A DNA stretch of 45,123 nucleotides from the UHGV virus genome UHGV-1374414; one strand, 5' to 3'. Of the stretch, positions 1 to 45,123 are shown piece by piece; positions within the stretch are counted from its first letter, which is position 1, and each line of letters starts with the position of its first letter. Under the pieces are notes generated by a model, which was not told where the DNA came from, searched no databases, and saw only the letters and a list, made by a program, of their open reading frames with translations. The translations under genes and the position numbers were made by a program. Source of the DNA: a virus.

Positions 1-2153
1 AGCACGCCGCGCTCGACCATATCGTCGATTGCCTTCGTCGATGTGCCGCCTTTCGCAAGTCCAGCCTGGCGGACAATTGCCGATTTACTGAATCCGGTAT
101 GGTCCGGGTTATCTTCCATCAGTTTTTCCAGCGCCGCATAAAGCACTTTCTCTTTTTCGTTGCGCGGTCCTGCGGCGTTCTCCTCCTTAACTGCGGCTTT
201 GCCAGCGGCCTTCGCCTGTTCGATGGCGAACGGTGCCAGGGCGACCGGTACGAGGTAAAGAGTCTCGTCGCGTGGCGTGGATGCGATCGGCTTGACGTCC
301 CAACCGGCAACGACGTCACCGAAGTCTGGCCCGGTGCTGGTGGACTGGTGTGCTTCGAACGCTTCGGACTTGCGGAGATCAACCTTAACCTTGCACTTGA
401 GCAGGACGAAGCCGCGCGGCGCTTGCTTGATGCCGTTACGTGATTTTTCGTGATACAGGTTGAGTTGACCTGGCTGGTTGTCGTCCGGCTGTTCCAGGAA
501 GAACGCAGAATCGACAGCACCATGAAGCGCGCCGGACCCGCGTGGCGTTCTGCTGCCGTTTGCACCTTTCGCCGGGTGGTGGATGACGCCCGCACTGCCA
601 CCTGTATTTTCCGCAATGGCCTTCAGCGCCTTGACCACTTCGCCCATATCGCTGGCGTTGTTCTCGTCGAACGGTTTAGCATCGGCGGACCGCAACGCTA
701 CAGTCTGGTTGAGTGAGTCGAACGCCACCAGGCCAACCGGTTCGCCGTTAGCGGTGCGGTTGATGAAGCTGATAACTTCACGCAGTCCTGATTTGCTGGT
801 GATATCCCAGCCGCGTGATTGCAGATCGATAATGTGCAGCTTGTCCAGGTCGTGCTCGTATTTAATCTGCAATGCTTCCTTACGCTGGTTGGAGGCTTCA
901 CCACCTTCCGCGTCGAAATAGAAACAATGAGACTGGACGACCTTCGCACCGCCGAACGGAATACCCGCGGCAACCGCGCCCATTTGCCCCAGCACGTAGA
1001 ACGATTTGCCGATGTTAGACTCGCCAGCCATATACCAGGTCGATTTGAAGTTAATCAGCCCTTCGATGATCGGGTCGTGCTTACTGAACAGTGCGACCGG
1101 TTCGTTATCCAGGTCAGCGTCGGTACATACGCCGTACTCGTCGCCGTCTCCGACCGCATCAACAATATGATCATATAGGGACTCGACTTCCTCGTCGTCC
1201 AGTCCGGGGAGGATGGCGGCGATTTGCTTGCGTGACATGTTGTGCGGTTCGACGTTCAGGTGGTCCGGGATCCCGATAAGACGCAGCGCCAGGTGCTGGT
1301 GTCTGTTCAGTTCCGAGCAACACTCGTTGCCGGTGTGCATACACTTGAAACGGATCTCGCCATCCTTAACCATGATAGCCGTCGACCCTTCACCACTGTG
1401 CAGGTGTTCGTTCGGGCACGGCACTTCATAACCACGACCGGACGACAGCGGTTCGAATCCTGCCTGGAAGCACCAATCCAGAATGCCGTCCGCCACGCCG
1501 TCATCGCCCTGGGTCAGTTCGCGGCGTACTTCCTCTTTTTCCACTCCCAGCTTATCAGCCAGGCGAAGCAGACGACGGACGCGGGCACGTTTGCCGTAGT
1601 GACACTTAACAACCGATTGCTGGTGAGGCAGGTACATAAGGCGGTTTGTGTCTTTTGTACAATCATCGAAGTCCACATCTGACAGGCCCAGTTGGTGTAA
1701 TAGTGCATACTGGACGCGGCCCAGGTCTTCAGCCGGTACAGGCTTGTCAGTGAGCACCAGGAAACGGGCGCAACGCGTGCCGCCCTTCAGCGGGTGGCGG
1801 TCGCCGGTGGTGGTGTGAAATACGTGTTCCAGACCCGCGTCAATGAACGCCTTACGGCAGCGGCGCAGGGTGCGGGTGTCGGTGCGGTCAATATCAAAGA
1901 ACAGGATCGAGCGGTCCACCGCACTGGTCTTACGACGCAATCCGTCACTGGTATACGCCACGATGCCATCGGCCTTACGCTTGCGGCGCGCATACTCGGC
2001 TTTATCTTCCGTCTTGTTGATATGCACCGAGGAGATTTCTTTCGCATCTTTGATAAATTCGAAAAACTCATCGGTCGTCATCTGGAAGTTTTCCGCCCTG
2101 GCTTTTTCGCCTTTTTTAGCGGGTTTTGTTACAGCGAATTTAATCAAGCTCAT
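1..2153 (-). CDS. replicative primase/helicase (primase-polymerase-like N-terminal domain + P-loop helicase); 5' portion, ORF runs off left edge
   Basis: Stop-free minus-strand frame from ATG 2153-2151 (MSLIKFAVTKPAKK...) to position 1; absent from ORF track because no stop in window. Walker A GESNIGKS near 1002-1025; DxD-like ILFFDIDRTD and Cys/His cluster in N-terminal half. Confidence 0.75.
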   Translation of the reverse strand, partial: MSLIKFAVTKPAKKGEKARAENFQMTTDEFFEFIKDAKEISSVHINKTEDKAEYARRKRKADGIVAYTSDGLRRKTSAVDRSILFFDIDRTDTRTLRRCRKAFIDAGLEHVFHTTTGDRHPLKGGTRCARFLVLTDKPVPAEDLGRVQYALLHQLGLSDVDFDDCTKDTNRLMYLPHQQSVVKCHYGKRARVRRLLRLADKLGVEKEEVRRELTQGDDGVADGILDWCFQAGFEPLSSGRGYEVPCPNEHLHSGEGSTAIMVKDGEIRFKCMHTGNECCSELNRHQHLALRLIGIPDHLNVEPHNMSRKQIAAILPGLDDEEVESLYDHIVDAVGDGDEYGVCTDADLDNEPVALFSKHDPIIEGLINFKSTWYMAGESNIGKSFYVLGQMGAVAAGIPFGGAKVVQSHCFYFDAEGGEASNQRKEALQIKYEHDLDKLHIIDLQSRGWDITSKSGLREVISFINRTANGEPVGLVAFDSLNQTVALRSADAKPFDENNASDMGEVVKALKAIAENTGGSAGVIHHPAKGANGSRTPRGSGALHGAVDSAFFLEQPDDNQPGQLNLYHEKSRNGIKQAPRGFVLLKCKVKVDLRKSEAFEAHQSTSTGPDFGDVVAGWDVKPIASTPRDETLYLVPVALAPFAIEQAKAAGKAAVKEENAAGPRNEKEKVLYAALEKLMEDNPDHTGFSKSAIVRQAGLAKGGTSTKAIDDMVERGV

Positions 2154-2163
2154 TGCCGTGGCC

Positions 2164-2493
2164 TTACTTAGAAGTTTTATTATTGCGTACCCAGGAGCGC
2201 ACTGTGCTCTGATTAATTCCGGTCAACTCGGCAATCATCGCCCATGATTTACCCTCGGCGCGCAAACGGATAACCTGCTTTTTGTATTCTTCCATTTCTT
2301 CATTGTGTTTTTGCAGCTTGCTTGCTGCGGTACCGTTGAGTAGTTCCAGCCTGGCGCGCAATTCTTTTTCGGTAAGCCGTAGTCGTTCGATTTCGAATAA
2401 CACCGCCCCCACGGCATCTGTATAAGCCCATGACCGGCTTGTCTCACTGCAAACAGTCTTCGTTAACATTTCGATTGCGTCGTTTACATTCAT
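2164..2493 (-). CDS. helix-turn-helix DNA-binding protein (possible regulator)
   Basis: 109-aa ORF; C-terminal GKSWAMIAELTGINQSTVRSWVRN is a classic HTH; N-terminal coiled-coil; SD GAGGGA upstream; directly upstream of primase gene. Confidence 0.7.
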   Translation of the reverse strand: MNVNDAIEMLTKTVCSETSRSWAYTDAVGAVLFEIERLRLTEKELRARLELLNGTAASKLQKHNEEMEEYKKQVIRLRAEGKSWAMIAELTGINQSTVRSWVRNNKTSK

Positions 2494-2507
2494 TGCTCTT
2501 CCCTCAG

Positions 2508-2524
2508 TTGGTTAATGACCAACG
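2508..2524. promoter_or_regulatory. palindromic operator-like site GTTGGT-N5-ACCAAC
   Basis: Perfect 6-bp inverted arms around taatg, in the leader of the minus-strand promoter. Confidence 0.4.
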
Positions 2525-2553
2525 AAACTACACCCAAAACTGCATGGTGTCAA
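2525..2553 (-). promoter_or_regulatory. sigma70-like promoter for HTH/primase operon (TTGACA-17-TAGTTT on minus strand)
   Basis: Minus strand reads TTGACA ccatgcagttttgggtg TAGTTT about 35 nt upstream of the HTH gene ATG. Confidence 0.45.
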
Positions 2554-2623
2554 ATCCTTTGGTTATTGAAACGGGCGCGCACGCGTGTAATAATAATTCC
2601 CGTCTCATTGTCTCTTATTGGTT

Positions 2624-2657
2624 AGCGCCGTCGCATTTTGCCTCGGCGCTTTTTTTT
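2624..2657 (+). terminator. intrinsic terminator with no upstream plus-strand gene (orphan)
   Basis: agcgccg-loop-cggcgct stem followed by T8 run. Confidence 0.6.
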
Positions 2658-2667
2658 AAATTAGTTG

Positions 2668-2697
2668 TTGACACCCATCCTGCAACCAATCTATCAT
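2668..2697 (+). promoter_or_regulatory. strong sigma70-like early promoter (TTGACA-18-TATCAT)
   Basis: Consensus -35 TTGACA at 2668-2673, -10 TATCAT at 2692-2697; spacer contains GCAACCAAT motif; about 190-nt leader to first plus gene. Confidence 0.6.
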
Positions 2698-2892
2698 TCA
2701 CTCCGTCGACAGGATGCAGGACGCAAACTGGAGAGGGGCAACGCAGGGGCCGGATCGAAGTGTCAGGATTCCCAACCGTGATTATATAACCAGGTCCACT
2801 ACCCGAACGGGAGAACGCGTAACCTGGCGCTATGTTAAGGCCACCGACGAAGTTAACTGCCGACACCTAAATTAACCAATCGGAGATATACC

Positions 2893-3414
2893 ATGTTTGA
2901 GCAAATCGTAAACCTGATCACTCGCGGCGTAGTAGCACTGGAAACCATCGCTAAACATTATGAAACCGTTGGCGCTGCCGTTGGTAAGCAGGAAGACAAG
3001 AAGCCGTCTAAGGCGAAAAAAGAAGTTGTCGAAGATGACGACGATGATGCCGAAGACGAAAAACCGGCTAAATCTAAAAAAGCACCGGCGAAAGGTAAGG
3101 CCAAAAAAGAAGTCGTAGCAGATGACGACGATGATGCCGAAGACGAAGACGAAAAACCGGCGAAAGCTAAAAAAGCACCGGCGAAAGGCAAAGGTAAGAA
3201 AGATGCCGATCCGCTGGCGGAGATGCGCGACGAAATCAAACAGTATGCCGCGATTATCGCTGGTGGAGATGACGACGATGCGAACGACGAATTCGACGAC
3301 CTGCTGGAATCGTTCGAGATCAAATCAATCGCCAAGCTGGAAGATGACGACGTCGAAGACTTCCACAAAGAGCTAAAAGAAATTGTCGAAACCTATTTCG
3401 AACTGGAAGATTAA
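2893..3414 (+). CDS. highly charged acidic/lysine repeat protein (first early gene)
   Basis: 173 aa; SD GGAG 7 nt upstream; repeats of DDDDDAEDE-KPAKSKKAPAKGK; terminator immediately downstream. Confidence 0.8.
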   Translation: MFEQIVNLITRGVVALETIAKHYETVGAAVGKQEDKKPSKAKKEVVEDDDDDAEDEKPAKSKKAPAKGKAKKEVVADDDDDAEDEDEKPAKAKKAPAKGKGKKDADPLAEMRDEIKQYAAIIAGGDDDDANDEFDDLLESFEIKSIAKLEDDDVEDFHKELKEIVETYFELED

Positions 3415-3422
3415 TATATTCC

Positions 3423-3449
3423 GGCCCGCTAATCTGCGGGCCTCTTTTT
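3423..3449 (+). terminator. intrinsic terminator
   Basis: ggcccgc-taatct-gcgggcc hairpin followed by tcttttt. Confidence 0.65.
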
Positions 3450-3462
3450 AGAGGACGAGACA

Positions 3463-3714
3463 ATGGCACGCTTCACGCTAATCGAGGCGGTGGACTCCCG
3501 CGACCAGAGCCCATATTATTGGCTTTTCGAACGCATCGGCTATTTTCAGTCACGCGTTGCCGTAATAGACAAACGCCGCAACACCCCCGCGCAAATTAAG
3601 CGCACCACCTTTATTAATCCCGACTTTTATATTTGGGCGGATTCCAATCTGGAATTTGTTCGCTTCGCAGTTGCATCCGAAGCAAAAACAATCGACCGCT
3701 GGGAGACAAAATAA
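3463..3714 (+). CDS. hypothetical protein
   Basis: 83-aa ORF; SD GAGGA upstream. Confidence 0.55.
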   Translation: MARFTLIEAVDSRDQSPYYWLFERIGYFQSRVAVIDKRRNTPAQIKRTTFINPDFYIWADSNLEFVRFAVASEAKTIDRWETK

Positions 3715-3902
3715 TGACTGTATTCTTTGTTTCATTTCGTTGCCGTATCACTGGCGACGAGCTACCAGAAATAATTAGGCATGAGAACTGGCTTTGCTGT
3801 TGGGGGAAAGCCTGCGACCTGGCTTTGACAATGAACGAAGACGCGAAGCGGGCCAATGTTAAACACGACTATTACATTGCTCAATTTTCAAGGGTGGAAT
3901 AA
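3714..3902 (+). CDS. hypothetical small protein
   Basis: ATG overlaps upstream stop (TAATG); 62 aa, MTVFFVSF...; ORF-track start 3633 lies inside upstream gene. Confidence 0.45.
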   Translation: MTVFFVSFRCRITGDELPEIIRHENWLCCWGKACDLALTMNEDAKRANVKHDYYIAQFSRVE

Positions 3903-5332
3903 TGGCGATTAAACCAAAACGTAAAACGCAATCCGGTAGCAATACGGAACACTCATTACTCGGGCCATCCGGTGCTAAAAAATGGATGGGTTGCCCCGCC
4001 GCCCTGGTGGTAGAACAAGGTATCCCGAACGAATCCGGGCAAGCGGCAATTAACGGTACGAGTATGCACACCGTATCTGAAGTCGTGCTCAACCGCATTA
4101 TCGCCGGTGAGAAGCTGATAACCGCGAAGACGTACAAAGGGTGCTACGTCGAGAACGAAGGCAAGGGACCGGTGAAGGCACACCCGAAAGCACCGAAAGG
4201 CGGCGTACTGGTAAACGACGACATTGTGAAACAGTGCGACGCGTACATCGACCACTGGCGACCGCTCCTCGAAGTGGCGGAGTTTGTTCAGCTTGAGATG
4301 CGCGCCGATCTTACCCGCGTCCTACACTCGGGCTTCGAGATCGACGGCAACCGGGTTAAGACGTTCGGCACTGCCGATATGGTCATGGTCATGAAGAAGA
4401 CCGACGGCACGTACATGCTGATTGTTGGCGACCTGAAGACGGGACGGCATAAGGTCGAGGCGAAAGAAAACAAACAGCTTATGTTGTACGCGCTCGGCCT
4501 GCTGCGCAAGCTGAAAACTATGTACGACATTACAACCGTGCGCCTGGTTATCTTCCAGCCGTATTGCGGCGGGGCGTCGGAGTGGGATATTACAGTGGAA
4601 GCGCTGGAGATATTCGCGAAGTTTGCGTCCAAGCGTGCTATCGCCGCCCTGGAAGCGTACGCCCGCGGCAAAAAGGGACTCACCCGTGCCGACTTCCGAC
4701 CGAGCGTTGATGCGTGTCAGTGGTGCCGATTTGCGGATCAGTGTAGTGCCCGCGCTAAGGCCGCAATCGACACGATGACCCCACCAACGGCAACAGACGA
4801 AGACCTGGGCGACGACGTGAGTATTGCGACAGAGGAAGAATGCGCCAATCACGACCGCAATATGGCCCGCGAAGCCCGCAAAGCGGCACGACGTGAGAAG
4901 CGTGGTAAGAAAGAAGCGGCCCCCGGCGCTATGACCGCCGCGGAACTTCGCAAGGCATATGAAGGTCTTGACGCAATGCGCCAGCACATCAAGGCTATCG
5001 AGTCCGCGGTGTTCAAGGCCGTAATGGCGGGTGATGGCGAATCGCTGGGCCTCAAGATGGTTGCCGGTAAGGAAGGAATCCGCAAGTGGGCGGACGAGAG
5101 CGAAGTGATTGAAATCTTCACGAAGGCCCGGATCAAACGCGATGTGATGTACAAAGAAACATTGCTCAGTCCTACGGATGCCGAGAAGGTACTGAAGGAC
5201 GAGAAGCCGAAAGTGTGGGCGAAGTTGTGTGATAAAATCACGCGCGCACCGGCTAAACCTGTATTAGCGCCCATTGACGACCCGCGCCCTGCGTGGTCTG
5301 AAGCTACCGACGAGGACTTAAGCAATGAATAA
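3902..5332 (+). CDS. PD-(D/E)XK nuclease, Cas4/RecB-like (DUF2800-like) exonuclease
   Basis: 476 aa; N-terminal LLGPSGAKKWMGCPA; GDLKTGRHK and QLMLYA motifs; C-terminal Cys cluster CQWCRFADQC; start overlaps upstream stop. Confidence 0.7.
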   Translation: MAIKPKRKTQSGSNTEHSLLGPSGAKKWMGCPAALVVEQGIPNESGQAAINGTSMHTVSEVVLNRIIAGEKLITAKTYKGCYVENEGKGPVKAHPKAPKGGVLVNDDIVKQCDAYIDHWRPLLEVAEFVQLEMRADLTRVLHSGFEIDGNRVKTFGTADMVMVMKKTDGTYMLIVGDLKTGRHKVEAKENKQLMLYALGLLRKLKTMYDITTVRLVIFQPYCGGASEWDITVEALEIFAKFASKRAIAALEAYARGKKGLTRADFRPSVDACQWCRFADQCSARAKAAIDTMTPPTATDEDLGDDVSIATEEECANHDRNMAREARKAARREKRGKKEAAPGAMTAAELRKAYEGLDAMRQHIKAIESAVFKAVMAGDGESLGLKMVAGKEGIRKWADESEVIEIFTKARIKRDVMYKETLLSPTDAEKVLKDEKPKVWAKLCDKITRAPAKPVLAPIDDPRPAWSEATDEDLSNE

Positions 5333-5567
5333 AGTATTCGCAATCTTATTGATGTTTTTGCTAGGCGCGCTGGTCTTTGGCCTGTATTGCGTGCAAGGCG
5401 TGTTAGCGGTGGCATGGATTATTCGCCACCCTAGCCAATGGGAGGACGACGGCTACAACAAAGGTGTTCCGGACTGGATGGCGAATAATGGCGACCGCCC
5501 GCCGTTAAGCTGGATCAATAACGCCGCCAACTACGTGAACAGAAATCTTTTTAATAAAAACGCTTGA
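5325..5567 (+). CDS. small membrane protein
   Basis: 80 aa; hydrophobic N-terminus VFAILLMFLLGALVFGLYCV; start overlaps nuclease stop. Confidence 0.5.
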   Translation: MNKVFAILLMFLLGALVFGLYCVQGVLAVAWIIRHPSQWEDDGYNKGVPDWMANNGDRPPLSWINNAANYVNRNLFNKNA

Positions 5568-5592
5568 CCGCTCAGGCGCAACCAAGTAGATT
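5564..5592 (+). promoter_or_regulatory. sigma70-like promoter (TTGACC-17-TAGATT) with GCAACCAAG motif in spacer
   Basis: -35 at 5564-5569, -10 at 5587-5592; direct repeats GCAACCAAG at 5578-5586 and 5594-5602. Confidence 0.5.
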
Positions 5593-5657
5593 AGCAACCA
5601 AGCCGGACGGGGTGGCTCACAATAACCCCGATACATGTGAAAATGAGGAATTGGAAA

Positions 5658-6440
5658 ATGGCTAAAGTCAACCTGAAAAATGTGCGCGTATGTTTCCTGA
5701 AAATTTGGGAACGTGATACCCCTAAACAGGATGGACAAAAACCGGCATACCGCGCCGTGATTCTTCTTGATAAAGAAGATCCGCAGGTGGACAAAGTGGA
5801 AGCGGCAGCGCGCGCAGTGCTCACCGACAAGCTGAAATCCGAGAAGAATGCCGATAAGTGGATGGACCGCCACTACGCCCAGGATTCTAAGGAATGTGCA
5901 GTTCGCGACGGCGACGAGCGCGATGAAGTAACCGAAGAGTTCGAAGGCATGTTGTACATCAACGCCAAATCGTTCAAACAGCCTAACATCCAAACGTCAC
6001 TGGGCGAGAAGCAGACCGAGCAAGGTCTGACCGTAGAAGGCGACGAGATCGAAGGCCAGGAAATCTATTCCGGTTGCTATTGCAACGTGTCCCTCGATAT
6101 CTGGGCGTGGAACAACACCAACGGCAAGGGACTCGGCGCTGGCTTGCTGGGTTTACGCTTCCGGGATGACGGTGAAGCCTTCGGCGGTGGCGGGTCTTCT
6201 TGCTCCGATGAAGACTTGGGCGACGATGACGAAGATGAAGCACCGCGCAAGTCCAAAAAGTCAAAACGTCGCGATGACGATGATGAAGACGACAAGCCGC
6301 GCAAGTCCAAAAAGTCCAAGCGCCGCGATGACGACGACGATGAGGAAGATGAAAAACCTCGTAAACGTCGTAAGCCACGCGATGACGAAGATGAGGACGA
6401 CGACGAAGACGAAGCGCCACGCAAACGTCGCCGCCGTTAA
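5658..6440 (+). CDS. putative ssDNA-binding protein (DUF2815-like) with charged C-terminal repeat tail
   Basis: SD GAGG about 10 nt upstream of ATG 5658; MAKVNLKNVRVCF... N-terminus; C-terminal repeats of DDDDEDD-KPRKSKKSKRR; gene order nuclease-SSB-polymerase. Confidence 0.6.
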   Translation: MAKVNLKNVRVCFLKIWERDTPKQDGQKPAYRAVILLDKEDPQVDKVEAAARAVLTDKLKSEKNADKWMDRHYAQDSKECAVRDGDERDEVTEEFEGMLYINAKSFKQPNIQTSLGEKQTEQGLTVEGDEIEGQEIYSGCYCNVSLDIWAWNNTNGKGLGAGLLGLRFRDDGEAFGGGGSSCSDEDLGDDDEDEAPRKSKKSKRRDDDDEDDKPRKSKKSKRRDDDDDEEDEKPRKRRKPRDDEDEDDDEDEAPRKRRRR

Positions 6441-6458
6441 GGGCAAGGCCCACTATTC

Positions 6459-6484
6459 AAGCCCGCTTAATGCGGGCTTTTTAA
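6459..6484 (+). terminator. intrinsic terminator
   Basis: gcccgc-ttaat-gcgggc hairpin followed by ttttt. Confidence 0.65.
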
Positions 6485-6498
6485 TAGGACAATGAAAA

Positions 6499-6669
6499 AT
6501 GCGCATTAAAGCCAGCGAAGTAAAAGTCGGAATGCAGGTATGGTCCAAATTGCTGGGCGAGTATTTCACCGTTGCCGAGATTCGCAACAATGGCGAAGAG
6601 ATTGCCCTGTCTGACGGCATCTTCTCCATGATCGGCAGCGCTGACGCCGTAGTGAGGATTAAGCAATGA
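6499..6669 (+). CDS. small hypothetical protein (56 aa), translationally coupled to DNA polymerase
   Basis: ATG 6499 with AGGA upstream; stop overlaps polymerase ATG (ATGA); below the ORF-track length cutoff. Confidence 0.4.
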   Translation: MRIKASEVKVGMQVWSKLLGEYFTVAEIRNNGEEIALSDGIFSMIGSADAVVRIKQ

Positions 6670-8957
6670 AAGACTTCGAACGCCTTTTTCTCGATACCGA
6701 GACATTTAGCGGGGTGGACCTGAAGAAAGTGGGCGCATACGCCTACGCAGAACACCCAACAACCGAGATTATGATTTGCACGTACGCCATAGACGAGGGC
6801 CGCGTGCAGACATGGGATTGCACCGAGTCCCCAACAATGCCGCGTGAACTGCGCAAGGCGCTCCGCCAGGTATCCCGCAAGAAAGCAAAAATAGTGATGG
6901 CTAACGGCCTCCTGTTTGACCGCCTGGTTATTCGCGAGAAGTGGGGCATTGACCTGCCGGTAGGCCAGATCGAGGATACCATGATTATGGCCTTTCGCCA
7001 CGCGCTGCCGGGTAGCCTCGATATGCAGTGCCAGGTGTTGGGCGTCGACGCAGAGCACGCGAAGGATAAGGCGGGCAAGGCGCTGATCAAACGATTCTGT
7101 AAGCCAACCCCCAAGACCTACAAAATCCGCCGCTACACGCGCGAGACGCACCCCGAGGAGTGGGCTAAATTCCTGCGCTATGCCGCACTGGATATTATAG
7201 CGATGAGGGAAGTCTATTGGCGCATACCGGACTGGGGTAACACGCCGAAGGAAGATGAAATCCTGCTTATTGACCAGTTGATCAACGACCGCGGCTTCTA
7301 TGTGGACGTTGACCTGGCGAACGCCGCGATCAAAGCGGTGCAGGCGCATAAGGAAGAATTGAAGGAAGAAGCATGGGAGCGCTTCGGCGGTAAGCTGACA
7401 GGCAATGACTTCCTGCCAGCGCTGCGCGACCTGGCGCCTGCGTTCACAATCCACAACGCGCAGAAATCCACGCTTAACGACCTGCTGGAAGACCCGGACT
7501 TCCCCGACGAGGGCAAAGTGCTTATCGAGATGCGCCTCGGTGCGTCATCAACGGCATCGACTAAGTACAATCCGCTCGTTAATGGCTTATCCGCAGATGG
7601 TCGCCGTCGTGGGTGTCTCCAGTATGGCGGGGCGAAACGCACGCTACGCTGGGCGGGCAAAGGCTTCCAGCCGCAAAACCTGGCGCGTGGCGAGTACAGC
7701 GACGACCACGAAGGGAAGATTAAACGCCGCGAGGGTGAAAGCGACGTCTCGTTTTGGGTCCGGTCGCACATGCTCACCAACGGCATCAACTCCCTGTTAC
7801 GCGGGACCGCACACTGGGCGTATGACATATCGAAGCTAACCGCCTCGACCGTTCGCGGGTGCATCATTCCGGCGAAGGGCAAGAAGTTTGTCGTCGCGGA
7901 CTACTCCAACGTGGAAGGGCGTGGCCTTGCCTGGATCGCGGGCGAGAAAACCGCGTTAATGGTGTTTAAGGCCGGACGCGATATCTATTGCGAGACTGCC
8001 GGTAAGATGTTCGGCCTTGACCCGGACTACATTAAATCTAACCGCAAGGACTTACGTCAGATCGGTAAGGCGTGCGAATTGGGGTTGGGCTATGGCGGCG
8101 GCGTTGCGGCGTTCTTGCAGTTCGCTAAAAACCTGGGCCTCGACCTTTACACTATGGCTGACGTCATGAAAGGCACGTTCCCGGATCACATTTTGGCGGC
8201 GGCGAAACGAGGCTATGAGTACGCCCGCATTAACGAAGCGAAGCGCCCGCCGAAGCCTGGTAAGAAAGACGAGCGCCCAACTTACATACTGCCGAAAAAC
8301 GTATGGCTGACGTGCGACGCGATCAAACGTATGTGGCGTGAGGCTCACCCGAAGACGGTAGCCTTTTGGGCCGAGCTTGAGGACGCGGTGTTGTGTGCAA
8401 TCCGCAATCCGGGCAAAGCATACTGGGCTGGCGCTAACGTTCGCCCGGACGGTAGGAAAGCGCTCAAGATTGTTCGCACGAAGGCGAAGCACGACCCAAC
8501 CTTTGACGAGGAGCGCGACGACCCGGACGCCGCGGGGTGGTGGTTGAAAATTGAGTTGCCGTCGGGGCGCATCATGAGCTACCCCGGCATCGCGTTGTCT
8601 GTCACGACCGAGATTGACGAAGACACCGGCAAGAAGCGCACCAGCACACGCATTAAATATCAGGGCGAGAATCAGACGACGCGCCAGTGGGGCTTCCAGT
8701 ATACCTACGGCGGCAAACTGACGGAGAACATCGTACAGGCGTTATGCCGTGATATTCTCGCCTGGTCAATGCCAGGCGTTGAAGCCGCGGGCTATGAAAT
8801 CGTTCTATCGGTGCATGATGAATTGATCACCGAAGTGCCGGACACCGACGACTACACGACCGATGAGCTTTGCGCGCTGATGTGCGACCTGCCTATTTGG
8901 GCGAAAGGCTTCCCTCTTGCCGCAGAAGGCGATTGCATGTATCGCTACCGCAAGTAG
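6666..8957 (+). CDS. family A DNA polymerase with 3'-5' proofreading exonuclease domain
   Basis: 763 aa; Exo motifs FLDTETFS and YAALD; polymerase motif A DYSNVEGRGLAW, motif B RQIGKACELGLGYGGG, motif C SVHDE. Confidence 0.9.
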   Translation: MKDFERLFLDTETFSGVDLKKVGAYAYAEHPTTEIMICTYAIDEGRVQTWDCTESPTMPRELRKALRQVSRKKAKIVMANGLLFDRLVIREKWGIDLPVGQIEDTMIMAFRHALPGSLDMQCQVLGVDAEHAKDKAGKALIKRFCKPTPKTYKIRRYTRETHPEEWAKFLRYAALDIIAMREVYWRIPDWGNTPKEDEILLIDQLINDRGFYVDVDLANAAIKAVQAHKEELKEEAWERFGGKLTGNDFLPALRDLAPAFTIHNAQKSTLNDLLEDPDFPDEGKVLIEMRLGASSTASTKYNPLVNGLSADGRRRGCLQYGGAKRTLRWAGKGFQPQNLARGEYSDDHEGKIKRREGESDVSFWVRSHMLTNGINSLLRGTAHWAYDISKLTASTVRGCIIPAKGKKFVVADYSNVEGRGLAWIAGEKTALMVFKAGRDIYCETAGKMFGLDPDYIKSNRKDLRQIGKACELGLGYGGGVAAFLQFAKNLGLDLYTMADVMKGTFPDHILAAAKRGYEYARINEAKRPPKPGKKDERPTYILPKNVWLTCDAIKRMWREAHPKTVAFWAELEDAVLCAIRNPGKAYWAGANVRPDGRKALKIVRTKAKHDPTFDEERDDPDAAGWWLKIELPSGRIMSYPGIALSVTTEIDEDTGKKRTSTRIKYQGENQTTRQWGFQYTYGGKLTENIVQALCRDILAWSMPGVEAAGYEIVLSVHDELITEVPDTDDYTTDELCALMCDLPIWAKGFPLAAEGDCMYRYRK

Positions 8958-9024
8958 CGGAAATGTTGCTTTTAGCGGAAACGTCGGGCATTATTGTCTG
9001 GCGTTTTCTTTTTCGGGGGTGTAT

Positions 9025-9615
9025 ATGAAACATTGTGGGCGTTGTAATACGGATAAAGACGAGTCCGCTTTTAACAAGGGCCAGTCGTGGTGCGCCAAAT
9101 GCATGGCGGCATATAAGAAAGAGAGACGGGATAGGGAAAGAGGAGCGCCGCCGCGCGAAGTATGGCGAGAGTATACTGGGGAAATCGTAACATGCCGTAC
9201 GTGCGGGGCGCGCAAGCGGCTCACGCCGGAAAACTTCCGGGCAAGCCAGTCTCATATTCGTAAAGAATGCCGGTCGTGCGCTAATAAGTCCCGCCGTGAG
9301 TACAACCACCGGACACCAGAGATCCGCGCTTACTATAAGCTCTTTCAGTACCGTAAGGCGGACGAAAGGAAGGGGTTAAACACCGACCTCACCACCAAGG
9401 ACGTGCTACGCCTTACTTCTCAGCCATGCGCGTACTGCGGATTTACCGGCGACAATGGCGCGGACCGACTCGACAACGCGGTAGGCCATACTAAAGATAA
9501 CTGCGTGCCGTGCTGCGTAGAGTGCAACATAGCCCGCGGGGACCGGTTTACCCCGGACGAAATGAAGAAGTTTATCGGGCCAGCCATAGCTGCCGTAAGG
9601 AAAAGCCGACAATGA
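9025..9615 (+). CDS. HNH endonuclease with N-terminal zinc-ribbon repeats
   Basis: ATG 9025 after GGGGG SD (ORF-track start 8917 lies inside polymerase); two CxxC...CxxC modules; C-terminal CAYCG...DR...H...N...CCVECN HNH motif. Confidence 0.7.
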   Translation: MKHCGRCNTDKDESAFNKGQSWCAKCMAAYKKERRDRERGAPPREVWREYTGEIVTCRTCGARKRLTPENFRASQSHIRKECRSCANKSRREYNHRTPEIRAYYKLFQYRKADERKGLNTDLTTKDVLRLTSQPCAYCGFTGDNGADRLDNAVGHTKDNCVPCCVECNIARGDRFTPDEMKKFIGPAIAAVRKSRQ

Positions 9616-9890
9616 CACCGGAAGGCAAGATTCAAAGTCACCTGATGAAACGGGTGAAAGAGGTCGGCGGATTCTGCCGCAAACTGGCATGGGAGGGGCG
9701 CGCAGGTGCGCCCGACCTGATTATTATCATCAACGGCAAAATAGTGTTCGTCGAAGTGAAGCGCCCCGGAGGAAAACCGAAGCCGCACCAGGTACGTGAA
9801 CATGAGCGAATGGCCCGCCGCGGTGCTGACGTTCGCGTTATCGACAACATATCCGACTGCGATTTATTGGTTGCTGAATTGGTCGCATAG
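9612..9890 (+). CDS. VRR-NUC domain nuclease
   Basis: ATG overlaps HNH stop (ATGA); GAPDLIIIINGKIVFVEVKRPGGKPKPHQ fits VRR-NUC PD-(D/E)XK core. Confidence 0.75.
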   Translation: MTPEGKIQSHLMKRVKEVGGFCRKLAWEGRAGAPDLIIIINGKIVFVEVKRPGGKPKPHQVREHERMARRGADVRVIDNISDCDLLVAELVA

Positions 9891-9930
9891 CGGTATAGTG
9901 TGCCGGTTAGCCATATCGAGGATTTTAGCG

Positions 9931-10104
9931 ATGATTGAAGAAAAACGTTGTAGTAATTGCGGCTGTGTCAAGCCGCTATCCCAGTTCCACAAATACACCG
10001 GTAAGACTGCGCGCAGTCCAGACGGGCATCGGGCAGAGTGCAAATCGTGCCGCAATAAGAAAGAGCGCGAACGGCAGCGCCGCTACCGTGCAGAACAAAA
10101 ATAA
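9931..10104 (+). CDS. small zinc-ribbon protein (CxxC-N22-CxxC + basic tail)
   Basis: 57 aa from ATG 9931 with GAGGA SD; resembles the zinc-ribbon module at the HNH N-terminus. Confidence 0.5.
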   Translation: MIEEKRCSNCGCVKPLSQFHKYTGKTARSPDGHRAECKSCRNKKERERQRRYRAEQK

Positions 10105-10110
10105 TTAATA

Positions 10111-10135
10111 CGGCGGGCTTGTCCCGCCATTTTTG
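10111..10135 (+). terminator. intrinsic terminator
   Basis: ggcggg-cttgt-cccgcc hairpin followed by attttt. Confidence 0.6.
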
Positions 10136-10141
10136 GGAGAC

Positions 10142-10366
10142 ATGACGATGAAAGAACATTACCGACTCACCAAGCTGGGCGAATGCAAACCAGGCGATCG
10201 CGTATGGTTTATCGCTGGCATGAATGATCCGCTGCCGTTGACGGTGTGCTGGCAAAAGTTTAAGAGCTTCCGGGCTACTGGTGTCCACATCGGACACGCC
10301 ACCAACTACGACGCCACAAAAAGGAACTGGAACAGTGAAACCGAAGTCTGGAAAAAGGCGGAATAA
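10142..10366 (+). CDS. hypothetical protein
   Basis: ATG 10142 after GGGAGA; 74 aa. Confidence 0.5.
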   Translation: MTMKEHYRLTKLGECKPGDRVWFIAGMNDPLPLTVCWQKFKSFRATGVHIGHATNYDATKRNWNSETEVWKKAE

Positions 10367-10370
10367 AGAT

Positions 10371-11795
10371 ATGGCACGATTCCGACGCCGCGAATATCAG
10401 AAGTTGATAACCGCGTTCATCCTCAAGCATAAGCGATGTAATATCTGGGCGACAATGGGATCGGGTAAAACCGGCGCGACAATGTGGGCGCTGAATAAAA
10501 TGTTCCAGACTGGCGTCCTGTCCCATCATGAGGACCGCGTACTGGTGCTGGCCCCGCTGCGTGTTGCGTCAGGTACATGGCCCCCGGAGCAGGAGAAATG
10601 GCGGTTCTCATCCCTGCTGGTCGTAGACGGCACTGGGTCGGAGAAGGAACGTATTGCGGCGCTTGAGAGCGATGCTAACGTGGTTTGTGTTAACTATGAT
10701 GTGGTTGAGTGGCTGGTTGACTATTACGGCGATGCGTGGCCCTTTACGGTCGTTGTTGCCGATGAATCCACTAAGCTGAAAGGCTACCGAAGTAAGCAGG
10801 GAAGTAAGCGCGCCCGCGCACTGGCGGCGATTGCACATAAACACGTCAAGCGCTGGATTAACCTTACCGGCACACCAGCGCCAAACGGCTTGAAAGACTT
10901 ATGGGGTCAGACGTGGTTTGTCGACGGTGGCGAACGACTCGGCAGTAGCTATAAGGCATTTACGGATCGCTGGTTTATTAGCAAGCCTGTTAAGCCTGGC
11001 AGCTTCACGATGCAGCACGCTCCGCTAAAGAACTCCGAGAAAGAAATACAACAACGCCTGTCTGACGTATCACTAACCGTTGACGCGGCTGAATACTTCG
11101 GGTGCGACAAGCCAATCTATACGCCGGTTGTCGTGGACCTGCCGAAGAAAGCCCGCAAGATTTACGACCAGTTTGAAAGCGAGCTATTTGCCGAACTGGA
11201 AAGCGGAACAGTGGAAGCGGCTAACGCTGCGTCGAAGACCATCAAGTGCCTTCAGCTTGCATCTGGGGCCGTGTACAAGGTGGACGAAGACGGCGAACGG
11301 ACCGACGAGTGGGTGAAGATTCACGACGCGAAGCTGGACGCGCTTGAAAGTATCGTGGAGGAATTGAACGGGGCGCCGTTGCTCGTTGCGTATCAGTATA
11401 AGCATGACCTTGCACGTCTTAAGAAGAAATTTCCGCACGGCGTTGCTTTGGGTAAAGGAAAGCAGGGCAATAAGGATATGGAAGCATGGAACAGGGGCGA
11501 GATCCCCATCATGTTTGCACACCCGGCATCGGCGGGCCACGGCCTCAACCTGCAGGATGGCGGACATCACCTGGCAATCTTCTCCGATACCTGGAACTTT
11601 GAGCACTTTTCGCAGATCGTTGAACGTATCGGGCCGGTTCGCCAGATGCAGGCCGGACACCCTAGACCGGTATTCGTCTACATTATCCAGGCGCGCGGGA
11701 CACTGGACGAATTGGTCGCCGAGCGTCGCGACAGTAAGCGAGATATTCAGGACGATTTGATGGAATACATGAAAGCGAAGAAGGCGCGCAAATGA
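10371..11795 (+). CDS. SNF2/DEAD-like superfamily 2 helicase
   Basis: ATG 10371 (ORF-track start 10281 overlaps upstream gene); motifs GSGKTG, VVADESTKLK, LTGTPAPNGL, HPASAGHGLNLQ. Confidence 0.8.
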   Translation: MARFRRREYQKLITAFILKHKRCNIWATMGSGKTGATMWALNKMFQTGVLSHHEDRVLVLAPLRVASGTWPPEQEKWRFSSLLVVDGTGSEKERIAALESDANVVCVNYDVVEWLVDYYGDAWPFTVVVADESTKLKGYRSKQGSKRARALAAIAHKHVKRWINLTGTPAPNGLKDLWGQTWFVDGGERLGSSYKAFTDRWFISKPVKPGSFTMQHAPLKNSEKEIQQRLSDVSLTVDAAEYFGCDKPIYTPVVVDLPKKARKIYDQFESELFAELESGTVEAANAASKTIKCLQLASGAVYKVDEDGERTDEWVKIHDAKLDALESIVEELNGAPLLVAYQYKHDLARLKKKFPHGVALGKGKQGNKDMEAWNRGEIPIMFAHPASAGHGLNLQDGGHHLAIFSDTWNFEHFSQIVERIGPVRQMQAGHPRPVFVYIIQARGTLDELVAERRDSKRDIQDDLMEYMKAKKARK

Positions 11796-12487
11796 TAATC
11801 TGGTCATTGTTCGACGGCAGCGGCTTGATGATTGAGCGTGCTGCCGAGATGGGGCATAAGTGCTACTGTTTTAACTACTCCGAAGCCGATCACGGGTCTT
11901 ACCTTGACTACCGGATTTATGGTCGCGGGATCCGCTATCGCAATGAGTTTATCGATATGGACTTTGTGGACCGCGCGATGAATGGCGATTTCGGTACGCC
12001 AGATATCATCTATGCGTTCCCTCCGTGTACGGATCTGGCAGTGAGCGGTGCACCAGCTTTCCCGCGCAAGCGTGCGAAAGACCCGGCCTTTCAGCTTAAG
12101 GCGGTGCGCACCGCGAAGATCGCAGCTTACCTGGGTGATTTCTTTGAAGTGCCATATATGATTGAGAATCCGCGCAGTGTTCTTTCCACCCAGTGGCGCA
12201 AGCCGGATCACTCGTTCGACCCGTGGGAGTATGGGGGCTATCTGCCGGAGGATGACGTACACCCGCTCTTCCCGGAATACATCAACGCCCGCGATTCATA
12301 TCCGAAGCTGACCTGCTTATGGACCGGCAACGGCTTCCGTATGCCAGAGAAGAAACCTGTTTTCGTTGAAAAAGGGTACTCGAAGCAGTATAGTCGCCTC
12401 GGAGGCAAATCAGCCCGCACAAAATTAATCCGGTCGCTCACTCCGCGCGGCTTCGCGATAGCGGTTAACGAGGAAAATTTAAGATGA
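11792..12487 (+). CDS. putative DNA cytosine-C5 methyltransferase-like protein (compact, 231 aa)
   Basis: Motif I SLFDGSG, motif IV AFPPCTDLAVSG (PC catalytic Cys), ENP motif; start overlaps helicase stop. Confidence 0.5.
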   Translation: MIIWSLFDGSGLMIERAAEMGHKCYCFNYSEADHGSYLDYRIYGRGIRYRNEFIDMDFVDRAMNGDFGTPDIIYAFPPCTDLAVSGAPAFPRKRAKDPAFQLKAVRTAKIAAYLGDFFEVPYMIENPRSVLSTQWRKPDHSFDPWEYGGYLPEDDVHPLFPEYINARDSYPKLTCLWTGNGFRMPEKKPVFVEKGYSKQYSRLGGKSARTKLIRSLTPRGFAIAVNEENLR

Positions 12488-12807
12488 ATACGACATTCGA
12501 AGCCATCGACTTTTCGGTCGCAATGACTAACCAGCTATTCACCTACGACAGCAAAACCGGCGTCATCCGTCTGAAGTCCACCGGCTGCAAGATTGGCAAC
12601 ATCAATACTGCCGATGGCGGAACACGTATCGAATGCAACGGAAAGACGCTGTCTGGCGCACGCGTGGCGTGGATTATTGAGACGGGCAATACAATCCCTC
12701 CCGGCTTCGCCGTTGTGTGTCGCCAGCGCACACCGGGCCACTACGGCAACCGAATCAGCAATCTGTATTTGGTAGACGTTGCACGCGACCCTAACTTTTA
12801 TGCGTAA
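12484..12807 (+). CDS. hypothetical protein
   Basis: 107 aa; start overlaps upstream stop; weak HNH/AP2-like resemblance only. Confidence 0.5.
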   Translation: MNTTFEAIDFSVAMTNQLFTYDSKTGVIRLKSTGCKIGNINTADGGTRIECNGKTLSGARVAWIIETGNTIPPGFAVVCRQRTPGHYGNRISNLYLVDVARDPNFYA

Positions 12808-12812
12808 ATTGG

Positions 12813-12841
12813 TTGCATAATCATATTGGTTGCATTATATT
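12813..12841 (+). promoter_or_regulatory. sigma70-like promoter TTGCAT-17-TATATT built from two ATTGGTTGCAT direct repeats
   Basis: ATTGGTTGCAT at 12808-12818 and 12825-12835; -10 TATATT at 12836-12841; gene starts at 12889. Confidence 0.5.
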
Positions 12842-12888
12842 GAGGGTGTCCGGTTTGGACGCCCTTTTTAATACCCGGAGACAACACG

Positions 12889-13347
12889 ATGAAAATTTTA
12901 CAAGAAGAGAAAAATTACTGGGCCGCGCAATGCCTCGAAGCCCGCGAGCAAGCCGATCGGGCGAACGCGGTGGCGGACACCAACCAGGCGCTATATGAAG
13001 GCGAGAAGAAAGTGCGCCAGGAGCTAGAGGAGCGCTTCGAACTGCTTTTCGAATTGATGGGGATTATGCAGCGCACTGGATACACAACCAGCGTTGCGCT
13101 AAATCGCATCACTGCCGATGGTTTGCGTGAGCATTGCAAACGTGCCGAGGAGTACGTGCGCCCAAAAGGTCGCCAGTCTAAGATCGACCGTAAAGATCTG
13201 GTGCTTGTGGCGTGGCGCAATCCCACAAATGGCTATTTTCATGGTCGCCCTATGAGCGCCGAGGAGTCAAAGCGAGTGCAGCGAATCCTGAAGAAAGGCA
13301 ACAATATCGCCCTGTACGCGATAGCCCCCGACCATGACGAAGAATGA
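12889..13347 (+). CDS. hypothetical protein
   Basis: 152 aa; SD GGAG 8 nt upstream. Confidence 0.6.
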   Translation: MKILQEEKNYWAAQCLEAREQADRANAVADTNQALYEGEKKVRQELEERFELLFELMGIMQRTGYTTSVALNRITADGLREHCKRAEEYVRPKGRQSKIDRKDLVLVAWRNPTNGYFHGRPMSAEESKRVQRILKKGNNIALYAIAPDHDEE

Positions 13348-13819
13348 GCAAAAGGATAGCTGGCGCACGCCGCCAGCTTTATTTAAACCGCTGCGCCGTA
13401 AGTTCCGATTCCGTTACGATATGGCGGCGAGCGACGCCAATCATCTGCTACCGCGTTACTTCACGGCGGAGCGCAGCGCGCTTGATGTGGACTGGGCAGA
13501 GTTGAAAGGGTGGAAGTGGTGCAATCCGCCGTATTCCGACCCGCTGCCGTGGGTGGAGTGCGCAGCGCACGGACGCCGGACTGTCATGCTGCTGAATCAG
13601 GACACGTCGACGAAGTGGGCGAGGCTGGCCCGGAAGACTGCAAACCTGATAATTCTTCTGGACTGGCGGATTAGATTCATTCACGCCGTCACCGGTGAAG
13701 TTGGGCCGAGCAATAACAAGTGCCAGCAATTGATAATATTTGACGAAGCGCCGCCCATCGGCAGCGCACAAATTGAAATAATGAGCGAGAGTGAGTTACA
13801 TGAATATCTTAATCGTTGA
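13334..13819 (+). CDS. phage DNA N6-adenine methyltransferase (Dam-like)
   Basis: 161 aa; N-terminal DSWRTPPALF and WCNPPYS (NPPY motif). Confidence 0.75.
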   Translation: MTKNEQKDSWRTPPALFKPLRRKFRFRYDMAASDANHLLPRYFTAERSALDVDWAELKGWKWCNPPYSDPLPWVECAAHGRRTVMLLNQDTSTKWARLARKTANLIILLDWRIRFIHAVTGEVGPSNNKCQQLIIFDEAPPIGSAQIEIMSESELHEYLNR

Positions 13820-14024
13820 CCGCGACCCAGCGGTAGTAGACCAAATGCAAAAAGACTACGGTATTGACCCGCGACGCAATCGTGTGGTGCGCGCGTCTCG
13901 CCCCGAATACATCCAGGGCCTTGACCTCACCGGTTGGCTTGACATGACTCGGCGTTGCCATTTCGTGTGCAACTCCTTTACTGCGCGAAGCGCCCGTTAC
14001 ACCCTTATTGAGAGTTTAAAATGA
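13800..14024 (+). CDS. hypothetical protein
   Basis: ATG 13800; 74 aa; stop overlaps next ATG (ATGA). Confidence 0.45.
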   Translation: MNILIVDRDPAVVDQMQKDYGIDPRRNRVVRASRPEYIQGLDLTGWLDMTRRCHFVCNSFTARSARYTLIESLK

Positions 14025-14491
14025 AATTACTGATTTGCGATTTGGATGGCGTTATTAACGGTTCAAGCGATGCGCGTGCCGACCTGGTTCCGGGTATAAA
14101 AACGAAATCAACCTTCTGGGCAAAGTGGCACAAAGCGCACGTACGCGAAGACCTGAACATGGATATGCTGCCGCTGTTGCGCATGTACAAAGAGCAAGGC
14201 TTCGAGATCGCGTATCTGACCAACCGGCAGCGAGAATGCTGGGACACGACCGCCGAACAACTGGAGGTCTTCCCGGTGGGCCGGTTGTTTATGCGCCATA
14301 TGCAGGACGACACCCCGCCGCCAGAGTTTAAGGCGTGCGCCGTGTTCAAAATGGTTTGCTATGCGGACGTATCGGAACTGGTCATCATTGAAGACTGTCC
14401 GAAGAACATCGCGGCAATTCGTCGGGCGTGTAGCGATCTGGTCCCGAAAATTTACGCAATAAATGTTGCAAAATTTACTTGCAACCAATAG
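14021..14491 (+). CDS. HAD-superfamily phosphatase (nucleotidase / polynucleotide 3'-phosphatase-like)
   Basis: 156 aa; HAD motif I LLICDLDGVI, motif II YLTNR, acidic motif IIEDCP. Confidence 0.55.
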   Translation: MKLLICDLDGVINGSSDARADLVPGIKTKSTFWAKWHKAHVREDLNMDMLPLLRMYKEQGFEIAYLTNRQRECWDTTAEQLEVFPVGRLFMRHMQDDTPPPEFKACAVFKMVCYADVSELVIIEDCPKNIAAIRRACSDLVPKIYAINVAKFTCNQ

Positions 14492-14508
14492 GTTGGTTGC
14501 ACTATAGT
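14479..14508 (+). promoter_or_regulatory. sigma70-like promoter TTGCAA-18-TATAGT overlapping inverted repeat TGCAACCAA-tagg-TTGGTTGCA
   Basis: 9-bp inverted arms at 14480-14488 and 14493-14501; -10 TATAGT at 14503-14508; downstream gene at 14554. Confidence 0.45.
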
Positions 14509-14553
14509 TAACGCGTCGGGGCAATACAGCCCCTCACTTAAAAGGGTAATACT

Positions 14554-15048
14554 GTGAAAGCATACGAATACTGCAAAAACGCCGCCACCACTATGGAACA
14601 GCGCGGGAAAGAAAACGGCTATGACGGCGAGAAAGAAGAACGCAGTGCTAAGCAGATCGCTGCCGTGTTTAACGCGCTTACCGGTCGCGACCTTACCGAA
14701 CAAGAAGCCTGGGTCTTTATGATCTGCCTGAAGCTGGTGCGCCAGCAACGCAAGCACCAGGAAGATAATATCGTCGACCTGGTCGCGTATGCCGCCCTAC
14801 TGGGCGAGTCGTATATGACCGTGCACGACGAGATTCAGGTAGATACAACGGCAGAACAGTTTGAAAGCCTCAAAGGCTGGCCTATCAAGATCAAAGCCAC
14901 TAATTTCAATGCCGCCAATTTCGGCGTCGTAGCCCAGGACGTCCAGCCTATGGTCGTGCTCTCCGGCAAAGATGGGTCGAAAATCCTCATGACGCCGGAA
15001 GACTTCCGCAACATGGAAAAAACACTGGTGACTGGCGCACTGAAATAA
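14554..15048 (+). CDS. hypothetical protein
   Basis: 164 aa; GTG start with AAGGG SD 7 nt upstream. Confidence 0.5.
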   Translation: MKAYEYCKNAATTMEQRGKENGYDGEKEERSAKQIAAVFNALTGRDLTEQEAWVFMICLKLVRQQRKHQEDNIVDLVAYAALLGESYMTVHDEIQVDTTAEQFESLKGWPIKIKATNFNAANFGVVAQDVQPMVVLSGKDGSKILMTPEDFRNMEKTLVTGALK

Positions 15049-15089
15049 TTTAATCGCGGGCTTCGGCCCGCATCATCGAGGATCACACG

Positions 15090-15665
15090 ATGTACGGCGA
15101 ATATGAAATATCTGGTAAACAATTCCACCTGGCGGCAATGATAGCAAGCATCGAGTTTGATCAATGGCGCTTAAAGTCTGACGCGTGCAAGCAAAGCCGA
15201 CTGGTCGGTGTGCTGGGCGAAATGTTTGCAGGCATGTACCTTGAAGGGCAAGCAGGCGGGCGCAGTTGTATACCGCAGGGTCTGCTTATGCGTACGGGCC
15301 TGTTTAGCGCCAATACCATTGACCGCGGCGATATCATCATGGTCGGCAAGCGCAAGGTTAAGTCCGGTCCAGACTTCCGCGAGCATGTGATCGATGCCGT
15401 ATGGACCTACGAGGTTAAGGCCACCAGCGGCATCCGTCGCGGACTGGTTGAGGCACGTTGCGCTCGCGAATATCTATCACGTCGCGTTGCCGGGGTTATC
15501 CTGGTTGGTGTGTCGTTAGGGCCGCAAAGCGCGCACGGCGTGATTGAGGATATCGCGGAGCCGTACGTGATTGTGAACGACTGGCCCTTAGTGGAAGTGG
15601 AGGGAAAGGAATATTTCGAAAGCCCGCTGGTGCGGCGCAAAATGGACTGGGAAAACTCAAACTAA
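15090..15665 (+). CDS. hypothetical protein (possible PD-(D/E)XK-like nuclease)
   Basis: 191 aa; SD GAGGA 8 nt upstream; weak motif GDIIMVGK...IDAVWTYEVK. Confidence 0.55.
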   Translation: MYGEYEISGKQFHLAAMIASIEFDQWRLKSDACKQSRLVGVLGEMFAGMYLEGQAGGRSCIPQGLLMRTGLFSANTIDRGDIIMVGKRKVKSGPDFREHVIDAVWTYEVKATSGIRRGLVEARCAREYLSRRVAGVILVGVSLGPQSAHGVIEDIAEPYVIVNDWPLVEVEGKEYFESPLVRRKMDWENSN

Positions 15666-15693
15666 AAAAAAAGGGCCGTACGGCCCTTTCTTC
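15664..15693. terminator. bidirectional intrinsic terminator between convergent early (plus) and late (minus) transcription
   Basis: A9 run, gggccg-ta-cggccc hairpin, then T-rich tail; terminator-like on both strands. Confidence 0.7.
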
Positions 15694-17517
15694 TCATTTC
15701 TCCGCTAACTTACTTTCTAATGCCTCTACCTTCGCCGCTAAATGCTGAACAGTCGCGATGAGGTCAAGTAGTAGGACGTTTTCATCTAATGCCAGAAACT
15801 CTTTACCGGTTGCGTTGGTGTACTTGCGGACATACTGCGGGTCGATCTCTTCCAACTGCTGCGCGATAAAACCACGTCTAACAGTCTCTTTTTTGTCGTA
15901 GTTATAAACAAAGGAAGAGTATTCCATTGCCATAACGTTATCGAACGCAACTTGAGTGTCGATCCTGGCGATATCATGCTTCAGCGCCCTGTCGGATACC
16001 GGGGATTTTGCGAAAATATATCCAACAGACCCAACGTTGTTGCCGAAGGTAATATCGTATGACTCGGCGTTAAAGGTAGTATTCCGAACGATATCGGCGT
16101 TAGGCTGTGTTCCAGTCGCCAGATCATAGTCAAAGACCTGCGAAATCATAGCGTGAGGGTGTGATGACCCCGCAACGGGGTGAATCAACGCCCCGAACGA
16201 AATGAAGTTACGCCACCCACCACCCGCCGTGCCAGCGCCGCCACCGACAAAACCTACGTGGCCCGAGTATTGGCTGTCCATCCAGGTATTAGCAAGGGTC
16301 ACGTAGGTATTAACAGGCGACGCAGAAATGGACGACGGCCACAATGCTTTATAAAAAATAAGCCTACCATCATATTTAAAGTCCCACGCCGGCGAGTTAG
16401 CCGGGTCGAGGACGTTAACGGTCGCCAAACGGGTCCAGGCGTCTACGTTATTACGCCCCTGAAGCTGAATCGACGTTCTGTATTTTTCGGCCCCAGCAAC
16501 TACCACAGATGAGTCGAATCTACCGCCGTATACTTCTGCGCCATTCGCCGGATCTGAAGCGTAATTATTGCGTAAACCCCAAAGCCCCACGTCATCAAGA
16601 CCGCGCCACACCCACCCTTTAGTCGCAGAGTCAAGAGGGTCGACTGGGTCCGCGCCTACGCGAAGCGGTCCGGGCGGCATAAGGTTTGCCCACGACGCGC
16701 CTTTGTCCGCAAGCCCCGCGAGGTTGCCGGATTTGGTTAGTAGGTTGTCAGGGTTTACGCTTTGCGCCCACGCCTTGGCCTGATCGCGAAATCCCTGCGC
16801 GGCAGCGCTGGCGGCCTGCGCGTCAGTCTTCGCCGTATTGGCTTCGTCGCGAATAACGCCGGTATCCGTCTTGATCTGATTCGTCTGGTCCTTGATGGCC
16901 TGCGTATCAGTCTTAATCTGGTCAGTCTGCGTCTTGATGGTATTAGTGGCGTCGTGGATCGCCTGTGTATCAGCCTTAATCTGATTGGTGGCGTCGCGGA
17001 TGCCCGCCGTCTCGGTCTTGAAGCCTTCGGCCTCGTTCCGGTATCCCTGCGCGGCTGCTTCAGATGCAGCGGCTTGCTGTTGCAGGTTGCGCATCTCGAC
17101 GGGGTCTACTTCCTTCATCAAGGATGACAGGTAGCCCCATGACATACCCTGCATAACTTGCCCGTTGGGCAGCGTAACGGTGATTTCTTCAGCGTCGCCG
17201 AAGATTGCACGCCAGTTGTTTTCATCCGCGATCATCAAGCGTAATGCTTTCTGTGCCTGGACCGTTACGCCCATAGTTGCCAGGGACATGGTATCGCGCG
17301 CTACGCTATCCCACGCAAGCCCGGTTGCCGTTGGGCCGTCGAACGGCAGCACCAGGGTAAGCGCAGTGTCGCTTTCGATGGATGAAATTGCGATAGTGTA
17401 AGGGACTTGCCCCACTACCAGCGACAGAAAGTCGCCAGCCTTCAGCGCGGTAAACGTTGTGCCGACCCCCACAACCGCCTTGCTGTTATTCGTTACGGAT
17501 AGAGTACCCGCTGCCAT
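15694..17517 (-). CDS. tail fibre protein with C-terminal intramolecular chaperone (S74-like) domain
   Basis: ATG 17517 with GAGGA SD (ORF-track start 17544 lies in promoter motif); 11-aa repeats IKTDTQAIKDQTNQ; C-terminal ...VAFDNVMAMEYSSFVYNYD...AKVEALESKLAEK. Confidence 0.7.
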   Translation of the reverse strand: MAAGTLSVTNNSKAVVGVGTTFTALKAGDFLSLVVGQVPYTIAISSIESDTALTLVLPFDGPTATGLAWDSVARDTMSLATMGVTVQAQKALRLMIADENNWRAIFGDAEEITVTLPNGQVMQGMSWGYLSSLMKEVDPVEMRNLQQQAAASEAAAQGYRNEAEGFKTETAGIRDATNQIKADTQAIHDATNTIKTQTDQIKTDTQAIKDQTNQIKTDTGVIRDEANTAKTDAQAASAAAQGFRDQAKAWAQSVNPDNLLTKSGNLAGLADKGASWANLMPPGPLRVGADPVDPLDSATKGWVWRGLDDVGLWGLRNNYASDPANGAEVYGGRFDSSVVVAGAEKYRTSIQLQGRNNVDAWTRLATVNVLDPANSPAWDFKYDGRLIFYKALWPSSISASPVNTYVTLANTWMDSQYSGHVGFVGGGAGTAGGGWRNFISFGALIHPVAGSSHPHAMISQVFDYDLATGTQPNADIVRNTTFNAESYDITFGNNVGSVGYIFAKSPVSDRALKHDIARIDTQVAFDNVMAMEYSSFVYNYDKKETVRRGFIAQQLEEIDPQYVRKYTNATGKEFLALDENVLLLDLIATVQHLAAKVEALESKLAEK

Positions 17518-17538
17518 AGCTAAATCCTCGTAAATTGG

Positions 17539-17566
17539 TTGCATTCTTGATCGAGCGGTGTAATAC
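17539..17566 (+). promoter_or_regulatory. candidate promoter TTGCAT-16-TAATAC with ATTGGTTGCAT motif
   Basis: ATTGGTTGCAT at 17534-17544, about 55 nt upstream of lipoprotein gene. Confidence 0.35.
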
Positions 17567-17597
17567 TAAAACTCAACCAAATATAGGAGATGATACC

Positions 17598-17816
17598 ATG
17601 AAAACTTTAATTATGATTTGTGCTGTTCTTTTGTCCGGTTGCTCCGCTATGCCGACTAAAGTCTGCGACGCGACATACCAGAATAGTGGCATGGATTACT
17701 CAGTCCCCGTGTTTGGGGTCGCAGATTTTAGCGGTCACAAAATGTTACGGGCGGGATACCCGTTCAACTTCCAATACGTGTCAGTTGACCACTTCAAAAG
17801 CACAACCTGCAAATAA
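17598..17816 (+). CDS. small lipoprotein, candidate superinfection-exclusion protein (Cor/Llp-like)
   Basis: 72 aa; SD AGGAG 8 nt upstream; signal peptide with lipobox LLSGC; opposite strand to flanking tail genes; terminator follows. Confidence 0.6.
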   Translation: MKTLIMICAVLLSGCSAMPTKVCDATYQNSGMDYSVPVFGVADFSGHKMLRAGYPFNFQYVSVDHFKSTTCK

Positions 17817-17837
17817 GCCCCTTTCGGGGCTTTCTTC
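17814..17837 (+). terminator. intrinsic terminator
   Basis: agcccc-tttc-ggggct hairpin followed by ttcttc. Confidence 0.55.
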
Positions 17838-18510
17838 AATCATAATTGGCAGTGTTAATCGCCATAATCGCGTTGCCGTTGTTAGTATACCCCACCACAT
17901 CCCCCGTGGCGTTCCCCGACGACGCTGCCGATATACGCGTTCGCGACCCATCAAATCTGGCCCCCGTGTACGCTGTTACCGATATTACCTGCGGCTGGCC
18001 CTGCACAAAAAACCGGATCAGCGTAGACCCCAATATGCCCGGAGCGACGGCGTAGCTGCCGTTTAGCGTCTGGTCAATGTTAATCCCCCCGTTAGCGCCT
18101 GGCGATCCGACGGTAACTAAATCGCTTAGTACCCGGCTCTCGTTCGTCAGCACTAGCCTCCCCGTCTTATCCCAAATAGCGAAGCCCCACCGCGGAAGGG
18201 TCTGTGGGAATATGGCAAAGATGTATGCCGTCATCGTGAATCCTTGCCCAAATGGATTGCTGGCGCTCACCTTCACCACATTACCAACGCGAGAAGACCC
18301 TACGACGGTCGGCTGGGCGGTGTGCGTAGTTTTCACAAACGCTATTGCGGGGTAGTCACCGCCCAAATTAATATCGGCAGCCGCCGCCTGCGCAGTACCG
18401 TTAGCCGAAGACCCAACAACCACACGGCGGAATAGACAAAACGGCGTCGATTCTGGTGTGATAAACGGGTTGCCGTTTGGTAAGTCAATCAGCGCTCCGT
18501 AATTAGCCAT
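17836..18510 (-). CDS. tail protein (possible fibre/receptor-binding component)
   Basis: 224 aa; SD GGAG; lies between the J-like gene and the tail fibre gene. Confidence 0.5.
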   Translation of the reverse strand: MANYGALIDLPNGNPFITPESTPFCLFRRVVVGSSANGTAQAAAADINLGGDYPAIAFVKTTHTAQPTVVGSSRVGNVVKVSASNPFGQGFTMTAYIFAIFPQTLPRWGFAIWDKTGRLVLTNESRVLSDLVTVGSPGANGGINIDQTLNGSYAVAPGILGSTLIRFFVQGQPQVISVTAYTGARFDGSRTRISAASSGNATGDVVGYTNNGNAIMAINTANYD

Positions 18511-18812
18511 TATGCTCGCTCCACAAAAACAATAACGTCACATTCAGATGCGGAGTAAACCCCGCCACCTACCGCACTTGCCGCGGAAACCGTGATAGTG
18601 TTCCCGCTGGCGGTTATTCTGCGTCCTGGCCCGACCGCGCCTTTATCCAGTGCGACCACGTATCCGACCTTCATCCCCGCCGGTACAGGGAATGACCATG
18701 CGCCTGATTTTTGTCCTTCCGCAAGATGAATCCTTCCGATCACGCTTACCGGTTTAATGCCGTAGTTGTTTGGGCGTCCTTGCGCGTCCCACGTTGCGAT
18801 ACCGAATGCCAT
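18510..18812 (-). CDS. hypothetical tail-associated protein
   Basis: 100 aa; stop overlaps next start (TAATG). Confidence 0.5.
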   Translation of the reverse strand: MAFGIATWDAQGRPNNYGIKPVSVIGRIHLAEGQKSGAWSFPVPAGMKVGYVVALDKGAVGPGRRITASGNTITVSAASAVGGGVYSASECDVIVFVERA

Positions 18813-18823
18813 AAATAACCTCG

Positions 18824-18846
18824 TTAAAAAGGGGCCGAAGCCCCTA
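18824..18846 (-). terminator. intrinsic terminator/attenuator after J-like gene
   Basis: Minus strand: aggggcttcggcccct hairpin followed by ttttt. Confidence 0.5.
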
Positions 18847-18848
18847 TA

Positions 18849-21800
18849 CTACCAGCGACCAGTAAGCTCGCCAATTTGCACGCGTAAAACACCGTTCTCG
18901 TCTTTAACGCTGTAGTTGGTGTTGGTCTGCTTTGTACCACCACCGCTTCCGGTCCCCAGGTTGATAAACGTTCCATCCTTACCTAAGCGCCAGCCTCGCG
19001 TGCTGCCGTCGTAGTTATTAGATTGCAGCGTGTCCGTGATCTGCGCGAAGTTGATAGTCGCGTCCTTGATGCGTGCCGTGTCGATGTACACCGCCCCACC
19101 GTCTACGATAAACGCGGACGAAAGCGACCCGTTAGATGGGTGCATGATGTAGAACTGGTCCGCCTTGAACGCGATGCGTGATTTAACCGCGCCACCTTCC
19201 GCCACGACCGAAAGCTGCATACCGGCATCGTAGTAAGTACCGTTATACGTCACGCCAGCCTTAAGGCTGTATGTGGCACTACCGCCAGCATGGTTAAACG
19301 AAGACGTCATCTTCTGCTCGATAGCTGCGGACTGCTGACCGAACTGCGCCGCGACCTGGGTCTTATACTCCGCCAGTGCGCCCGCTACGTCTGCCGTTGC
19401 CGTTTGTACCTGCTGGATGGCTGCTTCCTGTTCCGAAAACTTAGCGGCAACAGTTTGCTGGTACTGGGCGAACGCTTGTTCATGCGTGCTTTGCGCAGTC
19501 TGCAACGTGTGGATCGCCGCTTCCGCATCGTCAAGGCGCGTGCCGATCAACGTCTCAAGTTGCGCGACCGCCTTGTGGGCATCCGCTGCCACGTTATACG
19601 CCACCGTGATTTCCGCATAAATCCCTTTATATTCGGCGCGGGCATTGAATAGCTGCTGGGCGTCCGTGAGCATTGATTCATAAATGCCTTGCGGAATGGT
19701 GTCTATTGCTTCCTGGAAGCGTTTACCATCCTCGGAAGTCAAGAACTCGTCATCAAGCCCCTTCATGTACTCGTCAACTTTGTCACTCACCTGGCCTTCA
19801 AACGGGGCGGACCAGTCCGACAGGTTGCCGATTTTATCAGCTACACGGGCGCGCAACTGCTGGTAAATGCCGAACTCCAGCGACGTTTGCGCATACTCCG
19901 CCCCAGGGTATGGGACGTTGGTTAGGAACTTCCATTCCGTTTCGCCCGTCTTGCGGACCTCAAGCTCGGTGTAAGAGATATCCGTCGCGGCGTTGTTGTG
20001 GTTCCACTTCCACAAAATTTGGTGGAGGCCAGAAATCGCGTTGGTGATGATAGGCGCGTTAAGCCCGCCGAGGCGACCTTCCACCGGCGTGATCGCGGAA
20101 GACACCCACGGGGACGAGATTTCGCCCATACCAATTGCGCGGACGCGTGCCTGGTAGTTACCGGAGAACACGTTAGGGATGTGCGCCCCATTCGACGCCG
20201 TGCGCGGGATATTCACCCAGTCGTTACCCCACTGGATTTCCATATTCTGCAAGCTGGTGCGTCGCCACTGGATTTCATACACCACGGCATCTTTCACCGG
20301 CGGGAAAACAATATCCACGTTGGTGATTAGCTGGCCTTGCGATGAGATCTGCGACGGGGTGATGGTAACGGATTCCGGCCCCTTCATTACACCGTCTGGC
20401 ACTTGCGTGAAGATACCAGGATCAAGGCGAGCGCCATTATCAACGGCATCATACTTGCTATCGTTGTATTCAATCCCGCGCACCGAGAAAGTGCTGGTAG
20501 AGTCGTCATATTCCAGGTCGGTGATGCGGAATTTCTGCAACTGGATATCATCGCCATCAACGCAAAACGGTTGGTCTGGAATCGGGTCGGCATCCAGTGC
20601 GGTTTTTAGAGTGACCTTGTTGCCGCTGACGTTGGCGATCTCGCGAGTCTCCACATTACCGCTATCGGTGCGTACCAGGAACTTATCGCCAGGGCGGAAC
20701 GTGATTTCGCAGTCCGTGTTCAGCACGGTACGCGTGCCTGGATCTGACAACAGGCGACCGCCTCGGGTCTCGAAGCCGCCAGAAATGTTTGTATCCGCGA
20801 TCGCGACTACGCTACCTGGAATAAAGAATAACCCTTCCATGCCAACTTTAAAGCTAACTTGCTGGTCAAGCTGGTTGGATATTAGCGCCCAGTGCCCGCG
20901 GCGTTGCGCTTCAGATTCACGCGTACAGCCGATCGCCGTGATATCAAGACGGTTGATCTTATGGCGGCGCACCAGTTCGACGCGCTGGCCCGTTGCGATA
21001 ACGTCATCATAGTGGTTTTTCGGGTTGCCGTATGCTACCGCGAAAGTGGAGTACCGCGTTTTCTGACTACCGGATGCGTAGTCGAATCGCCCATCAATTA
21101 CCGATGCGTTGGTGATAGTGTGAGATACCGCGGCTACCGGTTGGTCGCTGACGATATTCAACATCTGGTTGCCCCACCAGGTCATTCCGGCAAAGATGGC
21201 GGCTAAATCCTTAAGCACGGTCCAGGCGTCTGTCTGCGACTGGATGTACATATCATTCTTAAATCGGATTTCCCGCCCGCCGTTGCCGTCGCTTACCAGT
21301 TGATCGCAGCGCTGCGCAATCTGGTAAAGCGCATATCGGTTTAACATCTGCGGCTTGATCCTACGACCGAGGCCGAAGCGCTCAGTAATACAAATATCGT
21401 ACCAGTGCCACGCGGGATTATCTGTCCATGCGCGTTTGAACGTTCCATCCCAGTCCCCGGAATAGGTATGATTAATCGGGTCGTAGTTGTTCGGTATTAG
21501 AACTTTGCGGCCTTTGCACTTGATGGACACGCGCGGGATGTTCTGGAACGCTTTGGCGTCGAACTCCACAAACAACAGCGCGGTTAGCGGGTAACGCAGG
21601 CGGGCGTCGATAATCTCAGTGATGGATTGCACCCGGATATCATTAACCACTTTCGCCGATGTGGAGTCTGCCGTTATGCGGTGCACCTCCACTCGCCAGC
21701 CGGTATTCACGTTCGGCGGTAATTCGATGCGGTGGTCGCGCTCATATAGCGACATTGTTTTACCAACGGCGGCGAATCTGAACTCACGCGGGTCGGCGTT

Positions 21801-22268
21801 ATCCGTATACACAACGATCTTATAGTCGATGCGCCCGCCCACCAGGTCGCCATTATCTTCGTTGGTGTACAGGGCCGGAATACCGACACGAATGCGCACA
21901 GCGTCAAGACTGGTGTCGTTAATCTGGCGCACCCACGGCGTGCCGTTTTCCAGTTTTACACCGACGGATTGCTCGCTTTCTACCGCTGAAAATCCGTGGA
22001 TCACGTCCTGGTGCTGTGTGCCCGGGCGGAACTCCACGCGCGCGCCGGGGAAGTTTTCCGACAGGTCGGCGTTCTGGATCGGCGTGCCGTCCAGATATAC
22101 TCGCTGCCGCAATTCGCTGGCGCTGGTAATACTTTCGAATTCCCCTTCCCCTAGCGCAAGCAAGATGCGGATTTTAGCCAGGGAATGCAGGCTATCCGGC
22201 GTTTCCTGCGGGGTGTGCTGTTTGCCGCCGCCGCCTTTATGCCCTGTGACGTCGTAGATAATCGTCAT
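18849..22268 (-). CDS. tail tip / host-specificity protein (lambda J-like)
   Basis: 1139 aa; N-terminal ...GKQHTPQETPDSLHS... and YSGDWDGTFKRAWTDNPAWHWYD match remembered lambda J motifs; last gene of J/I/K/L/M order. Confidence 0.8.
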   Translation of the reverse strand: MTIIYDVTGHKGGGGKQHTPQETPDSLHSLAKIRILLALGEGEFESITSASELRQRVYLDGTPIQNADLSENFPGARVEFRPGTQHQDVIHGFSAVESEQSVGVKLENGTPWVRQINDTSLDAVRIRVGIPALYTNEDNGDLVGGRIDYKIVVYTDNADPREFRFAAVGKTMSLYERDHRIELPPNVNTGWRVEVHRITADSTSAKVVNDIRVQSITEIIDARLRYPLTALLFVEFDAKAFQNIPRVSIKCKGRKVLIPNNYDPINHTYSGDWDGTFKRAWTDNPAWHWYDICITERFGLGRRIKPQMLNRYALYQIAQRCDQLVSDGNGGREIRFKNDMYIQSQTDAWTVLKDLAAIFAGMTWWGNQMLNIVSDQPVAAVSHTITNASVIDGRFDYASGSQKTRYSTFAVAYGNPKNHYDDVIATGQRVELVRRHKINRLDITAIGCTRESEAQRRGHWALISNQLDQQVSFKVGMEGLFFIPGSVVAIADTNISGGFETRGGRLLSDPGTRTVLNTDCEITFRPGDKFLVRTDSGNVETREIANVSGNKVTLKTALDADPIPDQPFCVDGDDIQLQKFRITDLEYDDSTSTFSVRGIEYNDSKYDAVDNGARLDPGIFTQVPDGVMKGPESVTITPSQISSQGQLITNVDIVFPPVKDAVVYEIQWRRTSLQNMEIQWGNDWVNIPRTASNGAHIPNVFSGNYQARVRAIGMGEISSPWVSSAITPVEGRLGGLNAPIITNAISGLHQILWKWNHNNAATDISYTELEVRKTGETEWKFLTNVPYPGAEYAQTSLEFGIYQQLRARVADKIGNLSDWSAPFEGQVSDKVDEYMKGLDDEFLTSEDGKRFQEAIDTIPQGIYESMLTDAQQLFNARAEYKGIYAEITVAYNVAADAHKAVAQLETLIGTRLDDAEAAIHTLQTAQSTHEQAFAQYQQTVAAKFSEQEAAIQQVQTATADVAGALAEYKTQVAAQFGQQSAAIEQKMTSSFNHAGGSATYSLKAGVTYNGTYYDAGMQLSVVAEGGAVKSRIAFKADQFYIMHPSNGSLSSAFIVDGGAVYIDTARIKDATINFAQITDTLQSNNYDGSTRGWRLGKDGTFINLGTGSGGGTKQTNTNYSVKDENGVLRVQIGELTGRW

Positions 22269-22882
22269 TCGTTCAAGTCCTCGGTTACGATTCCGGCTGA
22301 AATAATAGCGCCGCCGATCTCACGTTCACCCCATAATACACCAAGTGCCGTTCCTTGCGCGGTCGTGTTTACCGGTCCGCCGAACGCGTACGACGCCTTG
22401 TTATCCACGTCCTGCCGTGTCTGCAATCCTTTCGGTTGCGGCGACAGTAATTGCATAACGCCACCCAGCGCCATCGACATCCCGAACGAAAACGTCGCTG
22501 CACCGATAGAGGCCGCGGTCGCCGCTGAAGCTCCGAAAGCGGCAGTCGCAAGCCCGCCGGTATAGAACGACGCCACTACGATCGCGACACCCGCCAGCAA
22601 TTGGCCCAGCCCCCTTTTTGCACCGGTCATAACCGGCGCGATGGTAATGACGCGGTTGCCGTGGAACTCGCCTAGCTCATCATAGCCGGTCATTGTGTGG
22701 TTGCCTTTGCGCACCTTGAACATCATGTTGTCCAGGTGGGCCGACATTAAAAAGTCCTGTAGGCCTGGCAACTTCACACACAGGCCGGTGATACCCTCGC
22801 CCGGCGTGAAGCAGTCCAGCTTATGCACTTTACCGAAACGACGTCCTAAGACGCCGTATAGTTTAAAGGTGGTCATTGCCAT
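22265..22882 (-). CDS. tail assembly protein (lambda I-like)
   Basis: 205 aa; hydrophobic Gly/Ala-rich C-terminal half; position between K-like and J-like genes. Confidence 0.6.
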   Translation of the reverse strand: MAMTTFKLYGVLGRRFGKVHKLDCFTPGEGITGLCVKLPGLQDFLMSAHLDNMMFKVRKGNHTMTGYDELGEFHGNRVITIAPVMTGAKRGLGQLLAGVAIVVASFYTGGLATAAFGASAATAASIGAATFSFGMSMALGGVMQLLSPQPKGLQTRQDVDNKASYAFGGPVNTTAQGTALGVLWGEREIGGAIISAGIVTEDLNE

Positions 22883-23613
22883 TCTGTGATATCCCCCGGT
22901 AGGTCTTTATGACGTACCCATTTAACCACATTGTCGCGGAAAAATCCCGCCCGGAAGGGGATCACGCTCGACAGGCTGCCGTAGATATGGTGTAGTAATT
23001 GGTTGCCCGGAAGGTAGATTCCGGCATGGTTAGGCACTGGCGCGCTAATCTGCATGATGACCATCGCCCCCGGCGTATTCTCCTCACACTCCCGGAAGCC
23101 AGCGCCATACCAATTGTCCATATACAGGTTTTCGCCTGTCTCCCACCAGTTGTACGGTACACGGAAGTCTGGCAGGTTTACGCCCTGCTTTTTATGCCAA
23201 TCCATAACGAGGCCATAACAATCCGTAATTCCGAGAACAAATCGGCGACCTACCAGCGGCGGGTCTTCCGGGTCGATCTCGATAAAGTCGCCATATTCGT
23301 TAGTGATGGTCCAGACGACGCCGCTGCCGTTGCAGCCGTTAACGTCGCCCAATGACGGGGTTAACTCGCGCTGACCGGGGTGCGAGTGGACTACGCGCAC
23401 GACGTCGCCCATATCCTCGGCATCCATCCAGGCCATATCGCTAATTGTAAACGCGTCTTTGCGCGAGCGCGCGCCGGTGGGGTCTTCGAAGACGTTCAGG
23501 CACGGGATAAACACTTGTTTGCGGCCCACCATGACGACCAGCCCGCACGCTTCTTCCGGCAGACATGCCGCAACGTGTGCGGCGATATCGCGTTTAACCT
23601 TCTTCGTTAGCAT
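22873..23613 (-). CDS. tail assembly protein (lambda K-like; JAB/MPN + NlpC/P60 motifs)
   Basis: 246 aa; HSHPGQRELTPSLGD (JAMM-like) and C-terminal GITDCYGLVMDWH (NlpC/P60-like Cys). Confidence 0.65.
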   Translation of the reverse strand: MLTKKVKRDIAAHVAACLPEEACGLVVMVGRKQVFIPCLNVFEDPTGARSRKDAFTISDMAWMDAEDMGDVVRVVHSHPGQRELTPSLGDVNGCNGSGVVWTITNEYGDFIEIDPEDPPLVGRRFVLGITDCYGLVMDWHKKQGVNLPDFRVPYNWWETGENLYMDNWYGAGFRECEENTPGAMVIMQISAPVPNHAGIYLPGNQLLHHIYGSLSSVIPFRAGFFRDNVVKWVRHKDLPGDITEWQ

Positions 23614-23615
23614 GA

Positions 23616-24404
23616 CTACCCCTTAATTAATTTGGACCCTGGAAAACCGCCGAAGTCCAGCACCGCCGCTTTTGGGTCCGCGAGACCTTGTCCAAAACGA
23701 AGATAGCAGTCCGACAAGCATCCGCCGCATCGGTCCATATTCATCGATATGACTTCGTTTCCACGCTCGTCGTAGTATTTGATGCCCGGCTTAGCAAGGT
23801 TCCACGTGCAACCGTCCCCGCTGGCGTACTTCCCATTGAGCGCCCATTCGCACATGTTCATGATCTGGCGGCGGGGAACTACTTGCCCCTCCATATCCGC
23901 GGGGGAGGATAGTGCGAAGGTGATTTGCTTGCCTGGATTGCGCCCGACCTGTGAGTCGATGTAATACTCCTGGACACGTTTTTGCGTCGGGTCTGGATCC
24001 GACCCGTTATCCAGGAACTTCGCGAATGTGTCGATTATTTCAACCTTCGCGCCCAGTAGCTGGTCGTGATTCAGTGACAACCTGGTGATTATGCCGCCAA
24101 TATCGACGATGGTCAGCTGCGGTTCTGCTGCCGTTGATGTGGAGAAGTTGAGGCCGGACAGGTCGAAGGGCCAAAATTCGAACTCCTGCCCGCCGAAGAA
24201 GATGGATTTAGGTTTTAGCTTGTCCTCGTCACCGCCTGCGGCGGCAATATCCTCGGCAGTGTGCGGAATAAAGCAGTAGTGAAAATAGTGATGGCCCGCG
24301 CCGATCGCGCCGTCGCCCGGCTCCACGTCCTGCGCGTCAATGTGAATCAGGCGAACGCGGCCCGATGGGTCAAAGCGCGTCGCCTCGCGATATAGTTTAT
24401 TCAT
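23616..24404 (-). CDS. tail tip protein (lambda L-like)
   Basis: 262 aa; Cys cluster CGGCLSDCY; position in M-L-K-I-J order. Confidence 0.6.
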   Translation of the reverse strand: MNKLYREATRFDPSGRVRLIHIDAQDVEPGDGAIGAGHHYFHYCFIPHTAEDIAAAGGDEDKLKPKSIFFGGQEFEFWPFDLSGLNFSTSTAAEPQLTIVDIGGIITRLSLNHDQLLGAKVEIIDTFAKFLDNGSDPDPTQKRVQEYYIDSQVGRNPGKQITFALSSPADMEGQVVPRRQIMNMCEWALNGKYASGDGCTWNLAKPGIKYYDERGNEVISMNMDRCGGCLSDCYLRFGQGLADPKAAVLDFGGFPGSKLIKG

Positions 24405-25000
24405 CTTACGAATCCAATAGCGGTCTTAAGGGTGGCGGACACCGTTGCCGTGTAGTGCCCGTTGTCAGTGTACGACAAGCTCGAACGCTCGACCACGAAT
24501 AAACCTGTTTCGCCATCCGGGGCGGTGACGACAAACGGCTTGACGAAGTGCCCGCGAAGGAAGTTGTAAACCAGTTTAGGGTTGCACCACTTATCAGTAG
24601 TCAGCCCGATGAATTGCACGGGGAACTGTTTCGTTTCGGCGTTCGGGCCGTCCGCGATGTTCTGACCGTAACCGTTACCGAATTGCAATTCCTCGGACCG
24701 GAAAGCCAACTGCACGTCTCCGCCGCCTTGCAATTGCATGTGCCAGTAATAGGGCCATTCGTTTGACCGCGGGTCGTGCGCTTCGATTAGCTCATAAGCC
24801 GCACCGGCTTTTGTCGGACCTGCCCAGTTATCTTTCAGTGTAATGACCGTGTTCGAGTTGAATGCTGCAATTTTGCCGGTGTAGTCGTTGCCGTCGATGC
24901 GGGTAAATACGCGGACCTTCCCGATATCGCTCAAGAACGCCGTTCCCGCGCCCGTGACGGTCTTACTTCCCTTAGTTAATGTGATTGTACCTTGTGACAT
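24401..25000 (-). CDS. minor/distal tail protein (lambda M-like position)
   Basis: 199 aa; immediately downstream of tape measure gene; overlapping stop/start with L-like gene. Confidence 0.55.
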   Translation of the reverse strand: MSQGTITLTKGSKTVTGAGTAFLSDIGKVRVFTRIDGNDYTGKIAAFNSNTVITLKDNWAGPTKAGAAYELIEAHDPRSNEWPYYWHMQLQGGGDVQLAFRSEELQFGNGYGQNIADGPNAETKQFPVQFIGLTTDKWCNPKLVYNFLRGHFVKPFVVTAPDGETGLFVVERSSLSYTDNGHYTATVSATLKTAIGFVR

Positions 25001-25002
25001 AA

Positions 25003-25036
25003 AAAAGCCCCCACGATGGATGTGAGGGCCATTTTA
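25003..25036 (-). terminator. hairpin + T-run attenuator between tape measure and M-like gene
   Basis: Minus strand: ccctcac-loop-gtggggg hairpin followed by ctttttt. Confidence 0.4.
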
Positions 25037-27679
25037 TCATCGTTTGTAAAGTACACCACCCGGTTTCGTCGCTTTCACGATCTCGGCCTTCACCGCTTCG
25101 GTGATTTGCTTTCCGAACGCCTGCGCGGTGCGCGGGTCTGGTCCGCTAACACTGGTATCCGTCTTACCGGTCCCCATGTTAACGTTGGTCGTTACAATCA
25201 TCCCTCCGCCTACACCGGCAGCGGCAACGCCCAGTTTGCCGTCCGGCCCGCGCTTCAGTGGCATGATGGCTTCGGGTCCGGCCTCCCCCATCAATCCTGC
25301 GCCCTTAGCGAACGCCTGGACGCCATAACTGAAAAAGGTGGGCTGGCTTACCACTTGCCCCGAATAGGCCGCTAGGTTGCCCCCTGCGTACGCTCCGCCG
25401 TCCGCATTCTTAGTGAGGCCGGAAAAGATAGCGCCGAACAATCCGTTTTTGCCGCCGTCGCCACCGAAAGCGCTAACGATGGACTTGAACGCCTGCGAGG
25501 TAGCCAGCTTTATTAATTCGCTCAGAATGGACTTAACCATATCTTTTGCGTTCAGCTTGCCAGTCTCGAAAAACTCGTTCATCGTGTCCTGCATAGCGCC
25601 GAACGTGAATTTTGTGAGTGACGCCATCTGCGTATAGCCGTTACCCATTTCATCCACGCTATCCTTAAGCCCACGGCTGAATCCATCCCATAGTGAGGCG
25701 TTAGCACCGGTCTGTGCTTCCTGCACTTCGCGCAGCTTAGACACCGCCAGATCAATATCGGTATCGTTAGCGCCCACCCGCTTCAGGCGGTCAATTAGCT
25801 GCAATTCTTCGCGCAGGTTAGCCGCTTCGCGAGTGGAAAGCGCATAGCCCGCCGCGGTTGCTTTTAGCTCGGCGTTCTGGTTCTTAACGAAGGCGTCGAT
25901 CTGCGCGTGCGCCTTGACCTGCTTCTCTTTCGCGTCCAGCAATTTAGCTTCTTCTACGATCTGCTCGCGGACTTCCTTCACGCGCCCGAACTCGACTAAT
26001 TGCTGCTTCTCTGCTGCCGTTAGTGCCCTTTCTTTGCTTGCGGCGATTAACTGCTCATTATCCGCGATCAGCTTGTTTAGGGCCGCTTGCGCGCGTTGCG
26101 TGCGGGTCTGCGTCGAGGAGTTGGCTTCGATCTGCTTTCCAGACTCACGAAGCTGTGCCAGTTCGCTTCGCGCGACTTCCAGCATTTTCAGCCCGGCATC
26201 GACTCGAATAGCGGCGGCCTTCTTCGGGGCGGGGTCTTTGTAACGCTTGTTTACCTGCTTCACCGCCTCGGCAAGCTCTTTCTCGTCAATCACGCCGCGC
26301 TTATTAAGCAAATTGAGGCGGGCGATCTCGTCGGCGCGCCTCTTCGCGTTGGTTGCGTACTCCTTCTCAAACGCAGCGCGGTCGCGGGCGGTGCGGTTTG
26401 CCTCTTCGTTCGACTTTGCTGCTTCATCCGCGGCGCGGGCGTTGTCACGCTCCGCACGGTTACGCAGGGTGAGCGACGCCACTACTTTTTCCTGGGCTAC
26501 CAGTTCGCTATAAAGCATGTTAATACGTGCTTTCTGCGCCTCGGTCATTACCCCACCGGCAGCGTTTACCGCTTTCATCTCGGCATAATAGGCCGTAGTC
26601 ATGCGCTGCAAGGATTCCCGCGCTTTCATCTCGGACTCATTCGAGGACTGCGCGCGACCCACATCCAGGATTGCATCCCACATAGATTTCGCTGCCGATG
26701 TGACGACGTTCATCGACCGCTCAAGCGTGCCCATGTTGGACTTAATATCGTTGGTCATAGTGGTGAACGACGCGGCTGCGGTTTTGTTAGCCAGCGCCAC
26801 TGCTTCAGTCTCACGACCCATATCCACAAGCGACTGCACCTGCTGGATCTGCGCTTCGTTTACGACGTGATACTTATCCGCCAATGCTCGCAAGCCGCCT
26901 ACCGGGTCGGTTGACAGCTTCGCCACCGCCGCGACCACATCCTCGATCGGCTGGCTGGATACCTTCGAAAAATCATTCACCACTTTCGCCAGCGTGCCGA
27001 AGTCTGCACCCGCTTTCACACCAGCCGCCGCCAGTGCCTGGATTGTGTCACGCGTTTTACGGAATGACCCGCCCATGCGCTCGGCGTTCTCGGATAGCAC
27101 CAGGATCTGGTTTGCCGTTAGGCCGGAAATGTTACCTGACAGCGCCAGCGTCTTGTTAAGCGCTGCGACCTGGTTCTCTGCGCGGGACGTAATTGCCACG
27201 CCCACGCCTAACGTTGCCGTTACGGCGGCAAGGCCGATCCCTACTGGGCCGAGGAAGCCCGCAACAAAACGCAGCGTGTTACCCAGTCCGCCGAACGCCC
27301 CGGTAAGCTGTGGTAACTGCTGAAGCATAACGCGGTGCACCGGCATACCCATCTCAAGCGTAACTGCGATATCCTGTAACTGGAATGCGGCGTTACGCGA
27401 GGCAAAGCCCAGGTTTTTGGTCGACATGCCTAACCGGTTGGCAAGTCGCTCCTGTTTCGTCATGCCATCGGCGGCGCGCTGCGATTCGTTCGCCAGCTTT
27501 TCCATTCCTCCCGCGGCGTCACTCGTCACCTTTTTGGATTTGCCGAGGGTGTCGTTTAATTTCTTAACCTTGTTTTCTGTGTTCTCGGATTTCTGTGCGA
27601 AGGAGTCCAACACAGTATTTGCCGTTCTGATTTGTGCAACATCCGCCTTCAGCGTGATGCCTGCTGCTTGATCTGCCAT
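25037..27679 (-). CDS. tail tape measure protein
   Basis: 880 aa; Ala/Gln/Lys-rich, coiled-coil-like; SD AAGGGGA; position between chaperone and distal tail genes. Confidence 0.85.
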   Translation of the reverse strand: MADQAAGITLKADVAQIRTANTVLDSFAQKSENTENKVKKLNDTLGKSKKVTSDAAGGMEKLANESQRAADGMTKQERLANRLGMSTKNLGFASRNAAFQLQDIAVTLEMGMPVHRVMLQQLPQLTGAFGGLGNTLRFVAGFLGPVGIGLAAVTATLGVGVAITSRAENQVAALNKTLALSGNISGLTANQILVLSENAERMGGSFRKTRDTIQALAAAGVKAGADFGTLAKVVNDFSKVSSQPIEDVVAAVAKLSTDPVGGLRALADKYHVVNEAQIQQVQSLVDMGRETEAVALANKTAAASFTTMTNDIKSNMGTLERSMNVVTSAAKSMWDAILDVGRAQSSNESEMKARESLQRMTTAYYAEMKAVNAAGGVMTEAQKARINMLYSELVAQEKVVASLTLRNRAERDNARAADEAAKSNEEANRTARDRAAFEKEYATNAKRRADEIARLNLLNKRGVIDEKELAEAVKQVNKRYKDPAPKKAAAIRVDAGLKMLEVARSELAQLRESGKQIEANSSTQTRTQRAQAALNKLIADNEQLIAASKERALTAAEKQQLVEFGRVKEVREQIVEEAKLLDAKEKQVKAHAQIDAFVKNQNAELKATAAGYALSTREAANLREELQLIDRLKRVGANDTDIDLAVSKLREVQEAQTGANASLWDGFSRGLKDSVDEMGNGYTQMASLTKFTFGAMQDTMNEFFETGKLNAKDMVKSILSELIKLATSQAFKSIVSAFGGDGGKNGLFGAIFSGLTKNADGGAYAGGNLAAYSGQVVSQPTFFSYGVQAFAKGAGLMGEAGPEAIMPLKRGPDGKLGVAAAGVGGGMIVTTNVNMGTGKTDTSVSGPDPRTAQAFGKQITEAVKAEIVKATKPGGVLYKR

Positions 27680-27744
27680 TATGCAGTCCCCTTTTTTTTA
27701 TGCAGTTGCCGATTGACATTGTATCAGCGAATTTCAAACAAACC

Positions 27745-27918
27745 TTATGCAGTCTCAGACGAGGGGGACCATTGACCCCCGTCTAGTCTGAAAGACTGGG
27801 GTTTGTCCCGCCTGTCCCGATCGGCTAAAAACCGCGGCAGCACTGGCTGGGGCGGGGTGCTGTCCCGCTTTGTCCCGCCCATTGTTTGTCCCGCTTTCTG
27901 TCCCGCTTACTTTATGCA
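27745..27918. repeat. composite repeat element copy 1: GC-rich hairpins followed by array of TGTCCCGC iterons, bounded by TTATGCA motifs
   Basis: Hairpin cagacgaggggg/cccccgtctag 27756-27786; six TGTCCCG(C) direct repeats (27794, 27803, 27861, 27871, 27886, 27898); about 85 percent identical to 44690-44873. Confidence 0.8.
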
Positions 27919-27929
27919 CGAAATCCGAA

Positions 27930-28062
27930 TAGGTATGCACATTTACAGGGCGGGACAAAACGGGACGTCCCGCTTGTCCCGTTTTGAGTTTATGCAGTGG
28001 AAGTGAGTAGGTATGCAGTTTTGCAGGTGCGGGACAAAACGGGACGTCCCGCTTGTCCCGCT
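27930..28062. repeat. two tandem ~80-bp units each containing a 33-bp palindromic core GCGGGACAAAACGGGACGTCCCGCTTGTCCCG
   Basis: Cores at 27949-27981 and 28028-28060 with perfect 12-bp palindrome CGGGACGTCCCG; each preceded by GTATGCA. Confidence 0.8.
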
Positions 28063-28742
28063 TCACTGTGCGGGGTTCTGCTGCGCCATCTCATCAAGCG
28101 CAATTCGTTCCATTAGCTTGATATCTTTAAACGCGCGCTGCTCGTTTTCGATACCGTGCATCTTAAATAACCACTCCAGCACGCCGTAGTCGATGCCGTA
28201 TGCGCCACCAAATCCGGTGCGCCATTGCGTTGAGCAATCTGTGAAGACTGCGACTACCTTCGCGTTGTCGGGCCATAGCGCAACAGGCGGACAAACATCT
28301 TCGGGGGCCGCGCCCCATAAACTTGCGGCTAAATCTTCGGAGGGTGGCGGCGGGCCATAAAAGCGTCGCGCCGCCTCAATTAGTTTTTTTCACGCAATCC
28401 CATCAGTTCGAGATAGTACGACGTGTGGAACACACCGAACGCGCGTGGGTAGTTGACCACCAGGCGGCGGACGTTCTCCGCGTTGAATTCGTCTGGCAGA
28501 TTCCAGCCTTCTGCGACGTGCATGATGGCCTCGACCATAACGTTAAAGCCGTCCGGGTCATTGTCGTCATATTCCGACAGCTTGCGTTCAGTGTCCTGCA
28601 TGGTCTGCGAAAATTCGTCGATCGGGCGGTGGCGTACGGTAAACGTCATTTTGCCGGGTTCGGTCTCACCAGGGCGCGGGATCTCAATCGGCAGCTTAAA
28701 GGTTGGTTTAGGGTCAAGTGTGAAGAGTGGTGCTTTAGCCAT
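28063..28742 (-). CDS. tail assembly chaperone G-T fusion made by programmed -1 ribosomal frameshift
   Basis: G frame ends at A7 run (mRNA G AAA AAA AC UAA); -1 frame then stays open about 105 codons to TGA at 28063-28065. Confidence 0.6.
28380..28742 (-). CDS. tail assembly chaperone (lambda G-like)
   Basis: ATG 28742 with GGAGA SD (ORF-track start 28757 is TTG); 120 aa; between major tail and tape measure genes. Confidence 0.7.
   Translation of the reverse strand: MAKAPLFTLDPKPTFKLPIEIPRPGETEPGKMTFTVRHRPIDEFSQTMQDTERKLSEYDDNDPDGFNVMVEAIMHVAEGWNLPDEFNAENVRRLVVNYPRAFGVFHTSYYLELMGLREKN
28383..28389 (-). other. -1 frameshift slippery heptamer A_AAA_AAC
   Basis: Seven consecutive A on minus strand (plus-strand T7 at 28384-28390) two codons before G stop. 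Confidence 0.55.
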
Positions 28743-28758
28743 TGTAGTATTCTCCAAT

Positions 28759-28781
28759 AAAAAAAGGGCCGTGCTGGCCCC
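28759..28781 (-). terminator. intrinsic terminator/attenuator after major tail gene
   Basis: Minus strand: gggcc-agcac-ggccc hairpin followed by T7. Confidence 0.6.
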
Positions 28782-28811
28782 ATATTAACACTCGCTATTT
28801 AAGCGACCAAA

Positions 28812-29537
28812 TCAAGACAATGCCTCGACCAGATCCTTACGGTAGATAACCATATCAGACTGCATGGTCAGCGTGGATTGCACCGTTTCCACGTTGTTTA
28901 CTTCAGCGGAAGGAATCTTCTGGAAAGATACCTTTGCCGGGTAAATACGGATCTCACCTTTGCCGCTTGCCGCTGCCGGGTTAGTGAACTTAATCACAGT
29001 GGTTTTCTGTGTGTCGTCCAGGTCTTCCAGGATTGGGCGGATCGGGTCTTCTTCGTCGTGGGTGAAGGTGTAAGTCTGCACAAACGGATTTTTCGTGGTG
29101 TTCAGACTGATCGCGGTGTTCACCTGCAACGGCTGGAAGGTAGTAGTCTGCTGGTCGCCACCAGACACGGCAACGTTAGTAATGAAAGGGAAGTCGATAA
29201 AGCTCGACACCTTCACCACTTCGCCCGGAGTGCCTACACCAAACGCGCCAGTAGGATATTTGGTCACGTCCGAGGTGTCGAAGCGCGCCAGCGTAACGTC
29301 GTTGGTAGCCACTTTACCCACGAGGAACGCGCGGTTCAGCGCACGGACCCACGGAGTTTTAGTGAACATTACCACGTCGCCAACCTTCAGGCCATGAGAA
29401 GCCGCGCAGGTGATAACGCAACCTTTCGTAAGATCAGAGATAGACGCGGCTGCGTTGGTAGCTGCCGTAACAGCGATGCCGCTGCCCAGTACGGACCCAA
29501 TCTGGACGCTGGACCCGTTAGGAAGTTGATAACCCAT
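28812..29537 (-). CDS. major tail protein
   Basis: 241 aa; SD AGGAG; followed by attenuator then G/G-T; position typical of lambda V. Confidence 0.65.
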   Translation of the reverse strand: MGYQLPNGSSVQIGSVLGSGIAVTAATNAAASISDLTKGCVITCAASHGLKVGDVVMFTKTPWVRALNRAFLVGKVATNDVTLARFDTSDVTKYPTGAFGVGTPGEVVKVSSFIDFPFITNVAVSGGDQQTTTFQPLQVNTAISLNTTKNPFVQTYTFTHDEEDPIRPILEDLDDTQKTTVIKFTNPAAASGKGEIRIYPAKVSFQKIPSAEVNNVETVQSTLTMQSDMVIYRKDLVEALS

Positions 29538-29597
29538 AATGACGCTCCTGTTTAGATATACGGATTAATGATACCGCACGCATAGAATTGCGCCAAA

Positions 29598-30020
29598 TCA
29601 GGCGCAACAGGTGTAGGGGACTGTGACCACGATGCGGGCACGATCAACATCCTCAATCACGGAACTGGTGTACGGCGCGTCCTGAAGCTGGAATGCAGCG
29701 CCAGTAAGCCTTACGGACTGCCACTTGTCAGACGTCGCGATGGCGTCAGCCAGTTCGCTCGCATACTGTGTGCCAGTACCCGCGGGAAATACCACAGCAA
29801 CCTGATACACACCTGCATAGATCCGGCCCTTCTGCTGGAATCCCACAAACTGGGTCGGGGCCGGAAGCAGATACGGTTCCAAGTAGACACCGCTGCCGTT
29901 TGCGTGGTCGCCGCTCACGTTCTCCCAGTTAACCTTTATCGGGCGCGTGCTAGTGCTCAGGCTAACCGATAGCTCTTCGACAACGCTGTTAAGCGCCTTG
30001 CGGATTAGAGTATTGCTCAT
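29598..30020 (-). CDS. tail terminator / tail completion protein (position-based)
   Basis: 140 aa; upstream of major tail gene. Confidence 0.45.
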   Translation of the reverse strand: MSNTLIRKALNSVVEELSVSLSTSTRPIKVNWENVSGDHANGSGVYLEPYLLPAPTQFVGFQQKGRIYAGVYQVAVVFPAGTGTQYASELADAIATSDKWQSVRLTGAAFQLQDAPYTSSVIEDVDRARIVVTVPYTCCA

Positions 30021-30613
30021 TATTTCACCTTCGAATTAATTTCAGCCGCTACTACACGAACAATCCCCGCGGGCGCTTGTTTACTCCAGCCATACTCAAG
30101 TCGCTGCGCATACGGCACATTGTTAGTAAACCAGATCGACCCGTATTCACCGGAATCGTAATGCGCCAGCACTTCACGCCCTGCGGCTAATGTTGCCGCT
30201 CCGGCCTTGTCCACGCGGTCAATAGCGCCGACAGCCGGGCGGTCGAACGTAACCTGCCAGTTTCCCCGGAAGCGTCCGCCGGTGTAATTCTTCGCAGCCC
30301 AGCCACGCTGGCGGAACGTGACGTTGCCGTTTTTAGTTTTGAATGATACAAGCACACTGGCGTGCTTCTTCTGCCCACGCTTCAGTTTGCCGCCGTTCTT
30401 GCGGCGCTGTGCGGCGTTCGCCTTGTTCGCGTGTTCGCGTGCAAGCGCGTAAGCCCTGTTAATTTTCCACCGGCGGGGGTCGCCCACCGGGGAGATCTCA
30501 ATAAGGCGTCCGAGTATTTGCATACCGTACGCCCGCACCGCCTTGTCGTTGTTCTCCTTCGTCTTATCCACCCACGTAGCAATAGTGGCGGCGAATGAGT
30601 AGACTTCAGCCAC
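30020..30613 (-). CDS. head-tail connector / neck protein (position-based)
   Basis: 197 aa; GTG start with AAGGGG SD; stop overlaps next start. Confidence 0.45.
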   Translation of the reverse strand: MAEVYSFAATIATWVDKTKENNDKAVRAYGMQILGRLIEISPVGDPRRWKINRAYALAREHANKANAAQRRKNGGKLKRGQKKHASVLVSFKTKNGNVTFRQRGWAAKNYTGGRFRGNWQVTFDRPAVGAIDRVDKAGAATLAAGREVLAHYDSGEYGSIWFTNNVPYAQRLEYGWSKQAPAGIVRVVAAEINSKVK

Positions 30614-30614
30614 G

Positions 30615-30968
30615 TTAGCCCCTTAGCTGTAGTTGAAACAGCATGGTAGTGCCCGCCGGTTGCAGTGGGTTAGGGTTGACGACCCGGTAGTCAGTGCCGT
30701 CCAGGTTAACCAGGTCTCCCACCCGCAATTGCTCAACCGCCCGACATAAAAACTTCACATCACCGGCAACGATACGCGTTCCGTCGATCTCGCTAGGCTT
30801 GTACTCCTCGCGAAGACCGATGACGTCAAACGACGTTGGCGGGATTACCACTTCGTCGCCGTCTACGCGGTCAACCGATCCCGGACGCGCAACCGTAACG
30901 GTCATGCCGAATTTATTAATCAGCTTATTCACTTTCCGCTTTAATCCTGCGTAATTAAAGCCCGCCAT
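30615..30968 (-). CDS. head closure / head-tail adaptor protein (position-based)
   Basis: ATG 30968 with AGGAG SD (ORF-track start 30977 is GTG); 117 aa. Confidence 0.45.
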   Translation of the reverse strand: MAGFNYAGLKRKVNKLINKFGMTVTVARPGSVDRVDGDEVVIPPTSFDVIGLREEYKPSEIDGTRIVAGDVKFLCRAVEQLRVGDLVNLDGTDYRVVNPNPLQPAGTTMLFQLQLRG

Positions 30969-31072
30969 CTTCTTCACTCTCCTGTGCCGGTGGTACTGGT
31001 TCTGGCTCCGGTTGTTCTGGTTGCCGTTTAGTGTTGGCGGCGATTATCGCCGCGAGTAATGCAGGATTCATA

Positions 31073-31573
31073 TTACCCCCTGAATACGTCGAAATTTCCT
31101 GCGGCGTTGCCGCCTGAATCAACCCAGTGCCCTAACAAGCCATCCCACCACGGAAACGACACCCCGCTACCAATCGACGCCGGGTCGTATTCCATCGTGA
31201 TCGGGCCGACCGTTTCGCGGATAGTCTCTTTACCATCGCCGACCGGAGAAATATCGATCTCGTCCGCCACCAACAGCGCCAGCCGGTAAACAGCTTGCTC
31301 AACGGCAACGGGGATTGATGCAAAGTCTACGATTTTCCCGACAGGCACTACCGCCACGACTTCGGTTAGCGTGTCGCGCACCGGCTTCCCGTCCGATGGG
31401 TAGTTGATGCGGGGCCATGCGTCTATTCCTGTCTGGTCCGCCTGTTCGCCGATCCAGTTGATGCCGTTAAGGAAGTCATTAACGATGGTAAGGTGTCGCG
31501 TCGCATCGCCCAGCGTAATTTCAACGCCTCGCGCAGCGGCATAATCAACAAAGGTTTGCGGGTCGCCATACAT
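31073..31573 (-). CDS. head completion / head-tail joining protein (position-based)
   Basis: ATG 31573 with AGGAG SD; ORF-track start 31615 lies inside the terminator hairpin after the capsid gene. Confidence 0.5.
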   Translation of the reverse strand: MYGDPQTFVDYAAARGVEITLGDATRHLTIVNDFLNGINWIGEQADQTGIDAWPRINYPSDGKPVRDTLTEVVAVVPVGKIVDFASIPVAVEQAVYRLALLVADEIDISPVGDGKETIRETVGPITMEYDPASIGSGVSFPWWDGLLGHWVDSGGNAAGNFDVFRG

Positions 31574-31587
31574 CTTATTTGCTCCTA

Positions 31588-31612
31588 TAAAAAAGGCGGG
31601 CATAAGCCCGCC
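31588..31612 (-). terminator. intrinsic terminator after major capsid gene
   Basis: Minus strand: gggcgggc-ttat-gcccgcc hairpin followed by tttttta. Confidence 0.65.
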
Positions 31613-31631
31613 CATTTGGGATGTGCGTAGA

Positions 31632-32732
31632 TCAGGACGCTTTGGTCGCAGTCAGCGTAACCAGTACGCCCGCCGTTTCCTTGATGTGACGGGTCGGCAC
31701 TTCCTGTGCGGCCTGGGTCTTACGACGGCCTTTAGTATCGCCATCACCAACAGCGCCAACATCCTGAACGGTTGCCGGTGCGTTGTCTACCTGGCCCTGA
31801 TCCAGTTCCCAGTTAGCGGAAGTGGTGATATCGTCCAGTTTGAACGAGCGCACACCTTCGATCGGGGTACGAGCGGATGCCTTCAGACGATAGCCTTTAA
31901 CCGCCACGTTGAAGTCGAACTCGCCCTGCCACCAGCGTTCGATGTTCTCGTTACCGCCTTTTTCCTGCGCCAGCATATCGAGGCCGTTGGTGGTAACTGC
32001 AACCGCGCCAGGGACCAGACCCAGCATTGTACCTGCACCCATAGCATCGGCAGCGGCATCGGAGATAATGAAACGACGTCCCAGGCCATCGCCCATTACC
32101 TGGAGATCGCCAATTGCGAATACCTGTTCGGCAGAAGGGAGCGCCTGGTACGCAATGAAGTTTGCCCAGGTAACGCCGTCCATAAACCAGGACTTAATCA
32201 AAGACGCCTGATCGCCGAACTTAGAAGCCGCCAGCGGGAAGTCTGCCAGGGTCGGGAAGGTACGACCGCCAACGCCGTCAACGCGCGCCGGTTGGGTGTA
32301 TTTTGCCGCTGCGTTGCTTTCGATCGCCGCTTTACTTGCGCCGATACCCGCTTTCAGGTAATGCAGCATAATCGCTTGAGTAGCCTGTGCCGCGATCTCA
32401 GCCGCAACGCTGTTAACGTTGGTTTCGATCTTAGCCATCATGGCCTTCGTGATTGCTACCGGACCCACTTTCGCGGAAAGGTTAACCGAGTTGGTCAGCA
32501 TACGCGCCAGCACTTTTGCGGTCGCCGGAGTACCTACAGGGGCGTAGGCGTTACGGTCGGTAACGAGGTTGGCTATCAAGCCTACGGACATTTTTTCTAC
32601 AACATCCTTCAGCACTTCACCCGTACCGAGAACAACAGCGCCATTGGCGGCAGCGTTGAAAACGTTCAGGTTGTCGGGGATCATTTGCGTAACCGCGGTA
32701 ACGAGTTTACGCTGGAACACTGTTAAAGACAT
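31632..32732 (-). CDS. major capsid protein
   Basis: 366 aa; SD AAAGGA; follows scaffold gene and is followed by strong terminator; antisense ORF 31623-32726 rejected. Confidence 0.75.
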   Translation of the reverse strand: MSLTVFQRKLVTAVTQMIPDNLNVFNAAANGAVVLGTGEVLKDVVEKMSVGLIANLVTDRNAYAPVGTPATAKVLARMLTNSVNLSAKVGPVAITKAMMAKIETNVNSVAAEIAAQATQAIMLHYLKAGIGASKAAIESNAAAKYTQPARVDGVGGRTFPTLADFPLAASKFGDQASLIKSWFMDGVTWANFIAYQALPSAEQVFAIGDLQVMGDGLGRRFIISDAAADAMGAGTMLGLVPGAVAVTTNGLDMLAQEKGGNENIERWWQGEFDFNVAVKGYRLKASARTPIEGVRSFKLDDITTSANWELDQGQVDNAPATVQDVGAVGDGDTKGRRKTQAAQEVPTRHIKETAGVLVTLTATKAS

Positions 32733-32798
32733 ATCGAAATCCTTTGAGTTGTGAGCATTCGCCCAGTGACGTTAATGTTACCTTAGATTTACGCGCTC

Positions 32799-32824
32799 GC
32801 AAAATTGCCCGCTTTCGCGGGCAA
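32799..32824 (-). terminator. hairpin + T-run attenuator between scaffold and capsid genes
   Basis: Minus strand: ttgcccgc-gaaa-gcgggcaa hairpin followed by tttt. Confidence 0.45.
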
Positions 32825-32829
32825 TCTGC

Positions 32830-33534
32830 TTACTCGTCGTCGCCCATCTTAGCGATGATTTCACCCGCCTGTTTCGTAAGGTCAGTGATACCGAAGCTGT
32901 GGCCCATAGTGATTTTCGACTTCACATCTTCGACAACCTGCGTCGGTTTGCTAGGCGCGCCACCGGCTGGCGTGCCGGCCAGGACGGATGCAAAATCGGC
33001 GTTATTACGGAACTCTTTTTCAAGCTCTTCCATAGTCAGCGCGGACGGTTTGCCATCCTGCAAGACACGCACTTTCAAGCTGCCGTCTTCGCCGTCTTCC
33101 AGCGTCAGGCGGTCCATTACGTGGCGTTGCATGATGCCCGCATTCTTACCGAACAGCTTCGACGCCAGGTCTTTGGCAGCGCTGCCGATGGTTAGATCGT
33201 GGATCTGCTTGCGGTAGGCTTCGATTTTTCCCGATGTGTCTGCTTCGTGTTTCGCAAACTTATCCTTCCAGGACTTATCGATCGCTTCGAGGTCGCCATT
33301 TTTGCGCGCGGCGGCTTCCTCTTTCTCTTTCGCAAGGCGCTCAGCTTCGGCGCGGCGTTCGGCTTCTGCCTTCTTCTCGCTCACCAGCTTCGCGTTGTTG
33401 TCTTTCAGACCCTTGATTTCCGCCTGTACTTCTTCTGCGGTCATGAACGTTGATTTATACCCATCGCCATCGGCAACAAAAAGCGCCTTCATACCTTCCG
33501 GCAACGCGTCATATTCTGCTTTAGTAAGTTTCAT
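32830..33534 (-). CDS. capsid scaffolding protein
   Basis: ATG 33534 with GGGGGA SD; 234 aa, charged coiled-coil KAEAERRAEAERLAKEKEEAAARK; immediately upstream of capsid gene. Confidence 0.65.
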   Translation of the reverse strand: MKLTKAEYDALPEGMKALFVADGDGYKSTFMTAEEVQAEIKGLKDNNAKLVSEKKAEAERRAEAERLAKEKEEAAARKNGDLEAIDKSWKDKFAKHEADTSGKIEAYRKQIHDLTIGSAAKDLASKLFGKNAGIMQRHVMDRLTLEDGEDGSLKVRVLQDGKPSALTMEELEKEFRNNADFASVLAGTPAGGAPSKPTQVVEDVKSKITMGHSFGITDLTKQAGEIIAKMGDDE

Positions 33535-33624
33535 GCTATCCCCCTGGGATTGTGGCAGAGCAGGCCACCCGCTCGACTTCACGCTTCTAATATTATCAGC
33601 GATAAAAATAATCGCAAAATTCGC

Positions 33625-33653
33625 TTGCAATCCGCGTATTGGTTGCATATATT
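33625..33653 (+). promoter_or_regulatory. sigma70-like promoter TTGCAA-17-TATATT with tandem ATTGGTTGCA motifs
   Basis: Motif copies at 33638-33648 and 33651-33661; 25-nt stretch 33650-33674 identical to minus-strand 44510-44486. Confidence 0.5.
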
Positions 33654-33681
33654 GGTTGCACACCAACATGAGGATATGACA

Positions 33682-34194
33682 ATGATTAAAGTTAACTATG
33701 CCGATCTTAAAGCCGCTATGATGTGCGCCGCAACTAATGACGTGCGGTACTATCTGAATGGTGTATTTTTCGACGAGAAAGGATTCATCGTGGCCACCGA
33801 CGGTCATCGTTTGTTCTGCGGGTCCGCGGTTGTTCCCGGAGGTGAAAGTAAAATAGTAGCAATTAAAGGCCGCTTACCTACAAAATTCGAATACTGCAAC
33901 ATAGACGGCACATCCGCTGCGTTCTTTGATAGTAAAGACGTATTAATCGGTACCATACCCGTAGAGATCATAGACGGCAGATTCCCAGACTGGCGTCGTG
34001 TTACGTCTTTCGACAGCGCTAAAGTGGAGGCTATAGGGTTTGCCGGGGTATACCTGTCCGACGCCTGCAAAATTGCTAAATTGTTCGACCGTAAGTTTGA
34101 TAGCTTAAAACTGGAATTTCAGGGAGTAGACAAGGCGACACGTGTGCTGTTCAAAGGCGGTGCCTTCCTTGTTATCATGCCGATGCGTTTGTAG
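33682..34194 (+). CDS. truncated beta sliding clamp (DnaN)-like protein
   Basis: 170 aa; SD GAGGA 7 nt upstream; NDVRYYLNG, VATDGHRL, DGRFPDWRRV and C-terminal VIMPMRL match remembered E. coli DnaN domain II/III (QDVRYYLNG, ATDGHRLA, DGRFPDYRRV, VVMPMRL). Confidence 0.75.
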   Translation: MIKVNYADLKAAMMCAATNDVRYYLNGVFFDEKGFIVATDGHRLFCGSAVVPGGESKIVAIKGRLPTKFEYCNIDGTSAAFFDSKDVLIGTIPVEIIDGRFPDWRRVTSFDSAKVEAIGFAGVYLSDACKIAKLFDRKFDSLKLEFQGVDKATRVLFKGGAFLVIMPMRL

Positions 34195-34201
34195 CTAACA
34201 G

Positions 34202-34238
34202 AAAAAGGGGCCATCACGGCCCCCGAATTATTTTCTGC
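34202..34238. terminator. bidirectional intrinsic terminator
   Basis: A-run, ggggcc-atcac-ggcccc hairpin, then gaattatttt. Confidence 0.6.
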
Positions 34239-34444
34239 AACTCCAGCACTTGCGCCCGCAGCTTCGCGCCGCATTCCATATTTTTCACGTCAATCATCAA
34301 ATCTTCGTCGGGGTCCGCGGACGGGTTATCGAACTTGCACGGCGGTCGCAGTGCCGACTCCGTTAGCGGCATCAACGGCACGTTGCTTGATCCGCACGCG
34401 CTCAGCATCAAAACTACAATCAGGGCGGTTAGGGCGCGTAACAT
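34214..34444 (-). CDS. outer-membrane spanin (Rz1-like lipoprotein), partly embedded in i-spanin gene
   Basis: ATG 34444 with AAGAGG SD; signal peptide with lipobox LSAC; Pro-rich; out-of-frame overlap with 34326-34655. Confidence 0.6.
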   Translation of the reverse strand: MLRALTALIVVLMLSACGSSNVPLMPLTESALRPPCKFDNPSADPDEDLMIDVKNMECGAKLRAQVLELQKIIRGP

Positions 34445-34655
34445 ATTTAACAACCTCTTTCGTGATAGTCCGGTATTCTACGTCGCGGGCTTGTTCGGCC
34501 TGCACGGAGCGCTCAATAACTTTAGTTTGCTGCCGTTGGGCTTCTGCTTGCGCTTCTTGCGCCGCCTCCGCCACTACGCCAGCGCGATAGGAGTCACCTA
34601 GCCAGAATCCTACCACCAGACCGATAACCAGTCCGATCGCTGCATATTTAATCAC
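34326..34655 (-). CDS. inner-membrane spanin (Rz-like)
   Basis: GTG 34655 with GGGGG SD; N-terminal TM helix AAIGLVIGLVVGFWLG then charged coiled-coil AEAAQEAQAEAQRQQ. Confidence 0.55.
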   Translation of the reverse strand: MIKYAAIGLVIGLVVGFWLGDSYRAGVVAEAAQEAQAEAQRQQTKVIERSVQAEQARDVEYRTITKEVVKYVTRPNRPDCSFDAERVRIKQRAVDAANGVGTATAVQVR

Positions 34656-35751
34656 GCCATAGCCCCCTGTTTTTAAGCTGCGCAATAGTCATTAGTTCGC
34701 CAGTATCGGTGAACATCTTCGGCACTTTCACTCCGCGCATAATCTGGTCTGCGCGCTGCACCCCATATAATTCCTCCAGAATATGGCGCGGCTGGCGCTG
34801 CACCCAGGAGAAGAAATCAGTCTGCGCGTCGACCTGCTCACTCAGCAATCTGCCCGCTTCAGCCTTCAGTGCCGGACGCTTACCACTGGGCCAATCTTCC
34901 ATACCTTTGACTTTCCACGTCTCCGTCGACCGGCAGCAATAATGCAGCTTGCCAGGGCCAGCGCCATATTGTGATCCCGCCACCACTTTCCCTCCGCGCC
35001 TTCCTTTGGTGTCGGGAGTAACATCAACCGGATAAAACAGGCGATCGCGTAGCTGGCACATGGGAGAAGTATGCGTGTCCAATGTAGCCAACCATTGGCG
35101 ACCTTCGAGAATATCGTCATTAGCTTTTACCATTAATTCGCGGGCGGTCGCCGCATAGTGGTTGACCGCGGACTTAACAACGCTTGAGATTGCTTGCGCA
35201 CTACGACCGCCTAGCGCGCGCCTCACATCCGCGATAATTTCCATCGTCGGCTTGCCCTGGATGAAGCCAGCGCGCACCTGATTACCGATCTGCGTCCTGG
35301 TCCACTCAGAGAGTGAGTCAGGCCATTGCATCATCGTATTACCCTGGAACGGGTTTTTCATAGCCGTCGCTGCGATCTGTGCACCGGTCACTACCCCAAC
35401 CACCTCGACAGCCGGTACGGCGACCGCGGGCTGGATCGCTGCCGTTAATGTATCGGCAAGATAATCAGCCTCGGTGTCGGCGAACTCCTGAAGGCTTTCA
35501 GCCAGCGCCTTAAACTCGGTGCGCAGTTCCGTTTTGACGGTCTTGTCGAGTTGCGTCAACAGTGTGGTAAGCGCCTTGTTATTCATGGACTTTTTGCCAT
35601 CAAGTAACTCGGTCAGCTTACCCAGTAAAGTGGGCCGGAACTTCTCCCACATAGCCAGCACCCTTCGCGCCTGGTCATTGCTCAGGCGCTGGGTGAAGAT
35701 GTGACGGCGAATCATTCGATCCGCCATATATTGATTAATTGTCTTCGCCAT
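34648..35751 (-). CDS. minor head / head morphogenesis protein (position-based)
   Basis: 367 aa immediately downstream of portal gene with overlapping start. Confidence 0.5.
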   Translation of the reverse strand: MAKTINQYMADRMIRRHIFTQRLSNDQARRVLAMWEKFRPTLLGKLTELLDGKKSMNNKALTTLLTQLDKTVKTELRTEFKALAESLQEFADTEADYLADTLTAAIQPAVAVPAVEVVGVVTGAQIAATAMKNPFQGNTMMQWPDSLSEWTRTQIGNQVRAGFIQGKPTMEIIADVRRALGGRSAQAISSVVKSAVNHYAATARELMVKANDDILEGRQWLATLDTHTSPMCQLRDRLFYPVDVTPDTKGRRGGKVVAGSQYGAGPGKLHYCCRSTETWKVKGMEDWPSGKRPALKAEAGRLLSEQVDAQTDFFSWVQRQPRHILEELYGVQRADQIMRGVKVPKMFTDTGELMTIAQLKNRGLWRD

Positions 35752-37255
35752 TGTCCGCTACCTTGTCCGGGTCTTCTTCGGTAGATTCTACCGCATCAGG
35801 GGACATTTGAGGCAATGGATTCTGATTTCGCAATTCGTCTTCCACCTGCTCGACGGTTTGCGAGTCGTCGATGACGCCCTGCGCCATCATCCACTTGATG
35901 AAGTCAGCCAGTCGGACCGTGCCAGTCTGCACACCCGACATCATCGCGGTCATAAGCTGTGCATCAACCGTGATTTCGGTGTAGAACTTATTCAGCGTCA
36001 CACGCTGGTCGGCGGTGTCGCCCGTGAATAGCTGGACGATTTGCAGCGCACGGTTGAAAGCCTTCTCAACGTTACCGGCAATAAGCGACAGGATACTGTT
36101 ATCAGTCTGCGCATCATAGGCCGCCTCGGTTGCCGTCTTAGGTGCGGTCCCCTTCTCGACCAGGGCCGCGCCCAGTTTAGCCATTTGCAATTCGCGGCGC
36201 TCACACAGTGCAACAGACAAGTTGCGCTCCTCGGCCTGAATCAGTTTAGCGTCCATGTTCTGACCCAGAATGACGCCCTTAGTCGCACCGAGGGCAATGC
36301 CTCCCTTCAGGTTCTTGTCAGCCCATGATTGAGTCAAGCCCATTGCCACCAGGGTAGGTTGACCCACGATGTGCGCAATCTCGGCGACGTCCGCTTCGGC
36401 GTTGTAGTGCTTAATGTTGATGGATGCGATATCCGCCAGCGGAGCGGCGTCAGGCGTTGCGTTGTTGTCCACCGCACCACACCAGCAAAACGGAAGTTGT
36501 GTAAGCGCATTACCGGCGGCATCCACCAGCGGTACAAGGTCGGTGCGGGTAAATCCACGCGGCAAGTCCATTTGCACCTCGGACGTGTCCGCGTTGTAGT
36601 ACCAGCGGCGGGCGTGTGCCGCACCGTTAATCATGCGAAGCTCGGTCCAGATTGTTACTTCGTGGTTTGCGAAGTCGTCCGGGTCTTCGGTGCTGATTTC
36701 GTCCGTTTCCTTCAGCACAATTAGCGTATCGACACCGTGGGTCTGCCGCCAGTTGATGATCTGTTCTGCCGTGTACAGGCGGATAAGCGGGCGGTGTGAC
36801 GCCATCTCAGCGGCTGTCTGCGGCACTACGTTACCCAGTTCATCAAAATGCGCCTGGCGGTCGTAGTCGACCATAAAGCCCGCACGTCCCGATTGCAGCA
36901 CTTCAGACATAGCACCGCGCAGGAGTTGCGGCAGCGGCATACCACTGCCGTCTACGTCGTCAATCAGGTCCGCCATCGCCCCGGAAAGGTCGAGACTTAC
37001 CGGTTTAGCAAAGGCAACGCCTAACAGCGCGTTAAGTGTGCGGGCGGTGGCGTTCAGGAATACAGCGCGTTGCTTATACGCCTTATATCTCGCCCGTGCT
37101 TTCGGGTCAGTGTTGTCGCCACTGGCTGGGTGTGGAAGGTATAAGGGGCCGCACGCCTTCACGGCGCGCTCCCCTGCTACACAGTCACGGATCATTTTCC
37201 ACTCTGGCGCGATGCGCGCATAGAGCGGGTGCTGGTTGTCAACGTTAACGGTCAT
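35735..37255 (-). CDS. portal protein
   Basis: 506 aa; SD AAGGA; directly downstream of large terminase gene. Confidence 0.65.
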   Translation of the reverse strand: MTVNVDNQHPLYARIAPEWKMIRDCVAGERAVKACGPLYLPHPASGDNTDPKARARYKAYKQRAVFLNATARTLNALLGVAFAKPVSLDLSGAMADLIDDVDGSGMPLPQLLRGAMSEVLQSGRAGFMVDYDRQAHFDELGNVVPQTAAEMASHRPLIRLYTAEQIINWRQTHGVDTLIVLKETDEISTEDPDDFANHEVTIWTELRMINGAAHARRWYYNADTSEVQMDLPRGFTRTDLVPLVDAAGNALTQLPFCWCGAVDNNATPDAAPLADIASINIKHYNAEADVAEIAHIVGQPTLVAMGLTQSWADKNLKGGIALGATKGVILGQNMDAKLIQAEERNLSVALCERRELQMAKLGAALVEKGTAPKTATEAAYDAQTDNSILSLIAGNVEKAFNRALQIVQLFTGDTADQRVTLNKFYTEITVDAQLMTAMMSGVQTGTVRLADFIKWMMAQGVIDDSQTVEQVEDELRNQNPLPQMSPDAVESTEEDPDKVADNGEDN

Positions 37256-37265
37256 GGTCGTTTCC

Positions 37266-38651
37266 TTAGTAGAAGTCTACAGTTGGAACAACGGCGACAG
37301 GACGAATCACTGGGAACAGGTGCGCAATTGGATAGCCAGCGGCATCGTTCATGTGGTCCACACCGGCGGTTTTATCCGGCTCGCCTTTCTTCAGGTCGTA
37401 AACCTGCTGTTCCAGACATTTCGCTAGTGTAGGGCATTTATCCAGGTTGACAAAATACTGGCGCACGCCCTTCGAGTTGCACATCATCGTATTCATCGCG
37501 ATCAATCGGTCTTTCACAGGTGGGTTAACACTGTCATACTCCACCTCGAAGCCCGCGTCTTCCAGTTGCGCTATATCGGACGATGATGCGTTGACAGTCT
37601 TGCGAGACTTGCCGCTGCTATCCGGGTAAACGACAACACGACCGGCAGCACAATGATCGGGGTAGCGCTCCTCGATCGCCTCAATCATAGCCGGGGTATC
37701 GAACAGGTCCACGAATTCATCCACTGCGTGAATCTCGTCGCGGAACTCCTTGTTTTCGGTGATGCGCTGCCGTCTGACGTACACGACCGCCGCCATTTTC
37801 GTGACGTTAAAGTCCATACCGATAATCAGCGTGTCTTCCGGCTGCACTTCTTCGGTGCTGGCGTTATCCTCACGATTGAACATCTTGTATACCGCGCCCG
37901 ACGTAAGGTTGACAAACATACCGTTCAGGTACGCATCAATCAGGTTAGCCGGGTACTGGCTGCGCAGAGTGTCGATAAAGTCAGCCGGTAAGTGGTGATT
38001 ATCGGTAGTCTTCGCCCGGATCAAACGTTTCTGGCTATCCTTCTCCACTTCGAAAATCTGGTACATCGCCCGGAAGCCTTCAGGCGTGGATACGATGACG
38101 AACTGGCGTACCAAGCCAGCACGCAGACGACCAAGCAATTTGTGATATGCCGCCATCGCGACGTCTTGCTTCGTGGTGTCGAACTCGTCGGCAACAATCC
38201 ATGCGGCGTTAACCCCGATAAGGCGGGTGTAGTTTTCCATTGACTCGCAGATTACGCGGGTCCATTTGCCTTTCACCAGAACGCTGTAGATCTTGTCCTG
38301 CTTATTGAACTTCCACCGGAAGCCCGCCTCGTCAAACGCCTTTTCCAATTCTGGATACATGATTTTAACCAGAAGTGGAATAGTCGGTTCTGTAACGATG
38401 CCATCATGACCAGGGTTCAGGGTTAAAAGCTGGATGACCTTTCGCGCCGCGACCCATGACTTGCCACCACCGAAGCCGGAGCACAGGCCGAGGATTTTAG
38501 TCTTCGTGTCGCGCAGTAGCTCCACCTGGTGAGGAAGGCAATCAGGCTGGTAAAGGCGGACGGCCTGTGCAACGCGTGTCGGGCGCGGCGGTCTGTTTCG
38601 CTTTGCGATCGCGCGTTCAAGGGCGCGATGTTCTGCCGCATAGTTACGCAT
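37266..38651 (-). CDS. terL: terminase large subunit
   Basis: 461 aa; Walker A GFGGGKS, Walker B WIVADEFD; start overlaps small subunit stop (TAATG). Confidence 0.85.
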   Translation of the reverse strand: MRNYAAEHRALERAIAKRNRPPRPTRVAQAVRLYQPDCLPHQVELLRDTKTKILGLCSGFGGGKSWVAARKVIQLLTLNPGHDGIVTEPTIPLLVKIMYPELEKAFDEAGFRWKFNKQDKIYSVLVKGKWTRVICESMENYTRLIGVNAAWIVADEFDTTKQDVAMAAYHKLLGRLRAGLVRQFVIVSTPEGFRAMYQIFEVEKDSQKRLIRAKTTDNHHLPADFIDTLRSQYPANLIDAYLNGMFVNLTSGAVYKMFNREDNASTEEVQPEDTLIIGMDFNVTKMAAVVYVRRQRITENKEFRDEIHAVDEFVDLFDTPAMIEAIEERYPDHCAAGRVVVYPDSSGKSRKTVNASSSDIAQLEDAGFEVEYDSVNPPVKDRLIAMNTMMCNSKGVRQYFVNLDKCPTLAKCLEQQVYDLKKGEPDKTAGVDHMNDAAGYPIAHLFPVIRPVAVVPTVDFY

Positions 38652-39202
38652 TACTCACCCTGACCTTTGCCAGTAGGCTCCACAACGACGTCGCCGTTAT
38701 CATCTTCGTCGTCATCCAGCGGTACATCGTCCCGGACGCCGTGGTTGGCTTTAAGCAGGAAGGTAGCGAAGCCCGCCGCGATGGTCACGCCGCCAGCTTC
38801 CATCAGGAACGTTTTCTGCAACTCCATAGCGTCCGCCATCGCCTCGGCGAACTCCTCATGTGCGCGCGCCCAGCGGTACAGGCAGGCGACGCCTACACCA
38901 ATATCTGCGGCAAAGCGACCTAGAGTCGGCATCTTGTTGCGAGGGATTACCTGCGCAGCACCTTTGTCGGAGTAGTTGATTTGCCAGGCTACGGCATCGG
39001 CGAAATAGCGGCGAAGCTGGTCACAATACACGGTACGGTAGTCGGTAGGACGTCCACATTTGCCGCCTCTACGGCGCTTGCCGTATTCGATCTCCGGCCC
39101 GAGATTGGTGTGTTCTGTTTGCTCGCCTGGTTTACGGCGCGGGGTAACTGCTACTCGTCCGTCCAGTTTAGCGCGACGGCCTTTAACTTTAATTTCTGCC
39201 AT
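38651..39202 (-). CDS. putative terminase small subunit
   Basis: ATG 39202 with AAAGGG SD; basic N-terminus, acidic C-terminus; translationally coupled to terL. Confidence 0.5.
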   Translation of the reverse strand: MAEIKVKGRRAKLDGRVAVTPRRKPGEQTEHTNLGPEIEYGKRRRGGKCGRPTDYRTVYCDQLRRYFADAVAWQINYSDKGAAQVIPRNKMPTLGRFAADIGVGVACLYRWARAHEEFAEAMADAMELQKTFLMEAGGVTIAAGFATFLLKANHGVRDDVPLDDDEDDNGDVVVEPTGKGQGE

Positions 39203-39282
39203 GATATAAGCCCTTTTGTGCATATGCGCCGACCATCGGCAACATAGGAGACGGCCCTGCCATCTAAGGGGATTATAACAGG

Positions 39283-39308
39283 CACAAAAAAGCCCACCAA
39301 ATCGGCGG
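39283..39308 (-). terminator. intrinsic terminator upstream of terminase genes
   Basis: Minus strand: gcccgcc-gattt-ggtgggc hairpin followed by tttttt. Confidence 0.5.
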
Positions 39309-39318
39309 GCTAGGAGGA

Positions 39319-39531
39319 TTAAACGGGGCGACCGTAGTATCGGGTTAACATGCTTTCTACTTCGCGTATAGCGCCTTCTGTGTAGCGTATTTGCGATAGT
39401 ATCTCGATCCGCTCGCTGATAGACATGCCTATCGCCGCTGCCGTTCGTTCGAATCGGCGCAAGCCTTCGAGTTGTTTGCGTAGTTCCTTCAGGCGGGTGG
39501 CCTGCGTGCTCATGAATACTTGTCTAATCAT
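39319..39531 (-). CDS. hypothetical protein
   Basis: 70 aa; start overlaps upstream stop (ATGA). Confidence 0.45.
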   Translation of the reverse strand: MIRQVFMSTQATRLKELRKQLEGLRRFERTAAAIGMSISERIEILSQIRYTEGAIREVESMLTRYYGRPV

Positions 39532-40670
39532 TTCAACATTTCCGGGCTAATGGTTAAGCGCGCTACTTCGCCGTAGTTGGCGCTGTAGGTGATTACGTTG
39601 GCACTGCGTCCGGACATCCAACCGCCGCGGCTGGCATATGCGTCTTTCGCTGCGAGGGTCCGGTGCTGTTCAACAATCATGTTGCGGGATTCAACAATCT
39701 TCTGGTGGTGCAAGTGGCCTACATGCGCGTAGCTGTACTCGCTGGCCCCGAAAGCCTGTCTGAATTTAGAAATCATAACGGTTTCGATGGCATCGAAGCG
39801 CGCTTTGTGCCCGTGGTGGAAGAACAGCGTGGTCTTGCCGTGCTGCACCATTTTGTACACGTCCGGGGACGTGTCCACATCGACACGAGGCTCGTTCTCG
39901 TACAGCGTATTGAACATTTCAGCCAGCCAAATCATACCAGACTCGTCATGATTCCCCTGGACGATTAGCAGTTTGACTTTGTGGTGTTTTTGCAGCGCCA
40001 GCTCCACCACGTTGCGCACCATGCGAATCATGTATCGTACCAGCTTCTGGTAGCGGGTATCTGCGTCCAGTACGTGACCGCTGGCAGGAGTGACGGCATC
40101 GAGGCTATCAAAGTGGGCCATATCACCGAGGATATTAATCACGGCAGTGCCTGCGTCCGGTGCGCGTGCGAAGGCTTCGACAAACCAGCGGTAGAACAGG
40201 TCTTCGGCAATCGCCATATCCCAGTCTTCGCCCGTCTCTTCGCCCCAGGCCAACATGCCCAGGTGGAAGTCGGACACGGTGTACAGGTTGAGTAGGTCAA
40301 GTGCCTGGATCGGGACTGGTGGGGCGCTTACTGGTGCTGCCGGTTTTATTTCGCTGTTCATACCCTCGACAACAGCGCGCATGGCTTCAAGCTGGCGCTC
40401 CTTGTCCTGCTCAGTGATAACCCACGACATGACTTCTTCGCCATTGCCGCGCACCAGGGCGGATACGCGCTTAACACCGAAGCCATCGGCAACGCGCTTA
40501 CGGATTACGGCATCGTTACCGTGACCAATACCTTTCTTCGACAGGCGGGCTTTGCGCATGTAGACATTTCGGAGGGAAAGACCGTACCTCTTAGCAATAT
40601 CTTTCGAGGTAGTGCCGGATTGCAACTCGGCGATCAATTGCTCGTCGGTGATTTTAGTTTGCGGGTGCAT
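39528..40670 (-). CDS. calcineurin-like metallophosphoesterase with N-terminal HTH domain
   Basis: 380 aa; N-terminal TSKDIAKRYGLSLRNVYMRKARL (HTH); phosphoesterase motifs SDFHLG, GDMAHFD, GNHDE, HHGH, GHLHH. Confidence 0.7.
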   Translation of the reverse strand: MHPQTKITDEQLIAELQSGTTSKDIAKRYGLSLRNVYMRKARLSKKGIGHGNDAVIRKRVADGFGVKRVSALVRGNGEEVMSWVITEQDKERQLEAMRAVVEGMNSEIKPAAPVSAPPVPIQALDLLNLYTVSDFHLGMLAWGEETGEDWDMAIAEDLFYRWFVEAFARAPDAGTAVINILGDMAHFDSLDAVTPASGHVLDADTRYQKLVRYMIRMVRNVVELALQKHHKVKLLIVQGNHDESGMIWLAEMFNTLYENEPRVDVDTSPDVYKMVQHGKTTLFFHHGHKARFDAIETVMISKFRQAFGASEYSYAHVGHLHHQKIVESRNMIVEQHRTLAAKDAYASRGGWMSGRSANVITYSANYGEVARLTISPEMLK

Positions 40671-40801
40671 ATTAATTCACTTCATGATTAAGGGACCGAA
40701 GACAATATACCACGGTCCCTATTGTGGCGTGTTATAGCAGTTCGCAAATAACCATACCGATAAATGCTGCGGTGGACCGGATGGCCAATACCCAAATATC
40801 A

Positions 40802-41029
40802 TTACGTGCCATAGTGTAACTCCATCTCAGTGAAAGCGGCGCTTATGCCGTCGTTAGTTATCCATACACCGCGCGTATCGCTAAACTTGAATACTTCAGT
40901 CCAGTTCCCGTGCTCATTCATAACGTAATACTTATCGTCAATCAGGAAAACACCATATTCCAGATACTGGATTACGGCGCGCGTAGCGGATTCATGACAG
41001 ATGACCGTGCAGATTAATTCAGGTTCCAT
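40802..41029 (-). CDS. hypothetical protein
   Basis: ATG 41029 with GAGGAG SD; 75 aa. Confidence 0.5.
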   Translation of the reverse strand: MEPELICTVICHESATRAVIQYLEYGVFLIDDKYYVMNEHGNWTEVFKFSDTRGVWITNDGISAAFTEMELHYGT

Positions 41030-41059
41030 AGTGTAATACTCCTCTCGTTGATTGGTCGC

Positions 41060-41089
41060 AGTATGGCGTATATGTTGGTTGCAAGTCAA
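41060..41089 (-). promoter_or_regulatory. sigma70-like promoter TTGACT-18-CATACT (minus strand) with TTGCAACCAAC motif in spacer
   Basis: Located between terminator 41096-41128 and gene starting at 41029. Confidence 0.4.
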
Positions 41090-41095
41090 GCAATA

Positions 41096-41128
41096 AAAAG
41101 CCCGGAATTAACCGGGCTTGTGGTTTTA
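41096..41128 (-). terminator. intrinsic terminator after Ig-like gene (hairpin could act on both strands)
   Basis: agcccgg-ttaatt-ccgggct hairpin with T runs on both sides. Confidence 0.6.
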
Positions 41129-41539
41129 TCCTGCGGCTCCCGTTACGGTGAAGATGGCGGACGCCATCGCCCCGCCCCCATCGGATGCCACCCAGAAGAT
41201 GTGGACGCCACCCTCCGTTCTTGCTGTGATTTCGCCGGTAGCCTGATTGATTTCCGCGCATTCTGGGTTTGCAGACACCCACTTCCCTACCTTGTTAGTT
41301 GCGTCGGATGGCAGGACGGCAACAGAAGCGGCGGCTTTCGCCCCAACTGCGGCTGACACTGGGGTGATGGTTATGGTCGCACTTGCCACTGGCTTACTTT
41401 CCGGCGGGCTAGGTAACTTCGCGTCGAAGACCCCAGCGCGGCTGATCGTATCCGCTACAATAGCGCGTGCGCCTGGGTCTTCGATTTTAGCCAGCGCAGC
41501 AAGCGCGTCGGCGTTATGATCAAGAATACTTTTTAACAT
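41126..41539 (-). CDS. bacterial Ig-like (Big_2-type) domain protein
   Basis: 137 aa; ITPVSAAVGAKAAASVAVLPSDATNKVGKWVSANPECAEINQATGEI resembles Big_2 fold. Confidence 0.55.
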   Translation of the reverse strand: MLKSILDHNADALAALAKIEDPGARAIVADTISRAGVFDAKLPSPPESKPVASATITITPVSAAVGAKAAASVAVLPSDATNKVGKWVSANPECAEINQATGEITARTEGGVHIFWVASDGGGAMASAIFTVTGAAG

Positions 41540-41555
41540 ACTGTGTTACCCCGTA

Positions 41556-42047
41556 TTATGCTGCGTTACGTCCGATTCTCTCGGCAACGTCCCACTGCTT
41601 ACCATCGAATAGCGCTTGCCTGCCGATTGCTCGACGGACCAGACCCTTGAGCACTTCCCCGCCTTGCTTGCGGAACTGCGGCAGAGTAGCACGGACCTTC
41701 GCCCAGTCACCCAGTCGCACTGCATCATCGAAGTCATTAGCGATATGGTCCGGTACGATCGGACCCTGACCTGCATTGATTACCAGATCCACCAGCGCGT
41801 CGAATTGCGCCTGGTTAATGCTCGGATGTGCGTATTTGTTCACCCAATCTTCCGCATACGCCACGTCACGCTTGAGTAGTTCCAGCGCTTCCGCGCGGGT
41901 AATGCTTCGAGGCGGGTTAGTGCCGGTGTGTCCATAACCCCAGGTGTACAGGCCGCGGGCCTGCTCTTTCTTAGTCGCGAAATACGGCACTGGGCTAAAA
42001 GCCTCCCATGCTGCCGTGAATCGCAGACCGTTGTCACTGAATCGCAT
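41556..42047 (-). CDS. endolysin (phage lysozyme, GH24-like)
   Basis: 163 aa; N-terminal ...EAFSPVPYFATKKEQARGLYTWGYGHT resembles T4-lysozyme catalytic region; preceded by two small membrane proteins. Confidence 0.7.
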   Translation of the reverse strand: MRFSDNGLRFTAAWEAFSPVPYFATKKEQARGLYTWGYGHTGTNPPRSITRAEALELLKRDVAYAEDWVNKYAHPSINQAQFDALVDLVINAGQGPIVPDHIANDFDDAVRLGDWAKVRATLPQFRKQGGEVLKGLVRRAIGRQALFDGKQWDVAERIGRNAA

Positions 42048-42279
42048 GTTTTACCCCATTCAAAACAGCATTACGCAGCGTGCGCAATGCAAACAGCCAG
42101 ATTAACGCGGTCCAGGTGGTATCAGATACGTCTCCTGTTTGCAGCAGTCCGATAATACAGACCATTGCCGTTAACAGATACAGCACCCGACCGAAAATGC
42201 CATCCTGGACGGACGGCGCATACACGTTAAACAGGGACGAAGCCCCGATGATAACAAACAACAGGACGGAGATAATCAT
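42034..42279 (-). CDS. holin/antiholin-like small membrane protein
   Basis: 81 aa with 2-3 hydrophobic helices; overlaps endolysin start. Confidence 0.55.
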   Translation of the reverse strand: MIISVLLFVIIGASSLFNVYAPSVQDGIFGRVLYLLTAMVCIIGLLQTGDVSDTTWTALIWLFALRTLRNAVLNGVKHAIQ

Positions 42280-42566
42280 TTTGCACCCCCCGGAAGTCGG
42301 AACGACGCAATAGTCCCCCTGATCCGGTCGGCGATTGGCATCCAGAAGATCGCAGTTACGAAGCCCAAACCGGCGACAGTGCGCTCACCCGACAAACCAG
42401 CCCACTCAGCGATAGCCGGTGCGCCAAATATGGCACACAGGAAGCCAACTACGATATATAAAACGAAGTTCAGCGGCCCTTTCGTAGCCTCGCCATGAAT
42501 GCGTGCGCCTACGAAGCCGCCAGCCAGACATGCGATGGCAAATAGCCACTCGTTTATCTTATCCAT
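42276..42566 (-). CDS. holin-like membrane protein
   Basis: 96 aa; three predicted TM helices; first gene after upstream terminator. Confidence 0.55.
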   Translation of the reverse strand: MDKINEWLFAIACLAGGFVGARIHGEATKGPLNFVLYIVVGFLCAIFGAPAIAEWAGLSGERTVAGLGFVTAIFWMPIADRIRGTIASFRLPGGAK

Positions 42567-42567
42567 A

Positions 42568-42600
42568 AAAAAGTCCCAGTAAGTTTTAGCTCACTGGGAC
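42568..42600 (-). terminator. intrinsic terminator upstream of lysis cassette
   Basis: Minus strand: 9-bp perfect stem agtcccagt/actgggact followed by tttttt. Confidence 0.55.
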
Positions 42601-42618
42601 TATATCACGCTTGCATAA

Positions 42619-42906
42619 TTAATCGAAAATGGACCACTTGCCGACGCCTTTCCACTCCCACCCGGATGATCGAACGGCTTCGAATGTTCGACCGCCTATC
42701 ATATCCCGATACCATAGCCACCACATGCGAAGCCGGGTTGGGTGTTCCGTGATGCCACGGCGCTTGTATATCTGGAATGTCATGCGGGTAATGCTGGCAG
42801 CTTCCACGGCAGGCCAAATCAGGAATACCCATATCGCGCCCAGCACTGCCTTGGTAAGGCATAGCCAACTGGCCAATCCAAACCAATATATAAAATCGTG
42901 TAACAT
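42619..42906 (-). CDS. small membrane protein
   Basis: ATG 42906 with GGAGGGGG SD; 95 aa; hydrophobic N-terminal helices; overlaps alternative ORF 42819-43031. Confidence 0.5.
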   Translation of the reverse strand: MLHDFIYWFGLASWLCLTKAVLGAIWVFLIWPAVEAASITRMTFQIYKRRGITEHPTRLRMWWLWYRDMIGGRTFEAVRSSGWEWKGVGKWSIFD

Positions 42907-43027
42907 CGTATCGCCCCCTCCGGTTTGCCAATATGGCGCGCCCATGCACGCGCCACGAAGTAATTGCGAAACACCCGACCGCCTATCTCAAAGCGGTTGT
43001 GCATCAGCGTATCACGGATAGTCGAAC

Positions 43028-43570
43028 TCATTTCAGAATCACCGAGCGCGGGTCAATGGCGTTCATGCTGCCGTCACGTTCGACGCGGATGAATCCCACA
43101 CCGTATTCCCGCGCCTGGCGCTGCGCATTCGTCACAGCATCAAAGCGATTGATGATTTCATGCGTCGCCCGTTTCATTTTCGCTTGCACCTGGGTCGCGT
43201 CGTAAGTCGCGCGCTCATGTGGCCGGCGGTTACGCAGGCAGTATTTGCGGCCCACGCGCTCGTAGTTGACCAGCCCGAAGTACATCATACCCCTCTGTAT
43301 GTTACCCCCTACGCCGCCATTGCGGGTCTGCATACGCAGGCCGTTCCGGTAGGTGCGTTCCACGACCCACAGCTGCCCGTCGCGAACATCCCGCAGCACA
43401 TCGCCGCGCTTGATATCGTGGGTTAGTACGTCAAAGTTTGCCGGTAGGTGGACCGTATCCTCCAGACACTCAAGGCCGCTGTGTATGTGGCGCAAGCGCA
43501 CGCAGGTAGGAAGGGTCTGGATCGGTCTCATGATATAGCCGTCGGCTTTACGGCGGAATAGTAATTTCAT
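43028..43570 (-). CDS. hypothetical protein, paralog family member 1 (with C-terminal extension)
   Basis: 180 aa; shares GDVLRD-x4-G-LWV and GLV-Y-RVGRK with 43567-43911. Confidence 0.6.
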   Translation of the reverse strand: MKLLFRRKADGYIMRPIQTLPTCVRLRHIHSGLECLEDTVHLPANFDVLTHDIKRGDVLRDVRDGQLWVVERTYRNGLRMQTRNGGVGGNIQRGMMYFGLVNYERVGRKYCLRNRRPHERATYDATQVQAKMKRATHEIINRFDAVTNAQRQAREYGVGFIRVERDGSMNAIDPRSVILK

Positions 43571-43911
43571 TTGCGCAGTCTCCAGGTTGCTTTACGGCCT
43601 ACGCGGGTGTAGTCCACCAGGCCAATCGTGTTAATAGTTTGCTGTTTGCCATCCGGGCGGGCAAGCAGTAGCGTGTGCTGCCGTTTGTCTTTCTCCCAAA
43701 TACTAGCCGCAACCCATAGTTCGCCAGTGTGCTTGTCGCGCAGCACATCGCCACACCGGACGTTATGCTTGAAATAGTCGTATGCGCTCAGCATACCGAT
43801 CGGCAGCGCCAGGCGGTCGTCGCCCAGTCCTAAGATGACGAACGCGCCGCGAACGTCGATAAGGTCATAAGTGGACCCCGATTGCTCGTGGCGTGCGGTT
43901 ACTCGAATCAT
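43567..43911 (-). CDS. hypothetical protein, paralog family member 2
   Basis: 114 aa; RCGDVLRDKHTGELWV...GLVDYTRVGRKATWRLRK; ATGA overlaps on both sides. Confidence 0.6.
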   Translation of the reverse strand: MIRVTARHEQSGSTYDLIDVRGAFVILGLGDDRLALPIGMLSAYDYFKHNVRCGDVLRDKHTGELWVAASIWEKDKRQHTLLLARPDGKQQTINTIGLVDYTRVGRKATWRLRK

Positions 43912-44177
43912 TTGCTCAGTCTCCAGTGTTTGCCTACCCGCTCAATGGCGGGCTTTCGGCGTAATGTAATACGGATCCCCATTGGTTGCAAGGAAGTCCG
44001 CACCCTGAAATCGTGTTGTGCTGCGAACTGGTGCAAGTAGCGAGTCTGCGTTAACGGCTTTACGTCGTCGCGATAGCACCAGAATACCGATTCGCCCTCA
44101 ACCGCATTCTCAGCCCATATTCGTATGCAATGCAGGGGAATATGCCACGAAAGCTGTTTTGCGCGTCTGCGGCTCAT
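43908..44177 (-). CDS. hypothetical protein (possible diverged third paralog)
   Basis: 89 aa; C-terminus IERVGKHWRLSK resembles RVGRKATWRLRK of neighbour. Confidence 0.5.
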   Translation of the reverse strand: MSRRRAKQLSWHIPLHCIRIWAENAVEGESVFWCYRDDVKPLTQTRYLHQFAAQHDFRVRTSLQPMGIRITLRRKPAIERVGKHWRLSK

Positions 44178-44186
44178 TTTGGCCCC

Positions 44187-44477
44187 CTATTTCGCAAGCT
44201 GGGAGAATAGTTCGCGCTGGGCTTTAATCCGGGCGACGTTAGTCACTGCCGTTTCGCCGATACCGAAGCGATACGCCAGGCGTTCACGGGCAAATGCCAG
44301 CGCGTAAGCCCTGATAGCCGCGCGCAACGGCTCGGGGTCTTCCATGCCCGCGGTCGCATCCATGATCGCAAACCAGGTCGGAGCTACCAGGCGCTCCCAC
44401 GGTGCTCTGCCGTGGGTATATCTCACTTCGACCGGTTTTGCCACCGCCATTGTGTAATTCCAGATTAACGCTCTCAT
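44187..44477 (-). CDS. hypothetical protein (first gene of minus-strand operon after control region)
   Basis: 96 aa; SD GAGGA 9 nt upstream; leader identical to that of DnaN-like gene. Confidence 0.55.
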   Translation of the reverse strand: MRALIWNYTMAVAKPVEVRYTHGRAPWERLVAPTWFAIMDATAGMEDPEPLRAAIRAYALAFARERLAYRFGIGETAVTNVARIKAQRELFSQLAK

Positions 44478-44505
44478 TGTTCAGTCCTCATGTTGGTGTG
44501 CAACC

Positions 44506-44534
44506 AATATAGCAGGGTGCCAGGGCGGATGCAA
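44506..44534 (-). promoter_or_regulatory. sigma70-like promoter TTGCAT-17-TATATT (minus strand) from two ATATTGGTTGCA repeats
   Basis: Minus-strand -35 = plus 44529-44534, -10 = plus 44506-44511. Confidence 0.5.
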
Positions 44535-44611
44535 CCAATATTAATCACGCGCATGAAAAAGTTGATCGCTATCTGCTGTGACTGCAAACTGCGTTTTTCA
44601 CTCCGCATAAT

Positions 44612-44630
44612 GCAACCTGCATTGGTTGCC
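44612..44630. promoter_or_regulatory. inverted repeat GCAACC-tgcatt-GGTTGC (motif-derived operator-like site)
   Basis: Perfect 6-bp arms; overlaps ATTGGTTGCC at 44621-44630. Confidence 0.35.
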
Positions 44631-44689
44631 TAGTTCACCGGCGACCGCACTTCGCATCATGCTGCCGTGTATTTTGCAATCCCCGGATT

Positions 44690-44873
44690 TTATTCAGTCT
44701 CAGACGAGGGGGGCCACTGACCCCCGTCTAGTCTGAAAGACTGGGGTGCTGTCCCGCTGTCCCGCTCCTCTGGAAGCCGCGCCATCCGGGGCGGGACTGG
44801 GGTGCTGTCCCGCTTTGTCCCGCCCCTTGTTTGTCCCGCTTTTTGTCCCGCTTACTTTATGCAATAAAACTGC
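44690..44873. repeat. composite repeat element copy 2 (hairpins + TGTCCCGC iteron array), near primase gene 3' end
   Basis: About 85 percent identical to 27745-27918 in same orientation; five to six TGTCCCGC iterons; AT-rich tract follows. Confidence 0.8.
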
Positions 44874-44900
44874 ATAACTATTCACTATATCTACACTACA

Positions 44901-45002
44901 CGGCAACCAATGCGACCAGCTAAAAACACTCAATCCGGCAACCAATGCTCGCACAAATTAATCGTTTAGCGATATGGGGATTCCCATATCGGCAACCAAT
45001 GC
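44901..45002. repeat. three direct repeats of CGGCAACCAATGC plus a 20-bp palindrome
   Basis: Repeats at 44901-44913, 44936-44948, 44990-45002; palindrome GATATGGGGATTCCCATATC at 44971-44990. Confidence 0.7.
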
Positions 45003-45014
45003 GCGCAGAATTTA

Positions 45015-45123
45015 ATCTTTTAAATCATCATCGGTCGCCGAAAGCGTGATGGGTATATTCGTTTTAATGACGATATTCGACGACCCATAGATGGCCCCGG
45101 TATGCGGATCGGTATAAAAACCG
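45015..45123 (-). CDS. 3' end of the same primase/helicase gene if the sequence is circular (stop TAA at 45012-45014)
   Basis: Minus-strand frame open from right edge to TAA. The 2 leftover nt at positions 2-1 plus 1 nt at 45123 make an in-frame CTC codon, giving ...DMVERGV-L-GFYTDPHTGAIYGSSNIVIK...DDDLKD*. Confidence 0.55.

What the first reader, a model, noticed from the sequence alone, without database searches (positions are those of the whole stretch)
17598..17816. Opposite-strand lipoprotein between tail fibre genes: candidate receptor-blocking exclusion protein
A 72-aa lipoprotein with lipobox LLSGC, its own promoter-like motif, strong SD and terminator is inserted against the tail operon next to the receptor-binding genes. 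Cor/Llp-type exclusion lipoproteins of T1/phi80/T5-like phages occupy the same kind of position.
Basis: inference. Interest (0 to 1): 0.45.

Follow-up and report, generated by a model that had tools for sequence, protein, structure and literature searches.

The report
Known Cor receptor-blocking lipoprotein gene

The parts
17598..17816 (+). cor: 72-aa phage exclusion lipoprotein Cor (precursor), stop codon included
   Evidence: ORF. PHROG 1119 E 1e-27. NCBIfam NF047972 59.2 bits against cut-off 31. Alignment with T1, N15, HK022 and phi80 Cor. dN/dS 0.03-0.15.
17598..17642 (+). Signal peptide (14 codons) plus the lipobox Cys15 codon (17640-17642). This DNA is shared with Dhillonviruses that carry other exclusion lipoproteins.
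   Evidence: The sequence MKTLIMICAVLLSG|C. The same signal peptide occurs in 14 loci with three types of mature domain. Homology to LptD-type and PTXU06-type genomes ends at 17641-17647.
17585..17589 (+). Shine-Dalgarno AGGAG, 8 nt upstream of the ATG
   Evidence: Read directly. Conserved as AGGAG or AGGGG in 14 loci.
17539..17567 (+). Candidate sigma-70 promoter: TTGCAT, 17 nt, TGn-AATACT. Inferred, and weak by consensus.
   Evidence: Read directly. Not called by the scan. The hexamers are invariant and the spacer variable in 14 loci. The T5 llp gene has an annotated promoter in the equivalent divergent intergenic region.
17815..17832 (.). GC-rich hairpin between the convergent stop codons of cor and the 224-aa gene; a likely bidirectional terminator
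   Evidence: Folded at about -12 kcal/mol on both strands. T1 has an annotated rho-independent terminator at the same position. The consensus scan did not call it because the T-tract is imperfect.
17836..18510 (-). 224-aa gp23-like protein (PHROG 425 'membrane associated protein'); part of the FhuA-type receptor-recognition locus
   Evidence: PHROG 425 E 8.6e-70. 53-64% identity to T1 orf31, N15 gp23 and phi80 gp23. No related solved structure found by sequence search of the PDB.
18510..18812 (-). 100-aa gp22-like protein (PHROG 557 'outer membrane protein'); part of the FhuA-type receptor-recognition locus
   Evidence: PHROG 557 E 1.1e-32. 53-73% identity to T1 orf32, N15 gp22 and phi80 gp22.
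18849..22268 (-). gpJ-like central tail fibre / tail tip protein. Its last 46-55 codons (up to window 18988-19013) co-vary with the cassette when compared with LptD-type genomes.
   Evidence: ORF. KarlBarth and Gluttony annotations. Homology break points.
15694..17517 (-). Lateral tail fibre gene, divergent from cor across an 80-bp intergenic region. The likely start is the ATG at 17517 with SD GAGGA, not 17544.
   Evidence: ORF. Start as annotated in KarlBarth and Gluttony, and the blastn alignment begins at 17517.

Best explanation
The gene encodes the Cor exclusion lipoprotein of a virulent Dhillonvirus whose terminal receptor is most likely FhuA.

Proposed mechanism:
- The gene is transcribed from its own weak host-type promoter, independently of the late tail operon on the other strand.
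- The precursor is exported, lipidated at Cys15 and cleaved by signal peptidase II.
- Ser at +2 directs sorting by Lol to the inner leaflet of the outer membrane.
- The roughly 57-residue mature beta-domain, probably tied by a Cys23-Cys71 disulphide, binds the periplasmic face and plug of FhuA, as T5 Llp does.
- This locks FhuA in a state whose extracellular loops (EL7/EL8) no longer accept the phage receptor-binding protein.

The results would be that further FhuA-dependent phages cannot adsorb or inject, and that progeny are not wasted on debris of the lysed cell.

Shown here: the ORF, the lipoprotein signals, Cor family membership, the cassette context, the Llp-like fold and purifying selection. 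Inferred: expression timing, the disulphide, binding to FhuA and the phenotype.
For: Family membership:
- PHROG 1119 E 1e-27, full length.
- NCBIfam equivalog NF047972, 59.2 bits against a cut-off of 31.
- 51% identity to T1 Cor and 40-42% to N15, HK022 and phi80 Cor. G14, C15, C23, RAGYPF and C71 are invariant in these six sequences. C15, C23, C71, G53 and P55 are invariant in 92 sequences.

Context:
- The three-gene FhuA cassette of phi80, N15 and T1 is present, with 53-73% identical gp22- and gp23-like proteins.
- cor is inverted with a hairpin after it, exactly as in T1.

Receptor:
- Dhillonviruses with 90-91% identical DNA across this locus (JLBYU60, JLBYU37, Teewinot, Envy) or an 89% identical Cor (bob) are FhuA-dependent by experiment. 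JLBYU60, JLBYU37 and Teewinot need loop 8 (PMC10373560).
- Llp folds EL7 and EL8 of FhuA inward (PMC9586334).
- Dhillonviruses that use LptD carry an Rtp45 homologue plus the solved LptD-binding RBP in the same slot instead.

Fold:
- The AF2 model with a 92-sequence alignment has mean pLDDT 83.6, above 90 in the mature domain.

Selection: dN/dS 0.03-0.15.

Literature: the cor cassette has been reported in FhuA-using Drexlerviridae and Dhillonvirus phages, with an AF3 model docking Cor on the periplasmic side of FhuA (PMC13164509).
Against: - I found no experiment on any Dhillonvirus Cor. The phenotype is extrapolated from phi80, N15, HK022/mEp167, T1 and T5.
- The receptor of this particular phage is inferred from relatives.
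- Sequence similarity to Llp is marginal: phmmer E 0.89, profile E 0.02, and hhalign 88% probability over only 42 columns, largely signal peptide. Foldseek E-values were not significant (best Llp hit E 0.097, TM 0.53-0.60).
- The promoter is below the consensus threshold and the terminator has a poor T-tract.
- Distant Cor-like lipoproteins occur in phages reported to use BtuB. Family membership alone therefore does not fix the target.
Confidence: 0.85

Rival explanations
1. It is a Cor-family lipoprotein, but it blocks a different TonB-dependent or other outer-membrane receptor (BtuB, LptD, YncD) rather than FhuA.
For: Cor-like proteins are reported next to BtuB-type loci (PMC13164509). The PTXU06-type Dhillonvirus lipoprotein is a distant full-length Cor relative (hhalign 96%; PHROG 1119 E 3e-7), and PTXU06 is described as BtuB-dependent (PMC10373560).
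Against: - The window's Cor passes the equivalog model built on FhuA-type Cor.
- Its partner genes are 57-73% identical to those of the FhuA phages phi80 and N15.
- Phages with the same locus at about 90% DNA identity are FhuA-dependent by experiment.
- LptD-type Dhillonviruses carry an unrelated Rtp45-like lipoprotein in this slot.
Confidence: 0.06
2. The molecular mechanism is the same, but the benefit under selection in this virulent phage is 'lytic conversion': protecting released progeny from inactivation on FhuA-bearing debris of the lysed cell, rather than excluding competing phages.
For: The T5 llp product is annotated as a lytic conversion lipoprotein that inactivates FhuA. The BASEL follow-up paper states that virulent porin-targeting phages encode Cor or Llp to prevent adsorption of offspring to debris (PMC11990801). 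No integrase is annotated in the sister genome Gluttony.
Against: The two benefits are not exclusive, and nothing in the sequence separates them. This rival differs from the main explanation only in the payoff, not in how the protein works.
Confidence: 0.4
3. It is a lysis lipoprotein (o-spanin, Rz1-like), or a generic lipoprotein moron unrelated to receptor blocking.
For: There are weak PHROG hits to Rz-like spanins (E 0.2-0.5), confined to the signal peptide.
Against: - The window has its own spanin pair at about 34214-34655 (-), and holins and endolysin at 41556-42566 (-).
- No i-spanin partner lies next to cor.
- Full-length matches are to Cor only.
Confidence: 0.01

Closest known systems
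Cor of phages T1, phi80, N15 and HK022/mEp167 (NCBIfam NF047972 'phage exclusion lipoprotein Cor'; PHROG 1119)
   Same: The length is similar (72 aa against 75-78). The lipobox, the two further cysteines and the RAGYPF motif are conserved. Identity is 40-51%. The gene sits after the gpJ, gp22-like, gp23-like cassette. As in T1, it lies on the opposite strand with a terminator hairpin between the convergent genes.
   Different: In the temperate phages phi80 and N15, cor is co-oriented with the tail genes; here and in T1 it is inverted. The mature N-terminal linker is 3 residues shorter than in the lambdoid proteins. Here a lateral tail fibre gene follows divergently, whereas recombination genes follow in T1.
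Cor of other Dhillonviruses (for example GeorgBuechner, SSL-2009a, Envy, Gluttony, JLBYU60), already annotated as 'Cor superinfection exclusion protein'
   Same: These proteins are 86-96% identical. The locus, the signal peptide and the intergenic region are the same.
   Different: They differ only at the allele level. Synonymous divergence is high (dS 0.5-1.3), while the neighbouring 100-aa gene is 99.7% identical to that of Gluttony.
Llp of phage T5 (PDB 8A60 chain B, 7QJF)
   Different: Sequence similarity is marginal: 24% in the structural alignment, and profile matches that are largely signal peptide. The partner RBP differs: pb5 in T5 against the gp22/gp23-like pair here. The RAGYPF motif was not aligned to Llp in any comparison run here.
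Rtp45-type exclusion lipoprotein of Rtp and Oekolampad (PDB 9RPS chain D)
   Same: It occupies the same slot in Dhillonvirus genomes, with the same promoter region and an identical signal peptide. It has the same logic: a periplasmic lipoprotein that disables the phage's own receptor (PMC12685063).
   Different: The mature domain is unrelated (hhalign aligns only the signal peptide). It targets LptDE. It is co-transcribed with its RBP on the same strand.

Membership tests
Cor phage exclusion lipoprotein (NCBIfam NF047972 / PHROG 1119) | Full-length profile match above the curated cut-off | tested here: met
   NF047972 equivalog: 59.2 bits against a cut-off of 31, residues 2-71 on profile positions 2-76 of 78. 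PHROG 1119: E 1e-27, residues 1-72 on 1-75 of 78.
Cor phage exclusion lipoprotein (NCBIfam NF047972 / PHROG 1119) | Lipoprotein signal peptide with a lipobox cysteine and no Asp at +2 (outer-membrane sorting) | tested here: met
   The sequence is MKTLIMICAVLLSG-C15-S. G14 and C15 are invariant in the six-sequence alignment, and C15 is invariant in 92 sequences. Lipidation itself was not tested.
Cor phage exclusion lipoprotein (NCBIfam NF047972 / PHROG 1119) | Two further conserved cysteines near the ends of the mature domain, and the R-A-G-Y-P-F motif | tested here: met
   C23 and C71 are invariant in 92 sequences. RAGYPF is invariant in the six-sequence alignment with T1, N15, HK022 and phi80. 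Disulphide formation is not testable here.
Cor phage exclusion lipoprotein (NCBIfam NF047972 / PHROG 1119) | Position directly after the gpJ, gp22-like, gp23-like receptor-recognition genes | tested here: met
   The same three-gene cassette occurs in T1, N15 and phi80, with 53-73% identical partner proteins.
Cor phage exclusion lipoprotein (NCBIfam NF047972 / PHROG 1119) | Carrier phage uses FhuA as its terminal receptor | tested here: inconclusive
   This was not testable for this phage. Relatives with the same locus (JLBYU60, JLBYU37, Teewinot, bob, Envy) are FhuA-dependent by experiment (PMC10373560).
Cor phage exclusion lipoprotein (NCBIfam NF047972 / PHROG 1119) | Expression excludes FhuA-dependent phages and inactivates FhuA transport | not testable with these tools
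   This needs plating and uptake assays. The literature covers only phi80, N15, HK022/mEp167 and T1 (cited in PMC13164509).
T5 Llp lytic conversion lipoprotein | Significant sequence similarity over the mature domain | tested here: inconclusive
   phmmer against the PDB gives 8a60_B as the only hit, but at E 0.89. The Cor profile gives E 0.02, similar to the unrelated lipoprotein TraV. hhalign gives 87.8% probability over 42 columns.
T5 Llp lytic conversion lipoprotein | Same three-dimensional fold | tested here: met
Rtp45-type LptD exclusion lipoprotein (PHROG 4281, PDB 9RPS_D) | Sequence similarity beyond the signal peptide | tested here: not met
   PHROG 4281 gives E 0.088 over residues 2-22 only. 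The Cor profile against the Oekolampad lipoprotein aligns only 28 signal-peptide columns.
o-spanin (Rz1-like) | Lipoprotein gene embedded in, or next to, an i-spanin gene in the lysis functions | tested here: not met
   The spanin pair lies at about 34214-34655 (-), elsewhere in the window. The PHROG spanin hits (E 0.2-0.5) cover the signal peptide only.

The most novel reading that the evidence does not exclude
The lipobox cysteine codon of this gene is the fixed left-hand joint of a swappable receptor-specificity cassette. One conserved backbone segment carries the divergent promoter region, the SD and the signal peptide MKTLIMICAVLLSGC. It drives whichever mature exclusion domain arrives with the matching receptor-binding genes: Cor for FhuA, Rtp45-like for LptD, or a distant Cor-like domain in PTXU06-type phages. 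Adsorption specificity and self-exclusion specificity would then be inherited as one unit whose recombination joint lies inside a coding sequence. I found no statement of this joint in the papers read; the BASEL paper (PMC8594841) contains neither 'signal peptide' nor 'lipoprotein'. It may still be known or implicit in published locus figures.
Probability: 0.5. Interest if true: 0.3.

Novelty: already known. Interest (0 to 1): 0.13.

Why it matters
For the gene itself, very little. It confirms that tool-free reading of sequence can recognise a receptor-blocking lipoprotein from its lipobox and position. It also predicts in silico that this phage uses FhuA. In practice, the cor allele together with the two partner genes is a marker of receptor specificity, which is useful for choosing phage cocktails that do not cross-exclude. 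The shared signal peptide and promoter joint suggests an easy design rule for re-targeting such phages: swap everything from the lipobox cysteine to the end of gpJ.

Tried and rejected
- Pfam has no model for this protein (0 hits at E <= 10).
- The first word-indexed protein search found only 6 close relatives. A profile of six Cor proteins was needed to reach 260.
- Single-sequence AlphaFold gave a poor model (pLDDT 59.5) and was not used.
- Sequence-only links to Llp are not convincing. I therefore do not file the protein in the Llp sequence family.
I kept both as weak or inferred features, on the basis of conservation and folding.
- An exact-pattern scan of IMG/VR gave only 9 loci. That is enough to illustrate the shared signal peptide but not to quantify it.
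- The spanin reading was rejected, and the Rtp45-family reading was rejected.
- One literature search failed on a term that was too short and was not repeated.

Full report
**What the window is.** The first 25 kb match about 185 phage records. The best matches are Dhillonvirus genomes (Pride, JLBYU60, Sloth and others) at 91-92% identity over about 95% of the query. The 45.1-kb window is therefore essentially a complete genome of an HK578/SO-1-like virulent siphophage of E. coli.

**The observation.**
- The ORF at 17598..17816 on the + strand encodes 72 aa: MKTLIMICAVLLSGCSAMPTKVCDATYQNSGMDYSVPVFGVADFSGHKMLRAGYPFNFQYVSVDHFKSTTCK.
- It has a textbook lipoprotein signal peptide: Lys2, a hydrophobic core, the lipobox L-S-G-C15, and Ser at +2.
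- AGGAG lies at 17585-17589, 8 nt before the ATG.
- Every neighbouring gene is on the other strand: gpJ-like 18849..22268, a 100-aa gene 18510..18812, a 224-aa gene 17836..18510, and the lateral tail fibre.
- The lateral tail fibre most likely starts at 17517, as annotated in relatives, rather than at the upstream ATG at 17544. That leaves an 80-bp divergent intergenic region.

**Terminator and promoter.**
- The 19 nt between the convergent stop codons of cor and the 224-aa gene are filled by the hairpin AAGCCCC-TTTC-GGGGCTT (17815-17832). It folds at about -12 kcal/mol on either strand.
- The consensus scan did not call the hairpin because the T-run is imperfect. T1 has an annotated rho-independent terminator at the same place.
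- The promoter-like motif is weak: TTGCAT, 17 nt, TGn-AATACT at 17539-17567. The scan did not call it either.
- However, both hexamers are invariant and the spacer varies across 14 Dhillonvirus loci.

**The gene is under selection.** Among six distinct Dhillonvirus alleles, dN/dS is 0.03-0.15 at dS 0.5-1.3. The gene is clearly functional.

**What it is.**
- Pfam has nothing.
- PHROG 1119 'Cor superinfection exclusion protein' matches end to end at E 1e-27.
- The NCBIfam equivalog NF047972 'phage exclusion lipoprotein Cor' scores 59.2 bits against a curated cut-off of 31.
- tblastn finds the protein in 250 phage records. Identity is 86-96% in Dhillonviruses, about 50% in T1-like phages including T1 itself, 43% to N15 gene 24 (Cor) and 41% to HK022 Cor.
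- In an alignment with T1, N15, HK022 and phi80 Cor, the lipobox G-C, Cys23, RAGYPF and Cys71 are invariant. In 92 family members, C15, C23, C71, G53 and P55 are invariant.
- RefSeq already names this gene 'Cor superinfection exclusion protein' in sister genomes such as Gluttony, SSL-2009a and Envy.

**Context.**
- The two genes between gpJ and cor belong to PHROG 557 and PHROG 425. They are 53-73% identical to T1 orf32/orf31, N15 gp22/gp23 and phi80 gp22/gp23.
- This is the conserved cassette that follows gpJ in FhuA-dependent phages.
- In the temperate phages phi80 and N15, cor is co-oriented with the tail genes. In T1, as here, it is inverted and convergent with a terminator between the genes.
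T5 llp is likewise divergent from the receptor-binding gene oad, with annotated promoters in the gap between them.

**Which receptor.**
- JLBYU60, JLBYU37 and Teewinot share about 90-91% DNA identity with the window across this locus. They are FhuA-dependent by experiment and need FhuA loop 8 (PMC10373560).
- bob and Envy (Cor 89% and 92% identical) are also reported there as FhuA-dependent.
- The BASEL study matched alleles of this locus to terminal receptors 'without exception' across small siphoviruses, including Dhillonvirus (PMC8594841).
- A 2026 paper found the cor cassette in FhuA-using Drexlerviridae and Dhillonvirus phages (PMC13164509).

**A comparative control run here.**
- In Oekolampad and AV129, the same slot holds a 73-aa lipoprotein and a 321-aa protein. 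Oekolampad is an LptD phage (PMC12685063).
- The Oekolampad lipoprotein is a homologue of the solved LptDE-binding exclusion protein Rtp45 (9RPS_D, E 2e-8).
- The Oekolampad 321-aa protein is the solved LptD-binding RBP (9RPT_C, E 1e-212).
- The identity of the exclusion lipoprotein therefore tracks the receptor.

**How it most likely works.**
- An AlphaFold2 model built on a 92-sequence alignment has mean pLDDT 83.6, above 90 through the mature beta-domain.
- Foldseek agrees on TM (0.53/0.60) but not on significance.
- Llp is a periplasmic outer-membrane lipoprotein. It binds the FhuA plug and folds loops EL7 and EL8 inward over the phage binding site. It carries a Cys11-Cys58 disulphide, and its authors proposed that Cor proteins act the same way (PMC9586334).
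- The window protein has cysteines at mature positions 1, 9 and 57.
[quoted passage not shown] Only the sequence and fold steps are shown here. Binding and phenotype are inferred.

**Membership against resemblance.**
- The protein is a member of the Cor family. All sequence-defined criteria are met, while phenotype is untested.
- It works like Llp and has the Llp fold. Sequence evidence for Llp membership is marginal and dominated by the signal peptide, so I do not file it as an Llp.
- It is not Rtp45-like.
- It is not a spanin. The window has its own spanins at about 34214-34655 and its holins and endolysin at 41556-42566.

**Side observation.**
- DNA homology between the window and Dhillonviruses with other cassettes runs unbroken through the tail-fibre start, the 80-bp intergenic region, the SD and the signal peptide. 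It stops at window 17641-17647, that is, at the lipobox Cys codon (17640-17642) or within two codons after it.
- Homology resumes at 18988-19013, inside the last 46-55 codons of gpJ, for the LptD type. It resumes at 18829, just past the gpJ stop, for the PTXU06 type.
- Fourteen loci share the signal peptide MKTLIMICAVLLSGC (one has a V9 variant) but carry three different mature domains.
- The PTXU06-type lipoprotein is a distant full-length Cor relative (hhalign 96%). There the gp22- and gp23-like genes are inverted and co-oriented with it.
- The exchangeable unit is therefore the mature exclusion domain plus the receptor-binding genes, sometimes with the gpJ tail. Its left joint lies inside the lipoprotein gene.
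- I did not find this joint described in the papers I read, but it is a detail within a known modular system.

**Verdict.** The feature is an already known and already annotated Cor gene in its usual place. Interest is low. The cassette joint at the lipobox is the only mildly new point.

Noticed in passing
window 17518-17647, compared with L003 (Oekolampad), L004 (PTXU06), L005 (AV129) and L009-L017: Dhillonviruses with FhuA-, LptD- and PTXU06-type cassettes share near-identical DNA for the intergenic region, the SD and the lipoprotein signal peptide. Homology breaks at the lipobox Cys codon (17641-17647) and resumes at 18829 or at 18988-19013. Three unrelated or distant mature exclusion domains are fused to one signal peptide.
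   Followed up: partly
window 17517-17544 (- strand): The mechanical ORF list starts the lateral tail fibre at the ATG at 17544 (616 aa). Relatives annotate the start equivalent to 17517 (MAAGTLSV...), which has a GAGGA SD 7 nt upstream, and homology to the Gluttony gene begins there.
   Followed up: partly
window 17598-18812 compared with L018 (Gluttony): The locus is strongly mosaic. The 100-aa gene is 99.7% and the 224-aa gene 96.6% identical in DNA to Gluttony, but cor is only 84%, mostly through synonymous differences (dS about 1.1). This suggests old cor alleles shuffled at the hairpin between the genes.
   Followed up: partly
L004 2099-3255 (PTXU06; the same layout is expected in Zar3M): In this variant cassette, a distant Cor-like 89-aa lipoprotein is followed on the same strand by PHROG 557-like and PHROG 425-like genes. 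The two putative receptor-binding genes are thus inverted relative to the window and form one unit with the lipoprotein gene, opposite to gpJ.
   Followed up: partly
window 17610-17637 (- strand): A sigma-70-like site (CGGACA, 16 nt, CATAAT; 9 of 12) lies inside the signal-peptide coding region of cor and points towards the lateral tail fibre gene. The number of such hits in the region is no more than the shuffles give, so it may be chance.
   Followed up: no
phage records MG065648.1, MG065640.1, MG065688.1 and OQ221563.1 (hits H45, H61, H69, H139): Records labelled 'Campylobacter phage' and 'Acinetobacter phage NJ01' carry Dhillonvirus- or T1-like loci with E. coli-type Cor or lipoprotein genes at up to 88% protein identity. 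The host labels look doubtful.
   Followed up: no
window about 34214-34655 (-) and 41556-42566 (-): The spanin pair sits among the head genes, about 7 kb away from the holin-holin-endolysin block, so the lysis functions are split in this genome as in Gluttony.
   Followed up: no

What the first reader, a model, noticed from the sequence alone, without database searches (positions are those of the whole stretch)
27680..28062. 383-bp non-coding insert between the G-T chaperone and tape measure genes with iteron array, hairpins and palindromic units
In lambda-like tail operons the G-T and tape measure genes are normally adjacent. Here they are separated by a structured element: a GC-rich hairpin (27756-27786), six TGTCCCG(C) direct repeats at roughly one-helical-turn spacing, seven TATGCA motifs, and two tandem ~80-bp units each with a 33-bp palindromic core containing CGGGACGTCCCG. 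The density and periodicity suggest a protein-binding array: candidate replication origin, packaging (pac) site, or a regulatory/RNA element in the late transcript.
Basis: seen in the sequence. Interest (0 to 1): 0.85.

Follow-up and report, generated by a model that had tools for sequence, protein, structure and literature searches.

The report
Second replication-origin-like site inside tail operon
The 383-bp gap between two tail genes of this E. coli phage is most likely a second docking site for the phage's own DNA-replication starter protein, copied from the origin-like sequence next to that protein's gene; the kind of element is known, but its position inside the tail operon is unusual.

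Summary
Window 27680-28063 is a non-coding gap between the G-T tail chaperone stop and the tape measure start (genes on the minus strand). It carries 14 GTCCCG iterons, two hairpins, seven TATGCA boxes and two 79-bp tandem units.

The window is a Dhillonvirus genome (HK578/SO-1 group), and all 159 public relatives have the element. The SO-1 GenBank record already flags it as "region A", similar to a "region B".

Region B (44478-45011) lies directly behind the primase-helicase gene and shares a 173-bp module with A. Across many unrelated phages, homologues of this protein have an iteron array right after their stop codon. The iteron sequence changes from clade to clade, together with the protein's C-terminal winged-helix domain. 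Where the iteron is switched (GTGTGGCA, GGTGCCA, CGCCCCG), both sites carry the new one.

Best reading: A is a cis-acting binding array for the replication initiator, either a second origin or a distal enhancer like phage P4 crr. A pac site, a structured RNA, a terminator and a protein-coding gene are not supported. No binding or origin activity has been shown. This is a new variant of a known kind, of moderate interest.

The parts
27680..28063 (.). Region A: the whole non-coding element between the G-T stop and the tape measure start
   Evidence: Present in 159 phage records. Lengths are 372-405 bp with every remainder mod 3, and the window's 103-aa ORF frame is broken in most orthologues. 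That ORF has no Pfam or PHROG hit.
27745..27918 (-). Module A: the 173-bp unit shared with region B. On the minus strand it reads four iterons, a spacer, two iterons, hairpin 2, hairpin 1, then a TTATGCAGT box.
   Evidence: A-B identity 73-89%; A-A 84-94%; B-B 73-98%
27757..27784 (.). Hairpin 1: GC-rich stem of 9 bp with a 2-nt bulge and an 8-nt loop
   Evidence: Stems are invariant and loops variable among relatives. One A-T to G-C double change occurs in L146/L148.
27785..27797 (.). Hairpin 2: AGTCT-GAA-AGACT. Its 5' arm can also pair with AGACTG beyond hairpin 1.
   Evidence: Invariant in Dhillonviruses. In L274 the loop changes but the stem is kept.
27804..27905 (+). Six direct TGTCCCG iterons, starting at 27804, 27813, 27861, 27871, 27887 and 27899
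27911..28063 (.). Two tandem 79-bp units. Each has two TATGCA boxes 21 bp apart and a 35-nt core of four iterons arranged two forward, two reverse (cores 27950-27984 and 28029-28063).
27679..27753 (+). Three TTATGCAGT boxes (27679, 27698, 27745). On the minus strand a conserved TGATACAAT at 27726..27718 resembles an extended -10 element, about 40 nt before the tape measure ATG.
   Evidence: invariant across 19 sequences; also in L149, L276 and L279. It was not called by the promoter scan, so promoter function is inference only.
44478..45011 (.). Region B: non-coding stretch directly 3' of the primase-helicase stop. It contains module B and GCAACCAAT boxes.
44690..44863 (-). Module B: the partner of module A, with hairpin 1 at 44702-44729, hairpin 2 at 44730-44742 and seven GTCCCG cores
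1..2153 (-). Primase-helicase gene, first 2153 nt. The window is a circular permutation cut inside this gene. This is the proposed binder of the iterons.
   Evidence: AAA_25; PHROG 3228 replicative helicase-primase; N-terminal AEP primase fold
45012..45123 (-). Primase-helicase gene, last 109 nt plus the stop codon (45012-45014). This encodes the end of the C-terminal winged-helix domain and the acidic tail.
28064..28757 (-). Tail chaperone genes G and G-T (upstream neighbour)
   Evidence: The T part is DUF1799 in relatives.
25037..27679 (-). Tape measure gene (downstream neighbour)

Best explanation
Region A is non-coding DNA that acts in cis as a binding array for the phage's own replication initiator. 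That initiator is a 754-aa fusion of an AEP-type primase, a zinc ribbon, a RepA-like (AAA_25) helicase and a C-terminal winged-helix domain. Region A is an expanded copy (14 iterons against 7) of the origin-like module that sits directly behind the initiator's gene (region B).

Proposed mechanism:
1. The winged-helix domain recognises the TGTCCCGCTT iterons.
2. Bound protein assembles into the helicase ring and opens the DNA next to the array.
3. The two conserved hairpins extrude.
4. The primase domain starts synthesis there, as in the IncQ plasmid RSF1010 origin (iterons plus the ssiA/ssiB hairpins).

Region A then serves either as a second origin about 16 kb from the first, or as a distal enhancer that loops to region B, like the crr site of phage P4.

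Shown here: the element is non-coding and conserved. The A/B duplication is real. Iteron arrays are linked to the 3' end of this gene family. The iterons co-switch in A and B. The primase and winged-helix folds are predicted with reasonable confidence.

Inferred only: which domain binds, any origin firing, looping, and any role of the hairpins.
For: 1. **Non-coding and conserved.** The element is present in all 159 Dhillonvirus-type records at 80-93% identity. It has 1-2 nt indels and a broken reading frame. Iterons, hairpin stems and TATGCA boxes are conserved while spacers and loops vary.

2. **A and B share a module.** A 173-bp module is common to A and B, and B begins right after the primase-helicase stop codon.

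3. **The array travels with the gene family.** Nine unrelated IMG/VR contigs have a homologue with 5-16 CGGGAC/GTCCCG cores within 400 bp after its stop and none within 400 bp before its start. No other window protein recurs in those loci.

4. **The iteron differs by clade.** All arrays below lie directly 3' of the gene.

| Clade or locus | Identity to window protein | Iteron |
|---|---|---|
| Dhillonvirus and L272 | L272 68% | GCGGGACA |
| L273 | 68% | GTGTGGCA |
| L274 | 69% | GTGTGCCA |
| L275 | 67% | GGTGCCA |
| L270 | 48% | ACTCGCAA |
| L271 | 46% | GCTGCCAAC |
| vB_SenTO17 | 44% | GGGGGAGA |

5. **The protein's C-terminus varies with it.** The C-terminal domain is the least conserved part of the protein, with 23-25% invariant columns against 53-72% in the helicase core. 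The start of its third helix differs between iteron types. The adjacent HTH_23 protein has an invariant helix-turn-helix across the same clades.

6. **A and B switch together.**
   - One 27,589-nt contig starts just upstream of the tape measure gene and ends just downstream of the primase-helicase gene. Its first and last 27 nt are identical: ggggTGTGGCAagTGTGGCAgcacacc.
   - GGTGCCAGCACC occurs in region A of L279/L280 and in region B of L275.
   - Edwardsiella phage eiAU-183 has CGCCCCG iterons and a 52-nt segment 88% identical at both sites.

7. **Predicted folds.**
   - The best, though weak, PDB sequence hit is RSF1010 RepA.

8. **Precedents.** P4 alpha binds origin repeats through a winged helix. 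pRN1 and phage BIP-1 have their origin 3' of the replication gene with a stem-loop. RSF1010 combines iterons with ssi hairpins (PMC4234260; PMC8567376). P4 crr is required in cis for replication (bioRxiv 10.64898/2026.03.30.715334).
Against: - No experiment or read-depth data shows binding or origin activity.
- GC skew follows transcription direction and cannot locate an origin.
- There is no clear AT-rich unwinding element. The AT-richest 30-nt windows in A reach only 60-67%, against 45% for the genome.
- DnaA-box-like sites are not enriched.
- The unrelated contigs that also use CGGGAC have a C-terminal domain of quite different sequence, so the helix-to-iteron mapping is not simple.
- Co-variation with the primase-helicase cannot fully exclude another co-inherited binder.
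- vB_SenTO17, with a 44%-identical initiator, manages without any site A. A second site is therefore not a general requirement of this protein family.
- A's position, with a conserved -10-like element just before the tape measure gene, is equally compatible with a role in transcription.
Confidence: 0.6

Rival explanations
1. Initiator-dependent transcription control. The primase-helicase, or another iteron binder, bound at A acts as a roadblock or activator. This would set how much tape measure and distal tail protein is made relative to the chaperones, or tie late tail-gene expression to replication. The element would be a regulatory copy of the origin, not a working origin.
For: - A sits inside an operon, directly before the tape measure gene.
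- A TGATACAAT element like an extended -10 lies about 40 nt upstream of the ATG. It is invariant in 19 Dhillonviruses and present in sister clades.
- Both modules have the same orientation relative to transcription.
- Plasmid initiators commonly repress promoters through iterons (own knowledge).
Against: - The promoter and terminator scan calls nothing in A or B on the transcribed strand.
- No T-run follows either hairpin.
- The module in B is not followed by the same -10-like element.
- The hairpin-plus-iteron architecture is shared with arrays 3' of primase-helicase genes in unrelated phages that have no tail-gene context.
Confidence: 0.15
2. Negative control by titration or handcuffing. A is a sink of 14 iterons that sequesters the initiator or pairs with B to delay or limit origin firing, like incA of plasmid P1.
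For: A has twice as many iterons as B. It is not adjacent to the gene. Iteron sinks are an established control principle in plasmids (own knowledge).
Against: A virulent phage gains little from limiting its own replication. A also retains both hairpins and the complete module, which a mere sink would not need. The full architecture is conserved from Dhillonvirus to Eiauvirus.
Confidence: 0.07
3. RNA-level element in the late transcript: a terminator, attenuator or processing site, or a small RNA formed by the hairpins and palindromic cores. Two GenBank records (WFI, WF5505) annotate a 'terminator' here.
For: Hairpins fold better than shuffles (z = -2.3 to -4.0). WFI annotates a putative terminator on the second palindromic core. 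A position between a high-copy chaperone and a low-copy tape measure would suit attenuation.
Against: - No U-tract follows any hairpin on the transcribed strand.
- The palindrome CGGGACGTCCCG is lost in EP23, Kente and KarlBarth while the half-sites stay.
- Rfam gives nothing.
- Stems are invariant, so there is almost no covariation.
- An RNA role does not explain why the repeat unit switches in step with the primase-helicase.
Confidence: 0.08
4. Packaging (pac) site or physical genome end.
For: Several public records or contigs begin or end inside the element: Kente, CHD5UKE2, eiAU-183, and four metagenome contigs.
Against: - Those ends fall at the edges of the stretch that A and B share exactly, as expected for assembly breaks at a repeat. 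One contig carries the same 27 nt at both ends.
- The element is about 10 kb from the terminase genes (38651-39223 and 37266-38651).
- It travels with the primase-helicase in phages that share no packaging genes.
Confidence: 0.02
5. A small protein-coding gene: the 103-aa ORF 27755..28066 on the minus strand, or the short 'hypothetical proteins' annotated here in several records.
For: An ORF exists in the window, and some GenBank records annotate one to three small genes here.
Against: In 19 distinct orthologues the length takes every remainder mod 3, and the frame is interrupted by stops or shifted in most. There is no Pfam or PHROG hit.
Confidence: 0.01

Closest known systems
Phage P4 ori plus crr, bound by the alpha primase-helicase
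   Same: - One multifunctional primase-helicase with a C-terminal winged-helix domain binds short repeats at its origin (PMC4234260).
- A second, distant site carrying the same repeats is required in cis for replication (crr; bioRxiv 10.64898/2026.03.30.715334).
- From my own knowledge (Flensburg and Calendar 1987; Ziegelin and Lanka 1995), crr consists of two direct repeats of about 120 bp carrying the same octamer as ori, about 4.5 kb away. That resembles the two 79-bp iteron-bearing tandem units of region A.
   Different: P4 alpha has a bacterial Toprim primase and an SF3 helicase. Here the primase is AEP-type and the helicase is RepA/AAA_25. There is no sequence similarity in the iterons. 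Site A lies inside the tail operon of a virulent 45-kb phage, not a satellite. A requirement for A has not been tested.
IncQ plasmid RSF1010 oriV with RepC, RepA and RepB'
   Different: RSF1010 uses three separate proteins, and its two ssi hairpins lie on opposite strands within one origin. Here there is one fused protein and two separated sites in the same orientation. The hairpin sequences are unrelated, and priming at them is pure inference.
pRN1 ORF904 and phage BIP-1 origins
   Same: The origin lies directly 3' of the gene for a replication protein built from a primase, a helicase and a winged helix, and it includes an essential stem-loop (PMC4234260).
   Different: Those origins lack iterons and have a single site. 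Their helicase is SF3.
GenBank annotation of Sodalis phage SO-1 (GQ502199): repeat_region 'region A' and 'region B'
   Same: It is the orthologous element (89% identity), described as direct, inverted and palindromic repeats with similarity between A and B.
   Different: It is an annotation note only, and its last words are cut off in the tool output ('possible ...'). It makes no link to the primase-helicase winged helix, to iteron switching or to other genera.
Plasmid P1 incA / incC iteron sets
   Same: Two iteron clusters for one initiator, one of them outside the origin proper (own knowledge).
   Different: incA is a negative, dispensable control element of a low-copy plasmid and has no hairpin module.

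Membership tests
Iteron-type replication origin (plasmid or phage) | Cluster of short repeats of one sequence, in direct and/or inverted order | tested here: met
   14 GTCCCG cores in 383 bp, consensus TGTCCCGCTT
Iteron-type replication origin (plasmid or phage) | A cognate initiator is encoded by the same replicon and matches the repeats in specificity | tested here: met
   By association only. Arrays lie 3' of primase-helicase homologues in 9 unrelated contigs. The iteron type changes with the C-terminal domain, and A and B switch together. Binding itself is untested.
Iteron-type replication origin (plasmid or phage) | Adjacent AT-rich DNA-unwinding element | tested here: inconclusive
   Only moderately AT-rich stretches, at most 60-67% AT in 30-nt windows against 45% for the genome
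Iteron-type replication origin (plasmid or phage) | Host DnaA boxes | tested here: not met
   TTATNCACA with up to one mismatch: 29 matches against 26.8 expected in the window, two of them in A. This feature is not universal in phage origins.
Iteron-type replication origin (plasmid or phage) | Supports initiation of DNA synthesis (autonomous replication or a marker-frequency peak) | not testable with these tools
   Needs infection time-course sequencing or origin cloning
P4 crr-like distal cis replication site | Second site, kilobases from the gene-proximal site, carrying the same initiator repeats | tested here: met
   A and B are 16.4 kb apart and share a 173-bp module
P4 crr-like distal cis replication site | Built of tandem direct repeats that each carry several iterons | tested here: met
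   Two 79-bp units with four iterons each
P4 crr-like distal cis replication site | Required in cis for origin function | not testable with these tools
   Needs a deletion mutant
IncQ-type oriV (iterons plus ssi hairpins) | RepA-family helicase and AEP-fold primase | tested here: met
IncQ-type oriV (iterons plus ssi hairpins) | Two ssi hairpins on opposite strands, homologous to ssiA/ssiB | tested here: not met
   The two hairpins are tandem on one strand and show no resemblance to a 40-nt inverted-repeat pair. This is an analogy, not membership.
Intrinsic (rho-independent) terminator | GC-rich stem-loop followed by a T/U run on the transcribed strand | tested here: not met
   The scan finds none on the minus strand in 27680-28063. 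The only minus-strand hit is upstream of gene G, at 28781-28765.
Known structured RNA family (Rfam 15) | Match at or near the gathering score | tested here: not met
   No hit at gathering threshold in the whole window. The best permissive hits are 18-20 bits against gathering scores of 53-76.
Protein-coding gene | Reading frame preserved among orthologues | tested here: not met
   Frame broken in most of 19 orthologues; lengths not multiples of 3
pac site | Lies in or next to the small terminase gene, or co-varies with terminase | tested here: not met
   The element is about 10 kb from terS/terL. Terminase homologues appear in only two iteron-bearing loci, L041 and L050. Physical termini are untested.

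The most novel reading that the evidence does not exclude
Region A is a working second origin placed on purpose inside the late operon, so that initiator loading and fork firing at A physically gate transcription into the tape measure and tail-tip genes. This would be a replication-coupled switch for tail-gene dosage, conserved from Dhillonvirus to Eiauvirus, whose specificity can be re-programmed by co-switching the iterons and the winged helix.
Probability: 0.12. Interest if true: 0.75.

Novelty: new variant of a known kind. Interest (0 to 1): 0.5.

Why it matters
Dhillonviruses are common E. coli phages used in therapy and defence-system screens, yet neither literature search that paired "Dhillonvirus" with a relevant term ("repeat" or "origin of replication") turned up a paper describing their origin.

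- **Testable origin sites.** The analysis gives two concrete candidate origin sites and a candidate binder.
- **A possible recognition code.** Natural specificity switches (GGGACA, GTGTGGCA, GTGTGCCA, GGTGCCA, CGCCCCG) pair with small changes in one helix. That could yield a recognition code for a widespread primase-helicase family.
- **Annotation.** It explains why annotators keep calling spurious small genes and "terminators" in this gap.
- **Assembly.** It explains why assemblies of these phages break at two fixed places.
- **Engineering.** The G-T/tape measure junction tolerates inserts, but region A itself should probably be left intact.

Tried and rejected
- **DnaA boxes.** TATGCAC resembles TTATNCACA, but the pattern is not enriched (29 against 26.8 expected). 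Dropped.
- **Sigma-54 or sigma-70 promoter reading of the TGCATA boxes.** The spacing does not fit, and the scan calls nothing.
- **Mini-CRISPR array or anti-CRISPR RNA.** This would be a 35-nt repeat with a 44-nt spacer. The "spacers" are 72% identical to each other, so it is simply a tandem duplication. The repeats are built from the iteron, and Rfam is silent.
- **N15-type dispersed partition sites.** GGGAC resembles the F sopC half-site (from memory), but the window is a virulent Dhillonvirus. The array tracks the primase-helicase. Rejected.
- **GC-skew origin mapping.** The skew simply follows gene orientation.
- **Search for GTGTGGCA arrays in IMG/VR.** It returned 120 loci that were almost all single chance matches and contained no relative.
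- **G-protein relatives in IMG/VR.** Only close Dhillonviruses came back. The more distant relatives came from the protein database instead.
- **Formal covariation count on the hairpins.** The stems are nearly invariant and the 3' arm does not align in register, so no count was made.
- **L277 (the phage of L271).** Its 236-bp gap has AAGGGAT four times and one copy of that phage's region-B iteron. Similarity to its region B is too weak to count as a site A.
- **P4 primary literature.** The review PMC372931 is not held, so details of crr structure rest on my own knowledge.
Full report
**What is there.** The tail genes in this part of the window are on the minus strand.
- Chaperone G is 28757..28380 (Pfam Phage_TAC_4). 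Its slippery GAAAAAAAC leads into the G-T extension, which stops at 28066-28064.
- The tape measure gene is 27679..25037 (TMP_2 and Tape_meas_lam_C).
- They also contain seven TATGCA boxes and two tandem 79-bp units with a 35-nt core of four half-sites.
- None of this is chance. TGTCCCG occurs 18 times in the window against 6.4 expected, a count reached by 0 of 100 shuffles, and 16 of the 18 lie in two clusters.
- All five exact copies of TTATGCAGT are in the same two clusters.

**Identity of the genome and prior knowledge.** The window is a complete, circularly permuted Dhillonvirus genome (the HK578, SO-1 and EP23 group). The element is found in 159 phage records at 80-93% identity. The GenBank record of Sodalis phage SO-1 already marks it as repeat_region "region A", with "sequence similarity with region B" and a truncated "possible ...". 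Other records put one to three small hypothetical genes or a "terminator" here. The repeat region is therefore a known observation at annotation level. The two literature searches that paired "Dhillonvirus" with "repeat" or "origin of replication" listed no paper that explains it.

**It is not a gene and not a known RNA.** Across 19 distinct orthologues the length is 372-405 bp and takes every remainder mod 3. The window's 103-aa ORF is interrupted or frame-shifted in most of them, and it has no Pfam or PHROG match. Rfam finds nothing at gathering threshold in the whole window and nothing meaningful at a permissive threshold. No hairpin is followed by a T-run on the transcribed strand. The palindrome CGGGACGTCCCG, which one record calls a terminator, is replaced in EP23, Kente and KarlBarth by CGGGACAGCACCCC, while the flanking half-sites stay. 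What is conserved is the set of iterons, the hairpin stems, the TATGCA boxes and a TGATACAAT element about 40 nt before the tape measure ATG. Spacers and hairpin loops drift.

**The second copy.** Positions 27745-27918 are duplicated at 44690-44863, with 84% column identity over the aligned A and B stretches. The copy has the same order and orientation: a TTATKCAGT box, hairpin 1, hairpin 2, two iterons, a spacer of about 34 bp, four iterons, then TTTATGCA.
- The window is cut inside a 754-aa gene that runs on the minus strand from 2153 to 1 and continues from 45123 to 45015.
- Region B (44478-45011) therefore starts at that gene's stop codon.
- In eight genomes, A copies group with A and B copies with B (A-A 84-94%, B-B 73-98%, A-B 73-89%). 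The duplication is therefore older than the genus.
- Some variants are shared by A and B of the same genome: "ggcgggacgtcccg" in LM40P1 and the loop "ccgctga" in EP23. That indicates occasional homogenisation or common selection.

**The protein next to region B.** Its domains are as follows.
- Pfam sees only AAA_25, the RepA-type helicase family. PHROGs calls it a replicative helicase-primase. The best, weak PDB sequence hit is RSF1010 RepA.
- The protein therefore combines in one chain the three activities that RSF1010 splits between RepB', RepA and RepC (PMC4234260; PMC8567376).

**The array travels with the gene family.** A scan of IMG/VR for two adjacent TGTCCCG copies found dense CGGGAC/GTCCCG arrays in contigs unrelated to this phage. 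These typically have inverted iterons around a G-run/C-run hairpin. The only window protein with recurrent homologues in those loci is the primase-helicase. With a family profile, nine such loci have the homologue, with 5-16 iteron cores within 400 bp after its stop and none within 400 bp before its start.

**The iteron changes with the protein.** I looked directly behind primase-helicase genes of graded relatedness.

| Locus | Identity to window protein | Iteron 3' of the gene | Start of third helix (winged helix) |
|---|---|---|---|
| Dhillonvirus (window) | reference | GCGGGACA | GGTSTKAIDDM |
| L272 | 68% | GCGGGACA | GGTNTTAINAL |
| L273 | 68% | GTGTGGCA | GGSSTKPINDL |
| L274 | 69% | GTGTGCCA | GGSTSKPVYDL |
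| L275 | 67% | GGTGCCA | GGSTTTAINAL |
| L270 | 48% | ACTCGCAA | SGNYKKVLEEL |
| L271 | 46% | GCTGCCAAC | GGKRRPAIQSL |
| vB_SenTO17 | 44% | GGGGGAGA | GGDRYKILKDL (from P0032, phage FSL SP-031, also 44%; assumed equivalent) |

The hairpins and the nearby GCAACCAAT boxes stay in place in the closer clades. The C-terminal domain is the least conserved part of the protein among the five closely related (67-69% identical) iteron clades (23-25% invariant columns against 53-72% in the helicase core), and the helix starts above come. It is a better candidate for the invariant GCAACCAAT boxes.

**Regions A and B switch together.** This is the key result for the finding.
- Relatives found through the G and tape measure proteins (57-65% identity) all have an insert at the same junction, often with extra reverse-strand genes.
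- L146 and L148 carry CGGGAC iterons and the same two hairpins. Hairpin 1 there has one A-T to G-C double change.
- L149 has the same hairpins, but about a dozen GTGTGGCA/TGCCACAC repeats in the iteron positions.
- Contig ERR11172925_9173 (27,589 nt) begins 215 nt upstream of its tape measure gene and ends 110 nt downstream of its primase-helicase gene.
- Both ends of that contig read ggggTGTGGCAagTGTGGCAgcacacc. The assembler stopped at the A/B repeat, and both sites carry the switched iteron.
- A third type, GGTGCCAGCACC, is seen upstream of the tape measure gene in L279/L280 and downstream of the primase-helicase gene in L275.
- Edwardsiella phage eiAU-183 (genus Eiauvirus; tape measure 38% identical) has CGCCCCG repeats and a 52-nt segment 88% identical at both sites. 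It also has a GACGGGGG...CCCCTCGTC hairpin before its tape measure gene.
- vB_SenTO17 has no such element at that junction.
- The two-site layout is therefore old, spans at least two genera, and is not universal for the protein family.

**How it most likely works.** The simplest account is that the winged-helix domain of the primase-helicase reads the iterons at both sites. By analogy with P4 alpha, pRN1 ORF904 and RSF1010, bound protein would assemble the helicase, open the DNA and prime at the extruded hairpins (PMC4234260; PMC8567376). Region B, at the 3' end of the gene, is the expected origin. Region A, with twice the iterons and two tandem iteron-bearing units, looks either like a second origin or like P4's crr. 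The crr site is required in cis for replication and, from my own knowledge, consists of two direct repeats carrying the origin's octamer. Only the associations are shown here. Binding, melting, priming and looping are inferred.

**What argues for caution.**
- There is no strongly AT-rich unwinding element.
- DnaA boxes are not enriched.
- GC skew is uninformative.
- The unrelated CGGGAC-using phages have a C-terminal domain of different sequence.
- The conserved -10-like element, and the fact that both modules face the same way relative to transcription, leave room for a transcriptional role.
- I put 0.6 on a replication cis-element bound by the initiator and 0.15 on initiator-dependent transcription control. 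Titration, an RNA element, a pac site and a coding gene share the remainder.

**Verdict.** The kind of element is known (iteron origins, and the bipartite ori/crr of P4). New here are the pairing with an AEP/RepA/winged-helix fusion, the placement of the second site inside the tail operon, and the natural series of coordinated iteron switches. Interest is moderate (0.5).

Noticed in passing
window 2682, 9866, 12808, 12825, 14481, 17534, 22998, 33638, 33651, 43981, 44500, 44531, 44621, 44903, 44938, 44992: GCAACCAAT occurs 16 times exactly (30 with up to one mismatch, against 11.8 expected). The copies are often in pairs and, judged by eye against the ORF list, mostly near gene boundaries. Six of them flank module B. 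The box is also conserved in sister clades and in eiAU (GCAACCAA, 23 copies). It may be a genome-wide promoter or operator element, and the invariant HTH_23/sigma70-r4-like 109-aa protein (2164-2493, minus strand) is a candidate binder.
   Followed up: partly
records OX460974 (Kente), MZ234029 (CHD5UKE2), NC_023555 (eiAU-183); contigs L273/L276, L279, L280: Public records and metagenome contigs of these phages repeatedly start or end inside region A or B, at the edge of the sequence the two regions share. These are probably assembly breaks at the repeat. They could be mistaken for physical termini.
   Followed up: partly
L146 3674-4054, L148 3674-4422, L149 3677-3850, L278 (eiAU-183) 42367-42720: The junction between G-T and the tape measure gene is an insertion hot spot. 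Sister clades carry one or two reverse-strand genes of unknown function there, each next to TTGGTTGC boxes, between the chaperone stop and the iteron element.
   Followed up: no
L035 9454-9953, L032 6222-6721, L014 4501-4800, L069 4520-4720, L010 3759-3920, L102 1278-1480, L076, L051, L053: Unrelated viral contigs, both GC-rich and AT-rich, share CGGGACA iteron arrays around a G-run/C-run hairpin directly 3' of an AAA_25 primase-helicase. The C-terminus of that protein has its own conserved motif (W..FY....KKAF.RA...L). This looks like a widespread origin-initiator pairing; I did not search the literature for it.
   Followed up: partly
L037 6124-6260: Six tandem 22-bp units, GTCCCGGGACAAATCGGGACAT, give 24 cores in 300 bp. 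No primase-helicase homologue is detected in the 12-kb locus. Unexplained.
   Followed up: no
window 45015-45035 (minus strand) and alignment A2: The primase-helicase ends in a conserved acidic tail (D-[DE]-D-L-x-D; the D and L are invariant in 23 homologues). It resembles the acidic C-terminal tails of T7 gp4 and gp2.5 that contact the polymerase (own knowledge). The genome also encodes a Pol I-type polymerase.
   Followed up: no
window 39528-40670 (minus strand): The 380-aa protein annotated in SO-1 as 'putative transcriptional regulator' gives only weak metallophosphoesterase hits in Pfam (E 2e-4 and 1e-3). EP23 annotates it as a phosphoesterase. It is probably not a DNA-binding regulator.
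   Followed up: partly
window 44857-44890; L130 (vB_SenTO17) 12900-12935: TGCATAACTATTCAC is shared between Dhillonvirus region B and the region 3' of the primase-helicase gene of a Salmonella phage whose protein is only 44% identical and whose iteron is different. This points to an older conserved origin component of unknown role.
   Followed up: no

What the first reader, a model, noticed from the sequence alone, without database searches (positions are those of the whole stretch)
28063..28742. Programmed -1 frameshift producing a G-T tail chaperone fusion at an A7 slippery run
The G ORF ends two codons after the heptamer A AAA AAC; the -1 frame then stays open about 105 codons to TGA at 28063-28065. 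This fits the conserved G/G-T arrangement upstream of tape measure genes and explains the otherwise unassigned region 28063-28380. The T-frame stop abuts the second palindromic unit.
Basis: partly seen in the sequence, partly recalled or inferred. Interest (0 to 1): 0.45.

Follow-up and report, generated by a model that had tools for sequence, protein, structure and literature searches.

The report
Phage tail chaperone G/G-T frameshift
This is the ordinary, well-known "G/G-T" programmed -1 ribosomal frameshift that long-tailed phages use to make a little of an extended tail-assembly chaperone; it is real here but left unannotated in the 13 annotated records of this phage genus that I inspected.

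Summary
On the minus strand a 120-codon ORF (28742-28380, Pfam Phage_TAC_4) ends ...GAA AAA AAC TAA. The heptamer A AAA AAC (28389-28383) lies inside an A7 run. The -1 frame opens just before it, after TGA 28392-28390, and runs 106 more codons to TGA 28065-28063, encoding a complete DUF1799 domain. One detail is wrong: the G stop follows the heptamer directly, not two codons later.

The window is a Dhillonvirus (HK578-like E. coli siphophage). The T frame has no ATG/GTG/TTG until codon 68 of 106. Those start-less codons still evolve as coding sequence: variable sites 13/3/48 by codon position, dN/dS about 0.06.

The same layout recurs in 25 distinct Dhillonvirus sequences, in T1-like phages and in 52 distinct metagenomic viral loci. 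One locus carries a different slippery heptamer, G GGA AAC. The predicted 226-aa fusion aligns end to end with one PHROG family.

A GC hairpin 7 nt downstream is invariant at synonymous sites but shows no compensatory changes.

It is a new member of a known kind, of low interest beyond correcting annotation. A 383-bp repeat-rich spacer separates T from the tape measure gene, which is unusual.

The parts
28380..28742 (-). Gene G: tail assembly chaperone, 120 aa plus TAA. This is the major product, made by normal termination.
   Evidence: Translation. Pfam PF08748 Phage_TAC_4, E = 1.7e-23, covering the whole protein. GGAG lies 9 nt upstream of the ATG. Annotated as a 363-nt CDS in all 13 annotated Dhillonvirus records inspected. 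dN/dS 0.045.
28383..28389 (-). Slippery heptamer A AAA AAC. The zero-frame codons AAA (Lys) and AAC (Asn) are the last two sense codons of G. It lies inside the A7 run 28384-28390.
   Evidence: Invariant in 25 distinct Dhillonvirus sequences although about 70% of third codon positions vary. Present in 51 of 52 distinct DUF1799 loci and replaced by G GGA AAC in L101. A_AAA_AAC is the proven IS1 -1 frameshift heptamer in E. coli (PMC4066793).
28380..28382 (-). Zero-frame stop TAA, immediately 3' of the heptamer.
   Evidence: The stop sits at exactly this position relative to the start of T homology in all 52 distinct loci.
28390..28392 (-). TGA in the -1 frame. It sets the 5' limit of the region where a -1 shift can yield a fusion.
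   Evidence: Translation of the -1 frame starts with a stop, then KKLIEA....
28346..28375 (-). Candidate frameshift-stimulating hairpin. The 5' arm is GGCGGCG (28375-28369), the loop is 16 nt, and the 3' arm is CGCCGCC (28352-28346). It starts 7 nt after the heptamer.
   Evidence: MFE and centroid fold. RNAalifold consensus with 7 of 7 GC pairs kept, one C-to-U change giving U-G, and no compensatory changes. The arms are invariant at 5 synonymous positions while 4 of 5 loop codons vary. Stability is not better than shuffles. This part is inferred, not shown.
28063..28383 (-). T segment: 106 codons (CTA ... CAG) plus TGA, read only after a -1 shift. Base 28383 is read twice. The G-T product is complement(join(28383..28742, 28063..28383)), 226 aa.
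   Evidence: The first in-frame ATG/GTG/TTG is codon 68. Codons 2-67 have variable sites 13/3/48 by codon position (p = 4e-12). dN/dS is 0.059. The predicted fusion aligns as one stretch, residues 1-223 against positions 1-212 of 213, with phrog_17368, E = 7.2e-32.
28087..28317 (-). DUF1799 domain within the T segment.
   Evidence: Pfam PF08809, E = 2.9e-21, residues 25-101 of the -1 translation matching profile positions 1-80 of 80. 1131 representative proteins at E <= 1e-3; the 150 listed are all short, 38-150 aa.
28812..29537 (-). Context: major tail (tube) protein gene, upstream of G.
   Evidence: Pfam PF08813 Phage_tail_3, E = 6.2e-33.
25037..27679 (-). Context: tape measure protein gene, downstream of T after a 383-bp spacer.
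   Evidence: Pfam PF06791 TMP_2, E = 1.9e-43, and PF09718.

Best explanation
Gene G (28742-28380, minus strand) encodes a 120-aa tail assembly chaperone.

Most ribosomes terminate at TAA. A minority slip back one base on A AAA AAC, with tRNA-Lys on AAA in the P site and tRNA-Asn on AAC in the A site. A single-tRNA slip next to the adjacent stop is also possible. The shifted ribosomes then read CTA ATT GAG ... for 106 further codons and make a 226-aa G-T fusion whose C-terminal part is a DUF1799 domain. The junction would read ...GLREKN-LIEAARR, or ...REKK-LIEAARR if the slip occurs before Asn is decoded.

The stop codon directly after the heptamer and a 7-bp all-GC hairpin 7 nt downstream probably slow the ribosome and raise the slip rate. 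This step is inferred.

The function is inferred by analogy with lambda gpG/gpGT. G and the G part of G-T coat the tape measure protein. The T part recruits the tail tube protein so that it polymerises around the tape measure. Neither protein stays in the virion, and the fixed low G-T:G ratio set by the slip rate matters for assembly.

Shown here: the sequence anatomy, the family assignments, coding selection on a start-less -1 ORF, and conservation of the slip site.

Not shown: the fusion protein itself, its abundance, and the binding partners.
For: Anatomy and position:
- Sequence anatomy.
- Tube gene, then G/T, then tape measure gene, with Pfam PF08813 / PF08748 + PF08809 / PF06791.

The T frame is translated but has no start:
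- No ATG/GTG/TTG before codon 68 of 106.
- Codons 2-67 vary 13/3/48 by codon position (chi-square p = 4e-12).
- dN/dS is 0.059 at dS about 1.
- The spacer after T shows no such periodicity: 57/52/47.

Conservation of the slip site:
- GAA AAA AAC TAA is identical in 25 distinct Dhillonvirus sequences, while neighbouring codons vary synonymously.
- T1-like Drexlerviridae and IMG/VR relatives at about 40% identity keep ...KN-stop with AAAAAAC and an open -1 DUF1799 frame.
- In 52 distinct loci the G stop is always 7 nt after the start of T homology.
- The single locus lacking A AAA AAC has G GGA AAC, another canonical slippery heptamer.
- Pectobacterium phage Taid has CAA AAG TAA, an A_AAG slip site.

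Fusion and uniqueness:
- The predicted fusion is collinear with phrog_17368 over its full length: 111.8 bits, against 52.7 and 50.2 for the two halves alone.
- It is the only such start-less junction in this genome.

Precedent from the literature:
- A_AAA_AAC is a proven -1 site in E. coli, in IS1 (PMC4066793).
- The lambda mechanism and its wide conservation are reviewed in PMC5009743.
- The frameshift has been noted in the related eiAU phages (PMC3025963) and in a T1-like phage (PMC8407766).
Against: - There is no direct evidence for the fusion protein: no proteomics or reporter data for any Dhillonvirus were found.
- None of the 13 annotated Dhillonvirus records inspected carries a joined CDS.
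- The hairpin is not more stable than shuffled sequence (z = 0.62 and -0.36).
- The hairpin shows no compensatory substitutions and is not kept in part of the larger enterobacterial clade.
- No naturally in-frame G-T fusion appeared among the 150 listed DUF1799 representatives.
- An A7 run also allows some transcriptional slippage, which would give the same -1 product.
- The T stop is 383 bp from the tape measure gene, unlike lambda, where T overlaps H.
Confidence: 0.9

Rival explanations
1. The fusion is made mainly by transcriptional slippage. RNA polymerase adds one extra A on the A7 run, giving an mRNA in which G and T are in frame (...REKKLIEA...). The ribosome does not slip.
For: The run is seven A's (28384-28390), and it is also seven in the large enterobacterial clade. 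Homopolymer runs are known sources of polymerase slippage, as mentioned in PMC4066793 and PMC5009743. The protein would be almost identical.
Against: Homologous junctions with shorter or no homopolymer runs keep a ribosomal slip motif. T1-like phages have GTA AAA AAC / GCA AAA AAC, with six A's. L101 has GAG GGA AAC. Phage Taid has CAA AAG. What is conserved is X_XXY_YYZ in the G frame next to the stop, not run length. From general knowledge, efficient slippage by E. coli RNA polymerase usually needs runs of about 9 or more.
Confidence: 0.05
2. T is not fused to G. Short peptides are started independently inside the T frame (for example MHGIENE... 32 aa, or from GTG at codon 68) or at the ATT right after the G stop, as several GenBank records annotate.
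For: SECphi18, CS16, Opt212, McMelon and EE09 annotate 32-51-aa ORFs here. HK578 annotates a 104-codon CDS starting at ATT on the last base of the G stop. Gene callers worldwide call DUF1799 as stand-alone small ORFs.
Against: The DUF1799 domain spans T residues 25-101, so any start at codon 68 or later would cut it. The 66 codons upstream of the first possible start are under strong coding selection. Homology between distant relatives begins exactly at the slip site (KKL...), in nearly every tblastn match. No Shine-Dalgarno sequence precedes the ATT; by direct reading it is preceded by AAAAAAC TA. The called N-termini of DUF1799 proteins are scattered relative to the domain, as expected if there is no true start.
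Confidence: 0.03
3. It is an artefact or a decayed gene: a homopolymer sequencing error or a real indel split a single G-T gene, and the T part is a remnant.
For: Homopolymer runs are error-prone. Two related records are visibly poor here: Zar3M has many N's, and Bas84 has a poly-C stretch in place of the T end.
Against: The same frame relation holds in 159 independently sequenced phage records, in T1-like phages and in 52 distinct metagenomic loci. The T frame has dN/dS 0.06.
Confidence: 0.01

Closest known systems
Phage lambda gpG / gpGT (Levin, Hendrix and Casjens 1993; Xu, Hendrix and Duda 2004, 2013, 2014; reviewed in PMC5009743)
   Same: The gene order is the same: tube gene, then G, then T in the -1 frame, then the tape measure gene. 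The slip site lies near the 3' end of G. T has no start of its own. The expected products are a short abundant one and a rare extended one.
   Different: The protein families differ. Lambda G is PF06894 and lambda T is PF06223; here they are PF08748 and PF08809. There is no pairwise similarity (E = 4.6 and 0.23). The lambda heptamer is G GGA AAG, a few codons before the G stop. Here it is A AAA AAC directly against the stop. Lambda T overlaps gene H, whereas here a 383-bp repeat-rich spacer intervenes.
Tape measure chaperone pair of T1-like phages (Drexlerviridae; a frameshift is reported for phage Solomon, PMC8407766)
   Same: The T segment is homologous: DUF1799, 36-40% identity by tblastn. 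The G tail is ...KN-stop. The heptamer is the same A AAA AAC directly before the stop. A hairpin is predicted about 7 nt downstream.
   Different: The A run is six, not seven. T is followed by the tape measure gene after about 40 nt, not 383 bp. The G proteins are shorter, 105 aa.
IS1 insA-insB' -1 frameshift in E. coli
   Same: The heptamer is identical, A_AAA_AAC, and it works in the same host translation system. It is described as a proven case (PMC4066793).
   Different: The proteins and biology are unrelated (a transposase). That paper says no stimulator is established for IS1. Here a stop codon and a hairpin flank the site.
Edwardsiella phages eiAU/eiDWF/eiMSLS and Sodalis phage SO-1 (relatives of the HK578-like group)
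   Same: The paper reports two overlapping ORFs with a frameshift between the major tail and tape measure genes, and relates these phages to SSL-2009a, which it places with Sodalis phage SO-1 (PMC3025963). The HK578 record calls its G and T ORFs 'similar to gp15/gp16 of Sodalis phage SO-1'.
   Different: The slip site is not described in that paper, and I did not examine those genomes directly.

Membership tests
G/G-T tail assembly chaperone with programmed -1 frameshift (Xu, Hendrix and Duda 2004) | Located between the major tail (tube) protein gene and the tape measure gene, on the same strand. | tested here: met
   Tube gene 28812-29537 (PF08813), G/T 28742-28063, tape measure gene 27679-25037 (PF06791), all on the minus strand. 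Caveat: there is a 383-bp spacer between T and the tape measure gene.
G/G-T tail assembly chaperone with programmed -1 frameshift (Xu, Hendrix and Duda 2004) | Two ORFs, the second in the -1 frame, overlapping the end of the first and lacking its own initiation signal. | tested here: met
   The -1 frame opens at 28389. The first ATG/GTG/TTG is at codon 68 of 106.
G/G-T tail assembly chaperone with programmed -1 frameshift (Xu, Hendrix and Duda 2004) | A slippery sequence (X XXY YYZ or similar) in the overlap, in the G frame. | tested here: met
   A AAA AAC at 28389-28383, in frame. It occupies almost the whole 9-nt overlap.
G/G-T tail assembly chaperone with programmed -1 frameshift (Xu, Hendrix and Duda 2004) | The arrangement and slip site are conserved in relatives despite sequence divergence. 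| tested here: met
   25 distinct Dhillonvirus sequences, T1-like phages, phage Taid and IMG/VR loci, and 52 distinct loci with one G GGA AAC replacement.
G/G-T tail assembly chaperone with programmed -1 frameshift (Xu, Hendrix and Duda 2004) | The frameshifted fusion protein is actually made, at a low fixed ratio to G. | not testable with these tools
   This needs mass spectrometry, a western blot or a reporter assay. No such data were found in the paper searches.
G/G-T tail assembly chaperone with programmed -1 frameshift (Xu, Hendrix and Duda 2004) | G binds the tape measure protein, T binds the tube protein, and both are absent from virions. | not testable with these tools
   Inferred only from lambda (PMC5009743).
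Pfam PF08748 Phage_TAC_4 | Score above the curated gathering cut-off over the full-length profile. | tested here: met
   83.6 bits against a cut-off of 21.1. Residues 1-120 match profile positions 1-124 of 124.
Pfam PF08809 DUF1799 | Score above the curated gathering cut-off over the full-length profile. | tested here: met
   75.9 bits against a cut-off of 26. T residues 25-101 match profile positions 1-80 of 80.
Lambda gpG / gpT protein families (PF06894 / PF06223) | Sequence membership in the lambda G and T families. | tested here: not met
   The window proteins do not hit these families, while lambda's own G and T do. BLASTP gives E = 4.6 and 0.23. The system works like lambda G/GT but is not a sequence member of its families.
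Frameshift-stimulating RNA structure downstream of the slip site | A stable structure 5-9 nt after the heptamer, supported by covariation or by stability beyond chance. | tested here: inconclusive
   A 7-bp GC stem starts 7 nt downstream. Its arms are invariant at synonymous sites while the loop varies. There are no compensatory changes, z-scores are not significant in most lineages, and there is no Rfam match.

The most novel reading that the evidence does not exclude
The slip site, the directly adjacent stop codon and the GC hairpin 7 nt downstream may form one conserved frameshift cassette. It would be shared by the TAC_4/DUF1799 chaperone pairs of Dhillonvirus, T1-like phages and many enterobacterial (pro)phages.

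In Dhillonvirus, G/G-T may also be transcriptionally uncoupled from the tape measure gene. The spacer holds a terminator-like palindrome and then a second copy of the roughly 190-nt GCGGGACA-repeat module that also lies upstream of the leftward genes at 44.7-44.9 kb. If so, chaperone:tape-measure stoichiometry would be set at both the translational and the transcriptional level.
Probability: 0.3. Interest if true: 0.3.

Novelty: new member of a known kind. Interest (0 to 1): 0.15.

Why it matters
The main value is better annotation. The 318 bases 28063-28380 are not 'unassigned' and do not hold the assorted 32-51-aa 'hypothetical proteins' or opposite-strand ORFs found in public Dhillonvirus records. 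They are the T half of a G-T tail assembly chaperone.

A joined CDS, complement(join(28383..28742, 28063..28383)), could be applied across the 159 related phage records found here, and probably to T1-like phages with the same cassette.

It also assigns a role to Pfam DUF1799: the frameshift-dependent T domain paired with Phage_TAC_4 chaperones.

It does not change what is known about phage tail assembly or about recoding.

Tried and rejected
- Natural in-frame G-T fusions as 'Rosetta stone' evidence. The word-indexed protein search with the fusion returned only 3 short hits. The exhaustive search would not accept the fusion. Run with T alone, its 150 listed hits were all stand-alone proteins of 38-150 aa. 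The result is uninformative rather than negative, because gene callers cannot join frames. phrog_17368 filled this gap.
- Stability of the downstream hairpin against shuffles. It was not significant for this phage, so I do not claim the hairpin as shown.
- Covariation in the hairpin. None was found.
- Rfam. There was no frameshift element or any credible family in 27600-28900.
- Solved structures by sequence for G and T. None were found. NCBIfam also gave none. I did not run structure prediction, because the fusion sequence is not accepted by that tool and a fold would not bear on the frameshift claim.
- A joined CDS annotated in T1-like records. It was not present in the four I opened. Even the lambda RefSeq record lists G and T as separate CDSs, so absence of a join in GenBank says little.
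- A profile built from 17 diverse T sequences was too divergent for the locus finder. A 6-sequence profile worked.
- Locus L034 was fetched at the wrong offset and was not used.

Full report
**What is there**

The coordinates below are on the minus strand.
- A 120-codon ORF starts at ATG 28742-28740. GGAG lies 9 nt upstream.
- It ends ...TTG CGT GAA AAA AAC TAA, with TAA at 28382-28380.
- The run of seven A's is 28390-28384.
- The canonical X XXY YYZ heptamer A AAA AAC is 28389-28383 and is in frame, so AAA and AAC are the last two sense codons.
- In the -1 frame a TGA at 28392-28390 sits directly before the run.
- That frame then reads AAA AAA CTA ATT GAG ... for 106 codons beyond the slip, to TGA 28065-28063.
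- The two frames are therefore jointly open over only about 9 nt, all of it slippery sequence.

One detail is wrong: the G stop follows the heptamer directly, not two codons later. The T stop overlaps by one base the 35-nt palindromic unit 28029-28063.

**What the ORFs are**

Pfam assignments:
- Upstream ORF: PF08748 Phage_TAC_4, a tail assembly chaperone family, E = 1.7e-23, full length.
- -1 ORF: PF08809 DUF1799, E = 2.9e-21, full-length profile, T residues 25-101.
- Gene upstream: tail tube protein (28812-29537, PF08813).
- Next large gene downstream: tape measure protein (25037-27679, PF06791 and PF09718).

PHROGs puts both halves in tail families. The predicted 226-aa fusion aligns in a single stretch, residues 1-223 against profile positions 1-212 of 213, with phrog_17368. 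That match scores 111.8 bits, E = 7.2e-32. The halves alone score 52.7 and 50.2 bits.

**Where the window comes from**

The region is 91-97% identical to nearly all of 159 phage records. Almost all are Escherichia phages of the genus Dhillonvirus, the HK578-like siphophages. At 45,123 bp the window is about the size of those genomes.

**Is the T frame translated, and how?**

I compared 25 distinct Dhillonvirus sequences, 84-97% identical over G plus T.
- Variable sites in the T region fall 23/9/70 on T-frame codon positions 1/2/3. The spacer after T gives 57/52/47 (first 19 sequences).
- The first in-frame ATG, GTG or TTG is T codon 68 of 106.
- The 66 start-less codons before it still vary 13/3/48 (chi-square p = 4e-12).
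- Against the two most divergent members, dN/dS is 0.059 for T and 0.045 for G, at dS about 1.

A complete, conserved protein domain that is under purifying selection and has no initiation codon must be reached from the G frame.

A scan of the whole window found 44 in-frame X_XXY_YYZ heptamers in ORFs of at least 100 aa. Three are followed by more than 100 open -1 codons.
- One (12475-12481) is an ordinary downstream gene with an ATGA overlap, its own ATG and a Shine-Dalgarno sequence.
- One (14470-14476) lies in a minus-strand ORF in a stretch where the longer ORFs are on the plus strand. I take it to be antisense; this was not checked further.
- The third is this site.

**Conservation of the slip site**

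Within Dhillonvirus:
- GAA AAA AAC TAA is invariant in all 25 sequences.
- The codons just upstream vary synonymously: GGA/GGG/GGC, TTG/CTA, CGT/CGA.
- The low-quality Zar3M record has AAT for AAC. That is still slippery and is synonymous in both frames.

In relatives at about 35-45% protein identity:
- T1-like Drexlerviridae (L004, L006) have GTA/GCA AAA AAC TAA.
- IMG/VR contigs (L022-L025) have GAA AAA AAC TGA or TAA.
- Pectobacterium phage Taid has CAA AAG TAA, an A_AAG slip site.
- In each case the -1 frame is open for 105-138 codons and encodes DUF1799.

A profile search of IMG/VR returned 80 loci, 52 of them distinct.
- In all 52 the G-frame stop lies exactly 7 nt after the first residue of T homology, except L101, where the tblastn match starts one residue later and the offset is 4 nt; the stop still follows the heptamer directly.
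- 51 carry A AAA AAC.
- The remaining one (L101) carries G GGA AAC, a different canonical slippery heptamer.
- The T frame is about 106 codons and open in every one.

Homology between distant T segments starts at the slip site itself (KKL...), which is the protein footprint of AAA AAA CTN.

**Mechanism**

A_AAA_AAC is the proven -1 frameshift heptamer of IS1 in E. coli (PMC4066793), so the host's tRNA-Lys and tRNA-Asn can slip on it.

Two flanking features are candidate stimulators.
- The zero-frame stop directly 3' of the heptamer is conserved in position in all 52 loci.
- A hairpin starts 7 nt downstream: GGCGGCG, a 16-nt loop, then CGCCGCC (28375-28346).

Evidence for the hairpin:
- About 70% of third codon positions vary across the 25 sequences.
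- Yet the ten third positions of GAA AAA AAC, CTA ATT GAG GCG GCG and CCG CCG never vary.
- Four of the five loop codons do vary. That is the pattern expected of a stem under selection.
- A more distant relative (L045) keeps the stem through a C-to-U change giving U-G.
- T1-like phages, L023 and L075 have different sequences that fold into a hairpin 7-11 nt downstream.

Evidence against the hairpin:
- There are no compensatory double changes.
- Stability is not above shuffled controls for this phage.
- Part of the large enterobacterial clade breaks the predicted stem.
- There is no Rfam match.

I therefore treat the hairpin as inferred.

Transcriptional slippage on A7 could add to the same product. 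It cannot be the conserved mechanism, because homologues with A6, GGGAAAC or CAAAAG keep a ribosomal slip motif rather than a long run.

**Function by analogy**

In lambda, G and G-T are made at about 30:1. The G part binds the tape measure protein. The T part binds the major tail protein and starts its polymerisation. Neither protein is in the virion (PMC5009743).

The same gene order and logic apply here, but the protein families differ.
- Lambda G is PF06894 and lambda T is PF06223.
- Pairwise similarity to the window proteins is nil.

So the system works like lambda G/GT without being a sequence member of its families.

**Novelty**

The kind is textbook (Levin 1993; Xu 2004, both cited). 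A frameshift here has been noted for the related eiAU phages (PMC3025963) and for a T1-like phage (PMC8407766).

I found no paper describing it for Dhillonvirus. None of the 13 annotated Dhillonvirus records I opened has a joined CDS. They carry a mixture of annotations instead:
- no feature at all;
- 32-51-aa 'hypothetical proteins';
- an opposite-strand ORF;
- in HK578, a DUF1799 CDS drawn from the ATT on the last base of the G stop.

This is a new member of a known kind. It is useful for annotation and for giving DUF1799 a role, and is otherwise unsurprising.

**An oddity beside the finding**

T is not adjacent to the tape measure gene. The 383-bp spacer 27680-28062 holds:
- two 35-nt palindromic units (28029-28063 and 27950-27984);
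- a run of direct GCGGGACA repeats;
- a GC hairpin.

HK578 and WF5505 annotate the first palindromic unit as a terminator.

GCGGGACA occurs 16 times in the window against about 2 expected. The copies are clustered here and at 44750-44851. About 190 nt of the spacer is duplicated at 44.7-44.9 kb.

I did not pursue its function.

Noticed in passing
window 27680-28062 (minus strand), between the T stop and the tape measure start: A 383-bp non-coding spacer, unusual for a G/T-tape measure junction; in lambda T overlaps H. It holds two 35-nt palindromic units (28029-28063 and 27950-27984), at least five direct GCGGGACA repeats (27804-27906) and a GC hairpin. The HK578 and WF5505 records annotate the first palindrome as a rho-independent terminator. 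No periodicity of substitutions, so it is probably non-coding.
   Followed up: partly
window 44700-44890 compared with 27745-27935: About 190 nt of the spacer (TTATGCA..., GCGGGACA repeats, hairpin AGACGGGGGTCA(A/G)TGG(T/C)CCCCCTCGTCT, then GAGACTG(C/A)ATAA) is duplicated upstream of the leftward (minus-strand) genes. GCGGGACA occurs 16 times in the window against about 2 expected, in these two clusters plus singles at 10120 and 11695. It is a candidate regulator-binding or promoter module.
   Followed up: partly
window about 27718-27726 (minus strand): By eye, TGATACAAT, an extended -10-like motif, lies about 40 nt upstream of the tape measure ATG, and GGGGA lies 8 nt before the ATG. The consensus promoter scan found no -35/-10 pair in 27500-28900. 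It may be a separate promoter for the tape measure gene.
   Followed up: no
window 28765-28781 (minus strand): A terminator-like hairpin, GGGGCCAGCACGGCCCT followed by TTTTTTT, lies between the tube gene and G. The CS16 record annotates it as a terminator. It could lower transcription of G/T relative to the abundant tube protein.
   Followed up: no
L101 (IMGVR_UViG_3300046542_000344), about 1198-1210: This is the only one of 52 distinct DUF1799 loci without A AAA AAC. It has GAG GGA AAC TGA, the slippery heptamer G GGA AAC, at the same position. One slip motif has been swapped for another.
   Followed up: partly
L007 (Escherichia phage JohannBuxtorf_Bas84, PQ850611.1), 1177-1190: A run of 12 C's replaces the last 14 codons of T and the first palindromic unit. 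It is either a real deletion or an assembly artefact at the palindrome. T would end in unrelated residues.
   Followed up: no
L031 (Escherichia phage vB_EcoS_Zar3M, OM262541.1), 800-1240: The deposited sequence is peppered with N's. The heptamer reads A AAA AAT rather than AAC, which is still slippery and is synonymous in both frames.
   Followed up: no
Public Dhillonvirus records (L001, L003, L027, L028, L035, L032): Annotation of the T region is inconsistent: 32-51-aa 'hypothetical proteins', a 'DUF1799' fragment, an opposite-strand ORF (SECphi18 gp34), ORFs called inside the repeat spacer, and G itself labelled 'major tail protein' or 'tail length tape measure protein'.
   Followed up: partly
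window 12484-12487: An ordinary ATGA stop/start overlap with a GAGG Shine-Dalgarno sequence lies between ORFs 11792-12487 and 12484-12807. The preceding in-frame AAATTTA heptamer looks like a frameshift site but is not needed. It served as a negative control.
   Followed up: yes

What the first reader, a model, noticed from the sequence alone, without database searches (positions are those of the whole stretch)
33650..33674. Identical 25-nt promoter/leader (TATTGGTTGCACACCAACATGAGGA) drives two unrelated genes on opposite strands
Plus-strand 33650-33674 upstream of the DnaN-like gene is identical to minus-strand 44510-44486 upstream of gene 44187-44477. Each includes the -10-overlapping motif, the transcript start region and the SD. 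This points to recent duplication of a promoter cassette or strong selection for co-regulation of the mini-clamp with the first gene of the minus-strand operon.
Basis: seen in the sequence. Interest (0 to 1): 0.55.

Follow-up and report, generated by a model that had tools for sequence, protein, structure and literature searches.

The report
Conserved phage promoter-operator core, two copies
The two identical stretches are the cores of two promoters in an E. coli phage that belong to a genus-wide family built around one 9-base box, so the repeat is an old, conserved control element and not a recent duplication.

Summary
The window is a complete Dhillonvirus (HK578/SO-1-like coliphage) genome. 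It carries an exact repeat, 27 nt rather than 25, at 33648-33674 (+) and 44511-44485 (-). Each copy runs from a -10 hexamer (TATATT) through the predicted transcript start to the Shine-Dalgarno GAGGA, 7 nt before an ATG.

It is not a recent duplication. The first 21 nt (TATATTGGTTGCACACCAACA) sit at the same two loci in nearly every Dhillonvirus record searched (164 matching records, 319 places). Only the last 6 nt of identity are private to this genome.

Both copies belong to a family of about nine sigma-70-type promoters built on one box, ATTGGTTGC. This is the most over-represented 9-mer in the genome: 16 copies against 0.4 expected. It is invariant at orthologous sites across the genus and absent from the late structural operons.

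In the two copies the box overlaps -10/+1 and forms a dyad, ATTGGT-N5-ACCAAC. A third dyad lies at the same position in the promoter and leader of gp47, the only recognisable helix-turn-helix protein.

Best reading: an operator over the transcript start co-regulates the DnaN-like moron, an early operon and the regulator gene. The binding protein is inferred, not shown. This is a new member of a known kind, of moderate interest.

The parts
33648..33674 (+). Copy A of the identical 27-mer: -10 TATATT (33648-33653), box ATTGGTTGC (33651-33659), predicted +1 near A33660, CA-rich leader, SD GAGGA (33670-33674)
44485..44511 (-). Copy B of the identical 27-mer: -10 TATATT (44511-44506), box (44508-44500), predicted +1 near A44499, SD GAGGA (44489-44485)
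33625..33630 (+). -35 hexamer TTGCAA of promoter P_A, 17 nt before the -10
   Evidence: conserved as TTGCA(A/T/C)
33638..33646 (+). Second box ATTGGTTGC in the P_A spacer, abutting the -10
33651..33667 (+). Imperfect dyad ATTGGT-TGCAC-ACCAAC over -10/+1 of P_A (proposed operator O_A)
33682..34194 (+). DnaN-like gene (170 aa, beta-clamp domain II homologue): cargo of the moron slot
34206..34224 (.). Bidirectional terminator hairpin that closes the moron and also the opposite-strand Rz/Rz1 operon
33590..33617 (-). Back-to-back divergent promoter for the scaffold/capsid/tail operon: TTGCGA-16-TGaTAATAT, no box in its core; the two P_A boxes lie about 59 and 72 bp upstream of its predicted start
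   Evidence: read; conserved
44530..44540 (-). Box TATTGGTTGCA that supplies the -35 (TTGCAT, 44534-44529) of promoter P_B
44512..44528 (-). 17-nt spacer of P_B: fixed length, hypervariable sequence across the genus
44492..44508 (-). Dyad ATTGGT-TGCAC-ACCAAC over -10/+1 of P_B (proposed operator O_B)
44187..44477 (-). First gene of the P_B operon (96 aa, unknown function, phrog_9839)
42572..42601 (-). Strong terminator that ends the P_B operon of small unknown genes, just before the holin gene
2507..2523 (-). Third dyad GTTGGT-CATTA-ACCAAC (O_47), just after a TTGACA-17-TAGTTT promoter (2553-2525) and abutting SD TGAGGG, 7 nt before the gp47 ATG
2167..2493 (-). gp47: 109-aa protein with a long helix and a C-terminal HTH (HTH_23, HTH_28, Sigma70_r4_2); candidate box and dyad binder; followed by the helicase-primase gene
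2682..2690 (-). Box shared by two overlapping divergent promoters: -35 of GATTGGTTGCAG-16-TAATTT (-) and spacer of TTGACA-18-TATCAT (+, 2668-2697)
9866..9886 (+). Box at -35 plus the variant ATTGGTCGC in the spacer of TTGCTG-17-TATAGT (before the Lar-like and helicase genes)
12808..12833 (+). Two boxes: one at -35, one in the spacer abutting -10 (TTGCAT-17-TATATT)
14481..14500 (.). Inverted box pair TGCAACCAAT-a-GGTTGGTTGCA inside TTGCAA-18-TATAGT
17534..17542 (+). Box at -35 of the promoter for the Cor-like lipoprotein gene (17598 +)
41051..41082 (+). Two box variants, reversed relative to the promoter TTGACT-18-CATACT (41089-41060, -), lying in its spacer and +1 region
43981..43989 (+). Reversed box inside the gp51 coding sequence; it supplies TTGCAA of an internal TTGCAA-17-TACATT promoter on the minus strand
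44621..45000 (.). Region B (putative origin): four boxes of the form GCATTGGTTGCC (44621-44629 +; 44903-44911, 44938-44946, 44992-45000 -) flanking GCGGGACA iterons; no promoter is associated with them

Best explanation
The two copies are the cores, from the -10 hexamer through the transcript start to the ribosome-binding site, of two host-RNA-polymerase (sigma-70-type) promoters in a Dhillonvirus. P_A drives a moron that sits on the opposite strand inside the late genes; here it carries a DnaN-like gene. P_B drives an operon of small genes next to the putative replication origin. Both belong to a genus-wide set of about nine promoters built around the box ATTGGTTGC. The box sits at -35, or in the spacer against the -10, or, in these two promoters, across -10/+1. 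There it pairs with a downstream ACCAAC to form a 17-bp dyad. The same dyad lies over the start of the promoter of gp47, the only recognisable helix-turn-helix protein. I infer that box and dyad are operators for a phage DNA-binding protein, most likely gp47. Bound over -10/+1, it would block RNA polymerase. The moron, the P_B operon and the regulator's own gene would then be shut off or autoregulated together. The unstructured CA-rich leader and the SD at 7 nt would support efficient translation. Shown: the repeat, the box family, its conservation, and the promoter-like conservation pattern. Inferred: transcript starts, protein binding, the identity of the binder, and the sign of regulation.
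For: 1. The repeat is exact and non-random. The window is a Dhillonvirus collinear with SO-1.
2. Promoter signature at locus B: TATTGGTTGCA and TA(T/G)ATTGGTTGCACACCAAC are invariant, while the 17 nt between them keep their length but not their sequence, in 19 distinct sequences. P_A is TTGCAA-17-TATATT.
3. Box family: ATTGGTTGC occurs 16 times against 0.43 expected, with a maximum of 3 in 100 shuffles. It is the top 9-mer in the window and has 14-17 copies in nine other genomes. It is invariant at about 14 orthologous positions while the flanking bases vary.
4. Conserved -10 hexamers lie 16-18 nt downstream of boxes at five further loci.
5. Boxes also occur reversed, in spacers, and in region B without any promoter. 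They are therefore more than a -35 hexamer.
6. No conserved box lies in the structural operon (about 17.6-33.6 kb) or the terminase-to-Rz block (about 33.7-40.7 kb).
7. The dyad TTGGT-N5-ACCAA occurs exactly three times, each just after a -10 and just before TGAGG-7 nt-ATG.
8. GGTTGCACACCAAC is kept at locus A whether the next gene is DnaN-like, Nmad5-like or an extra gene with a distant SD. It therefore goes with the promoter, not with the cargo.
9. gp47 has a C-terminal HTH and a predicted 59-residue helix followed by the HTH. Its last 60 residues are invariant across homologues with unrelated N-termini. More distant phages that carry it also have the box as their top 9-mer.
10. No other HTH was found in 30 proteins scanned.
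Against: There are no experimental transcript starts or binding data, and no paper on Dhillonvirus promoters was found. Protein and site do not co-vary: a gp47 homologue at 45% identity with a changed recognition helix still sits in a genome with the same box. Most boxes are single and not dyadic, and paired boxes are 12, 13, 17, 23 or 31 bp apart, so no single binding geometry fits. In five promoters the box sits in exactly the -35 register, which would also fit an activator or a promoter-recognition element. The generic sigma-70 scan is not enriched over shuffles and misses P_B, because TTGCAT matches TTGACA at only 3 of 6 positions.
Confidence: 0.55

Rival explanations
1. Recent duplication or gene conversion of a promoter cassette: one copy was recently copied from the other.
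For: The two copies are identical over 27 nt. The last 6 nt of that identity are unique to this genome: every relative read has CAACGAGGA at locus A, whereas the window has CATGAGGA as at locus B, and no phage record shares the window's form. Promoter modules do move on a longer time scale: Ioannina and LM40P1 carry a locus-A-like GTATTGGTTGCACTATATT module at the 17.5-kb promoter.
Against: The 21-nt core is present at both loci throughout the genus, including members at 81% identity. Sequences upstream of the -10 differ completely between the loci. The copies diverge independently in other genomes. The base after GAGGA at the window's locus A (T) matches neither the ancestral A nor locus B's C. 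That leader segment is in any case the variable part among relatives, so two small independent mutations suffice.
Confidence: 0.12
2. Plain strong sigma-70 promoters with no dedicated regulator: the box is only an extended -35 and an initial-transcribed sequence, kept for promoter strength and inherited from a common ancestral promoter.
For: TTGCA of the box sits exactly 16-17 nt from good -10 hexamers in five promoters. The -10 elements are near consensus, and P_B has a partial TGn extension. The leaders are unstructured.
Against: The ATTGG part, which sigma-70 does not read, is as invariant as TTGC. Boxes occur reversed, in spacers, across -10/+1, and four times in region B without any -10. 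The ACCAAC arm downstream of +1 is invariant and recurs at gp47 with a different spacer sequence.
Confidence: 0.17
3. The box is bound by something other than gp47, either a host protein or the phage replication machinery (helicase-primase or an origin-binding factor). Its presence in promoters would then couple transcription to replication or to host physiology.
For: The box is unchanged in phages whose gp47 homologue is only 45% identical, as expected for a constant partner. Four extended boxes (GCATTGGTTGCC) flank iterons directly after the helicase-primase gene, in the region SO-1 annotators marked as repeat region B.
Against: I could not name a host factor with this site, and this was not tested. 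The helicase-primase shows only an AAA_25 domain in Pfam. The third dyad sits at gp47's own promoter, the classic autoregulation layout.
Confidence: 0.13
4. The shared sequence acts at the RNA level, as a structured or protein-bound 5' leader common to both mRNAs.
For: About 15 nt of the shared 27-mer are predicted to be transcribed, and they include the SD. The TTGGU/ACCAA arms could pair.
Against: With the predicted starts the left arm is not transcribed. Even when it is included the hairpin is only about -3 kcal/mol, and the leaders fold less well than shuffled sequences (z from +1.2 to +1.6, MFE 0 for the DnaN-like leader). There is no Rfam match. The element is kept where the SD lies far downstream (L006).
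Confidence: 0.03

Closest known systems
Morons of lambdoid phages (HK97/lambda type: promoter, gene and terminator inserted between late genes)
   Same: P_A, one gene and a terminator (34206-34224) sit on the opposite strand between Rz1 and the scaffold gene. The cargo differs among relatives: DnaN-like, Nmad5-like, or two genes. The SO-1 record already calls gp07 a possible moron.
   Different: This is a virulent phage. The promoter is not cargo-specific: it is a fixed, genus-wide landing pad that shares its operator with an early operon.
Operators overlapping early promoters in lambda/P22-type circuits (OR/OL with Cro and cI), including autoregulation of the regulator gene
   Same: A repeated short site overlaps the -35, spacer, or -10/+1 of several promoters. 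A dyad lies at the promoter of the only HTH gene.
   Different: Most sites are single 9-mers and not 17-bp dyads. Spacing and orientation vary. There are about 16 sites, including an origin-like region. No homology to Cro or cI was found. Binding is untested.
Phage activators acting at -35 (T4 MotA box with AsiA; Mu Mor/C; lambda cII TTGC-N6-TTGC)
   Same: In five promoters a conserved box replaces a weak -35 (TTGCAT, 3 of 6) in a fixed register, 16-17 nt from a good -10. gp47 is small, with a dimer-like long helix and a C-terminal HTH that scores against Sigma70_r4_2.
   Different: gp47 and the other scanned proteins gave no Pfam hit to such families. The TTGC copies are 13, 18 or 31 nt apart, not N6. 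In the two copies under study the box lies over -10/+1, a position that represses rather than activates.
Iteron-type replication origins whose initiator also regulates promoters (plasmid Rep proteins; P4 alpha with ori and crr)
   Same: Boxes and GCGGGACA iterons cluster directly after the helicase-primase gene. A related repeat block (region A) lies about 17 kb away.
   Different: Origin function is unproven here. The promoter boxes end in TTGCA, whereas the origin boxes have the form GC-box-C.

Membership tests
Sigma-70-dependent (host RNA polymerase) promoter | -35-like and -10-like hexamers separated by 16-18 bp | tested here: met
   P_A is TTGCAA-17-TATATT. P_B is TTGCAT-17-TATATT, read; it falls below the scan's threshold because the -35 matches at only 3 of 6 positions.
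Sigma-70-dependent (host RNA polymerase) promoter | Comparative signature: hexamers conserved, spacer length conserved, spacer sequence free | tested here: met
   Locus B in 19 distinct sequences: boxes invariant, and spacer columns down to 20-60% majority at a fixed 17 nt. The same pattern holds at five other box promoters.
Sigma-70-dependent (host RNA polymerase) promoter | Transcript start 6-8 nt downstream of the -10 | not testable with these tools
   No 5'-end data are available for any Dhillonvirus.
Moron (promoter-gene-terminator insert in a late operon) | Own promoter and own terminator, transcribed independently of the flanking late genes | tested here: met
   P_A lies upstream, a bidirectional hairpin with a T-run lies at 34206-34224, and the gene is on the strand opposite to its neighbours.
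Moron (promoter-gene-terminator insert in a late operon) | Cargo present, absent or different among close relatives | tested here: met
   DnaN-like in the window, SO-1, EP23 and TheodorHerzl. Nmad5-like in Pride, Ioannina, TH11 and SECphi18. An extra gene plus DnaN-like in L006.
Repressor-operator circuit | Repeated specific site overlapping core promoter elements | tested here: met
   The box occurs 16 times against 0.43 expected. It lies at -35, in the spacer, or over -10/+1 in about nine promoters.
Repressor-operator circuit | Dyad symmetry of the operator | tested here: inconclusive
   Three dyads TTGGT-N5-ACCAA lie over +1 and one inverted pair lies at 14481-14500. The other sites are single or direct repeats with variable spacing.
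Repressor-operator circuit | A cognate DNA-binding protein that binds the site | not testable with these tools
   The candidate gp47 has an HTH. No co-variation with the site could be seen.
T4 MotA/AsiA-type middle promoters (sigma appropriation) | Homologues of MotA or AsiA encoded by the phage | tested here: not met
   gp47 and the other proteins scanned gave no such Pfam hit. gp47 matches only generic HTH families, including Sigma70_r4_2.
Lambda cII-type activator site | TTGC-N6-TTGC direct repeat straddling the -35 | tested here: not met
   TTGC copies at the two loci are 13, 18 or 31 nt apart.
Structured RNA leader or known RNA family | A stable conserved structure or an Rfam match | tested here: not met
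   No Rfam hit at gathering threshold. The leaders fold less well than shuffled sequences.

The most novel reading that the evidence does not exclude
ATTGGTTGC defines a phage-specific promoter class read through gp47. In this reading gp47, a small dimeric protein whose HTH resembles sigma-70 region 4, sits on the box in place of, or together with, sigma region 4. It would activate promoters where the box is at -35, block those where box and dyad cover -10/+1 (the two copies studied and its own gene), and mark the replication origin. One 109-aa protein would then time early shut-off, the switch towards the divergent scaffold promoter, and replication.
Probability: 0.1. Interest if true: 0.7.

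Novelty: new member of a known kind. Interest (0 to 1): 0.35.

Why it matters
Dhillonviruses are common coliphages, present in the BASEL collection and used in defence-system and phage-engineering studies. I found no description of their promoters or regulatory sites. The box, the three dyads and the gp47 candidate give a compact and directly testable map of their early transcription units. They also define a fixed, regulated landing pad (P_A) into which nature has already swapped different cargo genes, which is useful for engineering. As biology it is an ordinary kind of phage control circuit, and the repeat itself signals nothing unusual.

Tried and rejected
1. Exact 25-mer scan of IMG/VR: only 3 contigs, all Dhillonvirus.
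2. Loci around DnaN-like and gp51 homologues in IMG/VR: few Dhillonviruses. DnaN-like homologues at 51% identity in other about 42-kb phages have no box upstream.
3. Idea that P_A plus the DnaN-like gene was copied from a P_B-plus-DnaN unit in distant relatives: rejected. The first gene after region B in L043 and L045 is unrelated to the DnaN-like protein.
4. Paired-box pattern scan of IMG/VR: it returned unrelated 27-nt coding tandem repeats that happen to contain the 9-mer. Dead end.
5. Co-variation test between the gp47 recognition helix and the box: the box is unchanged in L047 despite a diverged helix. Uninformative, and mildly against gp47.
6. Fold search with the gp47 model: only local generic HTH matches (LuxR/GerE, resolvase, DeoR), none with E <= 0.001.
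7. Sigma-54, cII, MarA and CytR-like readings of the sequence were considered by eye and dropped, because the spacing or key bases do not fit. This was recall and inspection, not a formal test.
8. RNA structure and Rfam: negative.
9. Literature: no paper mentions the box or Dhillonvirus promoters.

Full report
**1. The observation**

The 25-mer TATTGGTTGCACACCAACATGAGGA occurs exactly twice in the window, at 33650-33674 (+) and 44485-44509 (-). No further copy appears with up to 3 mismatches, and none appeared in 100 shuffles.

Reading both loci shows that the identity is 27 nt: TATATTGGTTGCACACCAACATGAGGA, at 33648-33674 and 44511-44485. In both copies GAGGA lies 7 nt before an ATG (33682 and 44477).

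**2. What the window is**

The window is a complete Dhillonvirus genome (HK578/SO-1/EP23-like virulent coliphage). About 159 records in the phage collection match at 80-97% identity. The window is collinear with Sodalis phage SO-1 in reverse orientation.

Copy A lies in a 149-bp divergent region. On one side is the scaffold gene, whose likely start is ATG 33533 (-). On the other is a 170-aa gene on the opposite strand. This gene is homologous to domain II of the beta sliding clamp (PDB E about 1e-8 to 4e-8; weak Pfam DNA_pol3_beta_2). It ends at a bidirectional terminator, 34206-34224. The SO-1 record already calls it a possible moron.

Copy B lies at the end of SO-1's annotated "repeat region B", just after the helicase-primase gene. 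It is followed by small genes of unknown function that end at a strong terminator, 42601-42572 (-), before the holin gene.

**3. Both copies are promoter cores**

- **P_A** is TTGCAA (33625-33630), 17 nt, TATATT (33648-33653).
- **P_B** is TTGCAT (44534-44529), 17 nt, TATATT (44511-44506). It is often preceded by TGn.

I aligned 25 locus-B sequences (19 distinct) and 14 locus-A sequences (11 distinct) from ten complete genomes and IMG/VR loci. At locus B, TATTGGTTGCA and TA(T/G)ATTGGTTGCACACCAAC are invariant. The 17 nt between them keep their length but vary freely in sequence. This is the classic comparative signature of a -35/-10 pair.

A start about 7 nt after the -10 gives A33660 and A44499 and a leader of about 22 nt. 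Folded as RNA, these leaders are less structured than shuffled sequences (z from +1.2 to +1.6, MFE 0 for the DnaN-like leader). No Rfam family matches. The transcript starts are inferred, because no 5'-end data exist for this genus.

**4. Not a recent duplication**

All ten genomes read carry TATATTGGTTGCACACCAACA at both loci, including Ioannina and LM40P1 at about 81% identity. A 31-nt query finds 319 places in 164 phage records, about two per Dhillonvirus record.

The copies also drift independently. TH11 and TH13 have TTGCGCACC, and LM40P1, LF50P3 and TheodorHerzl have CAACG, in each case at locus B only.

What is private to this genome is the last 6 nt. Locus A reads CAACGAGGA(A/C) in every relative read but CATGAGGAT here. 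No phage record shares this form. That leader segment is the variable part among relatives, so two small mutations are enough to explain it. A micro-conversion from locus B cannot be excluded.

**5. The two copies belong to a larger family**

- **Abundance.** ATTGGTTGC occurs 16 times in the window against 0.43 expected, with a maximum of 3 in 100 shuffles. It is the most frequent 9-mer of the genome, with 14-17 copies in each of nine other genomes.
- **Conservation.** Mapping every copy from those genomes onto the window gives about 14 orthologous positions where the 9-mer is invariant and the neighbouring bases vary.
- **Register at -35.** At five loci the box supplies the -35, 16-17 nt before a conserved -10: 2691 (-), 9865 (+), 12807 (+), 17533 (+) and 44540 (-).
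- **Register in the spacer.** Elsewhere it lies in the spacer against the -10 (12825, 14492, 33638). It is reversed inside promoters at 2668-2697 (+), 41089-41060 (-) and 43990 (-).
- **Register over the start.** In the two copies studied it lies across -10/+1.
- **Sites with no promoter.** Four copies of the form GCATTGGTTGCC flank GCGGGACA iterons in region B, and no promoter is associated with them.
- **Absence from late genes.** No conserved box lies in the structural operon (about 17.6-33.6 kb) or in the terminase-to-Rz block (about 33.7-40.7 kb). The site at 22998 is private to the window and is probably chance.

The box is therefore more than a -35 hexamer. It behaves as a protein-binding site tied to the early and replication part of the genome.

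**6. The dyad**

In the 27-mer the box and the downstream bases form ATTGGT-TGCAC-ACCAAC. The pattern TTGGT-N5-ACCAA occurs exactly three times in the window. The third copy, GTTGGT-CATTA-ACCAAC (2523-2507, -), lies directly after a TTGACA-17-TAGTTT promoter. It abuts TGAGGG, 7 nt before the ATG of gp47. The layout is the same as in the two copies, and it is conserved in all relatives while the promoter spacer varies.

At locus A, GGTTGCACACCAAC is kept whether the next gene is DnaN-like, Nmad5-like, or an extra gene whose SD lies 20 nt further on. It therefore belongs to the promoter and not to the cargo or its translation signal.

**7. Candidate binder**

gp47 (2493-2167, -; 109 aa) matches HTH_23, HTH_28 and Sigma70_r4_2 at its C-terminus. 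The model has mean pLDDT 85. It shows a 59-residue helix followed by the HTH. In the PDB there are only local matches to generic HTH domains.

Homologues are confined to Dhillonvirus-like contigs, always just before the helicase-primase gene. Residues 47-106 are invariant even where the N-terminal 45 residues are replaced. The box is also the top 9-mer in those more distant phages. None of the 29 other proteins scanned has a recognisable DNA-binding domain.

Against gp47: a homologue at 45% identity with a changed recognition helix still coexists with the identical box. The link between protein and site therefore remains an inference. A host factor or the replication machinery remains possible.

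**8. Proposed mechanism**

Host RNA polymerase reads P_A and P_B. A box- and dyad-binding protein, most likely gp47, occupies -10/+1 at P_A, P_B and its own promoter. This would shut these three units off together, or autoregulate them. Boxes at other promoters and at the putative origin would tie the rest of the early genes, and perhaps replication, to the same factor.

The two P_A boxes lie about 59 and 72 bp upstream of the predicted start of the back-to-back scaffold promoter. That promoter is TTGCGA-16-TGaTAATAT at 33617-33590 (-), read and conserved. A role in the early-to-late switch is therefore conceivable, but this is speculation.

- **Shown:** the repeat, the family, its conservation, and its registers.
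- **Inferred:** transcript starts, binding, the binder, and the sign of regulation.

**9. Comparison with known systems**

- The locus-A unit meets the tested criteria of a moron: its own promoter, its own terminator, and variable cargo.
- The box and dyad layout works like operators overlapping early promoters with an autoregulated regulator, as with lambda Cro. No homology to Cro or cI was found, most sites are not dyads, and binding is untested.
- Activators that act at -35 (MotA, Mor/C, cII) resemble the promoters with the box at -35. gp47 and the other proteins scanned gave no such Pfam hit, and the cII spacing is not met.

I found no paper that describes this box or Dhillonvirus promoters.

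**10. Verdict**

- **Observation:** confirmed.
- **Interpretation:** partly supported. The promoter/leader and co-regulation readings hold; the recent-duplication reading does not.
- **Novelty:** a new member of a known kind, namely a lineage-specific promoter-operator family in a phage.
- **Interest:** moderate. It is useful as a regulatory map and as an engineering landing pad, and it is not surprising in kind.

Noticed in passing
window 2566-2660 (+): Candidate small antisense RNA. A TTGAAA-17-(TG)TAATAAT promoter is followed by about 55 nt and a GCGCCG..CGGCGC hairpin with T8. It is antisense to the leader that runs from the box promoter at 2691 (-) towards gp47 and the helicase-primase gene. 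The hairpin is kept by compensatory changes in Ioannina and LM40P1 (TCCCCG..CGGGGA). No Rfam match.
   Followed up: partly
window 2730-2781: A 52-nt stretch in the long untranslated leader before the gp46-like ORF (ATG 2893) is 92-94% identical to unannotated DNA of about 50-kb phages of other genera (slyngel, swan01, ityhuna, tunus).
   Followed up: no
window 44560-45010 (region B) and about 27680-28068 (region A): Origin-like block directly after the helicase-primase gene. It holds three direct GCATTGGTTGCC boxes and one inverted, an AT-rich stretch, 6-7 GCGGGACA iterons and a GC-rich hairpin. About 200 nt of it are 85% identical to a second non-coding block between the tail chaperone and tape-measure genes (SO-1 'region A'). 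The layout recalls P4 ori/crr.
   Followed up: partly
window 33534-34224 and relatives L006, L035, L036: The moron slot behind P_A is polymorphic in the genus. It holds a DnaN-like gene, an Nmad5-domain gene, or an extra gene of about 100 aa plus the DnaN-like gene. The promoter and operator stay fixed in all cases.
   Followed up: yes
window 2167-2493 (-) and proteins P0014-P0024: The gp47 family keeps an invariant C-terminal 60 residues (LELLNGTAA...GINxSTVRSWVRN). The N-terminal 45 residues are swapped for unrelated sequences in related phages.
   Followed up: partly
window 33533 versus 33648 (-): The scaffold gene start annotated in SO-1 (equivalent to window 33648) would run through P_A and the divergent promoter. 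An ATG at 33533 with a GGGGGA ribosome-binding site, as used in the TheodorHerzl annotation, is more likely.
   Followed up: partly
window 6666-8957 (+): The DNA polymerase I gene is continuous here (763 aa). SO-1 carries a group I intron with an HNH endonuclease at the corresponding place, seen as a gap of about 0.9 kb in the alignment.
   Followed up: no
L053, L059, L060, L090, L122 (IMG/VR contigs of 27-80 kb): Long arrays of 27-nt tandem repeats, apparently coding, that each contain ATTGGTTGC. They are unrelated to Dhillonvirus and are a chance source of hits for the box.
   Followed up: partly

Follow-up and report, generated by a model that had tools for sequence, protein, structure and literature searches.

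The phage genome analysed here encodes a truncated, non-ring derivative of the bacterial beta sliding clamp, which consists of domain II and the second half of domain III of DnaN and which we call mini-beta. The gene lies in a stretch of 45,123 nucleotides (UHGV virus genome UHGV-1374414, hereafter the window) from a Dhillonvirus-type coliphage, and its product is a member of a large phage family of stable length, not a one-off truncation. Mini-beta is under purifying selection and, as judged by sequence comparison, retains that portion of the clamp in which the pocket for clamp-binding motifs (peptides of the QL[S/D]LF type) is formed. Tentatively, we favour the reading that it is a soluble, non-ring pocket module, which would bind such motifs as a decoy or competitor.

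A half-clamp without ring determinants

The mini-beta ORF encodes 170 aa plus a stop on the plus strand, in opposite orientation to the scaffold gene (32830-33534, minus strand) and to the spanin and head-morphogenesis genes (34214-35751, minus strand), which confirms the counter-transcribed arrangement within the structural block that had been described in the original prediction. The features of the locus are collected in Table 1. An upstream in-frame ATG at 33676 would give an alternative product of 172 aa; the ATG at 33682 is the better start because the GAGGA sequence lies 7 nt before it and the N-termini of homologues agree. Residue numbers refer throughout to the 172-aa frame.

Table 1. 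Features of the mini-beta locus (positions in the window)
Feature	Position	Strand	Basis
Sigma-70-like promoter of the accessory slot, TTGCAA-17 nt-TATATT	33625-33653	+	consensus scan and conservation; predicted
Two direct copies of TATTGGTTGCA, overlapping spacer and -10 region	33637-33660	+	motif count
Shine-Dalgarno sequence GAGGA	33670-33674	+	7 nt before ATG 33682; read off the sequence
Mini-beta ORF	33682-34194	+	PHROG 3007, E 2e-56; Dhillonvirus relatives 88-98% identical; dN/dS 0.19-0.27
DnaN domain II and II-III connector segment (residues 11-116 = DnaN 139-254)	33706-34023	+	BLASTP, hhalign, phmmer
Second beta-alpha-beta-beta-beta motif of DnaN domain III (residues 117-172 = DnaN 314-366)	34024-34191	+	hhalign
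Bidirectional terminator-like stem-loop, between the convergent mini-beta and o-spanin genes	34199-34237	.	scan matches both strands

The relationship to DnaN had been proposed from the motifs NDVRYYLNG, VATDGHRL, DGRFPDWRRV and a C-terminal VIMPMRL, every one of which we found in the protein, and it was borne out, well beyond chance, by three types of search. BLASTP aligned residues 11-109 with E. coli DnaN 139-247 at 36% identity and residues 163-172 with DnaN 357-366, phmmer against the clamps in the PDB gave an E-value of 1e-8 and retrieved only beta clamps plus one chance match, and hhalign of the family profile against DnaN gave a probability of 99.2% (E 8e-20). The hhalign alignment contains one clean deletion of about 59 residues (DnaN ~255-313), just ahead of the C-terminal segment. 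The domain II segment thus bears DVRYYLNG, TDGHRL and DGRFPDWRRV, and the C-terminal segment bears IGF..Y and VIMPMRL. Mini-beta missed the curated cut-offs for Pfam DNA_pol3_beta_2 (PF02767; 23.3 vs 27 bits) and TIGR00663 (28.1 vs 137.65). A sub-threshold beta-clamp domain was the sole family reported in the Pfam search, in which the N-terminal clamp domain was unmatched, and in a T1-like homologue the match to DNA_pol3_beta_3 spans profile positions 71-121 of 121.

The AlphaFold2 model of mini-beta (pLDDT 93.9, pTM 0.89) displays the beta-alpha-beta-beta-beta repeats of the clamp-domain fold, and the top matches in a structural comparison were all sliding clamps. A clamp-family profile match and a predicted clamp fold, two of the observations on which the original prediction was to stand or fall, were thereby both obtained. 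Residues 64-72 are modelled as coil, at a stretch where DnaN has an inner helix. Domains II and III together have four such helices, of which mini-beta keeps only two.

The extent of the truncation differs somewhat from what had been proposed. Domain I is indeed missing, but the loss of "most of domain III" amounts to about half of it (DnaN ~255-313), and the remnant is not restricted to the extreme C-terminus with VIMPMRL but comprises the whole second motif. Where DnaN (PF00712/PF02767/PF02768; TIGR00663) has about 366 aa in three domains, mini-beta has 170-172 aa and aligns over one and a half. It further differs from DnaN in being phage-borne and dispensable, in residing in an accessory slot, and in that the model lacks one inner helix of domain II. 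The head-to-tail dimer interface of E. coli DnaN is formed by I78, F106 and R103 in domain I and by I272, L273, E298 and E304 in domain III (PMC11139829); domain I is absent from mini-beta, and the four residues of domain III fall within the deleted segment. Since the two sides of the interface are both gone, canonical ring closure is not expected, as had been anticipated, and mini-beta should be unable to serve as an ordinary processivity clamp. The anatomy, as far as alignment and model reveal it, argues against encircling of DNA, loader-dependent loading and processivity.

Conservation of the predicted peptide-binding pocket

We compared the 18 pocket residues of E. coli DnaN (subsites I and II, taken from PMC11139829) with their counterparts in mini-beta. 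The pocket was identical at 16 of the 18 positions, as opposed to 28 of the 104 other aligned positions (27%; Fisher p 9e-7), the two substitutions being N320 to A and V344 to D in DnaN numbering. The same bias was observed across 121 family members, in which identity to E. coli DnaN averaged 0.83 in the pocket and 0.29 elsewhere (Mann-Whitney p 3e-7). The TheodorHerzl copy carries the equivalents of D173N, R246S and V247F in the pocket; together with the two substitutions of the present copy, this indicates that the pocket is not absolutely constrained in the Dhillonvirus clade. In DnaN at large, no part is more conserved than the pocket residues, which are in part structural, and their retention is therefore no proof of peptide binding.

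A widespread phage family with two kinds of context

Mini-beta matched PHROG 3007 with an E-value of 2.3e-56, residues 3-172 aligning with profile positions 2-186 of 190. This family (Dhillonvirus, Kagunavirus, T1-like phages, Bcep781 gp15, lambdoid prophages) shares the length and architecture of the present copy, which nothing sets apart from it. We found 252 phage records and, at the level of 90% identity, 438 clusters. Among representatives at 50% identity, the best 150 were all 92-236 aa long, none of them of DnaN length, and no domain fusions occurred among them; database entries that exceed this length result from N-terminal over-calls or read-through. The clamp-like fold recurs in many phage proteins of 160-250 aa, and an alignment of 52 family sequences revealed common invariant motifs, as well as two family-specific lysines, K132 and K135, that hardly ever vary and lie on the inner helix that is retained. 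The proteins of EP23, SO-1, TheodorHerzl and AV129 are the close relatives of Table 1; identity to the rest of the family is 30-50%.

In databases the family goes under "Pol III beta subunit" or under the erroneous name "RusA-like resolvase". The latter label (RusA-like Holliday junction resolvase in PHROG 3007 and some RefSeq records) was rejected, as Pfam detected no RusA signature and the fold is that of a sliding clamp. A strongly basic charge, which would hint at DNA binding, was not found: the pI is 8.6 for the present copy and about neutral in the family (median 7.7, range 5.4-9.2). PADLOC gave no defence or anti-defence match for mini-beta. Our literature search found no functional study of the family, in agreement with the earlier remark that no function had been described for such a half-clamp.

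Family members occur either in accessory or in early/replication contexts. In Dhillonviruses, where only 16 of 159 related records carry the gene, it is placed inside the head-lysis block and not beside replication genes, in a variable slot that in most members is filled by nmad5 alone. The two genes (nmad5, PF18757) have promoter, position and orientation in common, both are dispensable, and five Dhillonviruses have them in one operon that ends with mini-beta (in CHD5UKE2 the order is gp13-nmad5-mini-beta). The window holds mini-beta, and no nmad5 was found anywhere in it. Homology between the two proteins was considered and rejected (BLASTP E 0.86). For Nmad5 a link with DNA modification has been predicted; the Dhillonvirus gene is dispensable, toxic when cloned, and implicated in escape from the Tmn defence, where a point mutation in it allows escape (PMC11846954). 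In the T1-like phage Bas79, mini-beta ends an operon with ParB-like and C5-methylase genes, and in Kagunavirus, Bcep781, Gorganvirus and lambdoid contexts no modification gene is adjacent to it. The early/replication contexts are represented by lambdoid prophages, in which the gene is flanked by cro/cII on one side and by the replication initiator and helicase genes on the other (a polymerase gene was absent from every lambdoid prophage replication module examined), and by Serratia phage Opt-169, in which it comes after a primase-polymerase gene.

Predicted expression as an independent unit

The original prediction had assigned to the gene a strong promoter, a Shine-Dalgarno sequence and a bidirectional terminator. 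The sigma-70-like promoter, for which "strong" says more than the data show, matches the consensus at 9 of 12 positions. With 2 matches found vs 1.5 expected, the consensus scan by itself lacked significance, and the promoter call leans instead on conservation and reuse. The region is conserved in TheodorHerzl, BF9 and CHD5UKE2 irrespective of the downstream cargo gene, and its -10 and leader recur at 44478-44540 on the minus strand. The motif TATTGGTTGCA, two copies of which overlap the promoter, occurs 12 times in the window with at most one mismatch (0.67 expected; 0 of 100 shuffles reached 12), often in pairs and adjoining gene starts, which makes it a candidate promoter or operator motif used throughout the phage. 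The Shine-Dalgarno sequence was found as proposed, and the GAGGA leader is also present upstream of nmad5 in BF9 and of mini-beta in CHD5UKE2. The terminator too was recovered: its core, GGGGCC-ATCAC-GGCCCC at 34207-34223, has a minimum free energy of -16.8 kcal/mol (z -3.3), a T-run accompanies it on the minus strand, and in CHD5UKE2 a further copy of the hairpin separates nmad5 from mini-beta.

The own promoter and the orientation against the late structural genes suggest that mini-beta is transcribed as a unit of its own, independently of these genes, and its expression may be early. The GC content of the gene is 47.2%, as compared to 54.7% for the whole window. With promoter and terminator, independent orientation, atypical GC and patchy presence among close relatives, the locus has the sequence features of a moron-type cassette.

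Search for a phage-encoded partner

The phage carries its own family-A polymerase, and recruitment of this enzyme was among the functions that could be imagined for mini-beta. Among about 60 predicted phage proteins we found 2 clamp-binding motifs of the QLxLF type, 1 hexameric motif and 3 of the form Qxx(L/M)xF, against 0.95, 5.3 and 2.9 expected; none was terminal and none was in the polymerase. The neighbours of mini-beta in other phages (Nmad5, gp13, ParB-like protein, C5 methylase and small ORFs) had no convincing clamp-binding motif, the only candidate being a doubtful QMHLSL inside the HTH of the ParB-like protein. A phage-encoded partner bearing such a motif is thus unsupported, as the motifs are neither enriched nor present in the polymerase or the neighbours, and a phage-specific partner is unlikely. 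Recruitment of the phage's own polymerase is disfavoured because only 16 of 159 records carry the gene, because no motif was found in the polymerase and because the prophage modules examined show no polymerase gene.

A soluble pocket as a possible decoy

As the ring determinants are lost and the pocket is kept, mini-beta probably binds clamp partners in solution. It would then compete with the host beta dimer for the clamp-binding motifs of host proteins. A monovalent pocket would mainly take free, singly attached partners, such as the translesion polymerases II, IV and V, Hda, MutS/MutL and free delta; the Pol III replisome, with its multivalent anchorage, would be captured less well. The outcome would be that host clamps are freed for phage replication, or that the DNA-damage and repair responses of the host are blunted. 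Whereas homology, fold, extent of the deletion, pocket conservation, purifying selection and cassette anatomy are shown, in proposing such a decoy we infer that peptides are bound, which partners are taken and what the phage gains. Lambdoid phages replicate with host Pol III and the beta clamp, so that an indiscriminate decoy would harm them, and that selectivity would spare the replisome in their hosts is speculation on our part.

Other phages are known to act around the pocket or the supply of the beta clamp. The sRNA PreS of lambda boosts the translation of dnaN and helps the phage to replicate its DNA (bioRxiv 10.1101/2024.10.31.621285), phage Mu MuC is reported to use the clamp (PMC12867686), and Gp168 has been solved in complex with a beta clamp (PDB 7evp). 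These are ligands or regulators of the clamp and not clamp homologues, whereas mini-beta is a copy of the receptor site and would therefore act on the partners of the clamp and not on the clamp itself. We think it conceivable, with less conviction than for the decoy as such, that mini-beta represents a new class of host manipulation, in which a free-standing clamp receptor pocket selectively soaks up monovalent partners, be they those named above or a toxin or defence effector directed at the clamp. Such a protein would reprogramme access to the host sliding clamp during infection, a strategy that would be common to hundreds of virulent and temperate phages of Proteobacteria.

Alternative functions

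A positive role in replication is the alternative that we take most seriously, although we hold it to be unlikely. As an adaptor or tether, mini-beta would keep a host protein with a clamp-binding motif in its pocket (Pol III alpha, the clamp loader, Pol I or ligase) and phage DNA or a phage replication protein on another surface, without ring loading and in a UL42-like manner. The position of the gene beside replication genes in lambdoid prophages and Opt-169 fits such a role equally well, and K132 and K135 as well as the pI of the present copy point in the same direction. Herpesvirus clamp-fold factors bind DNA by a strongly basic face and their own polymerase by a connector-loop site. HSV UL42, HCMV UL44 and KSHV PF-8 are likewise non-ring proteins, but they have two full domains where mini-beta has one and a half, and the family of mini-beta is near-neutral in charge and has no evident polymerase partner. 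Further points against an adaptor are the reduced number of inner helices, the dispensability of the gene in Dhillonviruses together with its location in the head-lysis block, and the lack of fusions or constant neighbours pointing to a partner. Mini-beta could also poison or regulate the host clamp or clamp loader, with exposed sheet edges or core surfaces pairing with beta monomers or trapping the delta wrench; ring closure, loading or unloading would then be blocked and host replication shut down. A phage with its own polymerase could afford to shut off the host replisome, and clamp inhibitors such as Gp168 are known in other phages. Moreover, delta binds monomeric beta about 50-fold tighter than the ring, and this binding acts via pocket subsite I, which mini-beta retains; extra contacts of delta come from a five-residue beta loop (PMC11139829). 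With domain I and the four interface residues of domain III missing, mini-beta has no known surface to pair with host beta, and homologues reside in lambdoid prophages, which need the host clamp and loader. The five-residue loop lies in DnaN domain III adjoining I272/L273, hence within the segment deleted in mini-beta, which also speaks against trapping of delta, and altogether we regard such poisoning as distinctly improbable.

We rank lower again the possibility that mini-beta is an accessory to DNA modification (by nmad5, or by the ParB-like protein and C5 methyltransferase), for instance by coupling modification to replicating DNA or to host factors. The shared operons in five Dhillonviruses and in Bas79, the occupation of the slot by nmad5 alone in most Dhillonviruses, and the properties reported for nmad5 speak for such a link. 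However, the window holds mini-beta without any nmad5, modification genes are not adjacent in the four other contexts named above, the Nmad5, ParB-like and methylase neighbours have no clamp-binding motif apart from the doubtful QMHLSL, and Nmad5 and mini-beta have no sequence similarity. A true sliding clamp built from more subunits, in which a head-to-tail tetramer would supply 3 of the 12 ring motifs per protein, is in our opinion very improbable. The two kinds of beta-alpha-beta-beta-beta motif are structurally equivalent through the pseudo-symmetry of clamps, and the arithmetic (3 motifs x 4 = 12) and the stable length across the family do fit; the new junction between a helix-less motif and a half-domain would be unprecedented, the monomer model is compact and confident, no clamp loader was evident among the ten large phage ORFs screened, and the gene is dispensable within the genus. 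Lowest of all we place a decaying, functionless fragment of a captured dnaN. The annotation of Bcep781 gp15 as "DNA Pol III b subunit fragment", the lack of mini-beta in most Dhillonviruses and the mutation of invariant residues in the TheodorHerzl copy could be read in this way, but decay is contradicted by the dN/dS values, by a deletion architecture and length that are constant over hundreds of homologues at 30-50% identity, by the dedicated promoter, Shine-Dalgarno and terminator signals, and by the confidently predicted compact fold.

Implications

The peptide pocket of the beta clamp is a hub that coordinates replication, repair, mutagenesis and the control of initiation, and it is an antibiotic target. 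Should mini-beta turn out not to bind clamp-binding motifs, a new explanation would be called for as to why a protein that forms no ring conserves the pocket so strictly. Confirmation of the soluble pocket decoy would explain a gene that is mislabelled in hundreds of phage genomes, including those of coliphages that are candidates for therapy, and would make mini-beta a minimal soluble scaffold on which ligands of the pocket could be studied and screened. A widespread phage family would, if our reading is true, constitute a natural, genetically encoded competitor for clamp partners and, once confirmed, a host-takeover or anti-host strategy aimed at the clients of the clamp and not at the clamp.

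Mini-beta is a clamp homologue within the head-lysis block

The window region shares 92-96% identity with Dhillonvirus coliphages, among them TheodorHerzl (Bas14), SO-1, EP23 and AV129. The homologous stretch of TheodorHerzl is annotated as major capsid protein, hypothetical protein, 'putative DNA polymerase III beta subunit', o-spanin, i-spanin, minor capsid protein, portal and terminase, and the beta-subunit gene is the only one on the opposite strand; the hypothetical protein adjoining the capsid gene is labelled the head scaffolding protein in other RefSeq records. Besides a family-A DNA polymerase, the window encodes a DUF2800/PD-(D/E)XK protein, an SNF2-type helicase and a Dam methylase.

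The ORF of mini-beta, a cut-down homologue of the beta sliding clamp DnaN, is present exactly where it had been placed, with its own SD. Starting from the in-frame ATG at 33676 would lengthen the protein by two residues (residue numbers below follow that 172-aa frame), but the start at 33682 is correct, since a GAGGA lies 7 nt from this ATG and homologues start at the equivalent Met in the family alignment. All four motifs quoted in the original prediction (NDVRYYLNG, VATDGHRL, DGRFPDWRRV and VIMPMRL) occur in the protein. BLASTP against E. coli DnaN gave 36% identity across DnaN 139-247 and paired the C-termini, AFLVIMPMRL in mini-beta and AAYVVMPMRL in DnaN. Apart from one chance match at E 0.77, phmmer against PDB sequences returned beta clamps only (best E 1e-8; residues 12-116 aligned to DnaN 140-254). 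Pfam and NCBIfam matches were to clamp families, with scores under the curated cut-offs, and hhalign comparison of a 52-member mini-beta family alignment with E. coli DnaN confirmed the homology (probability 99.2%, E 8e-20).

Coordinates of mini-beta, its expression signals and related loci
Feature	Sequence	Position	Strand	Detail
mini-beta ORF	window	33682-34194	+	170 aa
GAGGA	window	33670-33674		SD
Promoter-like TTGCAA-17-TATATT	window	33625-33653	+	
Terminator-like hairpin	window	34207-34223	both	-16.8 kcal/mol, z -3.3
TATTGGTTGCA copies	window	2681, 9865, 12807, 12824, 14480, 17533, 33637, 33650, 41073, 43980, 44499, 44530		
Palindrome TGCAACCAAcctaTTGGTTGCA	window	14468-14490		formed by TATTGGTTGCA
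Second promoter with TATATTGGTTGCACACCAACATGAGGA	window	44478-44540	-	
Locus of second TATATTGGTTGCACACCAACATGAGGA copy and small-ORF operon	window	44187-44540	-	putative products 96, 89, 114, 180 aa
Family-A DNA polymerase	window	6666-8957		
Head-lysis intergenic slot	window	33533-33681		
Head-lysis intergenic slot	L003	2030-2200		
Head-lysis intergenic slot	CHD5UKE2 (L007)	830-2185		
mini-beta	TheodorHerzl (L001)	6685-7197		
mini-beta	CHD5UKE2 (L007)	2167-2682		
mini-beta operon	Bas79 (L004)	2589-5531		
mini-beta, early-right operon	lambdoid prophages L008, L009	8001-8537		
mini-beta, early-right operon	lambdoid prophage L010	7001-7657		

Ring-forming parts are lost and the pocket is kept

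In the hhalign alignment residues 11-116 correspond to DnaN 139-254 (domain II and connector) and residues 117-172 to DnaN 314-366, with DnaN ~255-313 missing through one ~59-residue deletion. Independently, the Pfam DNA_pol3_beta_3 match of a T1-like homologue is limited to profile positions 71-121 of 121. These boundaries define the protein as domain II plus the second beta-alpha-beta-beta-beta motif of domain III. Structure prediction bore out the expected clamp fold: the AlphaFold2 model was compact and confident (pLDDT 93.9, pTM 0.89), which suggests that the two pieces are placed relative to each other as in the native clamp. Long helices number only two in the model, and residues 64-72 form a coil where domain II of DnaN has its second inner helix.

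The dimer interface of DnaN involves I78, F106 and R103 of domain I and I272, L273, E298 and E304 of domain III (PMC11139829). All of these map to segments absent from mini-beta (domain I and DnaN ~255-313), so the view of a half-clamp without the parts for a normal ring was correct. Clamp-binding motifs (QL[S/D]LF-type peptides) of polymerases and repair proteins dock in a pocket with subsite I (R152, L155, T172, G174, H175, R176, L177, P242, R246, V247, V360, M362) and subsite II (H175, N320, Y323, V344, M362, P363, M364, R365) (PMC11139829). Of the 18 distinct pocket residues, mapped via the alignment, 16 are the same in the window protein (differing are N320, which is A123, and V344, which is D152), as compared to 28/104 aligned positions elsewhere (Fisher p 9e-7). 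Averaged over 121 family members, the fraction of positions that agree with E. coli DnaN reaches 0.83 in the pocket and 0.29 elsewhere (p 3e-7). From known clamp geometry, the pieces kept would come together where domains II and III adjoin and would bear the pocket, and those discarded would face the adjacent domain I or the partner subunit. Pocket-only mini-clamp is the description that best suits the sequence of mini-beta.

The TheodorHerzl copy carries D42N, R108S and V109F (DnaN D173, R246 and V247) at otherwise invariant or pocket positions, which could mean that in this isolate the constraint is relaxed or the specificity altered. CHD5UKE2-type copies (also P0005) have a one-residue insertion within the invariant DGRFPD, giving DGLLFPD or DGRLFPD.

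An old and stable family

By tblastn mini-beta was found in 252 phage records. The 16 with at least 80% identity are Dhillonviruses; the other 236 are below 60%, mostly 30-45%, and include T1-like phages of Salmonella, Escherichia and Klebsiella, Kagunavirus, Bcep781-type Burkholderia phages and phages of Proteus, Vibrio, Hafnia, Serratia and Acinetobacter. Clustered at 90% identity, the protein forms 438 groups in a large protein database, almost all of them 169-193 aa long. The best 150 matches in a profile search of 1.84 billion representatives were all 92-236 aa, with no DnaN-length protein or fusion among them, and BFVD contains many phage proteins of 160-250 aa with the mini-beta fold. 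Within Dhillonviruses dN/dS was 0.27 against TheodorHerzl and 0.19 against CHD5UKE2. By these sequence comparisons the family is old, stable and selected rather than a recent truncation.

Database names range from 'DNA polymerase III beta subunit', 'DNA Pol III b subunit fragment' (Bcep781 gp15) and 'beta clamp domain protein' to 'possible moron gene product' and 'RusA-like Holliday junction resolvase' (PHROG 3007). The last is unsupported, as Pfam, PDB-sequence and structural matches point to beta clamps, and is likely a systematic misannotation. It has spread from PHROG 3007 to RefSeq NC_013600, NC_016566 and NC_031924 and to PQ850629.

Expression signals and exchange of cargo

The gene was originally assigned a strong promoter of its own. 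A site is present, and the 150 bp upstream of the cargo, which include it, are essentially identical whichever gene follows, but its consensus match is modest and non-significant alone, and 'strong' is unsupported. The bidirectional terminator was substantiated by a stable hairpin that reads as a terminator on both strands. The 11-mer TATTGGTTGCA has 12 copies with at most one mismatch in the window (0.67 expected), frequently paired beside gene starts; it probably serves the phage as a promoter element or as the operator of one of its regulators. In addition, TATATTGGTTGCACACCAACATGAGGA (-10, leader and SD) is common to the mini-beta promoter and the second promoter, which precedes a run of small ORFs from 44477. 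The recurrence of TATTGGTTGCA and the shared TATATTGGTTGCACACCAACATGAGGA indicate that the slot uses a recurrent host-type promoter of the phage itself, which may act early. By these predicted signals mini-beta would be an independent accessory unit.

The slot shows one conserved promoter and three cargo states in Dhillonviruses. Mini-beta is covered in 16/159 matching Dhillonvirus records; most have instead, on the same strand and promoter, a 254-aa Nmad5-domain protein (PF18757, E 1e-54). Both genes, nmad5 first, occur in EP23, CHD5UKE2 (gp13, nmad5, mini-beta), rolling, 101114BS4 and WF5505, and mini-beta without nmad5 in TheodorHerzl, SO-1, AV129, JLBYU27 and the window, the whole of which lacks nmad5. 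CHD5UKE2 has a second copy of the hairpin and ribosome-binding leader 5' of mini-beta, suggesting that cassettes may be exchanged by recombination at these repeats. The GC content of mini-beta is 47.2% (window 54.7%). Dhillonvirus nmad5 is dispensable and toxic when cloned, and a K-to-E change in it allows phage escape from the Tmn defence system (PMC11846954), which implies that the slot carries accessory genes of phage-host conflict. Residues ~157-253 of Dhillonvirus Nmad5, its C-terminal third, recur in proteins of Pseudomonas M6/PaMx11-like, Bordetella and Stx-converting lambdoid phages; one of the M6/PaMx11-like proteins carries the annotation 5-hmdU DNA kinase domain protein.

Homologues also lie on the opposite strand within structural blocks in Kagunavirus, Bcep781 and Gorganvirus. 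In T1-like Bas79 mini-beta closes an operon whose other products are an unknown protein of 207 aa, a ParB-like HTH protein, a C5 cytosine methyltransferase and a protein of 57 aa. Enterobacterales lambdoid prophages offer a setting very unlike the structural-block islands of virulent phages: their mini-beta belongs to the early-right operon, where it separates cro/cII from the genes for a replication initiator and a DnaB-type helicase. In Serratia phage Opt-169 it is downstream of a primase-polymerase gene.

Possible roles of mini-beta

Our results show that mini-beta is a compact protein of clamp fold that lacks the ring-forming parts, conserves the partner pocket and is under selection; that it is a dead fragment is hardly credible. 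It would bind clamp-binding motifs in solution. Its partners are probably host proteins, since the gene is optional in phages with their own polymerase, is also found in lambdoid prophages whose replication modules have no visible polymerase gene, and no convincing motif bearer was found among the scanned phage proteins or mini-beta neighbours in other phages. We tentatively prefer a selective decoy, a reading we hold at somewhat short of an even chance. The best targets of a monovalent pocket would be partners that diffuse and attach at a single point (Pol II/IV/V, Hda, MutS/MutL, free delta); for the Pol III replisome, with its multivalent anchoring, it would be a poor competitor. Delta reportedly binds monomeric beta ~50-fold tighter than the ring (PMC11139829). 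Clamp supply appears limiting for lambda replication, given that the sRNA PreS of lambda increases translation of dnaN and helps phage DNA synthesis (bioRxiv 10.1101/2024.10.31.621285).

A positive adaptor or tether for replication would fit the contexts in lambdoid prophages and Opt-169 and is a credible minority reading. We consider it quite unlikely that mini-beta poisons the host clamp or its loader, and give little credence to a helper of DNA-modification genes; a true clamp assembled as a tetramer is very improbable.

That the gene exists was known before, as annotations already record the DnaN homology and the family is known as PHROG 3007. In the literature found, no function of the family is described, in agreement with the original prediction, nor is its retention of pocket-forming and loss of ring-forming parts. 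Mini-beta, whose mechanism we infer, gives a specific starting point, cheap to test, for work on a central hub of replication.
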